DNA of 41,148 nucleotides, taken from UHGV virus genome UHGV-0181186; one strand, given 5' to 3'. Below, one piece after another: positions 1 to 41,148 of this stretch. This DNA comes from a virus. The number at the start of each line of letters is the position of its first letter. Within the stretch, counting starts at the first letter, position 1. The translations under genes and the position numbers were made by a program. The notes under the pieces are model-generated. The model searched no databases. It was given only the letters and a program-made list of their open reading frames with translations, and had not been told where the DNA came from.

Positions 1-239
1 AGAGTTGGTGATATCGTGCTTGTTCACAGCGTAGATAAAACCGTCACTGAAAAGCATATCAAACAGTATTAATTCATATCACGGACACAGTTAGGTGATT
101 ACTATAGATTAAGTTACCTGATAGTTATAAGAAATAACATAGATAACCGATAAAGTACTTTACAAGGGGTTTATAGTTCGATAAAGTAAGCCCCAGATAA
201 AGAGCTTTACCACATTAATCCTAAACTGGAGATTCAAAA

Positions 240-782
240 ATGAAATGCTTTCACGGTACTACTCAAGAAAACTTCGTCAACCTGATTAATAACGGTGATA
301 AACCATCAGGCGCATGGAATTGTTCGGATATGGATGGCAATTTTTACGTTTATCCAGAAAATAAAATCTATGGCGACGATGAGGAAGAAATAATCTCTGA
401 AGGCATTCAACAAGCTTTAGGTAATGCCACTATAACGGCAGCTTTTCAGATGAAAACTCAAAACATTGTTATCTTGGAACTTGATATTCCAGAAGATGAG
501 TTGAATGATGATTATTCTTGTGATAATATGTCGAGTGTGGCAAGTTTTACAGAGTATTTTGATATAAGCTGGATTAAAAAGGTTTATATCACTGAATTTA
601 ATGCTATGTTTTCACCTTTTTGTCTTCCTTCACTGGATAACCCGAACTTAAACTATCTTGATGAGTCTCTGGAACTTCTCGCTAAAAGTGTTCAGCAATC
701 GGACAGTATTCAGGTTTTTTGTGACATCATGGATACACTAACAGGAAACATTGCAGAAGAGGATTTGAAGAGTTTTTTCTAA
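240..782 (+). CDS. hypothetical protein (acidic, early-region type)
   Basis: 180-aa ORF; ATG preceded by conserved cctaaactGGAGattcaaaa RBS module; followed by intrinsic terminator. Confidence 0.6.
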   Translation: MKCFHGTTQENFVNLINNGDKPSGAWNCSDMDGNFYVYPENKIYGDDEEEIISEGIQQALGNATITAAFQMKTQNIVILELDIPEDELNDDYSCDNMSSVASFTEYFDISWIKKVYITEFNAMFSPFCLPSLDNPNLNYLDESLELLAKSVQQSDSIQVFCDIMDTLTGNIAEEDLKSFF

Positions 783-814
783 AAACCTATGCAATCACCT
801 TATAAACACTGATT

Positions 815-835
815 AGCCCCTCACAGGGGCTTTTA
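815..835 (+). terminator. intrinsic terminator
   Basis: GC hairpin agcccctcacaggggct followed by T-run. Confidence 0.6.
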
Positions 836-848
836 GGAGGCTTTAATC

Positions 849-1082
849 ATGCTTACAACCATTTACCTCATCCTTTCTATCTGTAATGGTCATTCATGTG
901 ACTTTAAAGGGCTTGAAGAGTTTACAGGAAGTAAAGAAAATGCTATTCAAGTGTGCCAGATAGCAAGGCAAGACTATCCCGCCAGTGATGATATTCAATG
1001 CTACTTTAAGACAGAAGATGACGATGGAATCTATTTCGACAGTGTTGATGGTCAATATGAAATTATCATTGAAAAAGACTAG
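849..1082 (+). CDS. hypothetical protein
   Basis: 77-aa ORF with AGGAGG RBS 6 nt upstream of ATG. Confidence 0.55.
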   Translation: MLTTIYLILSICNGHSCDFKGLEEFTGSKENAIQVCQIARQDYPASDDIQCYFKTEDDDGIYFDSVDGQYEIIIEKD

Positions 1083-1111
1083 ACAAGCCTGATAAAAGTC
1101 TGTAAATTACA

Positions 1112-1148
1112 CATCAACGGGGAGGGAATGACCTTCCCCACTAAATAA
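1112..1148 (+). repeat. conserved intergenic hairpin element (copy 1)
   Basis: caacggggagggaatgaccttccccactaaataaa; near-identical copy at 1444-1480; stem GGGGAGG/CCTTCCCC. Confidence 0.6.
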
Positions 1149-1171
1149 AGTCCTAAACTGGAGTTATCAAG

Positions 1172-1435
1172 ATGGAAAACGTAGAATTAACCACACTATT
1201 GCAGATTGCAACTGATAAAGAGGATGTAGCATTGTTCCATCGCATCGAGAGTGATTTGTTCAATGGTGAAATCATCAAAGAGTCTTACGAAGTTGTCGGA
1301 TTCAAAGATGGTAAAGCATTTGGCTTTTTTGACCTCGACAAAGGTAACGCGGTTACAAAGTACGATGTTCTATCTTGTGAAATTCTGACAAAATACAACG
1401 AAAAAAGGCTTGCAACCTACGCCAATATGCAGTAA
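1172..1435 (+). CDS. hypothetical protein
   Basis: 87-aa ORF preceded by conserved hairpin plus cctaaactggag RBS module. Confidence 0.55.
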   Translation: MENVELTTLLQIATDKEDVALFHRIESDLFNGEIIKESYEVVGFKDGKAFGFFDLDKGNAVTKYDVLSCEILTKYNEKRLATYANMQ

Positions 1436-1443
1436 ATTACTAA

Positions 1444-1480
1444 TCAACGGGGAGGGGATGACCTTCCCCACTAAATAAAA
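1444..1480 (+). repeat. conserved intergenic hairpin element (copy 2)
   Basis: caacggggaggggatgaccttccccactaaataaa, copy of the element at 1112-1148. Confidence 0.6.
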
Positions 1481-1515
1481 CCCTTAAACTACTTCCTAAA
1501 CTGGAGATTCAAAAA

Positions 1516-1764
1516 ATGGCAACTATCCGCGCAATTGTAAATTCTTATGGCTGCTACACTCTGGACGTTAAATTTGATATAGGCGGGACTGATGAGTGTT
1601 TCGAACTGGTGAAGACGGTCATTAAACAAGTTATCCCAGACTATAACCCTACTGATGACTTCTGGAAAGATGCAGTAAAAGAGGCGTTGAGCGATGAATA
1701 TCATTACCATTATTGGGGTGACTTGATTATCTCTCTGTACTACAGCAAACAAGGTTACAACTAA
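1516..1764 (+). CDS. hypothetical protein
   Basis: 82-aa ORF; same conserved RBS module cctaaactggagattcaaaaaATG; the antisense ORF 1489-1773 was rejected. Confidence 0.55.
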   Translation: MATIRAIVNSYGCYTLDVKFDIGGTDECFELVKTVIKQVIPDYNPTDDFWKDAVKEALSDEYHYHYWGDLIISLYYSKQGYN

Positions 1765-1802
1765 TCGACGCAACGGGGCTATTTAGCCCCAGATACCTTT
1801 AC

Positions 1803-1828
1803 AGCCCCTTTCTCATAGGGGCTTTTTT
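1803..1828 (+). terminator. intrinsic terminator
   Basis: agcccctttctcataggggct hairpin followed by TTTTTT; an additional hairpin ggggctatttagcccc lies just upstream. Confidence 0.65.
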
Positions 1829-1829
1829 A

Positions 1830-3400
1830 CGTCTCTGTAATAGCCTCTATACAACCCTTTCCCTTCCCTTTCCAGAATCTATCCCACTAATTCGATAGAA
1901 TCTATCCCGTACCTTAAAAGCAATAACTCTATAGTCTACTCTATAACCTCTTATCAAATCAACTTAAATAAAAGCCCATAACCCGAAAGGGAAGGGCAAC
2001 CATTTAAACGCTCTATAAAGCCCTATAACAGCCTTATCAACCTAACTTAAGGGATTGCATTAACCCACTCTAAAAAGCCCTTTATAGAGCTTCCCAGAGC
2101 CTTAGAAGAATCTTATAAGGGTGTAAGCTTTATCATCTCGTTAGTATTCTTGTGAACTACTAAAAAGGGCTTGGTAGTTCCTTTAAAGTATGTTATAGGG
2201 GCTATAAAGTTACTTTGAAGTAGCTTAAAAGTTACGTAAATGCTAGCCCCCTTAACATTTTCTTAACAATTTCTTAACAAACCCTACATAGTTATGCTTG
2301 TTAGAGACTTGTTAGCCCCTTGTTAAATCTCTGTTAAGACCACGTAAAAGCCTTGTAAGAGTCTTTAGCATAGCCTTTAAAGCCTCTGTAAAGCCCTATA
2401 AAGAGCTATCCATACAGTTGAGGGGTAGATACTAGGAAGAGACTTAAAAGAGCTTATAAAGAGCTATAGAGAGCTTTTAAGAGGTATGTTTAGAGAATCA
2501 CTAAGTAAGAGAGGGAACGATAAGGAAGAGTTAGTGACCATGTTAATAGCTTGTTAAAAAGATTAAACACTTGTTAGGAACTTGTTAATTATCCCTACAA
2601 AATAACTCTTTAAAATTAACTTGTTAGCTCTTGTTAGTCATCTGTTAAGATTCTGTAAAGTCTATGTATCAACTGTTAAGAAACTGTTACATCCTTGTTA
2701 GTTCTGTTAAGAATCTGTTAAGACCTTTGGAGAGATGTTAAGAGCTTGTGAGAACTGTTAAGAGATTGTTAAGGATATTTTAAAATTCTGCAAAGGGATG
2801 GTAAGGGAGTTGTTAAGGGTTACCAAGCAGATATACATCCTAATCAGATATTTTTGAGTTCCTTCAAAGACCCTAAAAAATGACTTGATAGTCCTATTTT
2901 ATAAAAATTTTAAAAATCTGAATAATTACCTAGACAGTCTTTTAAAAATACAGGTAGAAACAGGCTTATAAGATACCTTGTTAGTACCGTGTTAGACCTT
3001 GTGAGATAAGGTCTGTGAAGATATTCCTGTTAAGTTTGTTAAAACAGTCTATATAGAGGTTTAGTAATACCTAGTGAACACCTATAGAGGGTAACATAGC
3101 TTACCTAGAGATTAAGAGGTGTATAGAGGCTTCTAAGAGCGTATAGAGAGATGGTTAAGGTGATTGTATAGGTTGTTAAGAAGGCTTGTTAGAAGATTGT
3201 TTATAAGGCTTATTAAAGGGCTAGTTAGAAGGCTTATACAGGGGGCTATTAAGACCACTAGATAGTTACTAAGATACTATATAGTACTATATAACTATAT
3301 AGAGAGTAAGATTAAGGAGGTTGTTAAGAAGGATAGATATTTTGTTCACATATGCTGGTGACCCAGAGGTTGGGACAACCGATAAAATTTTATAAAAATT
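1830..3400. repeat. ORF-free iteron array (TGTTAAG-type and CTATAAAG/TATAGAG-type short repeats)
   Basis: No ORF in any frame across about 1.6 kb; dozens of copies of (C)TTGTTA(A/G)G and (C)TATA(A/G)AG at roughly 10-12 bp spacing; lies between convergent terminators. Confidence 0.7.
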
Positions 3401-3425
3401 AAAAAAGCCCCCAATTAAGGAGGCT
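3399..3425 (-). terminator. intrinsic terminator (minus strand)
   Basis: On the minus strand: gcctcc-ttaatt-gggggc hairpin followed by ttttttaattttt. Confidence 0.5.
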
Positions 3426-3437
3426 CTTAAGGTATTT

Positions 3438-3986
3438 TTAAATCAGTGTTTCCAGAACTGTTTTTAGTGATGACTTGGTTGTCTGATAAAAATGAGTAAA
3501 GCCGTTGTTGTTATCGAATATCTGCATCATGATATCATCTCCCTTGATTGGGTATACTCGGATATCATAGTGAAAACCATTAAAGACACAAGACCCATTA
3601 CAGAATGCACTAAAGTCATCCACTGAGATATACTCTTCATGTCCTGTGATTTTTATACAGATACCTTTACTCGGTCTCTTAGGATTAATATCTTCCATCA
3701 CAGACATATTCTGTCCACCAAGAGATACCATAGTGACCACTTTACGGTTCTTCTGTCTAAAGTACATCTTAACTTTCTGCAAAGTGTCTTCATAGAACGG
3801 ATAAGACCTAGCTACAAAGATTCCTTCAAGTGGCTCTTTACCATTTTCAACTTCTCTGGTATGTCGTACTGCAAAGATAATTTGTTGGAACCAGTTAAGA
3901 TTTTCTTCGGAGAGTGCTTCTCGAACATCACTCCAGTCAAGGACTAAGTAGTTACCTTCAACTTCTTTTAAGTTATCTTTTTCCAT
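3438..3986 (-). CDS. hypothetical protein
   Basis: ORF 3438-4061; the longest start overlaps the upstream gene by 62 nt, so the internal Met at 3986 was chosen as the likely start. Confidence 0.5.
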   Translation of the reverse strand: MEKDNLKEVEGNYLVLDWSDVREALSEENLNWFQQIIFAVRHTREVENGKEPLEGIFVARSYPFYEDTLQKVKMYFRQKNRKVVTMVSLGGQNMSVMEDINPKRPSKGICIKITGHEEYISVDDFSAFCNGSCVFNGFHYDIRVYPIKGDDIMMQIFDNNNGFTHFYQTTKSSLKTVLETLI

Positions 3987-3999
3987 ATCTATCACACCA

Positions 4000-4464
4000 T
4001 TATCGTAAAACTTGATATTCTGGTACTGCGAATTTATTACTATTGTTCTTGATGAGGTCATCCTCTGAAACTAAAAATGTAATACCACATAAGTGTCTGT
4101 AACGACTATCATACTCGAATATCTTAAACAGATATTTACCATCATGATAAACCTGTTGCACTTCACCTTCTGCAACAATCTCGCCTGTAATAAAATTTTT
4201 TAGTTTATACACATTACCAACTTTAGGTACTGTTTTCATCTCAGGCTCTTTTAGTGCTACACCTATTTTTGCATCACCGAGTAAATGAGAACTCTCAAAA
4301 GCTACGTGTTTCATATAAGCTTCTGAGCATTCCCAAATAAAACAATGTACAAGAACCTTAGCAGCATGTCTTGAGCAGTTCAACTTATCACAAATTTCTG
4401 TGTACATCTCATCTTTAGTAGAATTGTCAAGCATTGCTCTTTGCACTACTTCTTTAATTTTCAT
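4000..4464 (-). CDS. hypothetical protein
   Basis: 154-aa ORF in a tightly packed leftward gene block. Confidence 0.55.
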   Translation of the reverse strand: MKIKEVVQRAMLDNSTKDEMYTEICDKLNCSRHAAKVLVHCFIWECSEAYMKHVAFESSHLLGDAKIGVALKEPEMKTVPKVGNVYKLKNFITGEIVAEGEVQQVYHDGKYLFKIFEYDSRYRHLCGITFLVSEDDLIKNNSNKFAVPEYQVLR

Positions 4465-4876
4465 AAGCTCTCCGAATAACCCTATTAAGCATCTCTAAAG
4501 TCAGCTTTCCAGATTCTAAATGTGGCATGATGAGTTTTAAAGCTTTTTCAACATCATTCACAACATCTATTATACCTTCTGCATAGGCTTCTACAAGGAT
4601 ATCTTTTACACCGATATAGCCTTCATTGATAATGATTTGCATATCAAAATCTTCTGATTGCTTGTTTAACTTACCTCTCCAATACCCATCAGCATTAAAA
4701 GATATCACTTCACACTCTTTAAAATCCATATCATCTGCATGGAATGGAGTAATTATTGTGCATTGGATTGGGTACTCTACACCAGTGGTGTCAACATCAA
4801 AGACCTTCACAGAAGTAAGTGGTTTCTTTGTTTTAGAGCAGTAAACTGCCAATCTTTTACCAATAAGCTCTTTCAT
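4454..4876 (-). CDS. hypothetical protein
   Basis: 140-aa ORF, co-directional with neighbours. Confidence 0.55.
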   Translation of the reverse strand: MKELIGKRLAVYCSKTKKPLTSVKVFDVDTTGVEYPIQCTIITPFHADDMDFKECEVISFNADGYWRGKLNKQSEDFDMQIIINEGYIGVKDILVEAYAEGIIDVVNDVEKALKLIMPHLESGKLTLEMLNRVIRRAYEN

Positions 4877-4928
4877 TTCGCTACCTTCTAAGTTTCTACA
4901 AAGGGGCTATCAAGTAACCCCTAAGTTA

Positions 4929-5153
4929 TTACTCAGACTTTTCAGTCTTCTTATCGGATTTCTTACTAGTCTTCTCCTCAGCTTTCTGCTCAGGTTCCTT
5001 CTCAGGAGTTGCCTTGATAACCATATCAAGAAGCTCTGATAAGTCACTCTTCAGCAAAGTAACAGGCTGCTCATTATAGAAGTTTTTGTCAAGATAGACT
5101 TTGAACTCTTCAATAGAAGGAAATCCAAAAATTGGTACAGGCGTCTTAATCAT
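4929..5153 (-). CDS. hypothetical protein (Lys/Glu-rich C-terminus)
   Basis: 74-aa ORF. Confidence 0.45.
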   Translation of the reverse strand: MIKTPVPIFGFPSIEEFKVYLDKNFYNEQPVTLLKSDLSELLDMVIKATPEKEPEQKAEEKTSKKSDKKTEKSE

Positions 5154-5229
5154 TACTTAGTCTCTCCATAGGCATCTTTTAAGATTGCCTTGTTAATCAT
5201 TTCAGCGATTGCAAAACGAACACATACAG

Positions 5230-5733
5230 CTATAATTGTAGGTTGCATTCTTTACTTACCTCTTCAAGTTTAACCTCAGAGTCCTTAAGTCGTTTCTTAT
5301 GAACTCTGAATCTTATTAGTGAGATGATAATACCAGCTAAAGGAACAGTATACAAGTACCAGATATCATGTAGCTTTGCAGTAATCTGTGCAATGGTCAA
5401 ATCTTGAGCTATGGAACTGATTGCTGATACTGCCAGTAACATTGCTAAGAAGAAAGCCAGTATCATAACAATATTCAGACAACCTCTGGCATGGTATTCA
5501 TGCTTAATGCACTTACTCTTTTCGTCAACAACCCTGTTGTAGTCGTTTGTAAAGTCTCTGTAGAAAGCTTTCAAGTATTCTTTATTGTAGCCTTCAAAGC
5601 AACCTGTACCGTACCAATAATCACCACCAAAATGTGCTATGATACCAGTATCTCCATTTGGTTTGGTTACTCTTAAAGAAGTATGATGACGAGTATCCTG
5701 ATAATCTATCTTATATCTCTCTTCAAAAATCAT
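5230..5733 (-). CDS. hypothetical membrane protein
   Basis: ORF with two hydrophobic C-terminal segments (ILAFFLAMLLAVSAISSIA and VPLAGIIISLI); start placed at the Met giving ATGA overlap with the upstream gene. Confidence 0.5.
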   Translation of the reverse strand: MIFEERYKIDYQDTRHHTSLRVTKPNGDTGIIAHFGGDYWYGTGCFEGYNKEYLKAFYRDFTNDYNRVVDEKSKCIKHEYHARGCLNIVMILAFFLAMLLAVSAISSIAQDLTIAQITAKLHDIWYLYTVPLAGIIISLIRFRVHKKRLKDSEVKLEEVSKECNLQL

Positions 5734-5948
5734 TTTCCAACCCCTCTCAATCGTTTGTTCCATTCAAGGTCAACAAATCTTTGCAGGACTTTCCCTCTAG
5801 GTGTTACACCTTTTAAATCTGCATCGTAACAATGGTAAAAGTCACCTTCAGCATGTTTACCATAGCATTTTCTGATATTCTGGCTTCTGCGATACTGTTC
5901 TAACAAGGACAGTTTGTAGTAATCTTCAACTGTAGTTAGTTTTTTCAT
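5730..5948 (-). CDS. hypothetical protein
   Basis: 72-aa ORF, ATGA-type overlaps on both sides. Confidence 0.45.
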   Translation of the reverse strand: MKKLTTVEDYYKLSLLEQYRRSQNIRKCYGKHAEGDFYHCYDADLKGVTPRGKVLQRFVDLEWNKRLRGVGK

Positions 5949-6490
5949 TCTTTCACCATAGCATTTCTGAACTGACGTTGTGTTTCTCTTGTAATTTCGT
6001 TTGGAGTAAAACCTGCTTTCAGCATATCTCTGAAAAGAACTTCTAAATGGTTCCTCTCAATGATGTAAATGGCATTCTGAATAGCTGTTTTGCGCTCCTT
6101 CAGGTCACTACTAATCTCTTCGCACTTACTGGTAAGTTCTGTGTCAGTTTTCTTATAGACTGGCATAACATGTGCGTAGCAACCTTTATTAGTCTCCATG
6201 AAAAATTTAAAAGATTCTTCAGAGTCCTTTAGAGCAATCCCTATAAAGTTCTTGTAAGCACCTGTGAAAGATAAGGACTCAATCTCAGCAGTTGAGTATA
6301 CAGTTCCTGCACACAGCCTTGCAGAAGTACTAAATGTGTGGTTTGGTGTCATGTCAAAATCTAAGTTCTTCAGTGGCCTGAAATAAACAATACCGTTGTG
6401 TGAGATATGTGTTACAACAGCCTCAACACTCTTTGACGGATTCTGTTTAACGTACAAAATTATTTTATCTTTTTCTTTCACTGTAGCCAT
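5945..6490 (-). CDS. hypothetical protein
   Basis: 181-aa ORF. Confidence 0.55.
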   Translation of the reverse strand: MATVKEKDKIILYVKQNPSKSVEAVVTHISHNGIVYFRPLKNLDFDMTPNHTFSTSARLCAGTVYSTAEIESLSFTGAYKNFIGIALKDSEESFKFFMETNKGCYAHVMPVYKKTDTELTSKCEEISSDLKERKTAIQNAIYIIERNHLEVLFRDMLKAGFTPNEITRETQRQFRNAMVKE

Positions 6491-6562
6491 ATCTATTCTC
6501 CAGAAACTAAAAAGGGAACTACCTCTCGATAGCTCCCATCATAATTAATGTTGTATACTCAG

Positions 6563-7144
6563 TCAAGAGTATTTTTTAGGCAGTAATGCACTTCGCTTGT
6601 TACTCTCTTCACTCAGCAGTGCAATAAATTCATCACCTTTACCATTCCACGGACTAAATGTAGGGATATGTTCTCTGATAGCATCAATCACTGTTTTCAG
6701 GGCGTTATTTTTTAACCACCAATCAGACACTGCTGAGGCTACAATATAATAAGCACCATCATCTGTGAAGATTGGCTCAGAGATACATGGTGAAATCATA
6801 GTGGTGATGATAGAGCCGTTATTCATGTAGTATGTTCTTTTTTCAACCTTATCAAGAAGCTTATGAAGGTCTGCAAAGAGACTTACCACCTCTTTATGGT
6901 CAATATCTTTTTCAAGACTTGCTCTGTACTTTAATAGTGCAGCATCAACCTCTTTATCATTGAATTTGAAGTACTGGACTTCTTCATTCACACATACGCT
7001 GATATTGTTGGTGTTTATCGTCAATTTGCACAGTTTGACTGGAGAGTTGATGTTGGTCTGAAAAAGTGCTACACAGCCCTCTACATTCCCGAAATGCTTG
7101 ACTAATGTAACTTCTGGTTGGATATGCTCATGTTCTTCTGACAT
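6563..7144 (-). CDS. hypothetical protein
   Basis: 193-aa ORF. Confidence 0.55.
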   Translation of the reverse strand: MSEEHEHIQPEVTLVKHFGNVEGCVALFQTNINSPVKLCKLTINTNNISVCVNEEVQYFKFNDKEVDAALLKYRASLEKDIDHKEVVSLFADLHKLLDKVEKRTYYMNNGSIITTMISPCISEPIFTDDGAYYIVASAVSDWWLKNNALKTVIDAIREHIPTFSPWNGKGDEFIALLSEESNKRSALLPKKYS

Positions 7145-7488
7145 TACAGTTTCCTCATTAAATACTTTTTAAGTTGTGTGTTAGGTTTCTCAAAAACTTC
7201 TATAGAAGATATCTTGACAGACTCACCACGCATACCAGTATGTTTGAATATGTAGTACTCTAACATCCCTATATACTTTGCTGGTAAGTCATATTTTACA
7301 TACACCGTCACAGAATCTTCAAACTCAACAACCTTTGTACCATCTTTGTAGTTAAACTCTTTAGGATGGTTGTAGTTGTCTATGTCATACATTAAAAAGA
7401 GTCTTTTACGTTGTAAGTCAAGCTTATTTGTTAAAGACTCTTTAATATCTGAGAAGTTTTTGTACACTGTGACATGGAGCTTACTCAT
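7144..7488 (-). CDS. hypothetical protein
   Basis: 114-aa ORF. Confidence 0.55.
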   Translation of the reverse strand: MSKLHVTVYKNFSDIKESLTNKLDLQRKRLFLMYDIDNYNHPKEFNYKDGTKVVEFEDSVTVYVKYDLPAKYIGMLEYYIFKHTGMRGESVKISSIEVFEKPNTQLKKYLMRKL

Positions 7489-7774
7489 CGTTAAACTCTC
7501 TGACGAAGAAATAGTTGACTTTGTTATTACCTACCATAAGGTCAAAGCAGGTATTTTCAAAAGGTTTGTTGTAGGCATCGTATGAAATATATGGGTCAGC
7601 TACTTGCTTAGTGCTTAACTTCTTACTTGATGGATTTAAGAGGCCACCATACAGCTTCTTGATAGCCTCTTCTACAACAGACCAGATAATTTCGTCAGTA
7701 ATTTCTTCGTACAGGTCAAGTTCACGCTCCAGTGAGAAGTCACAAATAGGGAAAACAACCTGTACTTTACTCAT
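7481..7774 (-). CDS. hypothetical protein
   Basis: 97-aa ORF. Confidence 0.5.
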   Translation of the reverse strand: MSKVQVVFPICDFSLERELDLYEEITDEIIWSVVEEAIKKLYGGLLNPSSKKLSTKQVADPYISYDAYNKPFENTCFDLMVGNNKVNYFFVREFNDE

Positions 7775-8181
7775 TAACGAATAACCTGTGAGACTTGAAT
7801 TGCTTCAGTTACTGACAAGTCACCTACTTTCTCTTCTTTGATAAAAGTGAAGGTGAGTTCAACAGGTTCTTGCTCTTCTTGCTCTTCTTGCTCAACTGGA
7901 ACACCATTAAGCTCATCAAAGATTGATTGGGTTGTCCAGTCTTCTCCACCATCTGGATAGTGGATTACGTAGAGAGGGAACTCTGTGTTAAACCAACCAA
8001 ATACAGGGCAGCCATCTTCATCATCTCGCACCCGATGAAGGGTGCTTCCAGACCCTGTAAAACGAAGGAATAAATCTCCGTTGCACTTGAATATTACTGC
8101 GTCGGCAAAACCGATGTCTTCTCGACCATCATGACCAAATGTGTCAACCTTTACTTGAATATCTCTAACATCTTTATTCAT
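7774..8181 (-). CDS. hypothetical protein (acidic EQEEQEEQE tract)
   Basis: 135-aa ORF. Confidence 0.55.
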   Translation of the reverse strand: MNKDVRDIQVKVDTFGHDGREDIGFADAVIFKCNGDLFLRFTGSGSTLHRVRDDEDGCPVFGWFNTEFPLYVIHYPDGGEDWTTQSIFDELNGVPVEQEEQEEQEPVELTFTFIKEEKVGDLSVTEAIQVSQVIR

Positions 8182-8572
8182 AAAAACCTCTCTCTGCTTG
8201 TTCGATTTTTGCTCTTAAAGTTTCGCAATACTGTAGATGGTAGTTAGCTTCTTGTTCATGTGTTGCTAACTGCCTTTCCAGAACAGTTTTATAGTAACCT
8301 GCAAGTTGCTCTTTTGTCAATGGGTGCTCTGAAATAATATCAAGTCCACTTTCGCCAAGAGGGTTGAATTGTCCATGCTCATTGACATTGTAAGTCTCAA
8401 ACTTGAACAGACCATTGTTCACAGACTCAATAGGTGACAATTCAACAAGCTCTACAGTAAACCGTGTATACACCTTATCACCTCTTGAAACTACATTGTT
8501 CCCGACAATGCGTACAAGCGAGCCATTACGAGTGTACTTAAAAGTTCCAAAGTCACTAGCCCAAAGTTTCAT
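8174..8572 (-). CDS. hypothetical protein
   Basis: 132-aa ORF. Confidence 0.55.
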   Translation of the reverse strand: MKLWASDFGTFKYTRNGSLVRIVGNNVVSRGDKVYTRFTVELVELSPIESVNNGLFKFETYNVNEHGQFNPLGESGLDIISEHPLTKEQLAGYYKTVLERQLATHEQEANYHLQYCETLRAKIEQAERGFYE

Positions 8573-8587
8573 AGCTTTCTCCTTAGA

Positions 8588-8615
8588 AAATAAAAAAGGC
8601 TCCCGAAGGAGCCTA
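8588..8615 (-). terminator. intrinsic terminator (minus strand)
   Basis: On the minus strand: ggctcc-ttcg-ggagcc hairpin followed by ttttttatttt, downstream of the endolysin gene. Confidence 0.6.
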
Positions 8616-8623
8616 TGAAGATA

Positions 8624-9088
8624 TTACTTTGGGTATACACTGTCAAGGTAAATATCAGCTTCCATTCTGCGTCTGTTTTTAAGACCGTTTGAAGTGACCT
8701 TCTCACCTTTGACCGTTACCTTGTTCCACCACTGCATAGCTTCTGCACAACCTACCTTATTACCAGCGTTGTGGCGCTTGATAAATGTAGAGTCCTGCAT
8801 AGCCGTGATACCGATGTTGTATGTTTCACTAACAAGGGCATCAAACTCATTTTGAGTGGTTGGGGTTTTGATTGCTTTGTTGACTGCACTGACAAACTTT
8901 TCAACATCAGCAAGAAGATACTGTTCAGCCTGTGCCTCAGTAATCTTCATACCCATTTTGACAGGTCTTCCATCAATACGGATTGTCCCGTAACCAATTG
9001 TTGGGATTCCGGCAGAATCTTTGTAAGCCTCTAACTCCAGACCTTCGAAGAACTTAATAGCGTCTAAACCTTTTCTTGAGAGTTGCAT
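8624..9088 (-). CDS. endolysin, T4-lysozyme-like (glycoside hydrolase family 24)
   Basis: 154 aa; N-terminal FEGLELEAYKDSAGIPTIGYGT motif with catalytic Glu/Asp/Thr spacing typical of phage lysozymes. Confidence 0.8.
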   Translation of the reverse strand: MQLSRKGLDAIKFFEGLELEAYKDSAGIPTIGYGTIRIDGRPVKMGMKITEAQAEQYLLADVEKFVSAVNKAIKTPTTQNEFDALVSETYNIGITAMQDSTFIKRHNAGNKVGCAEAMQWWNKVTVKGEKVTSNGLKNRRRMEADIYLDSVYPK

Positions 9089-9972
9089 TACGCCTCCCCT
9101 GCTGGGTTAACTGTAACTGTTGCTGCATTGGATGTTACAGAGCCACCTGCACCAGTAACTACACAGGTGTAGCTTCCTGCATCAGCAGCGGTTGCACCTT
9201 CTTTGGTGTAAGTTGCAGTAGTTGCATCGAGGATGTCTTCCTCACCTTTCTTCCATTGGTAACCTGTCGCACCTGTTGCCACAACATTCAGTGTTAAGGT
9301 CTCACCTTCAGTGATTTCTTGATTGGTTGGTTGCTGAGTGATTACTGGAAGTGCATTCACAGTCACTGTTGCTGCATCTGAGGTAACACTTGTTCCACCC
9401 TCTCCAGATACAACGCAAGTGTATGAACCAGCATCAGAAGGTGCTACTGACTGTTTTGTGTAAGTTGCAGAATTGGCACTCGGGATATCCTCACCATCCT
9501 TCTTCCACTGATATCCAGTGGCGTTAGTTGCTAGAATGCTTAGAGTAAGTGTGCCACCCTCATTGACTGTTTGACCTGTTGGTTGCTGAGTAATTGCTGG
9601 TGGCTTAATAGCATCCTTCAGCTTAGCATTCAACATTGAGAACGGCTTAACTCTTGCCAACCATTCACAGTAAATAGTGTCAACATCTTTACCATTGATG
9701 ATTGCATACTGCAAATCCATGAAGAAATCAGCAGTTCTCATCTGTGCACCAACACTGTAAAGGAGTTCATCACTAAAAGGAACTTTGTAGTCTGGTTTGT
9801 AATCAAACTCCTCAACTTCTGCAATATCAGCTTCAGGCCAATATGAGCTATAGGTGAGTGGTAAAATAGCCTCTTGATATGTTCTAAAATCATATCTCTT
9901 ACCAGCTTTTACGTTTGCAATGAAGCCCTTCACAAACTCTTTAAAGTCTGGGTAAGTCTTTGCTTTAATCAT
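9088..9972 (-). CDS. protein with N-terminal domain plus two tandem Ig-like domains
   Basis: Two internal repeats of about 85 aa (…TLTL…ATGYQWKK…ATYTK…AGSYTCVV…); N-domain is paralogous to the 9969-10340 product. Confidence 0.65.
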   Translation of the reverse strand: MIKAKTYPDFKEFVKGFIANVKAGKRYDFRTYQEAILPLTYSSYWPEADIAEVEEFDYKPDYKVPFSDELLYSVGAQMRTADFFMDLQYAIINGKDVDTIYCEWLARVKPFSMLNAKLKDAIKPPAITQQPTGQTVNEGGTLTLSILATNATGYQWKKDGEDIPSANSATYTKQSVAPSDAGSYTCVVSGEGGTSVTSDAATVTVNALPVITQQPTNQEITEGETLTLNVVATGATGYQWKKGEEDILDATTATYTKEGATAADAGSYTCVVTGAGGSVTSNAATVTVNPAGEA

Positions 9973-10340
9973 TTATTTTCAGCCTCTAAATGTGCGTTTA
10001 GTCTAAAATAACCTTTGTGATTCGGAGATACATCACCAACAACAATACCTTTAACCTTATAACCTTTACCAATTACATACTGGATATCCATAAGGAATCT
10101 TCCAAGACCAACAATATGGAACATTGGATATAATAGATTCTCAGAGTCTGGAATATTGATTTCGGGTTTGTAGGTGCATTGTTCGATTGTTGGTGTAATA
10201 TCTTCTTCAGGCCATTTACTGAGTCTCCATGTCAAAGGTGTTGGGATAACATCATTAATGTTGTACCTTTCACCATTTTGCACGGAATTGATATAGGATT
10301 GTAGGAAGCAATAAAAGTCTTTTGCACTCTTAGCTTTCAT
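9969..10340 (-). CDS. hypothetical protein, paralog of the N-domain of the adjacent Ig-like protein
   Basis: Aligns by eye with the N-terminus of the 9088-9972 product (shared KxERY…YKP…LLY…FMDLQY pattern). Confidence 0.55.
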   Translation of the reverse strand: MKAKSAKDFYCFLQSYINSVQNGERYNINDVIPTPLTWRLSKWPEEDITPTIEQCTYKPEINIPDSENLLYPMFHIVGLGRFLMDIQYVIGKGYKVKGIVVGDVSPNHKGYFRLNAHLEAENK

Positions 10341-10387
10341 TAAATATCCTTATAAATAGTTAAAGGGGCATCAGCCCCTATTCACAC

Positions 10388-10978
10388 TTAAGCTTTGGTC
10401 TTAAGTAGGTTCTTAAGTTTTTTAAGATTCATACTCTCATCAAACTTAAAACCAAATCCATTGACATAATCAATGAACTCGGATTTCTTACTGAGTGACA
10501 ATGCGTAACTCATATCAAAGTTCTTACTTGTTTCTGCGTCTGGACTAGAGTTCACATCAAATGAAATTTCTGTAGGCTCTTGCTTACTTTTTCTCATATT
10601 ATCAACCAACAAACATGTATAGTTTGCTGGATAGAAATTTACACTACCATCAACGTAGCTGTACTTATTATTATGGATAAGGTTGGAAAATACCTTAAGG
10701 AATGTTTCTGAGTCGTGGCAAACAAGTTTGAATTGGCTGCTCTCTCCAAGCGCAACTAATGAGTACGGGCTTTCACTATCAAAGTCATAATTTGGATTCG
10801 ATGACGTTACTGTTACACGCATCAAGTTATTAGCAATAGTCTTCTGTTTAAAAGAATTTGGAACATAGTGAAGACCTCTATCACACTGATTAACTAATTC
10901 TTTCAATAGGTCATTTGCATATGGTGAGTTAATTGATACAGAGCCATCACTATTGTAATTAAAACTTACTGTTAACAT
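10388..10978 (-). CDS. hypothetical protein
   Basis: 196-aa ORF. Confidence 0.55.
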   Translation of the reverse strand: MLTVSFNYNSDGSVSINSPYANDLLKELVNQCDRGLHYVPNSFKQKTIANNLMRVTVTSSNPNYDFDSESPYSLVALGESSQFKLVCHDSETFLKVFSNLIHNNKYSYVDGSVNFYPANYTCLLVDNMRKSKQEPTEISFDVNSSPDAETSKNFDMSYALSLSKKSEFIDYVNGFGFKFDESMNLKKLKNLLKTKA

Positions 10979-11205
10979 TTTTCAGTTCTCCTGCGATTTA
11001 TAATTTTGCTGCAATAGAGAAACGAAGTAAACTCACTGGAAGAAACCATTAAGTGTTGTTCACTAGATTGAGCCATTGCCCTGAAATACATTCCAGTCAA
11101 AGCATCATAGTGACTATTCTTTCCAATTGAGGTTATATAGCCATGACTCTTTGCAGTTTGATATAAATCTATAATATCTGCGATTTCTAATTGGGAACTA
11201 CACAT
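10972..11205 (-). CDS. hypothetical protein
   Basis: 77-aa ORF. Confidence 0.4.
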   Translation of the reverse strand: MCSSQLEIADIIDLYQTAKSHGYITSIGKNSHYDALTGMYFRAMAQSSEQHLMVSSSEFTSFLYCSKIINRRRTEKC

Positions 11206-11348
11206 AGATAATCCTCTTGTCTTCTGTAATTTTGAAAGAACAGGTACAGACCAATTTCAGAGGATGAATAGTAGATTGACTCTACCCTTTTTGATTCCTT
11301 ACAGTGATTGGTATTCTTACCTTTCTTCGGTTTATTTGATTTTCTCAT
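11187..11348 (-). CDS. hypothetical small basic protein
   Basis: Start chosen at the Met preceded by AAGGAG on the minus strand; first gene of the leftward block. Confidence 0.35.
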   Translation of the reverse strand: MRKSNKPKKGKNTNHCKESKRVESIYYSSSEIGLYLFFQNYRRQEDYLCVVPN

Positions 11349-11447
11349 TAAGTCTCCTTTGTAGAACAAGGCAGACCTACAGCTTTAAGTAAGATGGTAC
11401 AGTAATCCATACAACAAGTCAAGAACTATTGCAAGTTAAAAAAGTTG

Positions 11448-11483
11448 TTGACAAAGTACTTGACAAGGTGTAGGCTTATAAAT
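11448..11483 (+). promoter_or_regulatory. candidate promoter for the rightward operon (tandem TTGACA boxes, A-rich upstream tract)
   Basis: aaaagttgTTGACAaagtacTTGACAaggtgtaggctTATAAAt; spacing not ideal; in the divergent intergenic region. Confidence 0.35.
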
Positions 11484-11597
11484 ACTTAGAAGATAACTTA
11501 AAAGGTTCCTCTAAAAAGGCTATTTAAACAGATATCTTTCTGGATATCTATCTTTTATCTTAAAAGCCTTTTAAGAGGTCTTATAAGAGGCATACCA

Positions 11598-11969
11598 ATG
11601 AAAAACAGAACAAACAAAGGCCAGTTTAAAAAAGGCCAATCTGGAAACCCATCTGGAAGACCAAAAGGCTCTCGCAACAAAAGCTCACTTGTAAAAGCTC
11701 AACTGACCATTGACAATTCTGCTGAGTTTGCTGCAAAGTTATTTGAAGCGATTGTTACAAGGGATGCTGCTAAGCTTGCAGAGTTCGGGTTAAACACAGA
11801 TGACGTAACCATCAAGAGTATGATTGAGGTCGGTAAAACTATCTTTACTCACTCAGCAGGTGAGATGAAAGCACTTGCAGCAGACACTAAGAAGACTCCT
11901 GATAATGGTGGTCAACAACAGACAGATAACAAACCAACGTTCTCTGCTGTAGCGACTCTTAAAAAATAA
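11598..11969 (+). CDS. hypothetical basic protein with N-terminal GNPSGRPKG motif
   Basis: 123-aa ORF; K/R-rich N-terminus (KKGQSGNPSGRPKGSRNK); possible DNA-binding or terminase-small-like role is speculative. Confidence 0.6.
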   Translation: MKNRTNKGQFKKGQSGNPSGRPKGSRNKSSLVKAQLTIDNSAEFAAKLFEAIVTRDAAKLAEFGLNTDDVTIKSMIEVGKTIFTHSAGEMKALAADTKKTPDNGGQQQTDNKPTFSAVATLKK

Positions 11970-11980
11970 TTTTAAAAGGT

Positions 11981-12019
11981 GTTGACAGACTCTACAAAGT
12001 TGCTCTAAAGTCTGTCACA
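11981..12019 (+). promoter_or_regulatory. promoter-like TTGACA box overlapping a perfect 9-bp inverted repeat (candidate operator)
   Basis: gTTGACAGACTc…(17 nt)…AGTCTGTCAc; the two arms are exact reverse complements; just upstream of the Ro60-like gene. Confidence 0.4.
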
Positions 12020-12050
12020 TCAAACAACAAATGAGAGAAGAGAGTAAAAT

Positions 12051-13466
12051 ATGAGCGAATTATTTAAACATGCGCACCTTCATGCAGGTCGAACTGAAAA
12101 TGGTGCTGTAAACCATACTTCATCAATGTCTGCTCTTGTAGACTTTTACAAAGCTGCTGGTTCAAGCCGTAGCAATGTAGAAATCTTACCAGACTTGTTC
12201 TACAAAGCTTTGCGTGAGGATGTTGATGTTGCAGTTCGTATTTTGCTTCATATGCGAGATGTACGAGAAGGTATGGGTGAGCGTAAAGCCTTCAGAACTG
12301 TTTTGCTTCAAGCAATTGAAGATAAAGTTTTAGAGCCTACACAGGTTCTTCGCATTATGGATAAGATTGCAGAACTTGGTCGTTTTGATGACTTCAAAAT
12401 CTTCGTGGGTACTTGTTTCGAGACAGATGCCTTCAAACATTTAGAAGCAGCATTACTAGACCCTGCAACAGCAGGTTTGGCGGCTAAGTGGTTACCACGA
12501 GTCAAACCACGTCATAAGCAGTTTGTAAAACGTTTCTGCAAGTTTGCCAACTTGAGCGAGAAAGAGTACCGCACACTGTTATCTGCACTATCTGATACAG
12601 TTGAGCAAAAAATCTCTGCTAATGAGTTTGGCAAGATTGACTACAGTAAGGTTCCCTCACTTGCTGCTGCACGTTACCAAAAACTGTTTAACCGTAAGGA
12701 TGGAGAACGTTACAAAGCTTACATTGAGTCCTTATCAAAAGGTGAGGCTAAGATTAATGCTGGTGCTGTTTACCCATACGATGTGATTAAATCTGTCAAG
12801 CATGGTAATGCAGATGTTGCTAATGAGCAGTGGAAAGCACTACCAAACTGGATGGCAGAAGGTGAAAACATCTTGTGTATGTCTGATGTATCAAGTTCAA
12901 TGTCTTGGGTGAATTTTGGCTCCATTACTGCTCTGGATATTGGTGTATCACTTGCCTTGTATGTAGCAGAACGCAATACAGGTTGCTTTAAGAATGAGTT
13001 GATGGTTTATTCAACAAACCCTCACTTCATCGAACTGAGTGGTGATTTACGAAACCGTCATCGTCAGGTGATGCGACACGTTGAATATGGCTCAACTAAC
13101 TTACAAGCAGCTTTTGACCGCATTCTTGAGACAGGCAAAAGAAACAACTTGACTCAGAAAGATATGCCAAGTAAGCTTATCATCTTCTCCGATATGGAGT
13201 TTAATCAGGTTGATGGGGCTAACGGTCGTACAAACTTTGAAGCAATTCAGAGTAAGTACAAAAAAGCTGGATATGAGATGCCACAACTGGTATTCTGGTA
13301 CTTAGCAAACCGTAATGGTACTTGCGAAGTATCTGTTAAGGATAACGGTGTAGCAATGGTATCAGGGTTCTCTCCAGCCACTTTAAAAGCTCTGCTTGGT
13401 GGTGAGAAGTTTGACCCAATCAGTGTAATGCTCAAAGCAGTAATGATTGACCGTTATATCTGGTAA
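12051..13466 (+). CDS. Ro60/Rsr-like protein (TROVE-like N-terminal region plus C-terminal vWA domain with MIDAS motif)
   Basis: 471 aa; DxSxS MIDAS motif (CMSDVSSSMS), downstream IIFSDMEFN and …GFSPATL… segments resemble the Ro60 vWA domain by recollection; helical N-terminal region. Confidence 0.6.
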   Translation: MSELFKHAHLHAGRTENGAVNHTSSMSALVDFYKAAGSSRSNVEILPDLFYKALREDVDVAVRILLHMRDVREGMGERKAFRTVLLQAIEDKVLEPTQVLRIMDKIAELGRFDDFKIFVGTCFETDAFKHLEAALLDPATAGLAAKWLPRVKPRHKQFVKRFCKFANLSEKEYRTLLSALSDTVEQKISANEFGKIDYSKVPSLAAARYQKLFNRKDGERYKAYIESLSKGEAKINAGAVYPYDVIKSVKHGNADVANEQWKALPNWMAEGENILCMSDVSSSMSWVNFGSITALDIGVSLALYVAERNTGCFKNELMVYSTNPHFIELSGDLRNRHRQVMRHVEYGSTNLQAAFDRILETGKRNNLTQKDMPSKLIIFSDMEFNQVDGANGRTNFEAIQSKYKKAGYEMPQLVFWYLANRNGTCEVSVKDNGVAMVSGFSPATLKALLGGEKFDPISVMLKAVMIDRYIW

Positions 13467-13484
13467 AAAGTTTTAAAAAGGGTA

Positions 13485-13513
13485 TTGACAATGTGTTTAA
13501 TACCCTTTAATAT
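13485..13513 (+). promoter_or_regulatory. sigma70-type promoter (TTGACA-N17-TAATAT)
   Basis: Consensus -35 with 17-nt spacer and near-consensus -10; preceded by aaaaagggta; about 120 nt upstream of the first tRNA. Confidence 0.65.
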
Positions 13514-13575
13514 GTTCTACATAGAAACGAAATGAGAGCTTTTCTAAGATACTGAAAAATATTTTAAAAAAGTTC

Positions 13576-13604
13576 TTGACAACCACTAAAAAATAATGTT
13601 AAAG
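13576..13604 (+). promoter_or_regulatory. candidate promoter (TTGACA-N17-TTAAAG)
   Basis: aaaagttcTTGACA with weak -10; same upstream motif family. Confidence 0.35.
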
Positions 13605-13631
13605 TGTTTACATAGAGTTTGAAAAGTTTAT

Positions 13632-13708
13632 CTCTGTTTAGCTCAGCTTGGTAGAGCGTTCCGTTTGGGGCGGTAAGGCCGGAGGTTCAAGTCCTCCAAC
13701 AGAGACCA
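13632..13708 (+). tRNA. tRNA-Pro (anticodon TGG)
   Basis: Hand-folded cloverleaf: 7-bp acceptor ctctgtt/aacagag, T-arm ggagg-ttcaagt-cctcc, anticodon loop tttgggg, CCA encoded. Confidence 0.75.
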
Positions 13709-13715
13709 AATTAAT

Positions 13716-13793
13716 GTTCCAGTAGACAAAATGGTAAAGTCACCACTCTTTCAAAGTGGATATCTGAGGGTTCAAATCCCTTCTGGAACGCCA
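13716..13793 (+). tRNA. tRNA-Glu (anticodon TTC)
   Basis: Acceptor gttccag/ctggaac, anticodon arm ccact-ctttcaa-agtgg, T-loop ttcaaat, CCA encoded. Confidence 0.75.
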
Positions 13794-13800
13794 GTTTTGA

Positions 13801-13872
13801 CAGAAGACCAATTACAGCAAACTTAATCTACTCATCTGAAAGTTAATCGGACAAAGAAGATATTTGGTCTGG
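13801..13872 (+). ncRNA. candidate structured RNA repeat element 1 (conserved CAGAAGACC…TTACAGCAA 5' end, GGTCTGG 3' end)
   Basis: 5' and 3' ends can pair (AGACCAA/TTGGTCT) enclosing an AT-rich variable loop; no T-arm; related copies at 13967, 14421 and 14508. Confidence 0.35.
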
Positions 13873-13883
13873 TCATTAAGAAT

Positions 13884-13960
13884 TGCGGGTATAGAGAAAG
13901 GGCGTCTCACATGTCTCATTAGCATGGTATCGGCAGGTTCGACTCCTGCACCCGCCTCCA
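13884..13960 (+). tRNA. tRNA with anticodon CAT (Met or Ile2/lysidine)
   Basis: Anticodon arm catgt-ctcatta-gcatg, T-arm gcagg-ttcgact-cctgc, CCA encoded; position 1:72 appears mismatched. Confidence 0.7.
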
Positions 13961-13966
13961 AATTTA

Positions 13967-14030
13967 CAGAAGACCGTTTACAGCAATATTTATTAAATTT
14001 TTAGCGGAAAAATTGAAAGATACGGTCTGG
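13967..14030 (+). ncRNA. candidate structured RNA repeat element 2
   Basis: cagaagaccgtttacagcaa … acggtctgg; terminal stem AGACCGT/ACGGTCT. Confidence 0.35.
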
Positions 14031-14043
14031 TAATACTAAACAT

Positions 14044-14120
14044 GGTTAGGAAGCACATAAGGTATGTGCGGTCGCCTGTTAAGCGAATGGCACAGGGTTC
14101 GAATCCCTGACTAACCGCCA
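14044..14120 (+). tRNA. tRNA-Asn (anticodon GTT)
   Basis: Acceptor ggttagg/actaacc, D-arm gcac…gtgc, anticodon loop ctgttaa, T-arm caggg-ttcgaat-ccctg, CCA encoded. Confidence 0.75.
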
Positions 14121-14189
14121 AATTTAGGAGAGAAGTGATTGCTCACCGATTTGTAAGGTGCAAGTCCTTAGCCTGAATAGAAATTAAAT

Positions 14190-14277
14190 GTGTCGTTATC
14201 CCGTAGATGGTAGCGGTGGGGACTGTAAATCCCTTGTCATTGAGACTCGGTAGGTTCGACTCCTACACGGCACACCA
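14190..14277 (+). tRNA. tRNA-Tyr (anticodon GTA), long variable arm
   Basis: 88 nt; acceptor gtgtcgt/acggcac, anticodon arm gggga-ctgtaaa-tccct, T-arm gtagg-ttcgact-cctac, CCA encoded. Confidence 0.7.
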
Positions 14278-14282
14278 ATAAA

Positions 14283-14359
14283 GGCTATGTAGTTTAACTG
14301 GAGAAAATACTCCCCTGTCACGGGAGATGATGTGAGTTCAAGTCTCATCGTAGCCGCCA
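14283..14359 (+). tRNA. tRNA-Asp (anticodon GTC)
   Basis: Acceptor ggctatg/cgtagcc, anticodon arm ctccc-ctgtcac-gggag, CCA encoded. Confidence 0.75.
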
Positions 14360-14384
14360 ATTTTGAGAGGGCTGTTTAGCCCAT

Positions 14385-14418
14385 CCCTTAAAGAGTTCTT
14401 ACGAGTATTCTTTAAGGG
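14385..14418 (+). other. 10-bp perfect-stem hairpin (possible terminator or RNA processing site)
   Basis: cccttaaaga…tctttaaggg inverted repeat; a second hairpin gggctgtttagccc lies immediately upstream. Confidence 0.45.
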
Positions 14419-14420
14419 AG

Positions 14421-14497
14421 CAGAAGACCAAATACAGCAAGAATGTATGAAATTTCAAGCCAATTTAATTTTGAAAATTTAAAACTTGGTCTGGCTC
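14421..14497 (+). ncRNA. candidate structured RNA repeat element 3
   Basis: cagaagaccaaatacagcaa … cttggtctgg. Confidence 0.35.
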
Positions 14498-14507
14498 AAC
14501 AAATTTA

Positions 14508-14639
14508 CAGAAGGCCGTTTACAGCAAAACTTAAACAATCTATTTCTCCGGTAAAGAAAAGGCGAAGGTTCGATTCCTTCACTCGGCAGATGTCGAGTTG
14601 GTGTAATGGTAGCACTTAAGATGATAAACAACGGTCTGG
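14508..14639 (+). ncRNA. candidate Y-RNA/YrlA-like RNA with circularly permuted tRNA-like module
   Basis: Order along the strand: conserved 5' motif, T-arm (gaagg-ttcgatt-ccttc), acceptor-like 7-bp hairpin capped by a tetraloop (actcggc-agat-gtcgagt), D-arm-like (gtg-taatggtag-cac), then a 3' strand (aacggtctgg) able to pair with the 5' motif. Confidence 0.4.
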
Positions 14640-14646
14640 TAATTAC

Positions 14647-14778
14647 CTTTGTAGATAAGTTATTAAGCTTACTTGTGAGTATGCGACCACAAAGGGTGAA
14701 TGGGTAAATTCTAGATTTAAACCCAAAAAGGCACATCGCTACAGACCTTAAGCAAGTCTGGGTAGCTTATCTACAAAG
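14647..14778 (+). other. long-range 13-bp perfect inverted repeat enclosing structured sequence
   Basis: ctttgtagataag (14647-14659) and cttatctacaaag (14766-14778) are exact reverse complements; interior contains hairpins cagac…gtctg and gggtaaat…atttaaaccc. Confidence 0.4.
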
Positions 14779-14788
14779 ATAATTTAAT

Positions 14789-14864
14789 GGAAGTGTAGCA
14801 GAATGGTGATGCGGCAGACTTTTAATCTGACAGGCGATGGGTTCGAATCCCTCCACTTCTACCA
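14789..14864 (+). tRNA. tRNA-Lys (anticodon TTT)
   Basis: Acceptor ggaagtg/cacttct, anticodon loop cttttaa, CCA encoded; paralog of the tRNA at 16377; T-stem weak. Confidence 0.65.
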
Positions 14865-14868
14865 ATAT

Positions 14869-14945
14869 GGTTCAGTCGCAGATAAGGTAATGCAAGGGTC
14901 TCATAAGCCCTATGAATGTGGGTTCGATTCCCATCTGAACCTCCA
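14869..14945 (+). tRNA. tRNA with anticodon CAT (second copy; Met or Ile2)
   Basis: Acceptor ggttcag/ctgaacc, anticodon arm agggt-ctcataa-gccct, CCA encoded. Confidence 0.7.
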
Positions 14946-14946
14946 A

Positions 14947-15022
14947 GCTGGTATAGTTAAGAAGGTTATAACACTCCCCTGATAAGGGAACATCGGTGGT
15001 TCGATTCCACCTACCAGTACCA
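14947..15022 (+). tRNA. tRNA-Ile (anticodon GAT)
   Basis: Acceptor gctggta/taccagt, anticodon loop ctgataa, T-arm ggtgg-ttcgatt-ccacc, CCA encoded. Confidence 0.7.
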
Positions 15023-15037
15023 ATTTCAATAAAGTTG

Positions 15038-15066
15038 TTGACATTGAGATGTGACTACTTTATAGT
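15038..15066 (+). promoter_or_regulatory. sigma70-type promoter (TTGACA-N17-TATAGT)
   Basis: aaagttgTTGACA…17 nt…TATAGT inside the tRNA array. Confidence 0.65.
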
Positions 15067-15270
15067 AACCTTAGTTTTCGTTGCGTAGCGTCTATTTTGC
15101 AAATTTAAAATAAATGCAAACGACAATGTTTTTCTGGCAGTAGCTTGATAGGCTAAACACCAGTGAGGTCTTCCAATCCCTCATCAAAGAATTTGGCGTA
15201 CTCGCCCACGGTATGATTAATAAGGTGGGCATCTTTAAGGGCTTTCTAAGAGAGTCTTTAAAGATAATTA

Positions 15271-15352
15271 CGGGGCGTATCTCAGCGGTCTTCTAAACCG
15301 CCGTTAACCGAGTAAGTGGAGTATGCGGGTTCGAGTCCTGCCGCCTCGACCA
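15271..15352 (+). tRNA. noncanonical tRNA-like gene, anticodon TCT (Arg) with no recognisable D-arm
   Basis: Acceptor cggggcg/cgcctcg plus ACCA, perfect anticodon arm gcggt-cttctaa-accgc, T-arm gcggg-ttcgagt-cctgc; only 7 nt between acceptor and anticodon stem, and a 23-nt variable region. Confidence 0.45.
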
Positions 15353-15366
15353 ATTTTGGAGAAATC

Positions 15367-15714
15367 ATGAAAACTTGTATTAGGTGCAAACTTAGCAAGG
15401 ATGAAAATGATTTCTACATGAAAGATGGTAGGAGAACTCATTCATACTGTAAAAAGTGTGTTAATGAGCAAACCATAGAAAGACAAAGAGCACTTAAACT
15501 CTTAGCTATTGAGTACAAAGGTGGGGTTTGTCATGATTGTGGTAAGAAGTATCATCCAGCAGTGTATGACTTCCATCATTTGAATCCTTCAGATAAAGAT
15601 TTTAACATTGGTCATAGGAAAAGCCTTAAGTTCTCTCAAGAACTAAAAGATGAACTTGACAAATGTGTTTTGCTATGTTCAAATTGCCATAGGGTAAGAC
15701 ATGCAAAATATTAG
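15367..15714 (+). CDS. HNH endonuclease (homing-endonuclease-like)
   Basis: CxxC…CxxC zinc-binding pairs (CIRCKL, CKKC, CHDCGK, CSNCH) and HH…N…H HNH motif; GGAG RBS; the ORF-track 5' extension overlaps a tRNA and was trimmed. Confidence 0.8.
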   Translation: MKTCIRCKLSKDENDFYMKDGRRTHSYCKKCVNEQTIERQRALKLLAIEYKGGVCHDCGKKYHPAVYDFHHLNPSDKDFNIGHRKSLKFSQELKDELDKCVLLCSNCHRVRHAKY

Positions 15715-15851
15715 TTAGCAGATTACTTAGACGACCTTAGCGGGTCTTCCTGTAGGGAGGTGGTCTGTATCTCATGTTTTCCAGAACATGTAAATAATCT
15801 GAGAAGGGGCTTTACAGTGTTGAGATAATACGGTAAGCTTCGAATTATAGT

Positions 15852-23576: not shown

Positions 23577-24923
23577 ATGAGTTCGAATATCTTCAGACTT
23601 GCTGATAGATTATTCAACCAACCTTTACTAGCCACTGAATCATTAGCTCACTCAGCAGCAACTTATGTGAATAACAGATTGCTGGGTGATGTCCAAGCAG
23701 CAGTAAACTTTGATAAACCCAAAGGTGACGCAAGAAGTCTTTTAAAAGTAAAAGATGACATTGCTATTATCCCTATTATGGGTGGTTTAACTCATCGTAT
23801 GACGTTCATTGATGCAATGTGTACAGGTGGATTAAGCTCTTATGAGGGTTTACGTAGAGGCTTTGACGAAGCTTTAGCAGATGAGTCAATCAAGACTATT
23901 GTTCTGCATATTGATTCTGGTGGTGGTGAAGCTTCAGGTTGCTTTGAATTAGCACGTCACATTATGGCTTCAAGAGGCCAAAAGAAAATTATTGCTTATG
24001 TAGATGAGTTCGCTTGTTCCGCTGCATACGCTCTTGCATCTTCTGCTGAAGAAATTATTGCATCACCAGATGCAGATGTTGGTTCTATTGGTGTAATCAT
24101 GGTTCATCAGGAATTAACTAAGGCATTTGAAAAGAATGGCGTAACAATTAACGTTATCAAAGCTGGTGAGTTTAAAGGTATGGGTTCACCATTCCAAGCA
24201 CTTTCAGAAGAAAGCAAAGAAAGACTTCAAAAGAGAATTAATGATACCTACGCAACCTTTACAGGTTTTGTAGCTGAATCACGTAATATCTCTGAAGAAG
24301 CTGTAAAGAATACTGAGGCGAATGTTTATTCTGCTCAGGAAGCTCTTGAACTTGGTTTAATTAACTCAATCATGTCTCAAGATGATTTCTTAAATTACTT
24401 ACAAGGTTCTGAAGAGGCTCCTGTAAGTTTAAACGTTAACAATTCAGGTGAAGAAATGACTGAACAAGAAAAGCAAGAACTAGAGGCTTTGCGTCTTCAG
24501 GTTGCTCAAATGAAAGCCAAAGAACAGGAAGCTGCTTTGTCAGATTTGACTAATAAGATTTCTGCTTCTGCTGAAGCTTTTGGGTTTGATGCAAAAGAAG
24601 CTGCAACGACTATTTTAGGTGCTGGTCTTGACAACCCTCTGAGTGTTCTGTTTATGAATGCTATGGAAGGTGCTAACCAGAAACTTAATGAAACTATCGC
24701 GTCCCATGCTTCTGCAATGGAAGAAAAAGAATCAGAAATTACCAAGCTGAAAGAAACTGCTGGTGCTGTTCTTGAACATTCCAACGCTATGGAAGAAGTG
24801 GGTAATGACGGCGAAGCTGATTTAGTTGAAGAAGAAAAAGAACCAGCTAAGAATGCTTCCGAAGACACCGCTGAACAACGCAAACTGGCTCTCCAGAATG
24901 CTCTAAAATCTCTTATCAAATAA
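23577..24923 (+). CDS. prohead protease (S49/ClpP-like) with C-terminal scaffold-like coiled-coil region
   Basis: Central region resembles S49/SppA peptidases (…IVLHIDSGGGEASG…YVDEFACSAAYALASSA…GSIGV…); C-terminal 150 aa is E/A/K-rich and helical. Confidence 0.7.
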   Translation: MSSNIFRLADRLFNQPLLATESLAHSAATYVNNRLLGDVQAAVNFDKPKGDARSLLKVKDDIAIIPIMGGLTHRMTFIDAMCTGGLSSYEGLRRGFDEALADESIKTIVLHIDSGGGEASGCFELARHIMASRGQKKIIAYVDEFACSAAYALASSAEEIIASPDADVGSIGVIMVHQELTKAFEKNGVTINVIKAGEFKGMGSPFQALSEESKERLQKRINDTYATFTGFVAESRNISEEAVKNTEANVYSAQEALELGLINSIMSQDDFLNYLQGSEEAPVSLNVNNSGEEMTEQEKQELEALRLQVAQMKAKEQEAALSDLTNKISASAEAFGFDAKEAATTILGAGLDNPLSVLFMNAMEGANQKLNETIASHASAMEEKESEITKLKETAGAVLEHSNAMEEVGNDGEADLVEEEKEPAKNASEDTAEQRKLALQNALKSLIK

Positions 24924-24934
24924 GGAACACAATA

Positions 24935-25312
24935 ATGGCATATCAAGGTTTTACTAAGTTAGGTAACAGAGAACCTCTGAATGATATCATTCTTTGGGAA
25001 CAAATTACCCCAACAGGCCACTCTCGTAAAGAGTACACTCCAGTTGCTTCAACAGAATACCGTGTAGGTGAAGTTCTGAAAGCAGATGGTACTAAGGTAC
25101 AAGCTGGAGAAGAAGCCCAAGCAGACTCTGTATGTATCGTTAATTTCTACGCAGACCTGCAACTGTCTTATCATGGTCAGTTAAAAGTGGTAGGTATCCA
25201 CCGTGATGCAGAACTGAAAGACCTGCTTACTCTTGAAGCGAGCGTTGATGCTGCTGCCGTCAAGACAGCTCTGGCTGCTAAAGGTATTGATTTCGTACCA
25301 ACTGGCCTGTAA
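24935..25312 (+). CDS. candidate head decoration protein
   Basis: 125-aa ORF between protease/scaffold and major capsid genes, the position of lambda-type gpD; call by synteny and size. Confidence 0.45.
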   Translation: MAYQGFTKLGNREPLNDIILWEQITPTGHSRKEYTPVASTEYRVGEVLKADGTKVQAGEEAQADSVCIVNFYADLQLSYHGQLKVVGIHRDAELKDLLTLEASVDAAAVKTALAAKGIDFVPTGL

Positions 25313-25345
25313 TAACAATAATAAGACATTCTGGAGAATTTTACA

Positions 25346-26452
25346 ATGTTGACTAATTCTGAAAAAAGCAGATTTTTCCTTGCTGACCTGACTGGTGAAG
25401 TCCAGTCTATCCCAAATACTTATGGGTATATTTCCAACTTAGGTCTGTTCCGTTCAGCACCAATCACCCAAACTACTTTCCTTATGGACTTGACTGATTG
25501 GGATGTTAGCTTGCTTGATGCGGTAGACCGCGATAGCCGTAAAGCAGAGACTAGCGCACCTGAGCGTGTTCGTCAAATCAGCTTCCCAATGATGTACTTC
25601 AAAGAAGTTGAAAGCATTACTCCTGATGAGATTCAGGGTGTACGTCAGCCAGGAACTGCAAACGAACTGACTACTGAAGCTGTAGTACGTGCTAAGAAGC
25701 TGATGAAGATTCGTACCAAGTTCGATATTACTCGTGAGTTCCTGTTTATGCAAGCTCTGAAGGGTAAAGTTGTTGATGCTCGTGGTACTCTGTATGCTGA
25801 CCTGTACAAGCAGTTCGACGTTGAGAAGAAGACTGTTTACTTCGACCTTGACAACCCTAATGCTGACATTGACGCTGCTATTGAAGAACTGCGTATGCAC
25901 ATGGAAGACGAAGCTAAGACTGGCACTGTAATCAACGGTGAAGAAATTCACGTAGTTGTTGACCGCTTATTCTTCAGCAAACTGGTTAAACACCCTAAGA
26001 TTCGTGACGCTTATCTTGCACAGCAGACTCCGCTGGCTTGGCAACAGATTACTGGTTCTCTGAGAACTGGTGGTACTGACGGCGTTCAGGCTCACATGAA
26101 CACTTTCTACTACGGTGGTGTTAAGTTTGTCCAGTACAACGGTAAGTTCAAAGACAAGCGTGGTAAGGTTCACACTCTGGTGAGCATTGATAGTGTAGCA
26201 GCAACTGTTGGTGTAGGTCATGCTTTCCCTAACGTTTCTATGCTTGGTGAAGCTAACAACATCTTCGAAGTGGCATATGGTCCATGCCCTAAGATGGGTT
26301 ATGCAAATACACTTGGTCAGGAACTGTACGTATTCGAATACGAAAAAGACCGTGACGAAGGTATTGACTTTGAAGCTCACTCTTACATGCTGCCATACTG
26401 CACACGTCCTCAGTTGCTGGTAGACGTTCGTTCTGACGCTAAACCAGACTAA
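25346..26452 (+). CDS. major capsid protein
   Basis: 368-aa ORF following protease/scaffold and decoration genes; GGAG RBS; call by size and synteny. Confidence 0.7.
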   Translation: MLTNSEKSRFFLADLTGEVQSIPNTYGYISNLGLFRSAPITQTTFLMDLTDWDVSLLDAVDRDSRKAETSAPERVRQISFPMMYFKEVESITPDEIQGVRQPGTANELTTEAVVRAKKLMKIRTKFDITREFLFMQALKGKVVDARGTLYADLYKQFDVEKKTVYFDLDNPNADIDAAIEELRMHMEDEAKTGTVINGEEIHVVVDRLFFSKLVKHPKIRDAYLAQQTPLAWQQITGSLRTGGTDGVQAHMNTFYYGGVKFVQYNGKFKDKRGKVHTLVSIDSVAATVGVGHAFPNVSMLGEANNIFEVAYGPCPKMGYANTLGQELYVFEYEKDRDEGIDFEAHSYMLPYCTRPQLLVDVRSDAKPD

Positions 26453-26473
26453 TATTCTTAAGGAGGGTTATGA

Positions 26474-26923
26474 ATGTGCTATACAGGCGACCCAGCCAAT
26501 AACCCTCTTGATAGAGTAAGAATCCTCTGCACAGACACCAATAATGATGAAATTCTTATTGAGCAGTCTGTGCTAGAGTGGTTCTATCTAGAATCTGGAA
26601 AGGATGAAAAGAAAGCAGCCATCAAAGCTCTTAAATATTTACTCTTTCAAGTAGCCAAGATGGGAGATGAGAAGGTTGGTGGTGTTTATTTACGTAACTC
26701 TTCCAGATTCAAATCTCTGAAAGCTGTTTATGACGACCTTGTTAAAAGCTCTGTTTCAGGACTACCCTATGCAGGTGGTATTAATCAGTGCGACATTGAT
26801 ATGCGTCGTCAAAATCCTTGCTCTGTCAAGAAATACACAGAATATGGTGATGCTGCCAGATACGAAGGCAGAGATTACTGCAACCGTGTTAATGGCGTAT
26901 TTATTATCGAGCGAGATGAATAA
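26474..26923 (+). CDS. hypothetical protein (head completion or connector region)
   Basis: 149-aa ORF with GGAGGG RBS. Confidence 0.5.
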   Translation: MCYTGDPANNPLDRVRILCTDTNNDEILIEQSVLEWFYLESGKDEKKAAIKALKYLLFQVAKMGDEKVGGVYLRNSSRFKSLKAVYDDLVKSSVSGLPYAGGINQCDIDMRRQNPCSVKKYTEYGDAARYEGRDYCNRVNGVFIIERDE

Positions 26924-27405
26924 TGGTTAAAAGGGTTATTCACCCCGCTAGAGCAAAATTAGTCGGGGCTATGAAGAACTTGCAAACGGCTAATGCTCAA
27001 GTTGGGTATTTTCAAGAACAAGGTCAACATAGCTCTGGTTTTTCTTATCCTGCTTTAATGTATTTACAAGAAGTTATTGGGGTTCCTTCAGCTTCTGGTA
27101 AAGTATATCGTAGGTTGTTTGAAATCACTATGATGCTAAACAGACAGACCTTGTTAGAGCAGACTAAGAAGAATCTCTATAAGCAACTTAGCAGTCTCAA
27201 CACAGACCCTTCAAATACTTTAGAAGCATTTGCAAAGAATGCTCAGAAGGCAATTAAAAGGGGTTTTGGTAATTCTGCTATCCTCCCTCCTAACGCACCT
27301 TCCACAGTCAAGAAAAAAGGCTTTAACGCACCTCTTGTTGAGACAGGTGACTTAAGAGATAACCTTGCTTATAAAATTTCTACTAAGAAGGGTATTAAGA
27401 AATGA
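26923..27405 (+). CDS. hypothetical protein (head-tail joining region)
   Basis: 160-aa ORF, translationally coupled. Confidence 0.5.
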   Translation: MVKRVIHPARAKLVGAMKNLQTANAQVGYFQEQGQHSSGFSYPALMYLQEVIGVPSASGKVYRRLFEITMMLNRQTLLEQTKKNLYKQLSSLNTDPSNTLEAFAKNAQKAIKRGFGNSAILPPNAPSTVKKKGFNAPLVETGDLRDNLAYKISTKKGIKK

Positions 27406-27803
27406 GACTCTTAAACAGACACAGCTTTGTAGTAAAGCGTAAAGTCTCTGAAGACGGTTATTACAATGATGATGGTGATTGGGTAGCTTCACAAGATATT
27501 GTAGAGGTTAACTGCAAAGGTAATATCCAGCCATATATCAAAGGTTCTGTAAAGAACGGTACACAGATTGCTTTACCGGAAGGTATCAGGCTTACCGATA
27601 CAAGAATCCTGTATACTACATATAAACTTAGAACTTCAGATGATGTAGAGTGGAATGAGTCTGACATTGTTATGATTGATGGTCATGAGTATGAAGTATT
27701 TATGACTATGGATTGGTCACAGCAATTAGCCCATACATCCCATTATGAATATATCATTATTAGAAGGGATAAAATGAATGCAGTTAGAAACAGCAGAACT
27801 TGA
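27402..27803 (+). CDS. hypothetical protein (head-tail joining region)
   Basis: 133-aa ORF, ATGA overlap. Confidence 0.5.
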   Translation: MRLLNRHSFVVKRKVSEDGYYNDDGDWVASQDIVEVNCKGNIQPYIKGSVKNGTQIALPEGIRLTDTRILYTTYKLRTSDDVEWNESDIVMIDGHEYEVFMTMDWSQQLAHTSHYEYIIIRRDKMNAVRNSRT

Positions 27804-28377
27804 AAAAGGTCTAGTTAGAACCTTAGTGGATGTTATTGGTCACAGACTAGCTCGTGATAAAAATAATAGACCAAATGTAATTAGAGCTTACCCTTCTGAT
27901 AACTCAAATGACAAAGGTTTAAAACCTGACCAGCCATTTATTACCGTATATTGTCAAGATGCTGCAACACCTTATGGTTGGGTTCTTGATAAGTTTGTTG
28001 AGGATGATGTAGTTTGCTACAGAATTGCTTTTCAGATTCCAGTATTAATTACGGTAAATGGTAAAGGTGCTCACAGTATTATGCTTGAGCTTAAACAACG
28101 ATTAGAGATGAGTTCAGTCAGAGATTTAATTCTTGAAGAGACAGGAGCTACAGTTTTAGACACTGGAGCTATCCCGAATGACTATACCTATCTCAATACA
28201 GATTTCGAAAATTCTGCGCCTCTTGTTGTAACTCTTGTAAAAAATTCAGTCCTGAAAGATGAACGTGGGGGAATTATTGAACGTGTCATTGTTGATGGTG
28301 AATTAGTTTACGAAGAAGGACAAGAGCCACCAGAATATACTATCCATCTAGATGTAGACTCCAAAGGGGTAAAATAA
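27778..28377 (+). CDS. hypothetical protein (tail completion region)
   Basis: 199-aa ORF. Confidence 0.5.
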   Translation: MQLETAELEKGLVRTLVDVIGHRLARDKNNRPNVIRAYPSDNSNDKGLKPDQPFITVYCQDAATPYGWVLDKFVEDDVVCYRIAFQIPVLITVNGKGAHSIMLELKQRLEMSSVRDLILEETGATVLDTGAIPNDYTYLNTDFENSAPLVVTLVKNSVLKDERGGIIERVIVDGELVYEEGQEPPEYTIHLDVDSKGVK

Positions 28378-29730
28378 ATGTGGAATCCAATTGTTAATGT
28401 AGATATTACATTGAACACCGCAGGAACTACAAGAGAAGGTTTTGGGCTACCACTATTTTTAGCTTCAACAGATAACTTTGAAGAAAGAGTCCGTGGTTAC
28501 ACTTCCTTAACTGAAGTTGCTGAAGATTTCGATGAAAACTCTGCTGCATATAAGGCTGCTAAACAACTTTGGAGTCAGACTCCTAAAGTAACTCAGCTTT
28601 ATATTGGTAGACGTGCTATGCAGTACACTGTATCAATTCCTGATGAGGTTACTGAGAGCACCGACTATTCTTTAACTGTAGCTGTGAGCGGTGGAGTTTC
28701 TCAGCCATTCCAGTACACTTCACAGTCAGAAGATACTGCTGAGAAGGTGCTACAGCAGCTTAAAACTCAGATTGAAGCAGAGCCTTCTGTAAAAGACCTT
28801 GTTACCGTCAATGTAACTGGTGCTGGTGGTTCAGCAACAATGGTAATCACCAAAGCGGGTGACAATGACTTCGTGAAGGTTACCACTACAGCACAAACAG
28901 TGTCAATTGCAAGTACAACTGCTGACACAGCATCGACTGCTCTGGCAGCTATTGAGGCTTATTCAACTGACTGGTATTTCATTGCAGCAGAAGATAGAAC
29001 TCAACAGTTTGTCTTAGCAATGGCTTCTGAGATTCAAGCTCGTAAGAAGATTTTCTTTACAGCTAACTCTGATGTAACAGCCCTACAAGGTACAGAATTA
29101 GCCAGTGCAAATGATGTTCCAGCACAGCTTGCTAAGAGTCAGTACACTCGTACCGTTTGCTTGTGGCATCACACAGCAGCAGAAGACTATCCAGAGATGG
29201 CATACATTGCTTATGGCGCTCCGTATGATGCAGGTTCAATTGCTTGGGGTAACGCACAGTTAACTGGCGTAGCTGCTTCTCTACAGCCATCTAATCAGAG
29301 ACCTCTGACAAGTATTCAGAAGTCAGCTTTAGATGCACGTCACTGTAACTTTATTGACCTTGATGGTGGTGTTCCAGTGGTTCGTAGAGGGATTACTTCT
29401 GGTGGGGAATGGATTGATATCGTCCGTGGTGTTGACTGGTTAGAATCAGACCTGAAAACTTCTCTGAGAGACTTGCTAATTAACCAGAAGGGTGGTAAGA
29501 TTACTTATGATGATACTGGTATTACCCGTATTCGTCAAGTCATTGAAACCTCTCTGCAAAGAGCAGTCAACAGAAACTTCCTGTCATCTTACACAGTTAA
29601 TGTTCCTAAAGCCTCTCAAGTTGCTTTGGCAGACAAGAAAGCTCGTATCCTGAAAGACGTTACCTTCTCAGGTATCTTAGCAGGGGCTATCTTGGATGTT
29701 GACTTGAAAGGTACAGTGGCTTACGAATAA
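28378..29730 (+). CDS. probable tail sheath protein
   Basis: 450-aa ORF immediately upstream of a roughly 150-aa tube-sized ORF, chaperone pair and tape measure gene; call by synteny. Confidence 0.5.
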   Translation: MWNPIVNVDITLNTAGTTREGFGLPLFLASTDNFEERVRGYTSLTEVAEDFDENSAAYKAAKQLWSQTPKVTQLYIGRRAMQYTVSIPDEVTESTDYSLTVAVSGGVSQPFQYTSQSEDTAEKVLQQLKTQIEAEPSVKDLVTVNVTGAGGSATMVITKAGDNDFVKVTTTAQTVSIASTTADTASTALAAIEAYSTDWYFIAAEDRTQQFVLAMASEIQARKKIFFTANSDVTALQGTELASANDVPAQLAKSQYTRTVCLWHHTAAEDYPEMAYIAYGAPYDAGSIAWGNAQLTGVAASLQPSNQRPLTSIQKSALDARHCNFIDLDGGVPVVRRGITSGGEWIDIVRGVDWLESDLKTSLRDLLINQKGGKITYDDTGITRIRQVIETSLQRAVNRNFLSSYTVNVPKASQVALADKKARILKDVTFSGILAGAILDVDLKGTVAYE

Positions 29731-29745
29731 TAGAGGTAAATTGGA

Positions 29746-30192
29746 ATGGCTATGTATCAGCAATATTCCCCTAAAGACGTTGTGTGTAGCTGGAATGGTA
29801 TTGCCATTGAAGGCTTTGCCCCAGACTCATTCTTACGTCTACAGAGAACATCACCACTTGTGACACCAGTTGTAGGTGCAGGTGGTCAAGTTGCTCTGAC
29901 AAGAAATGCAGACAAGACAGGTACTATTGAGATTGAGCTAATGCAGACTTCTCTCTCTAACCAGATGCTTTCTGCAATTCAAGCTAAACAAGACAATATG
30001 GAACTTGAAGAAGATATCTCTTCTAACTTCGTAATCTACGACCCATCAGGCTCTGTTCTGGCAACTGGTATTAATGCTTGGTTGCAGGAATTACCGCAGA
30101 TTGAACTTGGTCGTGACCAGAACTCTAAAACTTGGATTTTTGGTTGTGAGAAGCTAGACTACACTTCTACAATTCCAGCGTCAAGTGTTTAA
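29746..30192 (+). CDS. probable tail tube protein
   Basis: 148-aa ORF after the sheath candidate; followed by a terminator-like hairpin. Confidence 0.5.
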   Translation: MAMYQQYSPKDVVCSWNGIAIEGFAPDSFLRLQRTSPLVTPVVGAGGQVALTRNADKTGTIEIELMQTSLSNQMLSAIQAKQDNMELEEDISSNFVIYDPSGSVLATGINAWLQELPQIELGRDQNSKTWIFGCEKLDYTSTIPASSV

Positions 30193-30204
30193 TAAATCCT
30201 ATAA

Positions 30205-30238
30205 GGGGGAGACTTTAAAAGGTCTTCCCCTTTTTTGT
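30205..30238 (+). terminator. intrinsic terminator or attenuator
   Basis: gggggagac-tttaaaag-gtcttcccc hairpin followed by TTTTTTGTTT. Confidence 0.6.
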
Positions 30239-30265
30239 TTCTTTTAAAAGTATTAAGGAATCACA

Positions 30266-30664
30266 ATGAAAACAGAATCTAGAGTAATTAATGGTAAGAA
30301 AGTAAATATCGTTCTGCTTGGGGCAAGAGATGGTATTAAGATGTCTATGAAGTTGGGTAAAATTGTTGTTCCAACCTTTGCACAGATGCTGTCAAGTCTG
30401 ACTGATAAAGACAAGAAAGAAGCTCCAATGGTTCCATTTAAAGAACTTGTTGAAGCTTGTTTTGACAGAATTGAAGAAATTAACCTTGAAGAAATGGCTA
30501 CATTACTATTTCAAGGGGCAACTGTCGATGACTTCCCACTTAATATTGATACGTACTTCCAAGCAAACTACGGTGAGTTTATTGATTACTTAGCATTTGC
30601 GCTGGAGGCAAACTTCGGAAGTTTTTTCGAAGCAAGCATTTTCAAAAGCCTAACTTCTCAGTAA
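30266..30664 (+). CDS. tail assembly chaperone
   Basis: 132-aa acidic ORF directly upstream of the tape measure gene; contains a T TTT TTC slippery heptamer near its 3' end. Confidence 0.55.
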   Translation: MKTESRVINGKKVNIVLLGARDGIKMSMKLGKIVVPTFAQMLSSLTDKDKKEAPMVPFKELVEACFDRIEEINLEEMATLLFQGATVDDFPLNIDTYFQANYGEFIDYLAFALEANFGSFFEASIFKSLTSQ

Positions 30665-30905
30665 ACATGGGTAACACTCTACAGACACCACTAACTGATG
30701 CTGCTGTAGAGGCAACCTATGAAGAAGCAGACGAGATGAAATTTGTGCTTGCTATTTATGGTATGGAAGGGTGTAAAGAAACACTTGACCAACTCTTTGC
30801 TATGACATTCTCTGATTTATTATCATTGAGACAATTTCTTGAGATTCAGAGGTCGTATAAAGAGGAAATTGCTTACAACGAACTTAGAAGAGCAGGAAAA
30901 ATGTA

Positions 30906-30906
<1 letters not shown>
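30622..30906 (+). CDS. candidate -1 frameshift extension of the tail assembly chaperone
   Basis: A -1 shift at T_TTT_TTC (30622-30628) enters the frame of ORF 30667-30906 with no intervening stop; the ORF ends at the tape measure start. Confidence 0.4.
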
Positions 30907-36290
<5,384 letters not shown>

Positions 36291-36291
<1 letters not shown>

Positions 36292-37760
36292 TGGCAGGAT
36301 TAACTACAACCGGATTACAAACTCTAAGATATCAGGAAATTTTTGATAATATCAAATCAAGACTTCTTAGAGATATTTCACCCAACCTTGACGTTTCTGA
36401 AGATAGCCAATTAGGACTCTTCCTAGCTTCAATTGCAAGGTCTTTAGCAGATACTCATGAGATTCTATCAGAAATCTACGATGGGGGTACAATTGATAAG
36501 GCTGAAGGCTTTAACCTTGATGATATTACAGCTTTAAATGCGGTATACAGATATGTTGCTCAGGCAACAAGAGGTCAAGTTGAGTTTACTGGAACGACTG
36601 GTGCTACCATTCCTTCAACAACAAGATTAAGAAGTACTGCCGGAAACATCTTTTATCCAGTTAATAACATTACCCTTACTCCATCATATTGTGTTGAAGC
36701 TATCCTTGAAGTTAACTCTTTACGAACTGATGCAGATTATGTTATTATTATTGATAACGTCATTTTCTCATATAAACCAACCTCATTAGACACAATCACC
36801 ACGCTGCTAACAAAATTAGCAGAAGCTATTAATGGTGGTATTGTAGCAAAAGCAGAAGTCATTAATGATGGAGCCGCACTAAGAGTCTATAAAGACGAGG
36901 GTGATATCATTGCAAGAACAAACCCTATGGTTGTCACTGCAACAACGTTTCTAACCTTTACAAAAATTACAACTATTTCAGATGTAGTAGCTGAAGAGGT
37001 TGGTGCTACACCTGCTTTGGCTGGTACGCTTATTGAGATTGAGACAACTGTTGATGGTCTTGACAGTATTTATAACAGGTATGACTTAACAACTGGTAGA
37101 AACGAAGAAACTGACACAGAACTTAGACAGAGATATTTAGAATCTTTAGCAGTTACTGGTGTAGGGACTTTGGATGCAATTGTAGCTGCTGTTAAAAGAG
37201 TTCAAGGTGTCTCAGATGCTTCAGGTGTTGAGAATGATACTGAAGAGACAAGCTCAGAAGGTCTTCCACCAAAATCTTTTAAGATTGTTGTAGTTGGTGG
37301 TCAAAATGATAATGTTGCTCAAGCAATCTGGGATACAAAACCTGCTGGTATTAGGGCTTATGGCTCAATTTTTGGTACAGCCCATGATTTAGGTGGTTTG
37401 GCACATAATATTTATTTTAGCAGACCAACACCAAAATACGCATTTGTTAAAGTCTCTTACTCTTTATATGATGAAGAAAGCTTGACAATCCCTGAAGAGG
37501 ATATCAGAGACAGTATTGTACAAGGTATTAATGCTTATGGGAGAACTCTTAAGGTTGGTAATGATGTTATCCCTAACAGAATCTATGGATATATCTATGA
37601 CGTAATTAAAGGTATTGAGATTAATGAGGTTAAAGTAGCCTTATCAAACAGCCAATCAGTTCCACCTAGTGACGGGCAGTATACTACAGCAAGAATTACT
37701 GTTGACGGTGACCAATATACTGTTTGGGAAAGCAGCCAGTATACCATCACTAAGGAGTAA
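36291..37760 (+). CDS. probable baseplate wedge protein (gpJ-like)
   Basis: 489-aa ORF; order spike / small / large / 284-aa matches the V-W-J-I baseplate module. Confidence 0.5.
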
Positions 37761-37762
37761 TA

Positions 37763-38617
37763 ATGTTTGAAAAGATTGATAGTGTTTATTACAAAACACT
37801 TGATGAAAGGACTGTAACACAGTTTAAAGATAAATTTATCTACACAAGTATCTTGAAAGCAATCACTGATGAATTACAAACTCTAGAGGATGTTTGCTGG
37901 CAGATGCACACAGAGAGAAATATCAGGACGTCAGTAGGCCAACAACTTGATAATATTGGCTCACTGATTAAAGTTCCTAGACCTTTAGGTGCAGATGATG
38001 AAACATATAGAGCTATGCTTTATATCCAAATCTTCCTAAGACGCTCTGACACTACTCCAACATTCTTGCAAAAAGCAATTATGACACTATATGGTGCAAC
38101 TTTCTCTCAGATTTTTGAGCATATTACTCCTAAGACTGGTGGTATCGTTATCCGTATCAACACTAGAAAAAGCGTTCTAGATGCTGCATATACACTATCA
38201 AAGATTTCTGCAACAACTACTGGCTCCGCTGTTATCTTAAGAGATGTTACTTTAAATGGGACTGCTTGGACACCTGTAGAGGTTGCTGATTCATCACTTG
38301 CTATTGTTGATGATAAAGAGAACTGGTTTGTAACTGATGCTAACAGGGGTCTGGTAACAAATAACACTGGTGGCTCTCTGGAGTCCAACCTAGTAGGGAG
38401 TCTTGCAGATGCTGGTGTTATTGATGGTTACTTTAAGGTTGACAGAACAGCAAACCCACAGAGCGATGATTATATGACTGTAGATAGGTCCAATAATAGT
38501 GGCTATTTCATTGCTGGTAAAGAAGCTATTGCAGGTGGTGCATATGGAATCATGGCTGAGGTTGCACAAATTGTCAAAGGCAGAAAAGATAAATCACAAC
38601 AAGAAGGAAATTCTTAA
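37763..38617 (+). CDS. probable baseplate protein (gpI-like position)
   Basis: 284-aa ORF after the J-like gene. Confidence 0.45.
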
Positions 38618-38919
38618 TGGCAGTTCTAAATTGGTCTACAAACGAAGTAGATACTGATGGTAATCAGTTAAAAGTTTTACCACCACCGGAAGTTCAAGAG
38701 ACAGGTCTTTTAAAGGGTGAGCCTATGGGTAGACAGTGGTTCAACTATATTATCAACTACCTGCTGAATAAAGTAAATGGCACTGTTGGTGAAGTTCGTT
38801 CATATGCAACTGAGCAACCAGATTTAGTGGCTAATGGCTGGAATCTCATTAAGTCTGAGACAGGGACTGCATCAACAAGTACAAGAAACCTTTACACATA
38901 TGAATATGTAGGAGCTTAA
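38617..38919 (+). CDS. hypothetical protein
   Basis: 100-aa ORF between baseplate and fibre genes. Confidence 0.45.
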
Positions 38920-38921
38920 TA

Positions 38922-40097
38922 ATGGCAGTAGGTGAAATTCAAATTAGTGCCTTGCCACAAGCGGCCTTACCAGTTGATTTGAGTGATATCTTCCACCTTA
39001 AGCAAGGTGTTGAGGATAAAAGATGTACGCTTGAGCAGTTGTTAGCACCTCACGCATCTTTGAGGAATAACCCTCATGGTGTAACTAAATCACAAGTAGG
39101 TCTTGATAATGTTATTAACTCTCTTCAATTAGTTGCAGCTAATAACTTGTCAGATATTGTAAGTGTTGCTGAGGCAAGAGCAAATCTACAAATTATGTCG
39201 TCAGAGGAAGTGAATAACTTAATTCAGCAACATATTGACGACAAAAGTAACCCACACAATACAACGAAAGCACAGGTTGGTTTAAGTAATGTTCAGAACT
39301 GGACAACATCTAATCTGTACAATGAAGATGCTGATAAGTATGCTACCGCGAAAGCAGTTAATAATTTATACAAAGCTATCCAAGCGTCATATCCAGTAGG
39401 GACTATTCATCTATCTGTTAACTCTGCTAACCCATCCACTTACTTGCTTTGTGGAGGTACTTGGGAGTTAGTTTCTAAAGGTAGAGCACTAGTTGGTTAT
39501 GATACAGATTCTAGACCTGTTGGTTCAACGTTTGGTTCTCAGACTGTAGCATTAACAAATAATAATTTACCAGCACATACTCACTCTATCTATCTAACAG
39601 GTGGTGGTCATACACACTCTGCAAGTGTATCTATCTCTAGTTTTGATTATGGTTCAAAAAGTACATCAACTTTTGATTACGGTACAAAAACGACTAATAG
39701 TGCTGGTGCTCACACTCACACGTTTAGTGGCACAACAAGTAATGCTGGTAACCACAACCATAGAGTCCCTATGAGGGGTAATGATAGGGGTGGCACAAAC
39801 GCTATTACTGCATCTGCTGATGCTGGTGTTGGTAATGCTATGTATACTGATTTAGCTGGTGCTCACACCCATAGCTTCTCAGGTACAACTGCATCATCTG
39901 GTGCTCATAGCCATACTGTCGCAATTGGTGCTCACAGCCACACTGTTAATATTGGTTCGCACAGTCATACAGGCACTGTTACTGTTTCTAGCTCTGAGCA
40001 TACACACTCAGGGACATCTGGTTCTGTTGGTGGTGGTCAAGCTTTCAGTGTTGAGCAGCCATCTTTTGTAGTGTATGTGTGGCAGAGAACAGCTTAA
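38922..40097 (+). CDS. tail fibre protein with C-terminal His-rich HxH repeats
   Basis: 391 aa; repeated GxHxH / (T/S)HxH units (…GGHTHSASV…GAHTHTFSGTTSNAGNHNHRV…GAHTHSFSGTTASSGAHSHTVAIGAHSHTVNIGSHSHTG…SSEHTHSG…). Confidence 0.65.
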   Translation: MAVGEIQISALPQAALPVDLSDIFHLKQGVEDKRCTLEQLLAPHASLRNNPHGVTKSQVGLDNVINSLQLVAANNLSDIVSVAEARANLQIMSSEEVNNLIQQHIDDKSNPHNTTKAQVGLSNVQNWTTSNLYNEDADKYATAKAVNNLYKAIQASYPVGTIHLSVNSANPSTYLLCGGTWELVSKGRALVGYDTDSRPVGSTFGSQTVALTNNNLPAHTHSIYLTGGGHTHSASVSISSFDYGSKSTSTFDYGTKTTNSAGAHTHTFSGTTSNAGNHNHRVPMRGNDRGGTNAITASADAGVGNAMYTDLAGAHTHSFSGTTASSGAHSHTVAIGAHSHTVNIGSHSHTGTVTVSSSEHTHSGTSGSVGGGQAFSVEQPSFVVYVWQRTA

Positions 40098-40106
40098 TTT
40101 CTTTAC

Positions 40107-40127
40107 AGGGGCTATAAAGCCCCTTTT
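40107..40127 (+). terminator. hairpin with T-run between fibre genes
   Basis: ggggctataaagcccc followed by TTTT. Confidence 0.45.
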
Positions 40128-40143
40128 AAGAGGAAAATTCATA

Positions 40144-41043
40144 ATGGCAGATTACAAATTGAGTCAGTTAAACTCAATCGACACAATTCGTTCAGAAGAC
40201 CTATTGCACATCAGAGTTAAGAAAAGACCTGAAATGTTGGGTGACGAAGACCGTAGAATGACCTATCAAGACTTCTTAGCTTCCTTCAAACTAGAAAGGT
40301 TTGTTCAGATTGCTGGAAGCACTATGACGGGGGATTTAGGTATTGTCAAGTTACTTTACGGTGGTAAGGCAGTATTTGACCCTACAGGTTCTTCTGAAAT
40401 TACTATTGGGGATGTTTTAAAGACTTTTAAAATTAACTCAAATGGGCTTAAACTCACTATTGCAGATGCCACAAGGTCGGCAACTGTTTATCATACTTTG
40501 AATAAACCAAGCCCTAATGAACTTGGTATGAGAACTAATGAAGAGAATGATGCAAGATATGCAAGGCTTGCTGTTACAAACACATTCTCTGGAACTCAGA
40601 ACATTCAAGGTGATGCTAACTTACTTCGTCTTAGAAACCAGAATGCAAATAATGCGCAATATATTGAGGGTGTGAACTTAGATGGTTCAGCTAGATGGTG
40701 GGTTGGTATTGGTAGTAATGGCTCTGATGAAGTAAAACTGTACAATAACAAATACAACTCAGCTTTGACTATTGCAAGCAATATCTCTGTTAATAAGTCT
40801 TTAGCAATCACTGGACAAGTTCAACCTTCAGATTTCTCTAACTTAGATGCTAGATACATTACGCCAACAGCTAGTAATAACAGATTCATAACTAATGCAA
40901 GTAATAATTTTAATGCAGTAAACAACACATTTAGGGCTAATAACGGTATTATTGTTATAGACGCTACACACATTACAGCAATATTTAATGTTTTGTTAAG
41001 GAAAGATGATGAATTTCCGGATTACAATTGGATTCCAGAATAA
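40144..41043 (+). CDS. probable tail fibre / receptor-binding protein
   Basis: ORF-track start at 40075 overlaps the upstream gene; start moved to the ATG after AAGAGGA; Asn/Thr/Ser-rich. Confidence 0.55.
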   Translation: MADYKLSQLNSIDTIRSEDLLHIRVKKRPEMLGDEDRRMTYQDFLASFKLERFVQIAGSTMTGDLGIVKLLYGGKAVFDPTGSSEITIGDVLKTFKINSNGLKLTIADATRSATVYHTLNKPSPNELGMRTNEENDARYARLAVTNTFSGTQNIQGDANLLRLRNQNANNAQYIEGVNLDGSARWWVGIGSNGSDEVKLYNNKYNSALTIASNISVNKSLAITGQVQPSDFSNLDARYITPTASNNRFITNASNNFNAVNNTFRANNGIIVIDATHITAIFNVLLRKDDEFPDYNWIPE

Positions 41044-41148
41044 CTGTATTTTAGGGTAACAAAATTGGTAGCAGCACCACCAACACCAAACCACCATCTT
41101 GATACAATAGTAGTATCCACACCACGAATATATAATGGTCTAGTCTGA

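Follow-up and report, generated by a model that had tools for sequence, protein, structure and literature searches.

Genome ends of the closest described systems

The Felix O1-like phages are the closest described systems for the locus considered here. Location and size of the terminal repeat (DTR) in this genus are already published, so that the nature of the feature is, at its core, known. Short terminal repeats were inferred as early as the Felix O1 genome paper (Whichard 2010). For UAB_Phi87, a DTR of 608 bp was mapped by Bal31 digestion and run-off (Sanger) sequencing, and the same study reports a DTR-type clade for the large terminase of UAB_Phi87 and Felix O1 (Bardina et al. 2016, PMC4837284). 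Repeats of 581 bp are reported for Pr103Blw (PMC8303462), and the termini of I14.1 (PP892526) and E9 (PP886229) were set by PhageTerm (PMC11737134). The DTRs of these four phages are homologous to the locus described here, with 85–93% identity across the repeat. Boundaries, convergent gene blocks, and internal repeats are the same, and there is no essential difference; the ends of the present phage are placed by homology to these mapped relatives. The published DTR reports, in the literature searched, give the length and the sequence of the repeat and do not describe phased motif arrays or conserved flanks.

The concatemer junction of T7 phage resembles the present locus in several respects: non-coding ends of a DTR phage carry a head-to-tail 7-bp word with short variable spacers, in or beside the terminal repeat. 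SRL and SRR arrays of the word CCTAAAG at the T7 terminal repeat were reportedly described by Dunn and Studier in 1983. Within the first 420 bp of T7, at its left end, CCTAAAG occurs 11 times, both in the 160-bp terminal repeat and next to it. The function of these arrays is not known to have been settled, so the analogy does not prove a packaging role. The T7 word recurs at 13 bp and hence out of helical phase, whereas TGTTAAG recurs at 10.4–11 bp here; most T7 copies lie outside the terminal repeat, whereas most lie inside it here; and the T7 ends carry promoters, whereas none stand out here. There is no sequence homology between T7 and the region, and the resemblance is one of analogy only.

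The cosB site of lambda phage and the pac site of SPP1 phage are terminase recognition sites with several small-subunit binding sites and bent DNA. Like the present locus, they feature repeated short sites near a cleavage position and DNA phased on one face. However, they comprise three to four sites, compared with approximately 30 sites over 1.5 kb here, where the region holds no IHF consensus site and no small terminase is recognised. The parC centromere of plasmid R1 is built from 11-bp direct repeats. Like iteron origins and the present locus, it combines short repeats arranged head to tail, roughly one helical turn apart, with a nearby AT-rich block, but the array described here coincides with mapped genome ends.

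A gene-free gap between convergent gene blocks

The window, that is, the whole stretch of 41,148 nucleotides of virus genome UHGV-0181186 that was analysed, belongs to a Felixounavirus (Felix O1-like myovirus, Ounavirinae) and is AT-rich, with a GC content of approximately 38%. Positions 1830–3400 are matched by 257 phage records at 77–92% identity, almost all of them from Felixounavirus, Mooglevirus, or Suspvirus. The gap itself spans positions 1765–3437, from the stop of the last gene of a rightward block of small genes (1516–1764) to the stop of the first leftward gene (3438–4061, minus strand). A terminator scan places an intrinsic terminator on either side: one on the plus strand closing the rightward block (1803–1828; stem 1803–1823 followed by a T-run) and one on the minus strand closing the leftward block (3403–3428; hairpin 3428–3403 followed by a T-run). 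The two converge and face inward on the gap, as a preliminary description of this DNA had proposed. That description had also called the segment free of ORFs, which holds as well. There is no credible ORF in 1765–3437; the only three candidates have 33–41 aa and GTG or TTG starts, and they fall in the least conserved stretches of the gap. Over the six frames, stop-free runs reach at most 49 codons, compared with 80 ± 16 in shuffled sequences, of which 0.1% have an equally short maximum. No frame stays open because TAA and TAG sit inside the repeat words.

The gap is a shared feature of the group. According to the genome records, the same 1.6-kb gap is located between ORF23 and ORF24 in Felix O1 and between genes 27 and 28 in wV8, and Moogle, Sf13, and SUSP1 feature a gap of 1.6–1.7 kb at the same place. 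Annotators mostly leave it empty, mark it as "repeat_region", or call tiny hypothetical ORFs in it; the small "hypothetical protein" ORFs annotated there in several records are almost certainly spurious. Relatives do not carry ordinary genes at this position—the gene-free gap is kept in four genera—and the earlier claim stands unrefuted in this respect.

Conserved non-coding sequence could also encode a long non-coding RNA or small RNAs, yet this is the most improbable of the readings considered. A scan of 1600–3600 at permissive thresholds yields no Rfam match better than E = 0.16. Sigma-70 promoter-like sites number nine, compared with 6.3 ± 2.9 expected, and none exceeds 9 of 12 matches. 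The terminators on both sides face inward, and the folding z-scores of the DTR on the two strands (−1.0 and −1.7) indicate that its RNA is not structured. Moreover, the conservation follows the pattern of an 11-bp DNA motif.

Terminal repeat and cleavage boundaries

Records of several relatives begin or end inside the gap. Those of I14.1 and E9 feature identical sequences of 581 and 580 bp, respectively, at both record ends, which align to 2246–2824. The records of H12 (PP952733) and ZX4221 (OR498728) open at the equivalent of 2246, and that of EcSzw_1 (MH791413) ends at approximately 2823. The printed DTR of UAB_Phi87, AACATTTTCTTAACAA...GTTAAGGGCTACCAA, corresponds to approximately 2254–2826; it was taken from the supplement of the paper because the GenBank record is not opened at the physical ends. 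The UAB_Phi87 homologue of the DTR spans 614 bp compared with the 608 bp reported. The comparison with genome termini that the preliminary description had suggested as a check is thus positive, with the mapped DTRs of relatives aligning to 2246/2254–2824/2826. The predicted DTR of the present phage comprises 579 bp at 2246–2824 (plus strand), with boundaries that are placed by this homology and good to about ±8 bp.

Both boundaries are sharp. The blocks ..GTTACGTAAATGCTA|GCCCCCTTAACA.. and ..TGTTAAGGGCTACC|AAGCAGATATACA.. are near-invariant in 11 genomes of three genera, and the two boundary positions coincide with the start or end of at least five independent records. Such sharp and conserved boundaries indicate sequence-specific cleavage and not headful ends. 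Read inward from the physical ends, the left end begins with GCCCCCTTAACA and the right end with GGTAACCCTTAACA; both cleavage sites carry CCCTTAACA, in inverted orientation. The large terminase is located at 19634–21250 (phrog_979, E = 1e-233).

The 1.6-kb region is almost certainly the DTR and genome-end region of this phage. Judged from the sequence, it corresponds to a concatemer junction, and the virion DNA would be linear with a DTR of approximately 580 bp at both ends; the single DTR copy in the assembly then represents two copies collapsed into one, as in a concatemer. The predicted layout consists of a terminator, approximately 420–480 bp of right-end non-coding DNA, the DTR of approximately 579 bp, approximately 570–610 bp of left-end non-coding DNA, and a second terminator. 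Among the functions that the preliminary description had offered for the repeats, a site connected with packaging and termini is the one that gains support, the region containing the DTR and both cleavage boundaries of the phage group. Records of this group should open at the equivalent of 2246, and engineering of these phages should avoid the end region.

Architecture of the end region

The segment 1829–2245 is the unique non-coding flank just inside the right-end DTR copy of the virion DNA, as judged by motif map, conservation profile, and alignment. It features copies of CTCTATA, the reverse complement of TATAGAG, at 1845, 1927, 1939, 2011, and 2080. A small hairpin, AACCCGAAAGGG, is conserved at approximately 1980–1993. 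A pyrimidine tract (1856–1873) and a pair of AGAATCTATCCC repeats (1875–1886 and 1899–1910) are present as first described. They lie in the stretch 1845–1924, where conservation is poor and the lowest of the region (identities of 0.31–0.61 in distant relatives), and for this reason are probably without function. The flank ends with the element AAAGTTACGTAAATGCTA (2220–2245, plus strand), which abuts the left cleavage site and is near-invariant in the alignment of 11 genomes from three genera; in relatives, one to three GTTACGTAAA-like units stand in front of it.

Within its first 35 bp, the DTR carries TGTTAAG in inverted orientation three times, at 2251–2280 (minus strand; CTTAACA on the plus strand). 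These copies are 11 bp apart, and inverted CTTAACA words had indeed been claimed for this position. The triplet is kept in Felixounavirus and Mooglevirus; in Sf13 and SUSP1, two exact copies are found. Four TGTTAR copies exactly 11 bp apart follow at 2299–2338 (plus strand), an array in which whole 11-bp units are gained or lost among relatives. The main array at 2541–2819 (plus strand) features 15 TGTTAR copies and one TGTAAAG at spacings of 9–11, 20–22, or 39–44 bp, and stops 5 bp short of the right DTR boundary. There, the near-invariant element AAGCAGATATACA (2825–2847, plus strand) abuts the right cleavage site.

The flank just inside the left-end DTR copy contains an AT-rich stretch at 2848–2947, which, at 23% GC, is the second-lowest in GC among the 100-bp windows of the 41 kb. 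The rest of this unique non-coding flank (2948–3398, plus strand) features TGTTAR copies at 2979, 2990, 3028, 3037, 3174, 3187, and 3322; TATAGAG copies at 3052, 3083, 3122, 3142, and 3298; and a poorly conserved period-12 array at 3173–3235. The TATARAG word is thereby mirror-symmetric about the DTR, with CTCTATA on the right-end flank (1845–2080) and its complement TATAGAG on the left-end flank (3052–3298).

Repeat words and helical phase

Two motif families, TGTTAR and TATARAG, are enriched in the gap. The word TGTTA[AG] occurs in 29 copies (26 on the plus and three on the minus strand) compared with 2.9 expected (Poisson P = 2e-19), and TATA[AG]AG in 16 copies (11 plus, five minus) compared with 0.76 expected (P = 3e-16), the expected counts being predicted from the rest of the window. 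The two repeat families noted from the letters alone are thus borne out. The extended consensus of TGTTA[AG] is CTTGTTAAGA. Neighboring copies are mostly 9–11, 20–22, or 31 bp apart, and the best long-range period is 10.4 bp, with a strength reached by none of 2000 random placements for 2246–2824 and by one of 2000 for the whole gap. The helical repeat of B-DNA is 10.4 bp, and the spacing of about one helical turn that had been claimed for the repeats is confirmed. In addition, the helical periodicity of TA and TTAA at 10–11 bp is the strongest anywhere in the 41-kb window.

The reading of the region as an array holds insofar as the repeats are dense and phased; it is, however, not one uniform array but is organised around the terminal repeat of approximately 580 bp. 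Inside the DTR lie 22 of the 29 TGTTAR copies. The other seven, together with most TATARAG copies, lie outside, and hence boundary recognition does not explain every repeat.

Direct repeats phased on one DNA face, with a 100-bp stretch beside them that ranks second in AT content within the window (2848–2947), are also what an iteron origin looks like; such an origin needs this combination, but the combination does not by itself identify one. A replication origin, in which iterons and an initiator act beside an AT-rich unwinding element at the genome ends, would thus be an alternative function, or an additional one alongside packaging. The Felix O1 paper names no origin (Whichard 2010), nor has one been mapped elsewhere in the group. 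We nevertheless regard an origin as unlikely. DnaA boxes are absent from 1765–3437 even when one mismatch is allowed, and the cognate initiator gene found near iteron origins has no counterpart here: the neighboring genes fall into families without an assigned function, and none encodes a Rep-like or HTH domain. The strongest conservation is located at the two cleavage boundaries and not at the AT-rich stretch, and the GC skew over the window tracks the direction of transcription only. The origin option of the preliminary description thus finds no positive support.

In its general look, though only in that, the region also resembles an injection-stop signal as in T5 or a partition site of the centromere type: short repeats and inverted repeats are numerous in non-coding DNA close to a genome end, and 11-bp direct repeats occur in plasmid parC. 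Both were proposed at the outset, and both are highly improbable. The injection stop of T5 phage marks the inner edge of a first-step-transfer segment, with pre-early genes in a long terminal repeat. In contrast, the terminal repeat of the present phage is 0.58 kb long and encodes nothing, which leaves no first-step-transfer gene set. As for a centromere, the flanking ORFs include no ParA/ParM or ParB/ParR-like gene—parC of R1 differs in having its partition genes nearby—and the phage group is described as virulent, whereas a partition site goes with a low-copy episomal lifestyle.

Conservation of the repeats among relatives

The DNA of the gap is 77–79% identical to that of Moogle, Sf13, or SUSP1, whereas the adjacent protein of 207 aa is only 47–56% identical at the amino acid level. 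Within the gap, conservation is higher at motif positions than in spacers (0.84 compared with 0.74 in the distant set), and the profile also shows a core-versus-spacer sawtooth. Longer indels between relatives cluster at 11 and 22–24 bp; they are often whole 11- or 22-bp units, so that the phase is kept. The best period is 10.4 bp in six of seven genomes from three genera. Helically phased repeats in the end region are thus real and conserved, and the gap sequence appears to be under selection.

The fourth genus, Kolesnikvirus, is more distant. The Erwinia phages of this genus align over just approximately 100 bp, and the right DTR boundary (at 2825–2847) is the sole stretch that can still be aligned. 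They feature an ORF-free gap of 1.47 kb between convergent blocks, and the phase of their repeats is 11.4 bp and weakly significant. The gap of Erwinia phage Rouille contains 12 copies of TGTTAAGA, preceded by inverted copies of TTAACA, and a different second word, CTTCTAAG, in place of TATARAG. The exact heptamer TGTTAAG(A) is retained in Kolesnikvirus despite the turnover of the surrounding sequence. A word that survives while its surroundings turn over bears the signature of a protein-binding site.

These observations bear on a reading without a dedicated protein, in which phased TA and TTAA steps would give the terminal DNA a curvature or an anisotropic flexibility. Such DNA might help the end that is packaged last to settle in the portal or tail, or might promote pairing of the ends during concatemer formation. 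The strength of the TA/TTAA periodicity and a phase equal to the helical repeat fit this well, but curvature alone would require neither one specific word nor one orientation, and it would account for neither the exact TGTTAAG(A) of Kolesnikvirus nor the higher conservation of core positions. Curvature as the sole function, along with either of these uses, is therefore improbable.

A putative packaging scaffold at the genome ends

The region probably acts as an end-recognition and packaging scaffold, to which we infer that a putative phage protein binds on one DNA face; for the repeats taken by themselves, the chances of a packaging-scaffold role appear about even. In this model, a small DNA-binding protein of the phage would occupy the head-to-tail TGTTAAG copies and coat one DNA face across the repeat; most plausibly, it would be a partner that gives the large terminase its packaging specificity. 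The protein–DNA complex could then position the nuclease, that is, the large terminase, at the two inverted CCCTTAACA boundaries. If one strand were cut or nicked approximately 580 bp from a cut or nick in the other, and strand-displacement synthesis ensued, each packaged genome would obtain its own copy of the repeat. Staggered cuts combined with strand-displacement synthesis are the classical model proposed for T7 phage. The second motif, CTCTATA/TATAGAG, which is mirror-symmetric about the DTR, could serve the same complex.

That the array is bound on one DNA face, as proposed at the outset, fits the 10.4-bp phase, but no binding protein was found. Sequence searches against PHROGs, Pfam, and PDB covered the seven genes that flank the gap and the three ORFs that precede the large terminase gene; they revealed no candidate binder, and the only matches are to families of unknown function. 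Nor do these searches recognise a small terminase in the ORFs before the large terminase, where an ORF of 66 aa is acidic and carries no DNA-binding signature. The record of phage Bas63 opens at this 66-aa ORF before the terminase, where it is labelled hypothetical. A small terminase is neither annotated in the phage group nor reported for Felix O1 (Whichard 2010).

A more specific and rather speculative version is that the TGTTAAG array acts as the loading platform of an unrecognised Ounavirinae packaging-specificity protein—a functional stand-in for the missing small terminase. This protein would polymerise along one face of the DNA over approximately 0.6–1.5 kb and direct two mirror-image nicks at the inverted CCCTTAACA sites approximately 580 bp apart. 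The same platform might double as a replication start. If true, the loading platform would offer a concrete mechanism for terminal-repeat duplication in a myovirus.

Felix O1-like phages are widely used in typing, biocontrol, and therapy of Salmonella and E. coli. The heptamer, phased on one face and conserved across four genera, provides together with the end region a defined DNA bait for an end-recognition protein. No description of the phased TGTTAAG array, of the inverted boundary motif, or of the conservation into Kolesnikvirus was found in the literature searched.

Occurrence of the array in other viral genomes

A scan of IMG/VR for three exact TGTTAAG copies at 11-bp spacing yields 72 loci, 54 of them outside the Ounavirinae. 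Three control heptamers of the same composition yield 15, 58, and 13 loci. Arrays of a heptamer at 11 bp are hence common in viral DNA and TGTTAAG is not exceptional among them, so that the idea of the TGTTAAG array as a widespread special signal was rejected. In an unrelated lineage (L030, L068, and L089), whose sigma-like protein has no homologue in the Ounavirinae, the array is located directly upstream of the sigma-like gene and a terminase–portal module.

Phased heptamer arrays in other viral lineages

Exact heptamer triplets, that is, three copies of one word at 11-bp spacing, were scanned for in IMG/VR with four words: TGTTAAG, the main phased heptamer of the ORF-free gap, and three controls of the same composition. 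The scans returned 72 loci for TGTTAAG and 15, 58, and 13 for the controls; such triplets are hence frequent in viral contigs regardless of the word. Judged from these sequences, arrays of helically phased heptamers seem to be a general trait of phage genomes. One of the loci, L089, lies on a contig of 165 kb (IMGVR_UViG_3300021399_000107) from a viral lineage unrelated to the window and features an ORF-free stretch of 2.3 kb (5732–8037). This stretch carries 27 copies of GTTAAG within 500 bp, with a best period of 10.4 bp, the same as in the window's gap, and a cluster of inverted copies ahead of the array. In two contigs related to L089 (loci L030 and L068), a sigma-factor-like gene (phrog_5767), together with a gene of phrog_3314, is located immediately downstream of the array; in L068, terminase-like and portal genes come next. 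A search for a homologue of this sigma-like protein in Ounavirinae found none.

The left boundary of the predicted terminal repeat and the surrounding gap

The sequence at the left boundary of the predicted direct terminal repeat (TAGCCCCCTTAACAT, 2244–2258) has an inverted copy (ATGTTATAGGGGCTA, 2190–2204), positioned 40 bp beyond the repeat on its outer side. The BPS15Q2 record ends at the equivalent of 2201 and restarts at 2232; the approximately 30 bp thus omitted could reflect either an artefact of assembly or cutting at an alternative site. A small hairpin, AACCCGAAAGGG (1973–2000), is conserved in three genera, and its sequence is replaced in phage E9 by CCCCCAGAAAGGGG with the pairing retained, as judged by alignment. 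Several GenBank records of relatives, for example PP886229, PV659053, and JN225449, annotate "hypothetical proteins" of 25 to 50 aa within the homologous gap. These are very likely false gene calls because the ORFs show no conservation between relatives and are located in repeat DNA.

Genes outside the gap

The window carries 25 tRNA genes on the + strand (13632–19204) in several clusters with small ORFs interspersed, and among them an HNH homing-endonuclease-like ORF (15316–15714)—an arrangement typical of Felix O1-like phages. Directly upstream of the large terminase gene lies a 66-aa acidic ORF (phrog_4397, 19427–19627), at whose homologue the curated genome record of the relative Bas63 is opened. 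None of the ORFs upstream of the large terminase could be recognised as a small terminase by PHROGs, Pfam, or PDB sequence searches, and the Felix O1-like group as a whole has no recognisable one. Successive small rightward genes are preceded by a repeated intergenic cassette (219–240, 1102–1172, and 1432–1515), in which a 56-nt unit containing a GGGGAGGG..CCTTCCCC hairpin is followed by TCCTAAACTGGAGATTCAAAAA just ahead of the ATG. The copies of the 56-nt unit are 89% identical, and the cassette is probably the counterpart of the direct repeats between genes described in the Felix O1 genome paper and of DR_6 in phage wV8.

Follow-up and report, generated by a model that had tools for sequence, protein, structure and literature searches.

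A putative hexamer-centre head decoration protein and its Ig-less tandem paralogue beside the endolysin gene of a Felix O1-like phage

Layout of the locus

We examined a 41,148-nt stretch of viral DNA (UHGV virus genome UHGV-0181186; here referred to as the window), at which two related ORFs lie on the minus strand immediately upstream of an endolysin gene (Table 1). This region shows 94–96% nucleotide identity to many Felixounavirus genomes, and judging from this similarity the source phage is a Felixounavirus, a Felix O1-like myovirus. The three genes are tightly packed. The stop codon of the small gene (123 aa) overlaps the start codon of the 294-aa ORF as ATGA, an overlap kept in relatives with a length of 4 or 8 nt, while the ATG of the endolysin gene shares one base with the stop codon of the 294-aa ORF. 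The latter protein ends in repeats which, as first noticed in a preliminary description of this DNA, stop just before the lysozyme gene; the next ORF downstream is indeed a separate, single-domain endolysin (PF00959, E=1.2e-40, Pfam; phrog_7 endolysin).

The hairpin upstream of the small gene, identified by reading the sequence, consists of AGGGGC-TGAT-GCCCCT followed by a T-rich tail and is identical to the Felix O1 terminator t38, ggggctgatgcccctttaactatttat (PMC3185647, Table 2). At the other end, the terminator scan detected a stem of 7 bp, 5 of them GC, and after it TTTTTTATTTT; this hairpin corresponds to terminator t35 of Felix O1 (PMC3185647, Table 2). The small paralogue, the 294-aa ORF and the endolysin gene form one compact cassette between the t38 and t35 hairpins. 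In a sigma-70 promoter scan, sites were no more numerous than in shuffled sequence, and the 47-nt gap that precedes the small gene contained none. The gene for the major capsid protein (MCP) is found in the structural module, about 15 kb from the 294-aa ORF.

Table 1. Features of the cassette and of the capsid gene, with positions in the window
Feature	Position	Strand	Basis
Predicted Hex-Dec, Hoc-like hexamer-centre head decoration protein, 294 aa	9088..9972	-	phmmer vs PDB, phrog_3995, tblastn
Predicted capsid-binding domain (CapBD) of Hex-Dec, N-terminal	9607..9972	-	aligns to modelled parts of 9ncf_S and 9c2d_S
Ig-like domain 1 (I-set/Ig_3, ~aa 123-205)	9358..9606	-	Pfam, AF2, Foldseek
Ig-like domain 2 (~aa 206-290)	9103..9357	-	Pfam Ig_2/I-set, identity to Ig1
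Stand-alone Ig-less CapBD paralogue, 123 aa, predicted Felix O1 ORF37 orthologue	9969..10340	-	BLASTP, phrog_4463, AF2 model
Endolysin of 154 aa (GH24 phage lysozyme), at the downstream end of the cassette	8624..9088	-	PF00959, phrog_7, Felix O1 ORF35 orthologue
Terminator-like hairpin between 196-aa ORF and small paralogue, equal to Felix O1 t38	10352..10379	-	sequence reading
Intrinsic terminator downstream of endolysin, matching Felix O1 t35	8587..8614	-	terminator scan
Major capsid protein (MCP), predicted binding partner of Hex-Dec	25346..26452	+	phmmer to 9ncf_A and 9c2d_A

The two ORFs had been described as tandem paralogs, with the 123-aa protein resembling the N-terminal part of the 294-aa protein. 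This relationship is supported by the alignment statistics, which had been named as its test: BLASTP aligned the two proteins across 101 aa with 38% identity (E=5e-17), and they cross-match each other's PHROG families (phrog_3995 and phrog_4463) reciprocally, with E values of ~1e-15 to 1e-17. The suggestion to look for the pair beside the endolysin in relatives was also followed. The small gene was found in ~233 of 253 related records (Felixounavirus, Mooglevirus and Suspvirus), and wherever it is present the gene order is constant: 196-aa ORF, small gene, 294-aa ORF and endolysin.

Identity and architecture of the 294-aa protein

The C-terminal part of the 294-aa protein consists of two tandem repeats of 83–86 aa, which are 68% identical to each other (E=5e-36) with a period of 249 bp in the DNA. 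Pfam detected Ig_3 (E=1e-22), Ig_2 and I-set, in two stretches each, with Ig_3 spanning residues 124–189 (Ig1) and Ig_2/I-set residues 209–288 (Ig2). The motifs ATGYQWKK, ATYTK and AGSYTCVV, from which two Ig-like repeats had been proposed, are present in both of them. The proposed fold was borne out as well, since the AlphaFold2 (AF2) model reached a pLDDT of 92–97 over residues 125–290 (~95 for Ig1), and Foldseek matched the Ig region to tandem I-set/C2 Ig structures (Robo, MuSK and titin) with probability 1.00. The N-terminal CapBD of the same full-length model had a pLDDT of only 32–53 owing to a shallow alignment, and the model was left unused for this domain.

Searching the PDB with phmmer, the 294-aa protein was aligned from residue 1 to 290 with chains 9ncf_S (E=7.6e-248) and 9c2d_S (E=4.3e-166). 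phrog_3995 covers it entirely (E=2e-171), and its orthologues reach 98.6% identity in tblastn. On these similarities, we identify it as the orthologue of Bas63 Hex-Dec, Sf14 gp20 and Felix O1 gp36; the Felix O1 counterparts of Hex-Dec and the small gene are thus ORF36 and ORF37, respectively. The MCP of the window is likewise close to the capsid chains of the same two structures (9ncf_A, E=2.8e-248, ~99% identity; 9c2d_A, E=2.3e-233). Nothing substantive speaks against the Hex-Dec identification, and the protein is referred to as Hex-Dec hereafter.

In the cryo-EM structures, chains 9NCF_S and 9C2D_S are located only at the centres of facet-edge (quasi-3-fold) hexamers, with one copy per asymmetric unit, so that 60 of 80 hexamers are occupied and 20 hexamer centres per capsid are without Hex-Dec (PMC12609058, PMC11821841). 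The orthologues are anchored via their N-terminal 118 aa (PMC11821841, PMC12609058), and in Sf14 residues Arg79 and Arg107 of gp20 touch MCP Asp221 (PMC11821841). Both arginines are kept in the window protein and in all enteric Hex-Decs aligned, and Asp221 is kept in the MCP of the window. The CapBD of Hex-Dec is under very strong purifying selection, with a median omega of 0.035. Mass spectrometry detected gp20 in purified virions of Sf14 (PMC11821841) and gp36 (31.6 kDa) in virions of Felix O1, with 44% coverage. The earlier remark that Ig-like domains of phages usually decorate virions agrees well with these data. From orthologues of at least 90% identity, we infer that the 294-aa protein sits at hexamer centres in the capsid of this phage.

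We propose that the T=9 capsid would form first and that a Hex-Dec monomer would then dock through its N-terminal CapBD of ~120 aa at the acidic centre of every pentamer-proximal hexamer, 60 in all, where Arg79 and Arg107 would form salt bridges to MCP Asp221. This docking step was demonstrated experimentally in the orthologues (PMC12609058, PMC11821841). The two I-set Ig-like domains would point outwards as a short flexible fibre. Because of the analogy with T4 Hoc, whose Ig-like domains are thought to mediate adhesion or environmental sensing (PMC12609058, PMC11821841), this fibre may adhere weakly to surfaces, glycans or other particles; a literature search for mucin binding by Felix O1-type Ig domains found nothing.

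The number of Ig repeats varies among relatives, with one in EC6, FO1a and SP116, two in the window, Felix O1, Moogle and CHB7, three in HY02, CL1 and Sf14, and four in Bas63. Even within one species the count differs, by one repeat, between Felix O1 and FO1a. Ig2 of the window is nearly identical to residues 375–458 of 9ncf_S, the fourth and last Ig domain of Bas63; Ig1 is the counterpart of Bas63 Ig1, and Ig2 that of Bas63 Ig4. The repeat number probably shifts by unequal recombination between the 249-bp repeats.

Databases assign the protein elsewhere. phrog_3995 is labelled 'tail protein', matches to 'major tail protein' PHROGs were also obtained, and many GenBank records carry the names 'tail protein' or 'HK97 major tail subunit'. 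We give practically no credence to the protein being a tail or major tail protein, as the tail-family matches are confined to the Ig region (residues 96–208), the orthologous chain is modelled in capsid maps, and the authors of the Bas63 study declared the annotation of Hex-Dec as a tail protein, found in most Felixounavirus genomes, to be erroneous (PMC12609058). No tail domain was detected by Pfam in the 294-aa protein.

The position next to the endolysin had suggested that the Ig-fused protein, and perhaps its paralogue too, might be a soluble or cell-wall-targeting factor that aids the endolysin in lysis. The abutting genes with their 1-nt overlap, the three genes sharing one terminator-bracketed unit and the adjacency of Hex-Dec and endolysin across Ounavirinae, including the Erwinia Kolesnikvirus phages, would all fit such a factor. 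However, two cryo-EM structures place the orthologues on the capsid, and they occur in purified virions; the residues in contact with the capsid are conserved, as is Asp221 of the MCP, and the endolysin has a separate ORF of its own. Neither a domain for binding peptidoglycan or the cell wall (of the SH3, LysM or PG_binding kind and the like; Pfam, E up to 1) nor a membrane domain was found in the 294-aa protein. Moreover, in the RT-PCR study of Felix O1, which gave semi-quantitative end-point data, the endolysin gene (ORF35) and ORF38 belong to the 25-min class while the paralogue pair (ORFs 36 and 37) belongs to the 60-min class. The adjacency is better explained by the shared terminator-bracketed cassette than by a shared function. 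A lysis factor is thus extremely improbable, this part of the preliminary description did not stand, and neither paralogue has a role in lysis.

The Ig-less 123-aa paralogue

The 123-aa protein aligns to residues 3–116 of 9ncf_S (phmmer, E=3.8e-12) and matches phrog_4463, labelled 'function unknown', over its full length. Its AF2 model, built from a mixed alignment, has a pLDDT of 74 with a usable CapBD fold; its PDB matches are 9ncf_S and 9c2d_S (TM 0.68–0.70, with 0.69 for 9ncf_S, probability 1.00), with no other match at E below 0.6. No Pfam match was found, the chain ends after the CapBD without displayed Ig-like domains, and no domain or motif besides the CapBD was detected (Pfam, PHROG). 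A word-indexed search with a CapBD-only profile returned matches in Ounavirinae only, namely small paralogues, I-set Hex-Decs and Erwinia-type Big_2 fusions; no stand-alone CapBD outside Ounavirinae appeared in this search, whose sensitivity is limited by the index. Another profile search, against a representative library of 1.84 billion proteins, gave 60,151 matches, mostly giant multi-Ig bacterial proteins; with the Ig columns retained by sequence weighting (210 positions), that profile is uninformative on remote CapBD homologues. The small gene probably arose as a tandem duplicate of the CapBD alone.

The small paralogue keeps a steady length of 122–124 aa, and its reading frame is free of stop codons across 11 lineages that represent three genera. 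Its median omega is 0.13, across pairs with dS up to ~2, and it evolves ~4x faster than the CapBD of Hex-Dec. Long invariant motifs, including LLYPMFHIVGLG and GYFRLNA, are retained. These features indicate that the 123-aa ORF is a real protein-coding gene under selection. In 19 phage records, one common internal deletion of ~226 bp together with the loss of the start codon was identified in the small gene, with Hex-Dec retained; the gene is dispensable, given this viable clade. The remnant keeps the 3′ end of the small gene, which holds the Shine-Dalgarno sequence of Hex-Dec. We also considered whether the SP116-type locus is a chimera of the two paralogues, which was rejected because the remnant is collinear with both the 5′ and the 3′ ends of the small gene and Hex-Dec is intact there. 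Dispensability and the preserved Shine-Dalgarno sequence are what would be expected if the small ORF were a decaying duplicate or a mere leader ORF that drives Hex-Dec translation. Against the low omega over such divergent pairs, the constant stop-free length and the invariant motifs, we find decay or a leader role very improbable.

The small gene and Hex-Dec are transcribed late together, and their translation is probably coupled through the ATGA overlap. When the small paralogues were compared with the CapBDs, 30 positions did not vary in either group, and 27 were fixed to a different residue in each. The position of Arg79 is occupied by Gly in 11 of 11 small paralogues aligned, and that of Arg107 by N, H, Q or R among the same 11. 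As the contact arginines are gone from the small paralogue, capsid binding may be absent. Two conserved basic residues nearby, K109 and R113 (within the YFRLNA motif), could stand in for them.

The fold shared with the CapBD, the late co-expression and overlap with Hex-Dec, the purifying selection and the 20 hexamer centres per capsid free of Hex-Dec raise the question whether the mature capsid has a second decoration protein, without Ig domains, in the small paralogue, placed on the 20 true 3-fold hexamers or competing for the 60 sites and so tuning the Ig display. Icosahedral averaging would weaken the density of a monomer on a 3-fold axis. However, the remaining hexamers of Bas63 show no cryo-EM density (PMC12609058), the small paralogue is missing from the Felix O1 virion list obtained by mass spectrometry (cut-off of at least 25% coverage), and the main text on VpaE1 does not report it among 22 virion proteins, although both of these mass-spectrometry negatives are weak. 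Arg79 and Arg107 are both replaced, and the gene is dispensable in the 19-record clade. We do not think that the 123-aa protein is a second stable decoration protein, and this role, on the free hexamers or in competition, is quite unlikely.

The fixed differences, with the lost contact arginines, the faster evolution and the virion data of Felix O1 and the VpaE1 main text could also be taken to mean that the small paralogue was repurposed away from the capsid, for instance to bind a host protein or another phage protein, and kept the fold alone. This is possible, if doubtful: no additional domain or motif was found, and the strict conservation of its position, of its overlap with Hex-Dec and of their late co-expression points to a linked role.

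Perhaps the 123-aa protein is an accessory, either transient or absent from the virion, which has kept its recognition of capsid hexamers or of intermediates in assembly, a reading we hold with low confidence; it might be a placeholder or an occupancy modulator for hexamer centres. More specifically, it could act as a 'blank plug' that binds hexamer centres transiently or at low occupancy (in procapsids or at the 20 facet-centre hexamers) and controls where, when and how many Hex-Decs are installed, which we regard as speculative and rather unlikely. Taken jointly, it is highly probable that the 294-aa protein is the Hex-Dec decoration and the 123-aa protein a CapBD duplicate, both adjacent to an endolysin without taking part in lysis.

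Significance and comparison with known systems

The main feature of the locus is already known: it is the Hoc-like head decoration protein whose structure has been characterised in Felix O1-type phages. What is left as novelty is the conserved and selected Ig-less 123-aa paralogue, for which our literature search found no describing paper. The main value of the Hex-Dec identification lies in correcting the 'tail protein' label that is still on most Felix O1-like genomes, phages which serve in diagnostics, biocontrol and therapy of Salmonella and E. coli. Hex-Dec also offers a natural scaffold for display, which is dispensable and has 60 sites per capsid, an N-terminal anchor and an Ig number that varies within species. 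If the small paralogue interacts with the capsid, it would offer a simple, naturally occurring system in which to ask how decoration proteins tell quasi-equivalent hexamers apart, a question left open by both cryo-EM papers, and natural deletion strains (the SP116 clade; SP116, Z31, mio and REP5-12) already exist for comparison.

The closest known systems are two direct orthologues, Hex-Dec of Bas63 (Escherichia phage JohannRWettstein; 9NCF chain S) and gp20 of Shigella phage Sf14 (9C2D/9C3A chain S), with CapBDs ~97% and ~85–90% identical to that of the window, respectively. Both share with the window Arg79, Arg107 and MCP Asp221, the order of an N-terminal CapBD followed by I-set Ig repeats, and a gene beside the endolysin and more than 10 kb from the structural module. 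The sole difference is the number of Ig repeats, which is 2 here, 4 in Bas63 and 3 in Sf14.

A more distant homologue is the 'tail protein' of Erwinia Kolesnikvirus (vEam_PM_27 gp008 type, 206 aa), the CapBD of which shows 33% identity (E=6e-19). It resembles Hex-Dec in keeping the Arg79 equivalent and in its gene being immediately upstream of the endolysin gene; however, the Ig-like domain fused to its CapBD is of the Big_2 type (PF02368) where Hex-Dec has I-set, and the small paralogue is absent from its locus.

The Ig domain of T5 pb10 (PDB 5LXK, 8ZVI), which is the only one in that protein, is similar to that of the window protein (E ~2e-12 to 8zvi_a and 5lxk_A). The match is limited to the Ig region (query residues 128–207), and no similarity was found between the capsid-binding domains of pb10 and Hex-Dec. 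We know of no stand-alone paralogue of the pb10 capsid-binding domain.

T4 Hoc, like Hex-Dec, is a dispensable monomer at the hexamer centre that shows a string of Ig-like domains (PMC12609058, PMC11821841). The 'Hoc-like' PHROG matches of the 294-aa protein cover only the Ig region (residues 120–292), and the CapBD of Hoc is C-terminal, after its Ig domains, whereas that of the window protein is N-terminal; with these Ig-only matches and the reversed domain order, membership of the Hoc family was rejected. The CapBD of Hex-Dec is also larger than that of Hoc, with a distinct, pseudo-C2-symmetric topology and minimal sequence similarity (PMC12609058), and Hex-Dec differs from Hoc in occupying only 60 of 80 hexamers. 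In its action, Hex-Dec would work like T4 Hoc or T5 pb10.

The endolysin cassette and its Felixounavirus context

The paralogue pair and the lysozyme gene were found to be three closely packed minus-strand ORFs, in which the stop codon of the 123-aa ORF and the start codon of the 294-aa ORF overlap as ATGA, and the stop of the latter shares one base with the ATG of the 154-aa lysozyme, which directly follows it as the preliminary description had stated. Dozens of Felixounavirus genomes, among them nataliec, LF82P3, VpaE1 and O157 typing phage 1 (TP1), share 94–96% nucleotide identity with the region. Felix O1 has the same gene order, with ORF35 (endolysin), ORF36 (294 aa), ORF37 (123 aa) and ORF38 (196 aa, function unknown). 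Two hairpins bracket the three genes, and both correspond, with identical or near-identical sequence, to Felix O1 terminators, t38 and t35 (PMC3185647). Elsewhere in the window are the structural module, a tRNA cluster, and the divergent genes with DUF5681 and DUF2828.

Features of the cassette and of other window regions referred to in the text
Feature	Position	Strand	Remarks
Terminator t35	8597-8614	-	strong; after endolysin
Endolysin ORF	8624-9088	-	154 aa; GH24 phage lysozyme, PF00959, E=1e-40
Hex-Dec ORF	9088-9972	-	294 aa
Small paralogue ORF	9969-10340	-	123 aa
Hairpin t38	~10352-10379	-	upstream of small paralogue gene
196-aa ORF	10388-10978	-	phrog_4034; Felix O1 ORF38 orthologue
DUF2828/DUF7788 ORF	12051-13466	+	471 aa
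tRNA genes	13632-19204	+	25 genes
Major capsid protein (MCP)	25346-26452		~99% identity to Bas63 MCP

In every genus examined, the 196-aa ORF is conserved just upstream of the cassette. It shares 28% identity with Erwinia gp009 (E=2e-20), and no domain was detected in it by the Pfam search. The 471-aa protein, referred to in relatives as 'RNA-binding protein' or vWA, is encoded directly upstream of the tRNA array and may be a Ro/TROVE-like RNA-binding protein. This Felix O1-like locus (~92–99% protein identity) was also detected inside the 147-kb record GU169904.1, 'Staphylococcus phage SA1', which points to a chimera or to contamination of that record. Two small-paralogue proteins labelled Escherichia coli (P0008 and P0051) are on ~88 kb contigs; these are probably complete genomes of Felix O1-like phages that were assembled in bacterial sequencing projects.

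The 294-aa protein and its Ig-like repeats

The relatedness of the 123-aa and 294-aa proteins, noticed from the sequence alone, was upheld by BLASTP (38% identity over 101 aa, E=5e-17) and by reciprocal PHROG cross-matches. Likewise, the two tandem Ig-like domains proposed for the longer protein were recovered by Pfam as Ig_3 (E=1e-22), Ig_2 and I-set, with two stretches each. These domains (Ig1 and Ig2) share 68% identity (E=5e-36), with a DNA repeat period of 249 bp; residues 125–290 were predicted by AlphaFold2 with pLDDT 92–97, and Foldseek matched the region to tandem I-set/C2 Ig structures with probability 1.00. In a profile search and in the PDB search (chain 9flp_A), the I-set-like repeat closely resembled the repeats of giant bacterial surface proteins. 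The matches included GhpA, the grappling-hook protein of Aureispira (E=4e-48), along with thousands of multi-repeat proteins 1,000–7,000 aa long; this likeness fits a history in which phages and bacteria have exchanged these domains repeatedly.

The PDB sequence search matched the 294-aa protein, from residue 1 in both alignments, to 9NCF chain S (Bas63 "Immunoglobulin-like domain protein", 460 aa, E=7.6e-248) and 9C2D/9C3A chain S (Shigella phage Sf14 "tail protein", 372 aa, E=4.3e-166), whose entries describe icosahedral capsid reconstructions. In Sf14, the orthologue gp20 was detected by mass spectrometry of particles. On the T=9 capsid it is confined to pentamer-proximal (quasi-3-fold) hexamers, where it sits centrally and is anchored by its N-terminal 118 residues; three MCP subunits contribute the Asp221 residues with which its Arg79 and Arg107 form salt bridges (Subramanian et al. 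2025, PMC11821841). The Bas63 study named the protein Hex-Dec and its anchor, two pseudo-C2-symmetric lobes, CapBD; it also placed the gene >10 kb outside the structural module and noted that most genomes mis-annotate it as "tail protein" (PMC12609058). That label, which we considered, is rejected, as the orthologues are modelled in the capsid. In Felix O1, virion shotgun proteomics had found gp36 (31.6 kDa, 44% coverage), then named "major tail protein", and its gene was remarked as oddly distant from the morphogenesis genes (PMC3185647).

Arg79 and Arg107 are kept in the window protein, and Asp221 in its MCP. Given the PDB orthologues, the virion proteomics and these residues, the assignment to the Ounavirinae Hex-Dec/gp20 family is secure, with all sequence-testable defining features present. 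From the orthologues we infer that Hex-Dec would dock on the capsid of this phage in the same way, as all interacting residues are conserved. The gene is already known and structurally characterised.

The preliminary description, whose observations were confirmed in every element and whose reading of Ig domains and paralogy was right, had also considered a lysis-linked role. Of the two outcomes it had named as refuting, repeats without an Ig-like fold and paralogy lacking alignment support, neither was seen when checked. This part was not supported, since nothing in the protein points to cell-wall binding (no such feature by Pfam) and its orthologues are on the capsid. In Felix O1 RT-PCR, ORFs 36 and 37 peak at 60 min and were classed with portal, sheath and tail-fibre genes, whereas ORFs 35 and 38 peak at 25 min (PMC3185647). 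Hex-Dec as a lysis accessory was rejected. The Hex-Dec/endolysin adjacency, kept in Felixounavirus, Mooglevirus, Suspvirus and even Erwinia Kolesnikvirus, reflects genome organisation.

Hex-Dec lengths among the fetched loci fell into four classes: one Ig domain (210–211 aa; EC6, FO1a, SP116), two (293–295 aa; the window, Felix O1, TP1, Moogle, CHB7, Sf18, pEC-M719), three (372–377 aa; HY02, CL1, Sf14) and four (460 aa; Bas63). Felix O1 and FO1a, of one species, differ by exactly one repeat, and the window Ig1 and Ig2 are almost identical to the first and last (fourth) Ig of Bas63, respectively. Unequal recombination between 249-bp repeats would be expected to produce this pattern. Variation in repeat number is already published (PMC11821841, PMC12609058), with one to four repeats reported across Felixounavirus species (PMC12609058).

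The Ig-less paralogue

A second CapBD-like gene was absent from both structural papers (PMC11821841, PMC12609058), and literature searches found no description of one; this Ig-less paralogue is the only new element, undescribed in the searchable literature, and a modest but testable lead. Its match to the solved chains is confined to their CapBD (E=4e-12). When its AlphaFold2 model (pLDDT 74, pTM 0.74) was compared with the whole PDB, 9ncf_S and 9c2d_S were the sole matches (TM 0.68–0.70, probability 1.00), the next structure being at E=0.6. The gene was found in ~233 of 253 related phage records from three genera, always with the same position and Hex-Dec overlap.

Pairwise Nei-Gojobori estimates from 11 lineages gave a median dN/dS of 0.13 for the small paralogue, 0.035 for the Hex-Dec CapBD and 0.13 for Ig1. 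The small paralogue is therefore a real protein under purifying selection, evolving ~4 times faster than the CapBD, and these values speak against a dead duplicate, which we disfavour. Thirty invariant positions, which look mostly hydrophobic and core-like (LLY, F-x-MD-x-QY, LNA, WPE), are common to both groups, while 27 are fixed to different residues. In the small paralogue, an invariant Gly takes the place of Arg79, and position 107 holds N, H, Q or R. Other basic residues close by are conserved, namely K109 and, within YFRLNA, R113, and through these the protein may bind the capsid by a modified interface. As it shares the anchor fold and lacks two family features, the contact arginines and Ig display, we describe it as a CapBD paralogue and not as a decoration protein.

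The small paralogue was absent from the Felix O1 virion proteins listed at a cut-off of at least 25% coverage (PMC3185647) and is unreported among the 22 VpaE1 virion proteins in the main text of that study; in Bas63, no density was seen on hexamers left empty by Hex-Dec (PMC12609058). Its fold and selection pattern, together with its strict linkage to Hex-Dec and their late co-expression, led us to propose, with low confidence, a capsid-related accessory role outside the mature virion; the protein could, for example, bind hexamer centres or assembly intermediates transiently or at low occupancy. There are two main rivals: neofunctionalisation away from the capsid, which is about as likely as the accessory role, and a second decoration protein present at low occupancy.

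In SP116, only a remnant was identified (L002:2306-2497), with no start codon and a ~226 bp internal deletion. The same remnant, as a single aligned piece with 93–100% identity, occurs in 19 records (SP116, Z31, mio, P54, REP5-12, Tf and others) of phages whose isolation hosts were E. coli, Shigella and Salmonella. It retains the t38 hairpin upstream as well as the 3′ end with the Hex-Dec ribosome-binding site. This recurrence points to a single deletion, passed down within a successful clade that kept Hex-Dec; the small paralogue is dispensable. It is restricted to the enteric genera and was not found in the Erwinia Kolesnikvirus locus, thus the duplication either post-dates the enteric/Kolesnikvirus split or was lost in the Kolesnikvirus lineage. 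Between the window and TP1, dS is 0.013 for the small paralogue and 0.58 for the adjoining CapBD, with a sharp mosaic boundary at ~9970; hence, a recent recombination breakpoint lies at or near the ATGA junction.

Comparison with Hoc, pb10 and an Erwinia homolog

Hex-Dec works like T4 Hoc and T5 pb10, and by analogy with Hoc its displayed Ig fibre may serve adhesion or sensing. However, it is outside the Hoc family, with a reversed domain order and an unrelated anchor, and resembles pb10 in the Ig domain only. A homologous CapBD (33% identity) was identified in Erwinia phage vEam_PM_27 (Kolesnikvirus; L005:3441-4061), at a locus without the small paralogue, where its fusion partner is a Big_2-type (PF02368) Ig-like domain rather than I-set domains. 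Thus, different genera have paired one capsid anchor with Ig-like display domains of different classes.

What the first reader, a model, noticed from the sequence alone, without database searches (positions are those of the whole stretch)
11981..14639. Phage-encoded Ro60 (Rsr)-like protein next to candidate Y-RNA-like elements
Seen in sequence: the 471-aa product of 12051-13466 has a DxSxS MIDAS motif (SDVSSSMS) and downstream segments laid out like a vWA domain, with a helical N-terminal region. From memory of Ro60 family sequences (not searched), this matches a TROVE plus vWA architecture. Established knowledge: bacterial Ro60 orthologs (Rsr) are usually encoded beside their Y-RNA partners, some of which mimic tRNA. 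Inference: the repeated structured elements immediately downstream, and especially the permuted tRNA-like locus at 14508-14639, are candidate RNA partners. A perfect 9-bp inverted repeat overlaps the promoter-like box upstream of the gene.
Basis: partly seen in the sequence, partly recalled or inferred. Interest (0 to 1): 0.85.

Follow-up and report, generated by a model that had tools for sequence, protein, structure and literature searches.

The report
Phage Ro60-like protein with Y-like RNAs
A Felix O1-type phage encodes a very divergent look-alike of the RNA-binding ring protein Ro60, and next to it four small RNA genes of an apparently undescribed family found beside this protein in most of the distant relatives examined, which points to an unrecognised branch of the Ro60/Y-RNA system in viruses of bacteria.

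Summary

Downstream, inside the tRNA cluster, lie four co-oriented units: 13798-13875, 13964-14033, 14418-14497 and 14505-14642. They share a 7-bp terminal stem, a 2-nt spacer, the box NC(A/C)GCAA (often followed by (A)CUUAA), and a G after the 3' strand. Unit 4 also carries a circularly permuted tRNA-like body (T-arm, closed 7-bp acceptor stem, D-arm), the topology of bacterial YrlA.

The same stem-plus-box module lies on the gene's strand within 4 kb of DUF2828 homologues (33-48% identity):
- 63 of 80 viral loci.
- 33 of 80 bacterial-genome loci.
- 142 matches on the gene strand against 12 on the other; shuffles give about 16.

The stem covaries heavily, and no protein-coding neighbour is conserved.

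A 2024 preprint already noted Ro60-like structure for Bas63 gp130, probably the orthologue, and guessed at Y RNAs without identifying them. The YrlA box GNCGAA is absent. Binding and expression are untested.

Verdict: a new variant of the Ro60/Y-RNA kind.

The parts
11982..12017 (+). Promoter-like site (TTGACA, 18 nt, TAAAGT) overlapped by a perfect 9-bp inverted repeat (11983-11991 / 12009-12017), upstream of the Ro60-like gene
   Evidence: function not tested
12051..13466 (+). Ro60-like protein gene, 471 aa: helical repeat ring (about aa 1-263) plus vWA domain with a complete MIDAS motif. Pfam DUF2828 + DUF7788, PHROG 850
13477..13513 (+). 12-bp hairpin directly after the stop codon, overlapping a promoter-like site (TTGACA 13485, TAATAT). 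A second promoter-like site lies at 13576-13605 ahead of the tRNA/RNA cluster
13798..13875 (+). Unit 1, short Y-like RNA. Outer stem UGAC/GUCA; 7-bp stem 13805-13811 / 13864-13870; box ACAGCAA 13814-13820 followed by ACUUAA; G 13871
   Evidence: 22.6 bits, E 0.0035
13964..14033 (+). Unit 2, short Y-like RNA. Outer stem UUAC/GUAA; stem 13971-13977 / 14022-14028; box ACAGCAA 13980-13986; G 14029
   Evidence: 28.7 bits, E 1e-4
14418..14497 (+). Unit 3, short Y-like RNA. Outer stem GAGC/GCUC; stem 14425-14431 / 14486-14492; box ACAGCAA 14434-14440; G 14493
   Evidence: 18.1 bits, E 0.049
14505..14642 (+). Unit 4, long Y-like RNA of YrlA-type topology. Outer stem UUAC/GUAA; stem 14512-14518 / 14631-14637; box ACAGCAA 14521-14527; helix CUUAA 14530-14534 / UUAAG 14616-14620; variable-arm hairpin 14543-14559
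14564..14615 (+). Circularly permuted tRNA-like core of unit 4. T-arm 14564-14580 (loop UUCGAUU); acceptor 3' strand 14581-14587; loop AGAU; acceptor 5' strand 14592-14598; UG; D-arm 14601-14615 (loop AAUGGUA)
   Evidence: 45.7 bits, E 5e-9, local; ARAGORN calls no tRNA here

Best explanation
The gene encodes a highly divergent Ro60-type RNA-binding ring protein: a helical-repeat toroid closed by a vWA/MIDAS domain. The four downstream units are its partner small RNAs, functional analogues of Y RNAs.

Proposed biogenesis (inferred). The RNAs are transcribed with the tRNA cluster from the promoters at about 13485 and 13576. They are released when the flanking tRNAs are processed.

Proposed binding (inferred). 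Each RNA folds so that its 5' and 3' ends form a 7-bp stem. The stem is followed on the 5' side by the single-stranded box NCAGCAA(A)CUUAA and on the 3' side by a conserved G. This shared module is the protein-binding site.

Proposed role of the variable interior (inferred). It acts as an effector module. In unit 4 it is a circularly permuted tRNA mimic, as in bacterial YrlA. It could recruit or decoy a tRNA-recognising host factor, or tether the ring to an exoribonuclease.

Proposed function (inferred). The resulting RNP acts in RNA surveillance and/or counter-defence during infection. The likely Bas63 orthologue gp130 is reported to counter the Ppl defence system.

Shown: predicted fold similarity; RNA structure conservation and covariation; gene-RNA co-location and co-orientation across distant relatives.

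Inferred: transcription and processing, physical binding, and the function.
For: Protein:
- The AF2 model has pLDDT 88.6 and pTM 0.88.
- The Foldseek top 10 are all Ro60/TROVE, E 1.6e-8 to 1.7e-6.
- The MIDAS residues are invariant.

RNA structure:
- On a hand-registered seed of 9 sequences from phages with 39-48% identical proteins, 98.6% of cells pair and 19 of 23 pairs show double changes. Partner columns slid by 1-3 give about 40% pairing.
- The terminal stem and the D-stem were not used to select these sequences.
- On 102 distinct matches the terminal stem is 97.4% paired, and all 7 pairs change on both sides.

Co-location:
- The model gives 112 matches at E<=1 in 80 viral loci plus the window, all on the gene's strand.
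- 95 of them carry stem plus box. They lie in 55 viral loci plus the window, at median gaps of 160 nt upstream and 290 nt downstream.
- A model-free pattern scan finds 142 on the gene strand against 12 on the other. Shuffles give about 16 for both strands. 64 of 81 sources, the window among them, have at least one.
- In an independent set of 80 bacterial-genome loci, all 76 matches are on the gene strand. 45 carry stem plus box, in 33 loci, mostly just upstream of the gene.
- No protein-coding neighbour is conserved; the best real cluster covers 13 of 80 loci.
- 26 of the 49 viral loci without any nearby tRNA still have the RNA.

YrlA likeness:
- My model hits canonical YrlAs beside true TROVE genes in actinophages at 31-36.6 bits.
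- Rfam YrlA hits four DUF2828-linked long forms at 24.7-41.9 bits. It hits canonical phage YrlAs at 34-36.6 bits.

Literature:
- Bas63 gp130 has high structural similarity to Ro60, lies directly upstream of the tRNAs and counters Ppl (PMC11482910).
- YrlA is a permuted tRNA mimic encoded beside Rsr (PMC4201824; 10.1101/312249).
Against: - There is no sequence-level TROVE match. Pfam shows none at E<=1. Searches against solved-structure sequences with the single protein and with a profile find nothing. hhalign gives only 41.7% probability, over the vWA part.
- The RNAs lack the Ro-binding box GNCGAAN0-1G of bacterial Y RNAs.
- Window unit 4 gets no Rfam YrlA hit even at E<=10.
- Single-sequence folding energies of the four units are unremarkable, z -1.0 to -2.1.
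- At least 11 viral loci have no element within 4 kb even with filters off.
- In a reverse search most elements sit in large tRNA arrays. The gene was visible in the held stretch for only 8 of 31. A primary link to tRNA arrays is therefore not fully excluded.
- There are no expression or binding data.
Confidence: 0.62

Rival explanations
1. The stem-plus-box hairpins are mainly cis-acting operators. The protein, or another factor, binds them in the untranslated regions of its own transcript to control translation or stability. The copies among the tRNAs are by-products.
For: In many loci a minimal 41-49-nt hairpin ends directly at the Shine-Dalgarno sequence of the gene. Examples are L011 (gap 7 nt...UAAUUCUG GAGG), L018, L051, L059, L073 and L080. 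In bacterial-genome loci most copies lie 50-350 nt upstream of the gene.
Against: - In the window and other Felix-like phages the units lie 340-1050 nt downstream, behind separate promoter-like sites and between tRNAs.
- Copies occur in tandems of up to four (L104).
- Copies also occur far from the gene inside tRNA arrays.
- Long forms carry an elaborate tRNA-like body that an operator would not need.
- This reading still requires the protein to bind the module, so it complements the main explanation more than it replaces it.
Confidence: 0.15
2. The elements belong to phage tRNA arrays: processing punctuation, spacers or tRNA-derived relics. They co-occur with DUF2828 only because that gene also tends to sit in tRNA islands. 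The protein acts on tRNAs or something else, not on these RNAs.
For: - A reverse pattern search found 34 elements in 31 stretches. Nearly all lie between tRNAs, directly after a tRNA 3' end, in stretches holding up to 38 tRNAs.
- The gene was seen in the held stretch for only 8 of the 31.
- 31 of 80 viral loci have tRNAs near the gene, all co-oriented with it.
Against: - 26 of the 49 tRNA-free loci still carry the element, often 10-60 nt from the gene.
- Bacterial-genome loci show it immediately upstream of the gene.
- The T4 tRNA cluster, in a stretch with no DUF2828 gene annotated, has no such element.
- Several reverse-search contigs are known to hold the gene elsewhere: L170 shares a contig with L059, L175 with L073, and L172 with L253.
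- A conserved single-stranded box plus a covarying stem is typical of a protein-binding site.
Confidence: 0.13
3. The protein is a vWA/MIDAS protein with a non-RNA role, such as a co-chaperone or protein-protein adaptor. The Ro60 resemblance is convergent or a modelling artefact, and unit 4 is a decayed product of recombination between neighbouring tRNA genes.
For: Sequence-level homology to Ro60 is not established. vWA domains are widespread, and many structural hits are vWA-only.
Against: - Permuted tRNA-like units with different sequences but the same architecture recur beside homologues in unrelated phages, with compensatory changes.
- Chance relics would not do this.
Confidence: 0.05

Closest known systems
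Bacterial Rsr (Ro60) with YrlA/YrlB RNAs (Salmonella Typhimurium, Mycobacterium smegmatis; Chen et al. 2014, PMC4201824; Rfam RF02553)
   Same: - A ring-plus-vWA protein is encoded beside several co-oriented small RNAs.
- Each RNA has a stem formed by its 5' and 3' ends, next to a conserved box.
- One RNA carries a circularly permuted tRNA mimic (T-arm, closed acceptor stem, D-arm).
- Shorter companions lack the tRNA-like body.
- My model cross-detects canonical YrlAs, and Rfam YrlA detects some DUF2828-linked long forms.
   Different: - The protein is Pfam DUF2828+DUF7788, not TROVE+vWA_Ro60.
- The conserved box is NC(A/C)GCAA(A)CUUAA following a 7-bp stem, not GNCGAAN0-1G.
- There is no RtcB/RtcA neighbourhood.
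- Window unit 4 is not recognised by Rfam YrlA.
Canonical Ro60 genes of actinobacteriophages with YrlA-like RNAs (e.g. Mycobacterium phage Sparky gp36, Streptomyces phage Beuffert gp100)
   Same: The gene is phage-encoded and embedded in or next to a tRNA cluster, with permuted tRNA-like RNAs upstream on the same strand.
   Different: - These are true TROVE proteins, 37-38% identical to Xenopus Ro60.
- That search finds 357 phage records, and neither Escherichia nor Salmonella appears among the organism names listed.
- Their RNAs carry GUCGAA / CGGUUAUC boxes.
Thermus phage phiLo Ro60 with Yrl1/Yrl2 (PMC12135203; PDB 9KOP, 9L5Y)
   Different: It is a TROVE-domain protein, and its Yrls were found through the CGAA motif. 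No tRNA-like module or CAGCAA box came up in the passages I read.
Bas63 (Felixounavirus) gp130, PhageMaP preprint (PMC11482910)
   Same: It is very probably the orthologue: same genus, and the gene lies directly upstream of the tRNA stretch. It is reported to be structurally similar to Ro60 and to counter the Ppl defence system. The authors speculate that some annotated tRNAs are Y RNAs.
   Different: No partner RNA was identified there. The candidates found here are unannotated intergenic units, not annotated tRNAs. I could not retrieve the Bas63 record to confirm orthology.
Phage T4 stable RNAs C and D (species 1 and 2) in the T4 tRNA cluster
   Same: They are small stable non-tRNA RNAs co-transcribed within a phage tRNA cluster.
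   Different: They show no stem-plus-box module and no match to the model. No DUF2828 gene is annotated in the 8-kb T4 stretch examined.

Membership tests
Ro60 / TROVE (Pfam PF05731 + PF25045 vWA_Ro60) | Significant match to the TROVE profile | tested here: not met
   Pfam at E<=1 returns only DUF2828 (3.9e-30) and DUF7788 (1.7e-43). Vertebrate Ro60 gives TROVE + vWA_Ro60 in the same test.
Ro60 / TROVE (Pfam PF05731 + PF25045 vWA_Ro60) | Sequence-profile homology to Ro60 | tested here: inconclusive
   hhalign of 37 homologues against 17 vertebrate Ro60s gives probability 41.7% and E 2.7e-4, over the vWA domain and the preceding helix only. The Ro60 profile held vertebrates only.
Ro60 / TROVE (Pfam PF05731 + PF25045 vWA_Ro60) | Fold: helical-repeat ring closed by a vWA domain | tested here: met
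Ro60 / TROVE (Pfam PF05731 + PF25045 vWA_Ro60) | MIDAS motif in the vWA domain | tested here: met
   D279-x-S281-x-S283, T349 and D381 are invariant in 37 homologues.
Ro60 / TROVE (Pfam PF05731 + PF25045 vWA_Ro60) | Binds Y RNAs on the outer surface and misfolded RNA ends in the central hole | not testable with these tools
   Needs biochemistry or a solved complex.
YrlA (Rfam RF02553) | Circularly permuted tRNA-like domain: T-arm, closed acceptor stem, D-arm, with the ends joined through an anticodon-stem-like helix | tested here: met
   Unit 4 sequence and fold. A model of this architecture scores 45.7 bits and also finds canonical YrlAs.
YrlA (Rfam RF02553) | GNCGAAN0-1G box near the 5' end (putative Rsr site) | tested here: not met
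   The 5' region of all four units reads ...AGA-AGRCCNN-NU-ACAGCAA. The only GGCGAAG in unit 4 is the start of the T-stem. Motif definition from PMC4201824.
YrlA (Rfam RF02553) | Score at or above the Rfam gathering threshold (69 bits) | tested here: not met
   The window gives no hit at E<=10. Relatives L010, L028, L079 and L011 score 24.7-41.9 bits. Canonical phage YrlAs also score only 34-36.6 bits.
YrlA (Rfam RF02553) | Encoded within about 2 kb of a Ro60 orthologue on the same strand | tested here: inconclusive
   Met with respect to the Ro60-like DUF2828 gene: the units lie 340-1050 nt downstream on the same strand. The neighbour is not a TROVE orthologue by sequence.
Pfam DUF2828 / DUF7788, PHROG 850 | Profile matches above the curated thresholds | tested here: met
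   105.5 and 148.9 bits against cut-offs of 29 and 27.1. PHROG 850 matches at E 7.8e-184 over the full length.
Ordinary tRNA (for unit 4) | Contiguous cloverleaf with an anticodon loop and a free acceptor end | tested here: not met
   ARAGORN finds no gene at 14505-14642. Rfam tRNA gives only a partial 22-bit match. The acceptor stem is closed by the loop AGAU, and there is no anticodon loop.

The most novel reading that the evidence does not exclude
DUF2828 proteins and the stem-plus-CAGCAA RNAs form a separate, ancient and very large sister branch of the Ro60/Y-RNA ribonucleoproteins.

- The family has about 5,800 protein clusters at 50% identity.
- It is the form of the system seen here in tailed phages of Gram-negative hosts and in (pro)phage-like regions of Clostridia genomes.
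- It has its own RNA recognition code.
- It uses sets of modular adaptor RNAs: tRNA mimics, a CCUUUCUGGAGGGGAAAG-type module, and minimal hairpins.
- The phage uses these RNAs to tether or decoy host RNA-handling or defence factors, which would explain the reported anti-Ppl activity.
Probability: 0.45. Interest if true: 0.85.

Novelty: new variant of a known kind. Interest (0 to 1): 0.72.

Why it matters
Ro60/Y-RNA particles are a classic but still poorly understood RNA-surveillance system, and their bacterial and phage versions have so far been found by searching for TROVE proteins.

- The protein family is invisible to those searches. Canonical Ro60 retrieves 357 phage records, with no Escherichia or Salmonella phage among the organism names listed.
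- The family is nevertheless large: 5,807 clusters at 50% identity. It still carries DUF names in Pfam.
- Linking it to a defined, easily recognisable RNA module gives a concrete partner to test.
- It would also explain unannotated gaps in phage tRNA islands.
- It provides a handle on how the likely Bas63 orthologue gp130 counters the Ppl defence system.
- It offers a natural comparison for how Ro-type rings recognise RNA, because the box differs while the architecture is the same.

Tried and rejected
- Sequence searches against solved structures, with the single protein and with a 37-sequence profile, found no Ro60. NCBIfam gave nothing.
- hhalign against human Ro60 alone reached 26.6% probability. 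Against a vertebrate Ro60 alignment it reached 41.7%, over the vWA region only.
- MAFFT misaligned the acceptor and D region of the RNAs. I therefore trimmed loops by hand to equal length, left the stems untouched, and built the model from that. The seed is thus an edited alignment. T-arm and acceptor pairing were selection criteria of my scan, so their pairing counts are not independent.
- I looked for conserved protein neighbours such as RtcB, ligases or nucleases. None exists.
- T4 stable RNAs C and D are not related.
- Eleven loci without elements were re-searched with filters off. They yielded only one weak hit, so the RNA is truly absent within 4 kb there.
- Reverse association, from RNA to gene, could not be settled. 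Only parts of the contigs are held, and the locus lists are capped at 80.
- I tried to fetch the Bas63 record to confirm that gp130 is this ORF. MZ501111, MZ501081 and MZ501084 are other BASEL phages, and MZ501085 is too short to be Bas63. Orthology remains an inference.
- The GGCGAAG string in unit 4 matches the YrlA box pattern but is the T-stem, so I rejected it as a Ro-binding box.


Full report
**Source and setting.**
- The window is a Felixounavirus. Region 11981-14800 is 97% identical to Salmonella phage Felix O1 and matches 260 phage records.
- In Felix O1 RefSeq the ORF is ORF42, annotated 'RNA-binding protein'. Other records call it 'vWFA protein' or hypothetical.
- The gaps that hold the four units described below carry no annotation.
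- ARAGORN finds 25 tRNA genes at 13632-19204, all on the + strand.

**Checking the observation.**
- ORF 12051-13466 encodes 471 aa with the string SDVSSSMS.
- In an alignment of 37 homologues (41-89% identity) the MIDAS residues D279, S281, S283, T349 and D381 are invariant.
- The 9-bp inverted repeat 11983-11991 / 12009-12017 overlaps both hexamers of a promoter-like site.
- Four direct-repeat copies of CAGAAGRCCnnUACAGCAA start at 13801, 13967, 14421 and 14508. Each is followed 56-125 nt later by GGUCUGG.
- All four fold the same way. An outer 4-bp stem differs between copies in a compensating manner: UGAC/GUCA, UUAC/GUAA, GAGC/GCUC, UUAC/GUAA. Then comes an AGA/G internal loop, then a 7-bp stem.
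- Unit 4 contains, in this order: a T-arm with loop UUCGAUU; a 7-bp acceptor stem closed by AGAU; U-G; and a D-arm with loop AAUGGUA. A 5-bp helix (CUUAA/UUAAG) sits where the anticodon stem would be, and there is a variable-arm hairpin.

**The protein.**
- Pfam gives DUF2828 and DUF7788 and no TROVE. PHROG 850, 'RNA-binding protein', matches end to end.
- Sequence searches against solved structures find nothing.
- An AlphaFold2 model built on the 37-sequence alignment is confident: pLDDT 88.6, pTM 0.88.
- The ten best Foldseek hits against the PDB are all Ro60/TROVE structures aligned over the full length (E 1.6e-8 to 1.7e-6, TM 0.53-0.64 normalised by query length, except 0.35 for D. radiodurans Rsr 2nvo). 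vWA-only hits follow at E>1e-3.
- Profile-profile comparison with vertebrate Ro60 is weak. Probability is 41.7% and E 2.7e-4, covering the helix VYPYDV / IHPFHIL and the vWA domain.
- Ro60-likeness is therefore supported by predicted fold and not established by sequence.
- The family is large: 5,807 clusters at 50% identity with E<=1e-3.

**The RNA family.**
- I scanned 80 viral loci encoding homologues of 39-48% identity for a T-arm followed directly by a closed acceptor hairpin.
- Clean permuted tRNA-like units followed by D-arms turned up in L011, L018, L021, L028, L029, L030, L050 (two) and L079.
- Each of these has, upstream, a 7-nt strand, a 2-nt spacer and the box NC(A/C)GCAA. Downstream each has the complementary 7 nt followed by G.
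- The stem sequences differ completely between phages.
- On a hand-registered seed of nine, 98.6% of cells pair and 19 of 23 pairs show changes on both sides. With partners slid by 1-3 columns pairing drops to about 40%.
- The T-arm and acceptor pairings were selection criteria. The terminal stem and D-stem were not.
- A covariance model built from this seed found 112 matches at E<=1 in the 80 loci plus the window, every one on the strand of the gene.
- 95 of them carry stem, box and G. They lie in 55 loci plus the window, at median distances of 160 nt upstream and 290 nt downstream of the gene.
- On the 102 distinct matches the terminal stem is 97.4% paired, and all seven pairs change on both sides. 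The consensus is A/U-G-R-W-U-N-N. That alignment is fitted to the model, which favours pairing.
- A model-free pattern scan gave 142 occurrences on the gene strand against 12 on the other, and about 16 in shuffles for both strands together. 64 of 81 sources have at least one.
- With filters off, the model finds all four window units and nothing comparable elsewhere in the 41 kb.

**Forms of the RNA.**
- Long forms (105-190 nt) carry the permuted tRNA-like body.
- A second class carries a conserved CCUUUCUGGAGGGGAAAGCAAAAACUCGCC module.
- Short forms (41-76 nt) are a hairpin with an A-rich loop that begins with the box, often extended to CAGCAA(A)CUUAA.

**Independent tests and controls.**
- In 80 loci from bacterial genomes and MAGs (33-42% identity, not used to build the model), all 76 matches lie on the gene strand. 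45 carry the module, in 33 loci. Most lie 50-350 nt upstream, sometimes as three or four tandem copies.
- ORF clustering found no conserved protein neighbour.
- tRNAs lie within 4 kb in 31 of 80 viral loci. 26 of the 49 tRNA-free loci still carry the RNA.
- Eleven loci have none even with filters off. This also shows that the model's false-positive rate is low.
- The T4 tRNA cluster, including RNAs C and D, has none.
- A reverse search with AGGNTNNNTNCAGCAAACTTAA returned 31 stretches. 32 of their 34 elements have the complementary strand plus G. Nearly all sit between tRNAs in large arrays.
- The gene was within the held stretch in 8 of the 31, and is known elsewhere on the contig for at least three more. 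The rest cannot be checked.

**Comparison with known Y RNAs.**
- Bacterial YrlA is a circularly permuted tRNA mimic whose ends form the Rsr-binding stem. It carries a GNCGAAN0-1G box and is encoded beside rsr (PMC4201824; 10.1101/312249).
- Canonical Ro60 retrieves 357 phage records, mostly actinophages; neither Escherichia nor Salmonella appears among the organism names listed.
- In two of them (Sparky, Beuffert) the gene also sits among tRNAs. Rfam YrlA hits there at 34-36.6 bits, and my model hits the same RNAs at 31-36.6 bits.
- Rfam YrlA also hits DUF2828-linked long forms at 24.7-41.9 bits. It does not hit window unit 4.
- The actinophage RNAs carry GUCGAA / CGGUUAUC boxes. The present family carries NCAGCAA.
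- So the architecture is shared and the recognition box is different.

**Literature.**
- The PhageMaP preprint reports that Bas63 gp130 is structurally similar to Ro60, lies directly upstream of the tRNA genes and counters the Ppl defence. It guesses that some tRNA genes are Y RNAs (PMC11482910). No RNA was identified there.
- Thermus phage phiLo Ro60 binds two phage Yrls and host PNPase (PMC12135203).
- I found no paper describing the RNA family or linking DUF2828 to it. The search covers open-access text only.

**Interpretation.**
- The conserved unit is the gene plus the RNA module. The most economical reading is a Ro60/Y-RNA-type particle with a different recognition box.
- Minimal hairpins that abut the gene's ribosome-binding site in many loci suggest that the same module also serves for autoregulation. 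This is an inference.
- Transcription, processing, binding and function are not shown.

**Verdict.** This is a new variant of a known kind, of substantial interest.

Noticed in passing
window 15038-15352: A tmRNA-like region lies behind a near-consensus promoter (TTGACA 15038 / TATAGT).
- 15107-15139 reads GCA AAC GAC AAT GTT TTT CTG GCA GTA GCT TGA, i.e. ANDNVFLAVA-stop. This resembles the E. coli ssrA tag ANDENYALAA.
- There are weak Rfam tmRNA hits: RF00023 at E 0.0028, and permuted tmRNA at 29 bits.
- A tRNA-like element with a CCA end follows at 15272-15352. It has acceptor CGGGGCG/CGCCUCG, a good T-arm, a UCU anticodon-like loop and almost no D-arm. Rfam tRNA scores it 31.7 bits; ARAGORN does not call it.
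- The order, tag region before the complete tRNA-like part, fits neither standard nor permuted tmRNA.
   Followed up: partly
window 14641-14784: A large hairpin directly after unit 4: 22-nt arms, 91% complementary, with a 100-nt interior. Folding energy is -44.3 kcal/mol, z -5.3. Function unknown, and not annotated in Felix O1.
   Followed up: no
window 14369-14420 and 14120-14190: Two adjacent strong hairpins follow tRNA-Asp (z -5.5), with no U-tract. A 70-nt spacer between tRNA-Asn and tRNA-Tyr contains a T-arm-like AAGGUGCAAGUCCUU (z -2.6).
   Followed up: no
window 11983-12017, minus strand: Read on the minus strand, the promoter inverted repeat is GACAGAC-UU-UAGAGCAA-CUUUGUAGA-GUCUGUC-A. 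This resembles the RNA module (7-bp stem, UU, NCAGCAA, CUU...) with one mismatch in the box and A instead of G after the stem. Probably coincidence.
   Followed up: no
window 15316-15714: The HNH endonuclease ORF listed from GTG 15316 would overlap the tRNA-like element. It more likely starts at ATG 15368, which is preceded by GGAG. Pfam HNH matches at E 0.0068. HNH genes interrupt the tRNA cluster, as in Felix O1.
   Followed up: partly
L007, L008, L010, L029, L032 (e.g. L008 3129-3237): A subclass of the RNA family (104-112 nt) replaces the tRNA-like body with a conserved CCUUUCUGGAGGGGAAAGCAAAAACUCGCCAAAA module. It usually lies next to a tRNA-like long form in the same locus.
   Followed up: no
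L011 1760-1800, L018 2855-2895, L051 3902-3950, L059, L073, L080: Minimal 41-49-nt versions of the hairpin end exactly at the Shine-Dalgarno sequence of the DUF2828 gene (e.g. ...UAAUUCUG GAGG). This suggests translational autoregulation.
   Followed up: partly
L050 5524-5641; L010 8601-8704: One long form has a closed acceptor loop that reads GCCAAUU, i.e. an encoded discriminator plus CCA. Cleavage by RNase P could therefore yield a CCA-ended half, as reported for M. smegmatis YrlA. Separately, L010 gives a weak full-length Rfam tmRNA hit (20.5 bits, E 2.7e-4) near its DUF2828 gene.
   Followed up: no
window 11598-11969: The gene just upstream, co-oriented with the Ro60-like gene, is a DUF5681 protein with a basic N-terminus. 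It is conserved only within Felix-like loci: 6 of 80.
   Followed up: partly

Follow-up and report, generated by a model that had tools for sequence, protein, structure and literature searches.

A structured RNA family coupled to a divergent Ro60-like gene in Felix O1-type and distant phages: candidate Y-RNA-like partners between tRNA genes

What are the repeats of roughly 70 nucleotides that are interspersed among the tRNA genes of the virus genome UHGV-0181186? The stretch of DNA analysed here in its full length of 41,148 nucleotides (the window) belongs to a Felix O1-type phage, and its region 13460-14800 shares 98% identity with both Escherichia phage garuso and Salmonella phage Felix O1. 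ARAGORN identifies 25 tRNA genes, all on the + strand, between 13632 and 19204, and the repeats form spacers within the first group of these genes. An earlier note on this DNA had described the repeats as a family and had proposed that they might be small structured RNAs (possible Ro60 ligands), processing signals or mobile mini-elements.

The 19-nt pattern AGAAGRCCNNNTACAGCAA occurs four times in the window, always on the + strand (at 13802, 13968, 14422 and 14509), and each of the four copies ends in NNGGTCTGG. Shuffled sequences contain the pattern 0.07 times on average, and none of 100 shuffles reaches four occurrences. The repeat family is thus real, and the coordinates first given for it are right within 2 nt. 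The four copies (c1-c4), their outer (P0) and inner (P1) helices and the features upstream of them are as follows:

12051-13466, + strand: gene for the Ro60-like protein, 471 aa, with a predicted helical-repeat ring and vWA domain
13485-13513 and 13576-13605, + strand: two tandem putative sigma-70-like promoters, found by a consensus scan at 10/12 each and thus consensus matches only
13799-13874, + strand: c1, short form, between tRNA-Glu and tRNA-Met; P0 13799-13801 with 13872-13874; P1 13805-13811 with 13864-13870; UUACAGCAA at 13812-13820; unpaired G at 13871
13965-14032, + strand: c2, short form, between tRNA-Met and tRNA-Asn; P0 13965-13967 with 14030-14032; P1 13971-13977 with 14022-14028; UUACAGCAA at 13978-13986; unpaired G at 14029
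14419-14496, + strand: c3, short form, after tRNA-Asp and a conserved hairpin; P0 14419-14421 with 14494-14496; P1 14425-14431 with 14486-14492; AUACAGCAA at 14432-14440; unpaired G at 14493
14506-14641, + strand: c4, long form; P0 14506-14508 with 14639-14641; P1 14512-14518 with 14631-14637; UUACAGCAA at 14519-14527; interior with a variable hairpin at 14543-14559, a T arm at 14564-14580, a closed acceptor-like hairpin at 14581-14598 and a D arm at 14601-14615

The start of c1 lies 333 nt past the stop codon of the Ro60-like gene, on the same strand. The promoters are placed between this gene and tRNA-Pro and, judged by their consensus, are likely to be the start of the transcript that bears the tRNAs and c1-c4; a scan of the + strand from 13600 to 15000 found no terminator-like sites.

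All four copies share a common handle comprised of the 3-bp helix P0, an internal loop with AGA on its 5' side and a G on its 3' side, and the 7-bp helix P1 (AGRCCNN/NNGGUCU). The two inner pairs of P1 covary between copies, AA:UU in AGACCAA/UUGGUCU versus GU:AC in AGRCCGU/ACGGUCU, and P0 likewise covaries among the four (GAC/GUC, UAC/GUA, AGC/GCU and UAC/GUA). The proposed pairing of the AGACC and GGTCT cores therefore holds and extends to two covarying helices. The 5' strand of P1 runs straight into an unpaired WWWCAGCAA segment, (U/A)UACAGCAA, and its 3' strand into an unpaired G. The interiors of c1-c3 are A/U-rich, 42-45 nt long, and contain a small hairpin. That of c4 contains a T arm with a GGTTCGATTCC loop, the closed acceptor-like hairpin and the D arm, in the layout of a tRNA permuted at the anticodon stem, as had been suggested for the insert of the fourth copy. 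An additional "anticodon-stem" helix of c4 (CUUAA/UUAAG) was dropped as it is not kept in Sf14 or SUSP2. The single-sequence folding energies of c1-c4 are unremarkable in comparison to shuffles (z of -1.1 to -1.8), so the support for the structure rests on covariation, not on thermodynamics.

The repeats are not a product of chance, nor are they tRNAs, coding sequences or mobile repeats. Neither ARAGORN nor Rfam RF00005 calls a tRNA in c1-c4, the T arm of c4 giving a sub-threshold partial tRNA match of 22 bits in Rfam, and an Rfam search over the region, both at gathering and at E<=10, recovers nothing relevant to c1-c4. Small ORFs that run over c3 and c4 (14443-14619 on the + strand and 14479-14736 on the - strand) were rejected as coding since their orthologues show non-triplet indels and compensatory stem changes. 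The earlier view that the first three copies are not tRNAs and do not sit in a credible ORF is hence correct. In the Bas63 record the spacers are partly overlaid with minus-strand "hypothetical protein" coding sequences. A related segment had also been placed in the element at 16700-16793, a kinship that finds no support: this element shares only GAAGACCGT with the family, lacks CAGCAA, is unmatched by either of the covariance models R1 and R2 (see below), and is a separate, highly conserved hairpin.

Comparison with close relatives, one of the checks suggested at the outset, places c1-c4 at the same syntenic positions in Felixounavirus, Mooglevirus (Sf14, HP1) and Suspvirus (SUSP2), with the handle kept while the interiors drift. 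For example, c1 is kept in place in Sf14, SUSP2 and HP1 with a diverged interior. The orthologues of c2 show a compensatory change in P0 from UAC/GUA to UGC/GCA in SUSP2, L003 and L005, and the acceptor-like hairpins of c4 in relatives differ in sequence yet stay complementary.

The gene immediately upstream is orthologous to Felix O1 ORF42 and Bas63 gp130 (bas63_0130, of the same size and in the same position), and its product belongs to PHROG 850, named "RNA-binding protein". Pfam detects DUF2828 and DUF7788 only, with no match to the TROVE domain, NCBIfam returns nothing for this ORF, and neither phmmer nor a profile of 56 homologues finds a Ro60 among the PDB sequences. An AlphaFold model built with the 56 homologues has a pLDDT of 89.4, and every one of its 12 top-ranking PDB matches is a Ro60/TROVE structure that aligns from end to end, with TM up to 0.64; these are Xenopus Ro60, Deinococcus Rsr, human Ro60 complexes and the Ro60 of Thermus phage phiLo. 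The DxSxS (MIDAS) residues D279, S281 and S283 of the vWA domain are invariant in the 56 homologues. As predicted by this model, the protein resembles Ro60 at the level of the fold only. Its clade is represented in 710 phage genome records (tblastn), including Felix O1, Bas63, Listeria Pecentumvirus, Staphylococcus 6ec, Campylobacter Fletchervirus and the cluster L mycobacteriophages. Bas63 gp130 has been reported to be Ro60-like and to counter the Ppl defence, and gp130 alone, either plasmid-borne or inserted in T7, restores growth of T7 on Ppl (10.1101/2024.10.10.617714). As gp130 alone rescues T7, the anti-Ppl activity is independent of RNAs of the c1-c4 type. The rescue speaks against an obligatory role for such RNAs; Ro60 itself likewise has some activities with bound Y RNA and others without it.

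In Yersinia phage P778 (protein 53% identical) and an IMG/VR contig (48%) the same elements are found between tRNAs, with a different P1 (GGACUGU/ACAGUCC, GGAUUC/GAAUCC, AGAGCAC/GUGCUCU and AGGACAC/GUGUCCU) that is followed in each case by UU(A/U)CAGCAA. Because P1 differs in these phages, a simple handle descriptor was devised, namely a 7-mer, NNNCAGCAA, 20-170 nt and the perfect reverse complement of the 7-mer. Across 80 non-redundant sources, comprising the window and loci fetched through the Ro60-like protein, the descriptor matches 71 times on the strand of the gene and once on the opposite strand, versus an average of 2.3 in shuffles for both strands together, and a G lies directly behind the element in 68 of the 71 matches. 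With the 7-mer taken immediately upstream of the motif, a perfect complement is present for 76 of 233 motif occurrences, but for only 2-7 when the register is shifted by 1-20 nt and for 1 of 154 on the opposite strand. The consensus of 99 distinct members reads W-G-R-N-Y-N-N, U-U-(A/U)-CAGCAA, an A-rich run, the complementary strand and G. Element lengths span 46-183 nt, with short forms mostly of 50-70 nt and a further cluster of lengths around 100-130 nt.

Among 75 diverse metagenomic viral contigs 49 contain at least one element, and 51 of their 68 elements are located no further than 600 nt from the ends of the gene, in a region that accounts for 16% of the flanking DNA. Elements are also found directly beside the gene in phages that were not used as seeds: three just upstream of it in Listeria LMSP-25 (where an RtcB ligase gene lies about 1.3 kb downstream), three just downstream in Staphylococcus 6ec, two just upstream in Campylobacter CPX, one in Enterococcus VRE9_1, two long forms in Sinorhizobium phiM7, and others in the mycobacteriophages Snenia, Enceladus and Crossroads. 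This genetic linkage between the family and homologues of the Ro60-fold gene, with a shared orientation, extends over phages from at least five bacterial phyla.

The majority of the longer elements hold a permuted tRNA-like domain of the c4 type. A flush-ended alignment of 16 long forms (c4 and 15 homologues from enterobacterial, mycobacterial and uncultured phages) contains four helices, each with 94-100% pairing, and 17 of the 20 pairs have changed on both sides. Paired cells amount to 97.1%, versus 63% when shuffled and at most 45% with the partners slid, and the covariation score is 0.916 versus 0.246. The descriptor had selected P1 for its pairing, which does not apply to the T, acceptor and D helices, and in these three arms 10 of 13 pairs show changes on both sides. 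Covariance models were constructed for the long form (R1) and for the short form with P1 only (R2). R1 scores c4 at 87.4 bits (E 1.5e-14), c1, which is outside its seed, at 33.2 bits, and c2 at 29.9 bits; its 137 matches are all on the + strand and include extra long forms from outside the seed. A search with R2, a model built from relatives, over both strands of the whole 41-kb window with filters off, which also serves as the suggested search for more copies, recovers exactly four significant matches, c2 (53.5 bits), c1 (40.7), c3 (38.7) and c4 (26.0, outside the R2 seed), and the next best hit is at 17 bits. Over 79 loci R2 finds 70 matches on the + strand and 2 on the - strand. There is hence little doubt that c1-c4 belong to a structured RNA family coupled to the Ro60-like gene. 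As this large family adjoins the gene in many unrelated phages, c1-c4 are most likely non-coding, Y-RNA-like partners of the Ro60-like protein whose gene lies just upstream, a reading that we hold at a probability of roughly 0.65. The original suggestion of small structured RNAs and possible Ro60 ligands is favoured by the upstream Ro60 fold, the oriented linkage in distant phages and the covariation of the helices; binding of c1-c4 by the protein is likewise probable.

A reverse test, in the form of a blind scan of IMG/VR for AGGNNNNTTACAGCAAAC, yielded 123 matches, with stretches of 1-15 kb examined that are fragments of larger contigs. A perfect P1 complement is present in 35 matches, all of which have the G behind them, and 19 of these 35 stretches contain a Ro60-like gene, always on the same strand and in 14 cases within 1 kb; in the absence of the complement the gene is present in 7 of 88. 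No Ro60-like gene was found near 16 of the 35 well-formed elements in these 1-15 kb stretches; adjacency to the gene is thus frequent but not universal, and its absence here is weak evidence, as the stretches are short pieces of larger contigs. The 16 elements would fit an alternative in which the handle is a genuine RNA module bound by some other partner, such as a host factor (PNPase, Hfq, ProQ or a tRNA enzyme) or a different phage protein, with the gene linkage reflecting a shared regulation or pathway. The ability of gp130 to counter Ppl without the RNAs is also consistent with such a partner, as are the conserved A-rich 3' segment and the presence of AGCAA two or three times within some short forms, which could suit a multimeric single-strand binder. 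Nevertheless, the tight and oriented coupling to the gene over very large distances, with 75% of the elements no more than 600 nt away and same-strand to opposite-strand ratios of 71:1 and 70:2, argues for the Ro60-like protein, and known Ro60 proteins bind neighbouring RNAs of just this stem-plus-motif type (PMC4201824, PMC12135203). A different binder is therefore unlikely.

In the window and its Ounavirinae relatives all elements lie between tRNA genes, in one transcription unit and a few nucleotides from tRNA ends. This setting would agree with a role of the stems as punctuation of the tRNA precursor or as signals for its processing, for example as entry sites for RNase III or RNase E, or as spacers that aid tRNA folding or release, with no separate life as RNAs. 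Outside the Felix lineage, however, 62 of 78 elements lack a tRNA in the surrounding 500 nt, indicating that the family tracks the Ro60-like gene rather than tRNA genes, and 28 of 53 element-bearing loci have no tRNA gene at all. In the cluster L mycobacteriophages, a short-long-short trio of elements lies between a gene annotated as "Ro-like RNA binding protein" and a terminator, at a site with no tRNA array. Furthermore, neither a strictly conserved unpaired CAGCAA nor a complete tRNA-like domain is expected of a cleavage stem. The proposal of processing signals is accordingly disfavoured, and we consider it distinctly improbable. The third proposal, in which mobile repeats of the miniature MITE or REP type would have invaded the tRNA region, draws on the several copies per genome, on the P1 arms as short terminal inverted repeats and on the greater similarity of P1 within a genome than between genomes, but is very hard to reconcile with the nearly uniform orientation (71:1, 70:2 and 137 of 137 for R1), the four syntenic positions conserved across genera while the interiors diverge, the preservation of pairing by compensatory changes and the lack of any further R2 copy in the 41-kb window.

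The reading of c1-c4 as Y-RNA-like partners has precedents in adjacent Ro60 genes and Y RNAs of both bacteria and phages (PMC4201824, PMC12135203), in which proximity on one strand is the rule. Chen et al. 2014 (PMC4201824) described YrlA RNAs with a GNCGAAN0-1G motif and a tRNA-like domain in 254 bacteria and 22 phages, beside Ro60 genes annotated as TROVE; their text points to TROVE-annotated phages such as mycobacteriophage ET08. Like YrlA (RF02553), the present elements are same-strand neighbours of a Ro60-type gene, their paired ends form a terminal stem beside a short conserved motif, and one RNA per locus contains a permuted T arm, closed acceptor hairpin and D arm, with shorter companions (YrlB-like) that lack it. 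However, the Rfam consensus of YrlA has three stacked helices (6+7+4 bp) followed by the T arm, acceptor hairpin and D arm, with GNCGAAN0-1G as its motif, whereas the handle of c4 is a single 7-bp helix with the unpaired CAGCAA (UUACAGCAA), and in the long form long single-stranded linkers connect the tRNA-like domain to the stem. The probable partner protein also differs, being a DUF2828/DUF7788 protein that is undetected as TROVE. The YrlA model (gathering threshold 69 bits) does not match c4 in a 156-nt query even at E<=10 and has no match at gathering in 14 related loci; its sole match at E<=10 over the region is the tRNA dimer 18142-18264, at 17 bits.

The Ro60 of Thermus phage phiLo binds two adjacent Y-like RNAs, Yrl1 and Yrl2, which have a CGAA motif, and forms complexes with the host PNPase (PMC12135203). 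The phiLo system (PDB 9KOP, 9L5Y) similarly combines a phage protein of the Ro60 fold with at least two small stem-bulge-stem RNAs beside its gene, and phiLo Ro60 is among the best structural matches of the present protein. It differs in that its RNAs have CGAA and sit upstream of the gene, its protein is recognisable as Ro60 by sequence, and binding has been demonstrated, whereas the Felix O1-type RNAs are candidates predicted from sequence. With the metazoan and Deinococcus Y RNAs the elements share a terminal helix with a conserved site (that of Ro60 in the Y RNAs), a variable module that recruits other factors in those RNAs, and the presence of several paralogous RNAs per protein. In contrast to those RNAs, c1-c4 lie inside a tRNA operon rather than in separate genes, lack the bulged GGUCCGA helix and show no sequence similarity to them. 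The covarying terminal helix of the family goes with a strictly conserved CAGCAA that is not among the known Ro60 motifs (GGUCCGA, GNCGAAN0-1G and CGAA). No Rfam family corresponds to the CAGCAA handle, no description of it was found in an incomplete search of the literature, and c1-c4 go unmentioned in both the genome paper on Felix O1 and the tRNA paper on Sf14. The authors of the Bas63 preprint suspected Y RNAs near gp130, guessing at some of the annotated tRNA genes and naming none (10.1101/2024.10.10.617714); the candidates here are instead the unannotated spacers. The Ro60-like fold of gp130 had already been noted in that 2024 preprint; the CAGCAA-handle RNAs are added here as candidate Y-RNA-like partners.

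A possible course of events can be outlined for these RNAs. c1-c4 would be transcribed within the tRNA precursor from the promoters at 13485-13513 and 13576-13605, and RNAs of about 70-135 nt might be freed by the same cuts that mature the neighbouring tRNAs, namely RNase P cleavage at the 5' end of the next tRNA and the action of RNase E and exonucleases past the CCA of the previous one. By analogy with the terminal stem and conserved motif of Y RNAs, the handle is a candidate protein-binding site. It would close a variable cargo, the A/U-rich hairpin in c1-c3 and the permuted tRNA-like domain in c4, and this cargo might set the other contacts of the particle, with the tRNA-like c4 perhaps addressing tRNA-binding factors. 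The RNAs may gate the protein or tether it to host RNA-handling enzymes, as in the Rsr-Y RNA-PNPase and phiLo Ro60-Yrl-PNPase complexes.

More tentatively, the P1-CAGCAA handle might be a portable tag that lets the divergent Ro60-like protein capture interchangeable RNA cargos. These would range from plain hairpins and permuted mimics of tRNA to entire tRNAs or anticodon-arm mimics, which some phages would place within the handle. Particles of this kind would shield phage translation, or act as decoys for it, against host immunity that targets RNA or tRNA. Such a function is doubtful at present; if it were true, the system would be a widespread RNA-protein counter-defence module and not a housekeeping quality-control factor.

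Ro60 and Y RNAs have been studied from bacteria to humans, and Ro60 is a major autoantigen in lupus and Sjogren's syndrome, while the function of Y RNAs, which normally depend on Ro60 for their stability, is still debated. With the elements described here, a second and very divergent clade of Ro60-like proteins gains specific candidate RNA partners that share a defined conserved motif. They would also explain the conserved "spacers" in phage tRNA arrays, and they flag the small coding sequences annotated over these as probably spurious. As the Bas63 protein has a reported phenotype, namely the countering of Ppl, the role of these RNAs can be tested at once.

Several further features were identified in and around the tRNA array of the window, some of which flank c3 and c4, respectively a short form and the long form (with a permuted tRNA-like domain) of the proposed Y-RNA-like elements:

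14121-14189: conserved spacer, retained in Sf14 and SUSP2
14360-14420: conserved spacer with a hairpin, CCCTTAAAGAG...CTTTAAGGGA, directly 5' of c3
14640-14788: spacer between c4 and tRNA-Lys, with a long-range stem, CTTTGTAGATAAG / CTTATCTACAAAG
15038-15066: near-consensus promoter, by resemblance to the consensus
15271-15349: odd tRNA-like gene, 3' of a tag-like stretch
15316-15714: HNH endonuclease-like ORF within the tRNA array
16699-16794: 96-nt spacer in the tRNA-Thr/tRNA-Val interval, a long hairpin by folding

The hairpin of the last spacer has a predicted energy of -30 kcal/mol (z -4.0), and its sequence identity among Felixounavirus, Mooglevirus and Suspvirus is 92%, a level of conservation far above that of the interiors of the Y-like elements. 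This spacer is probably another non-coding RNA. It was also considered as a member of the handle family, i.e. the elements with the 7-bp helix P1 and the unpaired CAGCAA motif, and rejected; what it has in common with c2 (a short form) and c4 is only GAAGACCGU. In Sf14, SUSP2 and HP1, other sequences that are likewise complementary, CTTTGCAGTGAC / GTTACTGCAAAG, take the place of the stem in the spacer that follows c4; this suggests a further structured RNA of ~140 nt at this position. The spacer at 14121-14189 is deleted in Citrobacter phage HP1.

The region 15038-15349 may represent a degenerate or unusual phage tmRNA. The stretch 3' of the promoter, AAAAUAAAU GCAAACGACAAUGUUUUUCUGGCAGUAGCUUGAUAG, closely resembles the tag-coding part of a tmRNA, and its predicted translation is ANDNVFLAVA followed by two stops. 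The adjacent tRNA-like gene, whose orthologue bears the annotation tRNA-Arg(TCT), retains only 4 nt of the D arm and carries an insert of 20 nt. On this region the Rfam tmRNA and tmRNA_permuted models score 16 and 29 bits, both short of the 47-bit threshold, and there is no tmRNA call from ARAGORN. An uncultured phage contig (L027:293-616) carries a clear permuted tmRNA, which scores 71.7 bits and exceeds the threshold, a few kilobases upstream of its Ro60-like gene.

In the public record of Bas63 (MZ501086.1; L095 2821-3095), small "hypothetical protein" CDS on the minus strand (bas63_0137 and bas63_0138) overlie the c4 element and the next structured spacer, and the wV8 and Alf5 records are similar; these CDS are probably not genes.

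Some uncultured phages (L038:3734-3833; L156, L168) have the P1-CAGCAA handle without the permuted tRNA-like domain, the interior being either an anticodon-arm-like hairpin or a near-complete tRNA in normal order, to which the Rfam tRNA model gives 52.9 bits. Certain short forms (L013, L024, L050, L059) repeat the AGCAA pentamer 2-3 times at a spacing of ~12-15 nt, which hints that one RNA might carry several binding sites.

HNH genes of Felix O1 occupy other places in the array than that of the window, and these differing positions account for the partial or rearranged matches of the 15316-15714 region among relatives. In Listeria phage LMSP-25 (L089 2959-7019) and Enterococcus phage VRE9_1 (L093), an RtcB-type RNA ligase gene and phosphohydrolase or phosphoesterase genes lie near the Ro60-like gene; the Ro60-like/RtcB neighborhood of these phages echoes the bacterial rsr-yrlBA-rtcBA RNA-repair operon.

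Follow-up and report, generated by a model that had tools for sequence, protein, structure and literature searches.

Conserved Ro60/Y RNA particles occur in organisms ranging from bacteria to humans. To our knowledge, the RNA partners of phage Ro60 proteins have been mapped in only a few cases. The pairing of Ro60 with a tRNA-mimicking Y RNA is already known, including in phages. In YrlA RNAs, a closing stem surrounds a T-arm, an acceptor-like helix (AS) and a D-arm in the order (V)-T-AS-D, with an optional V element 5' of T (Chen et al. 2014, PMC4201824). The YrlA gene lies on the same strand as a Ro60 orthologue, at most about 4 kb away, and the RNA carries the motif GNCGAA(N0-1)G near its 5' end, the presumed contact with Rsr (PMC4201824). 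It is bound by the Ro60 orthologue in vivo and receives tRNA modifications from TruB and DusA (PMC4201824). Mycobacterium smegmatis YrlA is cut by RNase P and has CCA added, while S. Typhimurium YrlA is not cleaved (PMC4201824).

Two phage systems provide precedents for the locus described here. For the Thermus phage phiLo, binding of the Yrl1 and Yrl2 RNAs to the phage Ro60 and to host PNPase has been shown (PMC12135203). In Felixounavirus Bas63, the Ro60-like protein gp130 counters the Ppl defence and is encoded directly upstream of tRNA genes (preprint, bioRxiv 10.1101/2024.10.10.617714). The same preprint conjectures that "some tRNA genes" are Y RNAs, none of which is named (bioRxiv 10.1101/2024.10.10.617714).

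A complete permuted tRNA in the phage tRNA operon

The window, UHGV virus genome UHGV-0181186 at its full length of 41,148 nucleotides, comes from a FelixO1-type myovirus. A search with it matches 252 phage records, with 99.5% identity over the query to Escherichia phage humlepung. A cluster of 25 tRNAs called by ARAGORN, plus one found by Rfam alone, surrounds a 430-nt gap between tRNA-Asp (14283-14359) and tRNA-Lys (14789-14864). The RNA module analysed here, module d, is located in this gap and begins 1,039 nt past the stop of a Ro60-like gene on the same strand. The main features of the locus are:

12051-13466, + strand: gene for the Ro60-like protein (471 aa), a HEAT-repeat ring with a vWA domain containing MIDAS residues; presumed protein partner of module d
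13485-13513, + strand: second candidate sigma-70-like promoter, from a consensus scan only
13576-13605, + strand: sigma-70-like promoter TTGACA-18-TAAAGT, TG extended, ahead of the first tRNA, from a consensus scan only
14505-14642, + strand: module d, the whole tRNA-like module with closing helices and permuted tRNA domain
14641-14784, + strand: structured third domain adjoining module d, closed by CUUUGUAGAUAAG/CUUAUCUACAAAG; its link to module d is uncertain

The promoter at 13576-13605 likely marks the start of the Pro...Ile tRNA/Y-like RNA transcript. No terminator-like site is found on the + strand from 13632 to 15022. The third domain folds with an MFE z of -5.17; its closing helix is 100% paired, with two double changes, and it contains the hairpin CAGAC-CUUAAGCAA-GUCUG at 14742-14760. 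A minus-strand ORF at 14479-14736, listed as a "hypothetical protein" in some records, is disfavoured because of local non-triplet indels (-2, +4 and -4 nt) and the covariation of the stems.

The original prediction described a circularly permuted tRNA mimic whose ends lie in a long stem. The T-arm, acceptor-like helix, D-arm and flanking strings that it quoted are all present at the positions it gave. Module d consists of the following parts:

14505-14527, + strand: 5' half of the closing element, with UUAC (14505-08), an AGA internal loop, AGGCCGU (14512-18), UUA and CAGCAA (14522-27)
14543-14559, + strand: anticodon-like or "V" hairpin UUUCU-CCGGUAA-AGAAA, 5 bp with a 7-nt loop, triplet GGU
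14564-14580, + strand: T-arm GAAGG-UUCGAUU-CCUUC, with U54, U55, C56, A58 and G53-C61 all canonical
14581-14598, + strand: closed acceptor-like helix ACUCGGC-AGAU-GUCGAGU, 7/7 bp
14599-14600, + strand: U8-G9
14601-14615, + strand: D-arm GUGU-AAUGGUA-GCAC, with A14, G18, G19 and A21 canonical
14631-14642, + strand: 3' half of the closing element, ACGGUCU-G-GUAA

In the closing element, AGGCCGU (14512-14518) pairs with ACGGUCU (14631-14637) and the outer UUAC (14505-14508) pairs with GUAA (14639-14642), leaving an AGA/G internal loop. Within the long stem proposed for the flanks, this outer closing helix is the conserved one. The inner CUUAA/UUAAG pairing is found only in Felixounavirus and is missing from the RNAalifold consensus. 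The stem had also been placed where an anticodon stem would be. This is too simple a description: a separate anticodon-like hairpin, overlooked in the prediction, exists, and the closing stem exits between nucleotides 26 and 27.

Module d is a complete four-arm circularly permuted tRNA with its chain break between nucleotides 26 and 27, since the anticodon-like hairpin is present, followed by the 4-nt AGGC, and ARAGORN accepts the re-permuted sequence. When the pieces are rejoined in tRNA order, the program calls a 74-nt tRNA-Thr(ggt). All nucleotides that form the tRNA elbow are retained. On the unpermuted sequence at 14505-14642, neither ARAGORN nor the Rfam tRNA model gives a contiguous canonical tRNA call; the Rfam model aligns the anticodon-like arm, variable loop and T-arm as a partial match (22 bits, E=0.036). 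This agrees with the earlier statement that the module is not a standard tRNA gene.

At gathering thresholds, Rfam reports tRNAs only in the entire window. In the region 14340-14800, no YrlA, group I intron or tmRNA is detected at E<=10. ARAGORN with its tmRNA search likewise reports tRNAs only and no two-piece (permuted) tmRNA. A permuted intron-exon arrangement was considered and dropped, as Rfam gives no group I intron signal at E<=10. The folding z-score of module d as a single sequence is unremarkable (-1.2 to -1.7), so that the support for the structure comes from cross-sequence comparison and not from thermodynamics.

Conservation and the closing-stem signature

We aligned the window with seven relatives (8 phages) from Felixounavirus, Mooglevirus and Suspvirus. 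Throughout these three genera, the eight phages have unchanged T and D arms, whereas the flanks diverge. In the acceptor-like helix, pairing is 100% and three pairs have changed on both sides; it occurs in three versions: ACUCGGC/GUCGAGU, ACACGU(UACG)GCGUGU and ACCCUUC(GCCAAACA)GAAGGGU. The closing helix is also 100% paired, with two one-sided changes (A-U to G-U and G-C to G-U). The observed covariation score lies above all 500 column shuffles, and slid registers are only 37-53% paired. An RNAalifold consensus gives the same helices independently. The folding and covariation check suggested for homologous phages thus finds the pairings kept by compensatory change, and we reject the pseudogene alternative on this comparative evidence, because the pairings covary.

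The anticodon-like hairpin is the weakest part of the module. It is 90% paired, its triplet reads GGU, UAU, GAU or AUA, its loop carries a 1-nt deletion in the relatives L008, L011 and L012, and the hairpin is degenerate in HP1. Since the "anticodon" varies and the loop contains an indel, decoding by module d is unlikely.

The closing stem has a recognizable signature: a 7-bp stem strand, three nucleotides and CAGCAA, then the second stem strand followed by G. Three further copies are found in the same tRNA operon:

13798-13875, + strand: short paralogous module a in the Glu/Met spacer, UGAC-AGA-AGACCAA-UUA-CAGCAA ... UUGGUCU-G-GUCA
13964-14033, + strand: short paralogous module b in the Met/Asn spacer, UUAC-AGA-AGACCGU-UUA-CAGCAA ... 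ACGGUCU-G-GUAA
14418-14497, + strand: short paralogous module c, GAGC-AGA-AGACCAA-AUA-CAGCAA ... UUGGUCU-G-GCUC, with a non-tRNA hairpin insert

Modules a, b and c each hold a short non-tRNA insert, and their outer 4-bp helix covaries among the paralogues. Module b occupies the same place in the Mooglevirus and Felixounavirus loci. In module c, all 7/7 stem pairs are invariant in the eight phages.

We then searched 80 viral contigs encoding relatives of the protein, 75 of them distant (about 40-48% protein identity). All of these loci were chosen for carrying the Ro60-like protein, so that specificity rests on strand and shuffle controls, on proximity to the gene and on one negative control, phage T5. 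Run as a regex search, the strict stem-CAGCAA pattern finds 48 modules in 35 of the 75 distant loci on the gene strand, versus a single one on the opposite strand and an average of about 1.8 per shuffle (20 shuffles). Combined with a strict T-AS-D parse over 1.06 Mb of related loci, it finds 14 modules in 11 loci on the gene strand, none on the other strand and none in 20 dinucleotide shuffles. With a relaxed tail, counted on the gene strand only (the strand and shuffle controls apply to the strict patterns), 60/75 loci contain a total of 124 modules, and for 54 of these the gene is no more than 300 nt away. In the 50-kb region of T5 that contains its whole tRNA cluster, there is neither a stem-CAGCAA module nor a closed-acceptor T-AS-D module.

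A covariance model, R1, covering T+AS+D and built from the Ounavirinae sequences, finds non-tRNA modules in many distant loci. Their acceptor stems are unrelated in sequence. Two examples, at loci where the proteins are only about 40% identical, score 44.7 bits (L032) and 38.6 bits (L050), the latter beginning 20 nt past the gene. Nearly all of these modules are enclosed by a 7-bp stem; CAGCAA (or CCGCAA) comes 2-4 nt after its 5' strand, and G(A/U)UAA follows its 3' strand. Most distant modules have no anticodon arm at all.

In six loci (L015, L021, L044, L058, L074 and L076), the 3' strand of a module ends exactly at the Shine-Dalgarno sequence of the Ro60-like gene. These leader copies suggest autogenous control of the gene, and their location provides independent support for the motif as the recognition target of the protein. 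In the window, the leader of the Ro60-like gene contains no mini-module, only a promoter and an overlapping inverted repeat. Three modules in tandem (short, tRNA-like, short) lie directly 3' of the Ro-like gene in Mycobacterium phage Snenia (protein 34% identical), and three lie directly 5' of the Ro60-like gene in Listeria phage LP-064.

LP-064 is homologous to Listeria phage CKA15. The abundant unannotated RNAs of CKA15 (PMC12282133) were not taken as expression of CAGCAA modules, because the abundant regions could equally be promoter-driven non-coding stretches (L090 1960-3030).

The Ro60-like protein and comparison with known RNAs

The product of ORF 12051-13466 matches Pfam DUF7788 (1.7e-43) and DUF2828 (3.9e-30), and nothing else at E<=0.01; in particular, the TROVE family (PF05731) gives no match at this threshold. 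A sequence search of the PDB returns no match at E<=1. An AlphaFold2 model based on a 35-sequence alignment has a pLDDT of 86.5. In a Foldseek search of the PDB with this model, the best 12 matches are all Ro60/TROVE structures, aligned over the full length with a probability of 1.0 and TM 0.47-0.59. They include Xenopus Ro60, Deinococcus radiodurans Rsr and the Ro60 of Thermus phage phiLo (9kop, 2i91, 1yvp, 9l5y, 2nvo). According to the model, the protein is a Ro60 fold. The MIDAS residues D279-x-S281-x-S283, T349 and D381 are invariant in 35 homologues. Homologues are found in 710 phage records, and some of those in mycobacteriophages are annotated as "Ro-like RNA binding protein". From position and fold, we infer that the protein is the orthologue of Bas63 gp130.

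Like YrlA, including mycobacteriophage YrlA, module d has a Ro60-type gene on its own strand no more than a few kb away. It has the closing stem, V hairpin, T-arm, closed AS and D-arm in the same order, and the nucleotides that are invariant in tRNAs are kept. Several Y-like RNAs are present at the locus, as in the YrlA/YrlB pair. There are also differences. The 5' region reads UUACAGAAGGCCGUUUACAGCAA and has no GNCGAA(N0-1)G motif; this is replaced by the 7-bp stem-NNN-CAGCAA, with G(A/U)UAA after the 3' strand. A GGCGAAG at 14561-14567 was rejected as the YrlA motif, as it lies in the wrong place, at the V/T junction; in relatives it reads GGUGAAG, GGAGAAG or AGAGAAG and is not conserved. 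The presumed partner belongs to DUF2828/DUF7788 and not to TROVE. The hairpin preceding the T-arm has the geometry of an anticodon arm (5 bp, 7-nt loop, 4-nt variable region) instead of a variable arm, and module d is embedded in a tRNA operon.

The comparison with YrlA covariance models proposed at the outset returns nothing for module d: Rfam 15 YrlA (RF02553; gathering threshold 69 bits) has no match on 14340-14800 at E<=10. The same model does recognise the Snenia module, which served as a positive control, at 39.3 bits (E=2e-6), itself below the 69-bit threshold. The architecture and context of YrlA are present while two of its defining features fail, which points to a distinct YrlA-like variant paired with a DUF2828-type Ro60. 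The central proposal of the original prediction, a YrlA-like tRNA mimic without a free acceptor end, is supported by the element order, the compensatory changes, the Ro60-fold protein 1,039 nt upstream and the equivalent in Snenia.

The phiLo system (PDB 9KOP, 9L5Y) likewise combines a phage protein of Ro60 fold with two adjacent phage Y-like RNAs, in each of which a stem flanks an internal loop with a short conserved motif. The motif of the phiLo RNAs, however, is CGAA, no permuted tRNA is described among them, and for module d binding is only proposed.

Small stable non-tRNA RNAs are also interspersed among phage tRNA genes in T4, as the species 1/2 RNAs. The "tRNA-like" RNA1, RNA2 and RNA3 of T5 (NC_005859) are of the same kind, and the RNAs of both phages are freed by tRNA processing; for module d, stability and release are only proposed. 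No Ro60-like gene is annotated in the 50 kb of T5 that we examined.

Proposed role and alternative explanations

In our assessment, module d is probably a YrlA-type Y RNA and a partner of the phage's own Ro60-like protein, with a terminal helix that would serve for docking and a second half that would mimic a tRNA. The 4-bp outer stem, the AGA/G loop, the 7-bp stem and the single-stranded UUA-CAGCAA would form the dock for the Ro60-like ring protein. The permuted tRNA half would keep the T-loop/D-loop elbow and the 7-bp acceptor helix, whose end is closed by a tetraloop. This closure means that tRNA-binding factors could recognise the module, while charging would be impossible as it stands.

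The RNA would be transcribed within the Pro-Glu-Met-Asn-Tyr-Asp-[RNA]-Lys-Met-Ile operon. It may be released as RNase P and 3' processing enzymes excise the flanking tRNAs, with the terminal helix providing protection. The Ro60-like protein would then bind the CAGCAA stems of module d and of the three short paralogues, as suggested by the co-occurrence of motif and gene and by the position of the motif on the protein's own ribosome-binding site in other phages. More speculatively, the tRNA-like domain could tether or gate a factor of the host, in the manner known for PNPase with the Y RNAs of bacteria and of a Thermus phage, and thereby redirect RNA decay or blunt host defence.

A two-piece tRNA mimic would be a refinement of this explanation and is compatible with it. 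Because a 7-bp acceptor helix with a T-arm is an RNase P substrate, the enzyme could cut 5' of G14592 in the AGAU loop. Trimming of the 3' end and CCA addition would then give a split, possibly chargeable molecule, held together by the acceptor and closing helices. The 7-bp acceptor-like helix is shared with M. smegmatis YrlA, for which this processing has been shown (PMC4201824). Modules of related phages encode N-CCA right after the acceptor 3' strand in five other lineages (HP1/L003, L036 and L050-9563 with G-CCA, L086-9843 with A-CCA, L086-12527 with C-CCA), far above the 1/64 expected by chance. In module d, however, the loop is AGAU without CCA, and cleavage is only proposed. The Mooglevirus and Suspvirus helices have only 6 bp and a tight UACG tetraloop cap, S. 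Typhimurium YrlA stays uncleaved (PMC4201824), and the anticodon-like loop is not conserved, so that any charging would have no decoding role. We consider this scheme unlikely for module d.

Less likely still is a processing or punctuation element of the tRNA operon that is unrelated to the Ro60-like protein and recruits RNase P or RNase E, or stabilises the transcript. tRNA-like structures are known processing signals, module d occupies an operon spacer and the three short modules fill other spacers longer than 60 nt. Against such a role, stem-CAGCAA modules also lie outside tRNA clusters: in a mycobacteriophage, a Listeria phage and many uncultured phages, they adjoin the Ro60-like gene on its 5' or 3' side or sit on the Shine-Dalgarno sequence of that gene. 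The tRNA cluster of T5 has none.

In the red alga Cyanidioschyzon merolae, Soma and colleagues reportedly found circularly permuted tRNA genes in 2007. Module d shares with these genes a 3' half placed ahead of the 5' half, acceptor strands linked through a short insert, and paired termini. Module d could then be a genuine permuted tRNA-Thr(GGU) gene, whose transcript would be made circular at the closing stem and cut open in the acceptor loop, yielding a tRNA that decodes. The four arms and 4-nt variable region in permuted order and the tRNA-Thr(ggt) call after re-permutation fit this scheme, and GenBank record REP6 annotates a tRNA-Thr_GGT here, although that feature is 131 nt long with a forced intron. 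The module d system nevertheless lacks a bulge-helix-bulge motif (the closing helix was judged by inspection), a conserved anticodon and a splicing endonuclease, and there is no group I intron at E<=10. The triplet changes among close relatives, the loop loses a base or the hairpin degenerates in some of them, and the anticodon arm is missing from most distant members. We know of no circularising pathway in E. coli phage infection. This makes the scheme very improbable, and module d is probably never converted to a linear tRNA.

Equally hard to sustain is a functionless remnant, either a tRNA pseudogene or a fusion that joins the 3' half of a tRNA gene to the 5' half of the following one. Module d does lie among tandem tRNA genes, and tandem tRNAs give T-arm/D-arm false positives with R1. 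Its acceptor strands, however, pair 7/7 and covary, and its T and D arms stay unchanged across three genera with diverged flanks. At least 11 distant loci show this architecture again, with stems of unrelated sequence, and no close parent is found among the phage's own 25 tRNAs.

Returning to the Y RNA explanation, the pattern stem-NNN-CAGCAA...stem-G(A/U)UAA may, as a tentative extension, define a widespread phage Y-like RNA family. Its members would be specific ligands of DUF2828-type Ro60 proteins and act as autoregulatory operators where they lie on ribosome-binding sites. Felixounaviruses have four copies within a tRNA operon. The tRNA-shaped copy, CCA-encoding in some lineages and possibly cut by RNase P into a two-piece mimic, could be a counter-defence effector, for example against Ppl. 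What appears to be new are the specific Felixounavirus RNAs, the CAGCAA-stem signature over very distant phages and the copies on the gene leader, none of which is found in Rfam 15 or in the literature searched.

The analysis turns the Y RNA conjecture made for Bas63 into candidates at exact coordinates, four modules of which one is a complete permuted tRNA, and these are directly testable. Module d also explains recurrent mis-annotations at this position, the "hypothetical protein" and the 131-nt "tRNA-Thr". The 7-bp stem with CAGCAA supplies a short, mutable candidate recognition motif, and enterobacterial, Vibrio-type, Listeria and mycobacterial phages have this motif next to their homologues of the gene.

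Short modules and structured domains around module d

The longer spacers of the tRNA operon that contains module d, the circularly permuted tRNA-like RNA, are occupied by three short paralogues of its closing element. All three share an outer helix of 4 bp, an AGA/G loop, a stem AGACCNN/NNGGUCU and then (U/A)UA-CAGCAA, while their inserts are non-tRNA. They are YrlB-like companions of module d.

Structured elements in the window
13798-13875 (+), short paralogue
13964-14033 (+), short paralogue
14369-14420, a pair of hairpins, GGGCUGUUUAGCCC plus CCCUUAAAGAGUUCUUACGAGUAUUCUUUAAGGG (z = -3.96)
14418-14497 (+), short paralogue
14641-14784 (+), third strongly structured domain, between module d and tRNA-Lys (MFE z = -5.17)

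The third domain is closed by a 13-bp helix, for which co-variation is seen in Mooglevirus. It contains the hairpin CAGAC-CUUAAGCAA-GUCUG (14742-14760), whose loop is similar to UUACAGCAA. The two upstream hairpins lie in a stretch (14365-14530) that is nearly invariant over Felixounavirus, Mooglevirus and Suspvirus; its conservation exceeds that of module d's tRNA-like portion.

The public record of Escherichia phage REP6 carries a 131-nt 'tRNA-Thr_GGT' over part of module d (L001 701-831, corresponding to about 14460-14590 of the window), and hypothetical proteins are annotated at the site in other records (wV8 gp48, HP1_22). These calls are likely annotation artefacts, arising because the tRNA is permuted. 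Further downstream, the tRNA at 15271-15349 was found by Rfam only (31.7 bits), with no ARAGORN call, and is annotated as tRNA-Arg(TCT) in relatives. It is overlapped by an ORF (15316-15714) with a weak match to HNH endonuclease (E = 0.0068).

CAGCAA modules in other phages

Mycobacterium phage Snenia contains three tandem CAGCAA modules in the order short, tRNA-like, short (L088 6463-6722), directly 3' of a 'Ro-like RNA binding protein' gene; a gene for a band-7-like protein is located upstream. The Rfam YrlA alignment places the GNCGAA region onto CACAGGAAAAAC, which is part of the true closing stem. In Listeria phage LP-064, three tandem modules are found just 5' of the Ro-like gene (L090 3623-3884), with a gene for an RtcB-like ligase 1.3 kb downstream. 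LP-064 also has two large non-coding stretches (L090 1960-3030) behind strong TTGACA/TATACT-type promoters. These may be counterparts of unannotated, hyper-abundant RNAs described in a study of the related phage CKA15; in that study the Ro-like protein was also found in virions after purification (PMC12282133). The phage T5 record (L092, NC_005859 20000-69999) lists RNA1, RNA2 and RNA3 among tRNA genes as 'tRNA-like stable RNAs with unknown functions'; the stem-CAGCAA signature is absent from all three.

In five modules of the comparison sequences, N-CCA directly follows the 7-nt acceptor 3' strand within the capping loop, at a frequency far above the chance expectation of 1/64.

Modules with N-CCA
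L003 (HP1), about 1000-1030
L036, 1047-1109
L050, 9563-9618
L086, 9843-9901
L086, 12527-12582

This placement fits maturation into a two-piece tRNA mimic that ends in CCA.

Leader modules of the Ro60-like gene

The window's own Ro60-like gene is without a stem-CAGCAA leader module. Its sigma-70-like promoter (TTGACA-18-TAAAGT, 11982-12017) overlaps an inverted repeat, GACAGAC...GUCUGUC.

In distant phages, the Shine-Dalgarno of the Ro60-like gene is the exact end point of a stem-CAGCAA module, as in ...GCAUUCU-GUUAAGGAAAAUUAAAAUG.

Modules at the Shine-Dalgarno
L015, 3266-3380
L021, 1532-1634
L034, about 7900-7960
L044, 7849-7935
L058, 7907-7943
L074, 7887-7942
L076, 7851-7940

This exact coincidence suggests that the Ro60-like protein regulates its own translation through the leader modules.

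Follow-up and report, generated by a model that had tools for sequence, protein, structure and literature searches.

The window analysed here is a 41,148-nt stretch of DNA, the virus genome UHGV-0181186. Between positions 29700 and 31500 it shares 99.5% identity with Escherichia coli O157 typing phage 1, its closest match, and 97-98% with wV8, EC6, Felix O1 and some 250 further Felixounavirus genomes. Judged by these identities, the window is a Felixounavirus, that is, a Felix O1-like phage. Felixounavirus belongs to the Ounavirinae, which in turn belong to the Andersonviridae.

Open reading frames together with Pfam and PHROG matches give the gene order of a contractile-tail module, which runs sheath, tube, chaperone, -1 extension and tape measure, all on the plus strand. 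The tail sheath protein (DUF3383, phrog_205) is encoded at 28378-29730, and the tail tube protein (KPP10_Orf10 / DUF3277-type, phrog_280) at 29746-30192. The tape measure protein, of 742 aa, is encoded at 30906-33134 (Pfam TMP_3, phrog_4036). The tube and tape measure genes flank the chaperone and its -1 extension, as expected of a G/GT-type pair. On the 3' side of the tape measure gene, genes at 33134-34272 match a Dit-like family (PF21821) and the cyanophage Pam3 gp18 plug (PF22479); these matches point to a Pam3-type simple baseplate in this contractile-tail phage.

The tube and chaperone genes are separated by a strong terminator-like hairpin of 13 pairs, 6 of them G-C (30203-30232, plus strand). 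It is followed on its 3' side by the T-run TTTTGTTT, which reaches about 30240, and a terminator is annotated at the same position in the phages Meda and Mordin. Owing to this hairpin, the chaperone and tape measure genes may be transcribed less than the sheath and tube genes. An Rfam scan of 30150-31050 returned just two sub-threshold matches to small RNAs (GibS and DapZ), both of which lie on the terminator hairpin and are probably due to chance; no family matched at the slip site.

The chaperone gene occupies 30266-30664 and encodes a short form (TAC-N, gpG-like) of 132 aa, with a mass of 14.8 kDa and a pI of 4.8. Residues 9-124 of the 132 match Pfam PF21822 (Phage_TAC_15) with 71.5 bits against a cut-off of 22 (E 1.2e-19). 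The protein also matches phrog_1613, a tail assembly chaperone family, with E 7.9e-49. PF21822 is carried by every one of the chaperone's 92 database homologues.

Close to the 3' end of this gene lies the slippery heptamer T_TTT_TTC (TTTTTTC, 30622-30628, plus strand), the single heptamer of the form X_XXY_YYZ that is in phase within the chaperone gene. It is read in the zero frame as AG_T TTT TTC and covers the codons of Ser119-Phe120-Phe121. A first-pass annotation of the window had placed it in the zero frame 14 codons before the chaperone stop (30662-30664), and this is indeed the distance from the codon that contains its first T.

The -1 frame has an upstream stop, TGA, at 30583-30585 and is open from 30586 to a TAA at 30904-30906. 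The last base of this stop is also the A of the tape measure ATG at 30906, so that the two codons overlap. Over 79 nt (30586-30664) both the zero and the -1 frames are open. From the heptamer onwards, the -1 frame encodes an extension (T-like domain) of 92 codons plus a stop (30628-30906). The extension contains a 79-aa ORF (30667-30906) that is annotated as a separate gene and matches phrog_4963, also a tail assembly chaperone family, with E 2.8e-55. The first-pass annotation had further proposed that the -1 frame is open through this ORF to the tape measure start, which the frame analysis confirms, and that a slip would yield a fusion of about 210 aa. The computed length is 213 residues (121 + 92), corresponding to a predicted long form (TAC-NC, gpGT-like) of 24.3 kDa at join(30266..30628,30628..30906).

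Natural in-frame fusions were sought by comparing the 213-aa sequence with 5.8 billion proteins. None was present among the 92 proteins returned, all of which were short forms of 124-136 aa, and this comparison thus yielded no independent confirmation. A structure predicted for the fusion with AlphaFold2, run without an alignment, had a mean pLDDT of 33.6 and is unusable.

A long open -1 frame past a stop codon is normal for tightly packed phage genes. The window has 63 ORFs of 80 aa or more, and 21 of them are followed by a -1 frame that stays open for at least 50 codons beyond the stop. A slippery heptamer inside the overlap is found in just one of these 21, the chaperone gene. For the 26 codons of that overlap, base composition predicts about 0.13 heptamers.

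Very probably, a -1 ribosomal frameshift at T_TTT_TTC gives rise to two forms of the tail assembly chaperone, a short form of 132 aa and a long form of 213 aa. Under this model, the majority of ribosomes would end at the stop codon at 30662-30664 and release the short form. A minority would slip back by one base with a pair of tRNA-Phe on the heptamer at 30622-30628, one on TTT in the P site and one on TTC in the A site. Both would re-pair with TTT in the -1 frame, and translation would go on through 30628-30903. The product would consist of chaperone residues 1-121 joined to a 92-residue C-terminal domain.

The functions of the two products can be modelled on gpG/gpGT of phage lambda and gpE/gpE+E' of phage P2. 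By this analogy, the tape measure protein (742 aa) would be coated with many copies of the short form. The long form, present in few copies, would also bind the tube protein via its C-terminal domain, and would nucleate the polymerisation of the tube and then of the sheath. By the same analogy, neither form would be expected to remain in the virion. Because of the lambda gpGT-gpV model, the tail tube protein encoded at 29746-30192 is the likely partner of the T-like domain (PMC5009743). What the analysis shows directly is the layout of the sequence, the identity of the genes, the conservation of heptamer, phase and -1 frame in very distant relatives, and the want of a conserved start codon in the downstream ORF; the slippage itself, its efficiency and the roles of both products are inferred.

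An unbiased set of relatives was gathered by tblastn with the chaperone protein; it covers eight lineages with 100% to 27% protein identity. Among them are Suspvirus, Mooglevirus, Yersinia phage P778, Pectobacterium phage Wc4, Erwinia phage phiEa21-4 (Kolesnikvirus) and the Vequintavirinae A5-4, Av-05 and CR8. All eight lineages have TTTTTTC in phase within the overlap. Their -1 frame extends over a further 227-278 nt and stops within 0-66 nt of where the tape measure gene starts, and their +1 frame is shut 10-58 nt beyond the chaperone stop.

A scan of IMG/VR added 80 further loci, with identities down to 23%. The pattern NNT TTT TTY occurs in 80 of the 80, with AGT or TCT as the Ser codon and TTT as the first Phe codon throughout. 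The peptide pattern used as a seed included [SC]FF, which fixes these residues by ascertainment, and many of the loci are closely related; therefore the choice of codons is independent evidence in this set and the residues are not. The loci were collapsed to 55 distinct extension sequences. An in-phase heptamer with an open -1 frame is found in all 55, down to about 24% protein identity; the extensions are 69-124 codons long, and nearly all of them stop at the next large ORF.

On the sequence evidence, the conservation of the heptamer and the -1 frame is far beyond chance. The first-pass annotation had likened the locus to the chaperone and extended-chaperone arrangement found upstream of tape measure genes in tailed phages, a comparison supported by PF21822, gene order and conservation. 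It had also named loss of the heptamer in relatives as an observation that would count against the idea. The outcome is strongly in favour of the idea: every relative examined has T_TTT_TTY in phase, together with a -1 frame that is open as far as the tape measure start. The locus thus shows everything that a frameshift of this type leads one to expect at the level of sequence.

The conservation of the heptamer is partly confounded with that of the protein sequence. Ser/Cys-Phe-Phe is conserved at this point, and the two Phe residues are invariant at the protein level. In a codon alignment of eight lineages, a fraction of 0.3-0.65 of the same-residue pairs agree in their codon as well across most of the gene; at residues 117-128 this fraction climbs to 0.89-0.93. 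This jump indicates that the dual constraint starts at the heptamer (codons 119-121) rather than at codon ~107, where the open -1 window begins. Mooglevirus and the window, for example, are 81% identical overall, yet the heptamer and the sequence that follows it are nearly invariant between them.

The conservation bears on a reading of the locus in which heptamer and open -1 frame are mere remnants without function and the short chaperone alone matters. In favour of this reading, no experimental evidence for the long form in Felix O1-like phages, whether at the protein level (mass spectrometry or western blot) or from reporters, was found in the searchable literature. Against it, 55 of 55 lineages, from families whose proteins are about 25% identical, keep an extension of 69-124 codons open as far as the start of the tape measure gene, and the probability of 80 open codons arising by chance at the base composition of the window is ~0.004. 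The comparison of sequences effectively refutes this reading, which can be regarded as extremely improbable.

In a second alternative, the locus holds two independent genes. The 79-aa ORF would be translated from its own ATG at 30667, for instance by re-initiation, and would act as a separate small chaperone, and the heptamer would be incidental to the codons for Ser-Phe-Phe. The ATG does lie just 2 nt 3' of the chaperone TAA, and most GenBank and RefSeq records annotate the two ORFs separately. The invariant Phe-Phe could also maintain a T-rich string by itself; against this, NNT TTT TTY is fixed in all 80 IMG/VR loci despite the availability of the synonymous codons AGC, TCN and TTC.

The start codon fares poorly under comparison. 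Unlike the neighbouring genes, the ATG at 30667 is not preceded by a Shine-Dalgarno sequence. An ATG is found near the zero-frame stop (-6 to +30 nt) in just 10 of 55 lineages, and any start codon in 21 of 55. Phage phiEa21-4 has no start codon over 116 nt, and ATA replaces the ATG in one Felixounavirus contig that is otherwise nearly identical. The -1 frame, on the other hand, is open back to the heptamer in every lineage. On comparative grounds, the lack of a conserved start speaks against separate translation of the 79-aa ORF, and the two-gene reading is very unlikely.

The sequence between the heptamer and the ATG can be compared at the protein level too. The -1-frame peptide RSKHFQKP, which spans this interval, is kept in phiEa21-4 and has a similar form in P778. 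In the GenBank record of phiEa21-4, a downstream stretch of 235 nt is left without annotation.

The contig mentioned above, IMGVR_UViG_3300045988_004167, is an 87-kb Felixounavirus sequence in which ATA at ~1604 corresponds to the ATG at 30667-30669 of the window. The other 90 of the 91 aligned bases are identical to those of the window, and the heptamer and the -1 frame are intact. In this contig, the putative start codon of an independent gene has been lost naturally.

The heptamer U_UU.U_UU.C is a validated shift-prone sequence in E. coli, where IS elements make use of it and where genes have fewer copies than expected (PMC4066793). When it has no stimulators, frameshifting in an E. coli reporter study is given only as above 0.10% (PMC4066793).

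The first-pass annotation had suggested a search for a downstream stimulatory structure, and none was found in the window. The 62 nt 3' of the heptamer fold at -3.4 kcal/mol (z +1.29) and the 55 nt at -3.2 kcal/mol (z +0.8). Folding covered stretches of 62, 92 and 106 nt about the site, both in the window and at the corresponding places in seven relatives, and z-scores were calculated for 60 distinct contexts; across this material no downstream stimulatory structure was found in Felixounavirus. Neither a stem-loop nor a pseudoknot lies 5-9 nt past the heptamer in the window, the place such structures take in dnaX-type signals. Because the window lacks a downstream structure, the slip efficiency is probably low, a few percent or less. 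Taken together with the reporter figure of above 0.10%, this lack means that it could be very low.

Two other foldings of the window were considered and set aside. A stem-loop at ~30667-30720 has a z-score of -1.74, which is not significant, and begins 38 nt 3' of the heptamer, too distant for a stimulator. Its 8-bp core is formed by CUCUACAG/CUGUAGAG, and its outer pairs take in the ATG of the 79-aa ORF. A hairpin that encloses the heptamer (CUUCGGAA/UUUCGAAG) was dismissed since it is not kept in P778 or phiEa21-4.

On the 5' side, the Shine-Dalgarno-like pentamer GGAGG (30604-30608, plus strand) ends 13 nt before the heptamer. This spacing is inside the range of 6-17 nt that Sharma et al. 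used for Shine-Dalgarno-like stimulators in E. coli (PMC4066793). Felixounavirus, Suspvirus, Mooglevirus, Wc4 and Av-05 have the pentamer; P778, phiEa21-4, A5-4 and CR8 lack it. It coincides with the codons of a conserved Leu-Glu-Ala. At most, it may be a lineage-specific enhancer of frameshifting.

A different flank is found in a group of distant, GC-rich IMG/VR relatives (L075-L093), which have a 171-aa chaperone of about 25% identity. They carry a 9-bp stem, CCGCGAGCG/CGCTCGCGG, that starts 7 nt past the heptamer, with z-scores of -2.2 to -3.8. In L075, for example, it is at 1589-1615, spanning ~7-35 nt past the heptamer. In L067 the 9-bp stem is retained through a register-compensating change. 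This hairpin has the classical geometry of ribosomal -1 frameshifting and therefore supports a ribosomal mechanism for the family; it is a stimulator that Felixounavirus lacks.

The same protein could in principle be made without any slip of the ribosome. If RNA polymerase sometimes added one U in the run of six, standard translation would give the identical 213-aa product, as AGU UUU UUU CGA encodes Ser-Phe-Phe-Arg. Some relatives have runs of T7 or T8, and in the T7 genome of Escherichia phage CL1 the 213-aa product is encoded in a single frame. Directly 5' of the T-run in the window there is a weak hairpin of 6 pairs, two of them G-U, that was flagged as terminator-like. Slippage aided by a hairpin is an established mechanism (reviewed in PMC5009743). 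In E. coli genes, homopolymeric U7 is under-represented in all three frames, and transcriptional slippage is among the reasons put forward (PMC4066793).

Several observations speak against transcriptional slippage as the source of the long form. The run is just 6 T in 37 of 47 distinct sequence contexts, among them the window. A run of this length is shorter than those at which bacterial RNA polymerase is known to slip efficiently; programmed transcriptional slippage typically involves a homopolymer of 8-9 or more, or else a strong upstream hairpin by a shorter run. The window has neither a long run nor a strong upstream hairpin, since the hairpin it has is weak and not conserved. In the distant relatives, moreover, the strong hairpin lies 7 nt 3' of the heptamer, where it suits ribosomal frameshifting instead. 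The conservation of phase does not discriminate between the two mechanisms because it is set by the conserved residues. On balance, it is very improbable that the polymerase rather than the ribosome accounts for the arrangement.

Positions 369-1010 of Escherichia phage CL1 (OK040806.1) correspond to 30266-30906 of the window, and the deposited sequence has T7 and not T6 at the slip site. The chaperone and its extension form one in-frame ORF of 213 aa in CL1, which is annotated as 'tape measure chaperone' and is identical to the predicted fusion. No other in-frame fusion was found. The additional T is either an error in sequencing the homopolymer or a genuine variant. If it is real, the ratio of short to long form would be inverted in this phage.

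An unlikely reading combines elements of the above. The heptamer may be a frozen element common to a very large set of contractile-tail phages (Andersonviridae, Vequintavirinae, Vandenendeviridae and uncultivated lineages), with the stimulator that sets the efficiency swapped from lineage to lineage; alternatively, the long form in T6, T7 and T8 lineages may arise partly from polymerase slippage. If stimulators were swapped, Felix O1-like phages, Suspvirus and Mooglevirus would use pairing of GGAGG with 16S rRNA, the GC-rich relatives would use the downstream hairpin, and others would use no stimulator. The T7 genome of CL1 hints at a part of the polymerase in T6/T7/T8 lineages.

The proposal of a -1 ribosomal frameshift in this gene is not new. 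The site is an ordinary member, already annotated and published, of the best-known class of phage recoding sites. Joined frameshift coding sequences are present at the same place in Salmonella phages Mushroom (NC_041923, 641 nt) and Meda (MH586731, 641 nt) and in Citrobacter phage Mordin (638 nt); the one in Meda is labelled 'Tape measure chaperone frameshift product'. The genome announcements of Moogle (PMC4319497) and Michonne (PMC4591319) both report a -1 translational frameshift in the tape measure chaperone. These annotated Felixounavirus and Mooglevirus phages share the genes, the heptamer and the -1 frame with the window; their sequence around the site is identical or nearly so, with no difference of substance. 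Most other Felixounavirus records, including that of typing phage 1, list two separate genes. They should instead carry one short coding sequence and one joined frameshift coding sequence, not two chaperone genes.

A wider distribution was described in a December 2025 paper on Pseudomonas phage Adele, which reports an invariant GTTTTT and an uninterrupted -1 frame in the Vandenendeviridae and finds the motif in 231 Andersonviridae genomes as well (PMC12846349). The sites in Vandenendeviridae (Pakpunavirus, Adele) and Andersonviridae are among the closest counterparts of that of the window, Felixounavirus itself being in the Andersonviridae. Compared with that paper, the present analysis finds the motif also in Vequintavirinae (A5-4, Av-05, CR8) and in many uncultivated lineages. 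It also finds flanks that differ between lineages, with an upstream GGAGG in some and a downstream GC hairpin in others.

The three Vequintavirinae are rV5-like phages in which an in-phase TTTTTTC is followed by a -1 extension of 117-124 codons. Their records list only separate hypothetical proteins, and the frameshift appears to be unannotated in them.

Similar sites are known from well-studied phages. In lambda, as in the window, the chaperone gene is directly 5' of the tape measure gene, and a low-level -1 shift near its 3' end, like the one predicted here, makes a minor form that is extended at the C-terminus. Lambda uses the heptamer G_GGA_AAG and has a non-contractile tail. Its gpG and gpGT, produced in a ratio of about 30:1, do not occur in virions (Levin 1993; Xu, Hendrix and Duda 2004, 2013, 2014; PMC5009743). 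The lambda protein has no detectable sequence similarity to the chaperone of the window.

Phage P2 (gpE/gpE+E'; Christie et al. 2002) resembles the window in having a contractile tail and a -1 frameshift in a chaperone gene between the tube and tape measure genes, but its chaperone belongs to another protein family. The frameshift efficiency in P2 is reported to be 2- to 3-fold above that of lambda (PMC5009743). The dnaX-type signal of E. coli is a further comparison, given the possible Shine-Dalgarno-like GGAGG on the 5' side of the window heptamer. It differs in that the window has no downstream hairpin, and in that the pentamer is not kept across the family and doubles as codons.

The site matters mainly for the annotation of these genomes. 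It is a textbook recoding signal, retained between phage families in which the chaperones have only about one residue in four in common, and the ratio of chaperone forms that it would determine is considered critical if tails are to assemble correctly.

A homologue of the chaperone is also found outside the phage genomes. A protein of 126 aa with 46% identity and a PF21822 match is encoded on a 1.88-Mb contig of Buttiauxella noackiae, which suggests a related prophage or tailocin in a bacterial chromosome.
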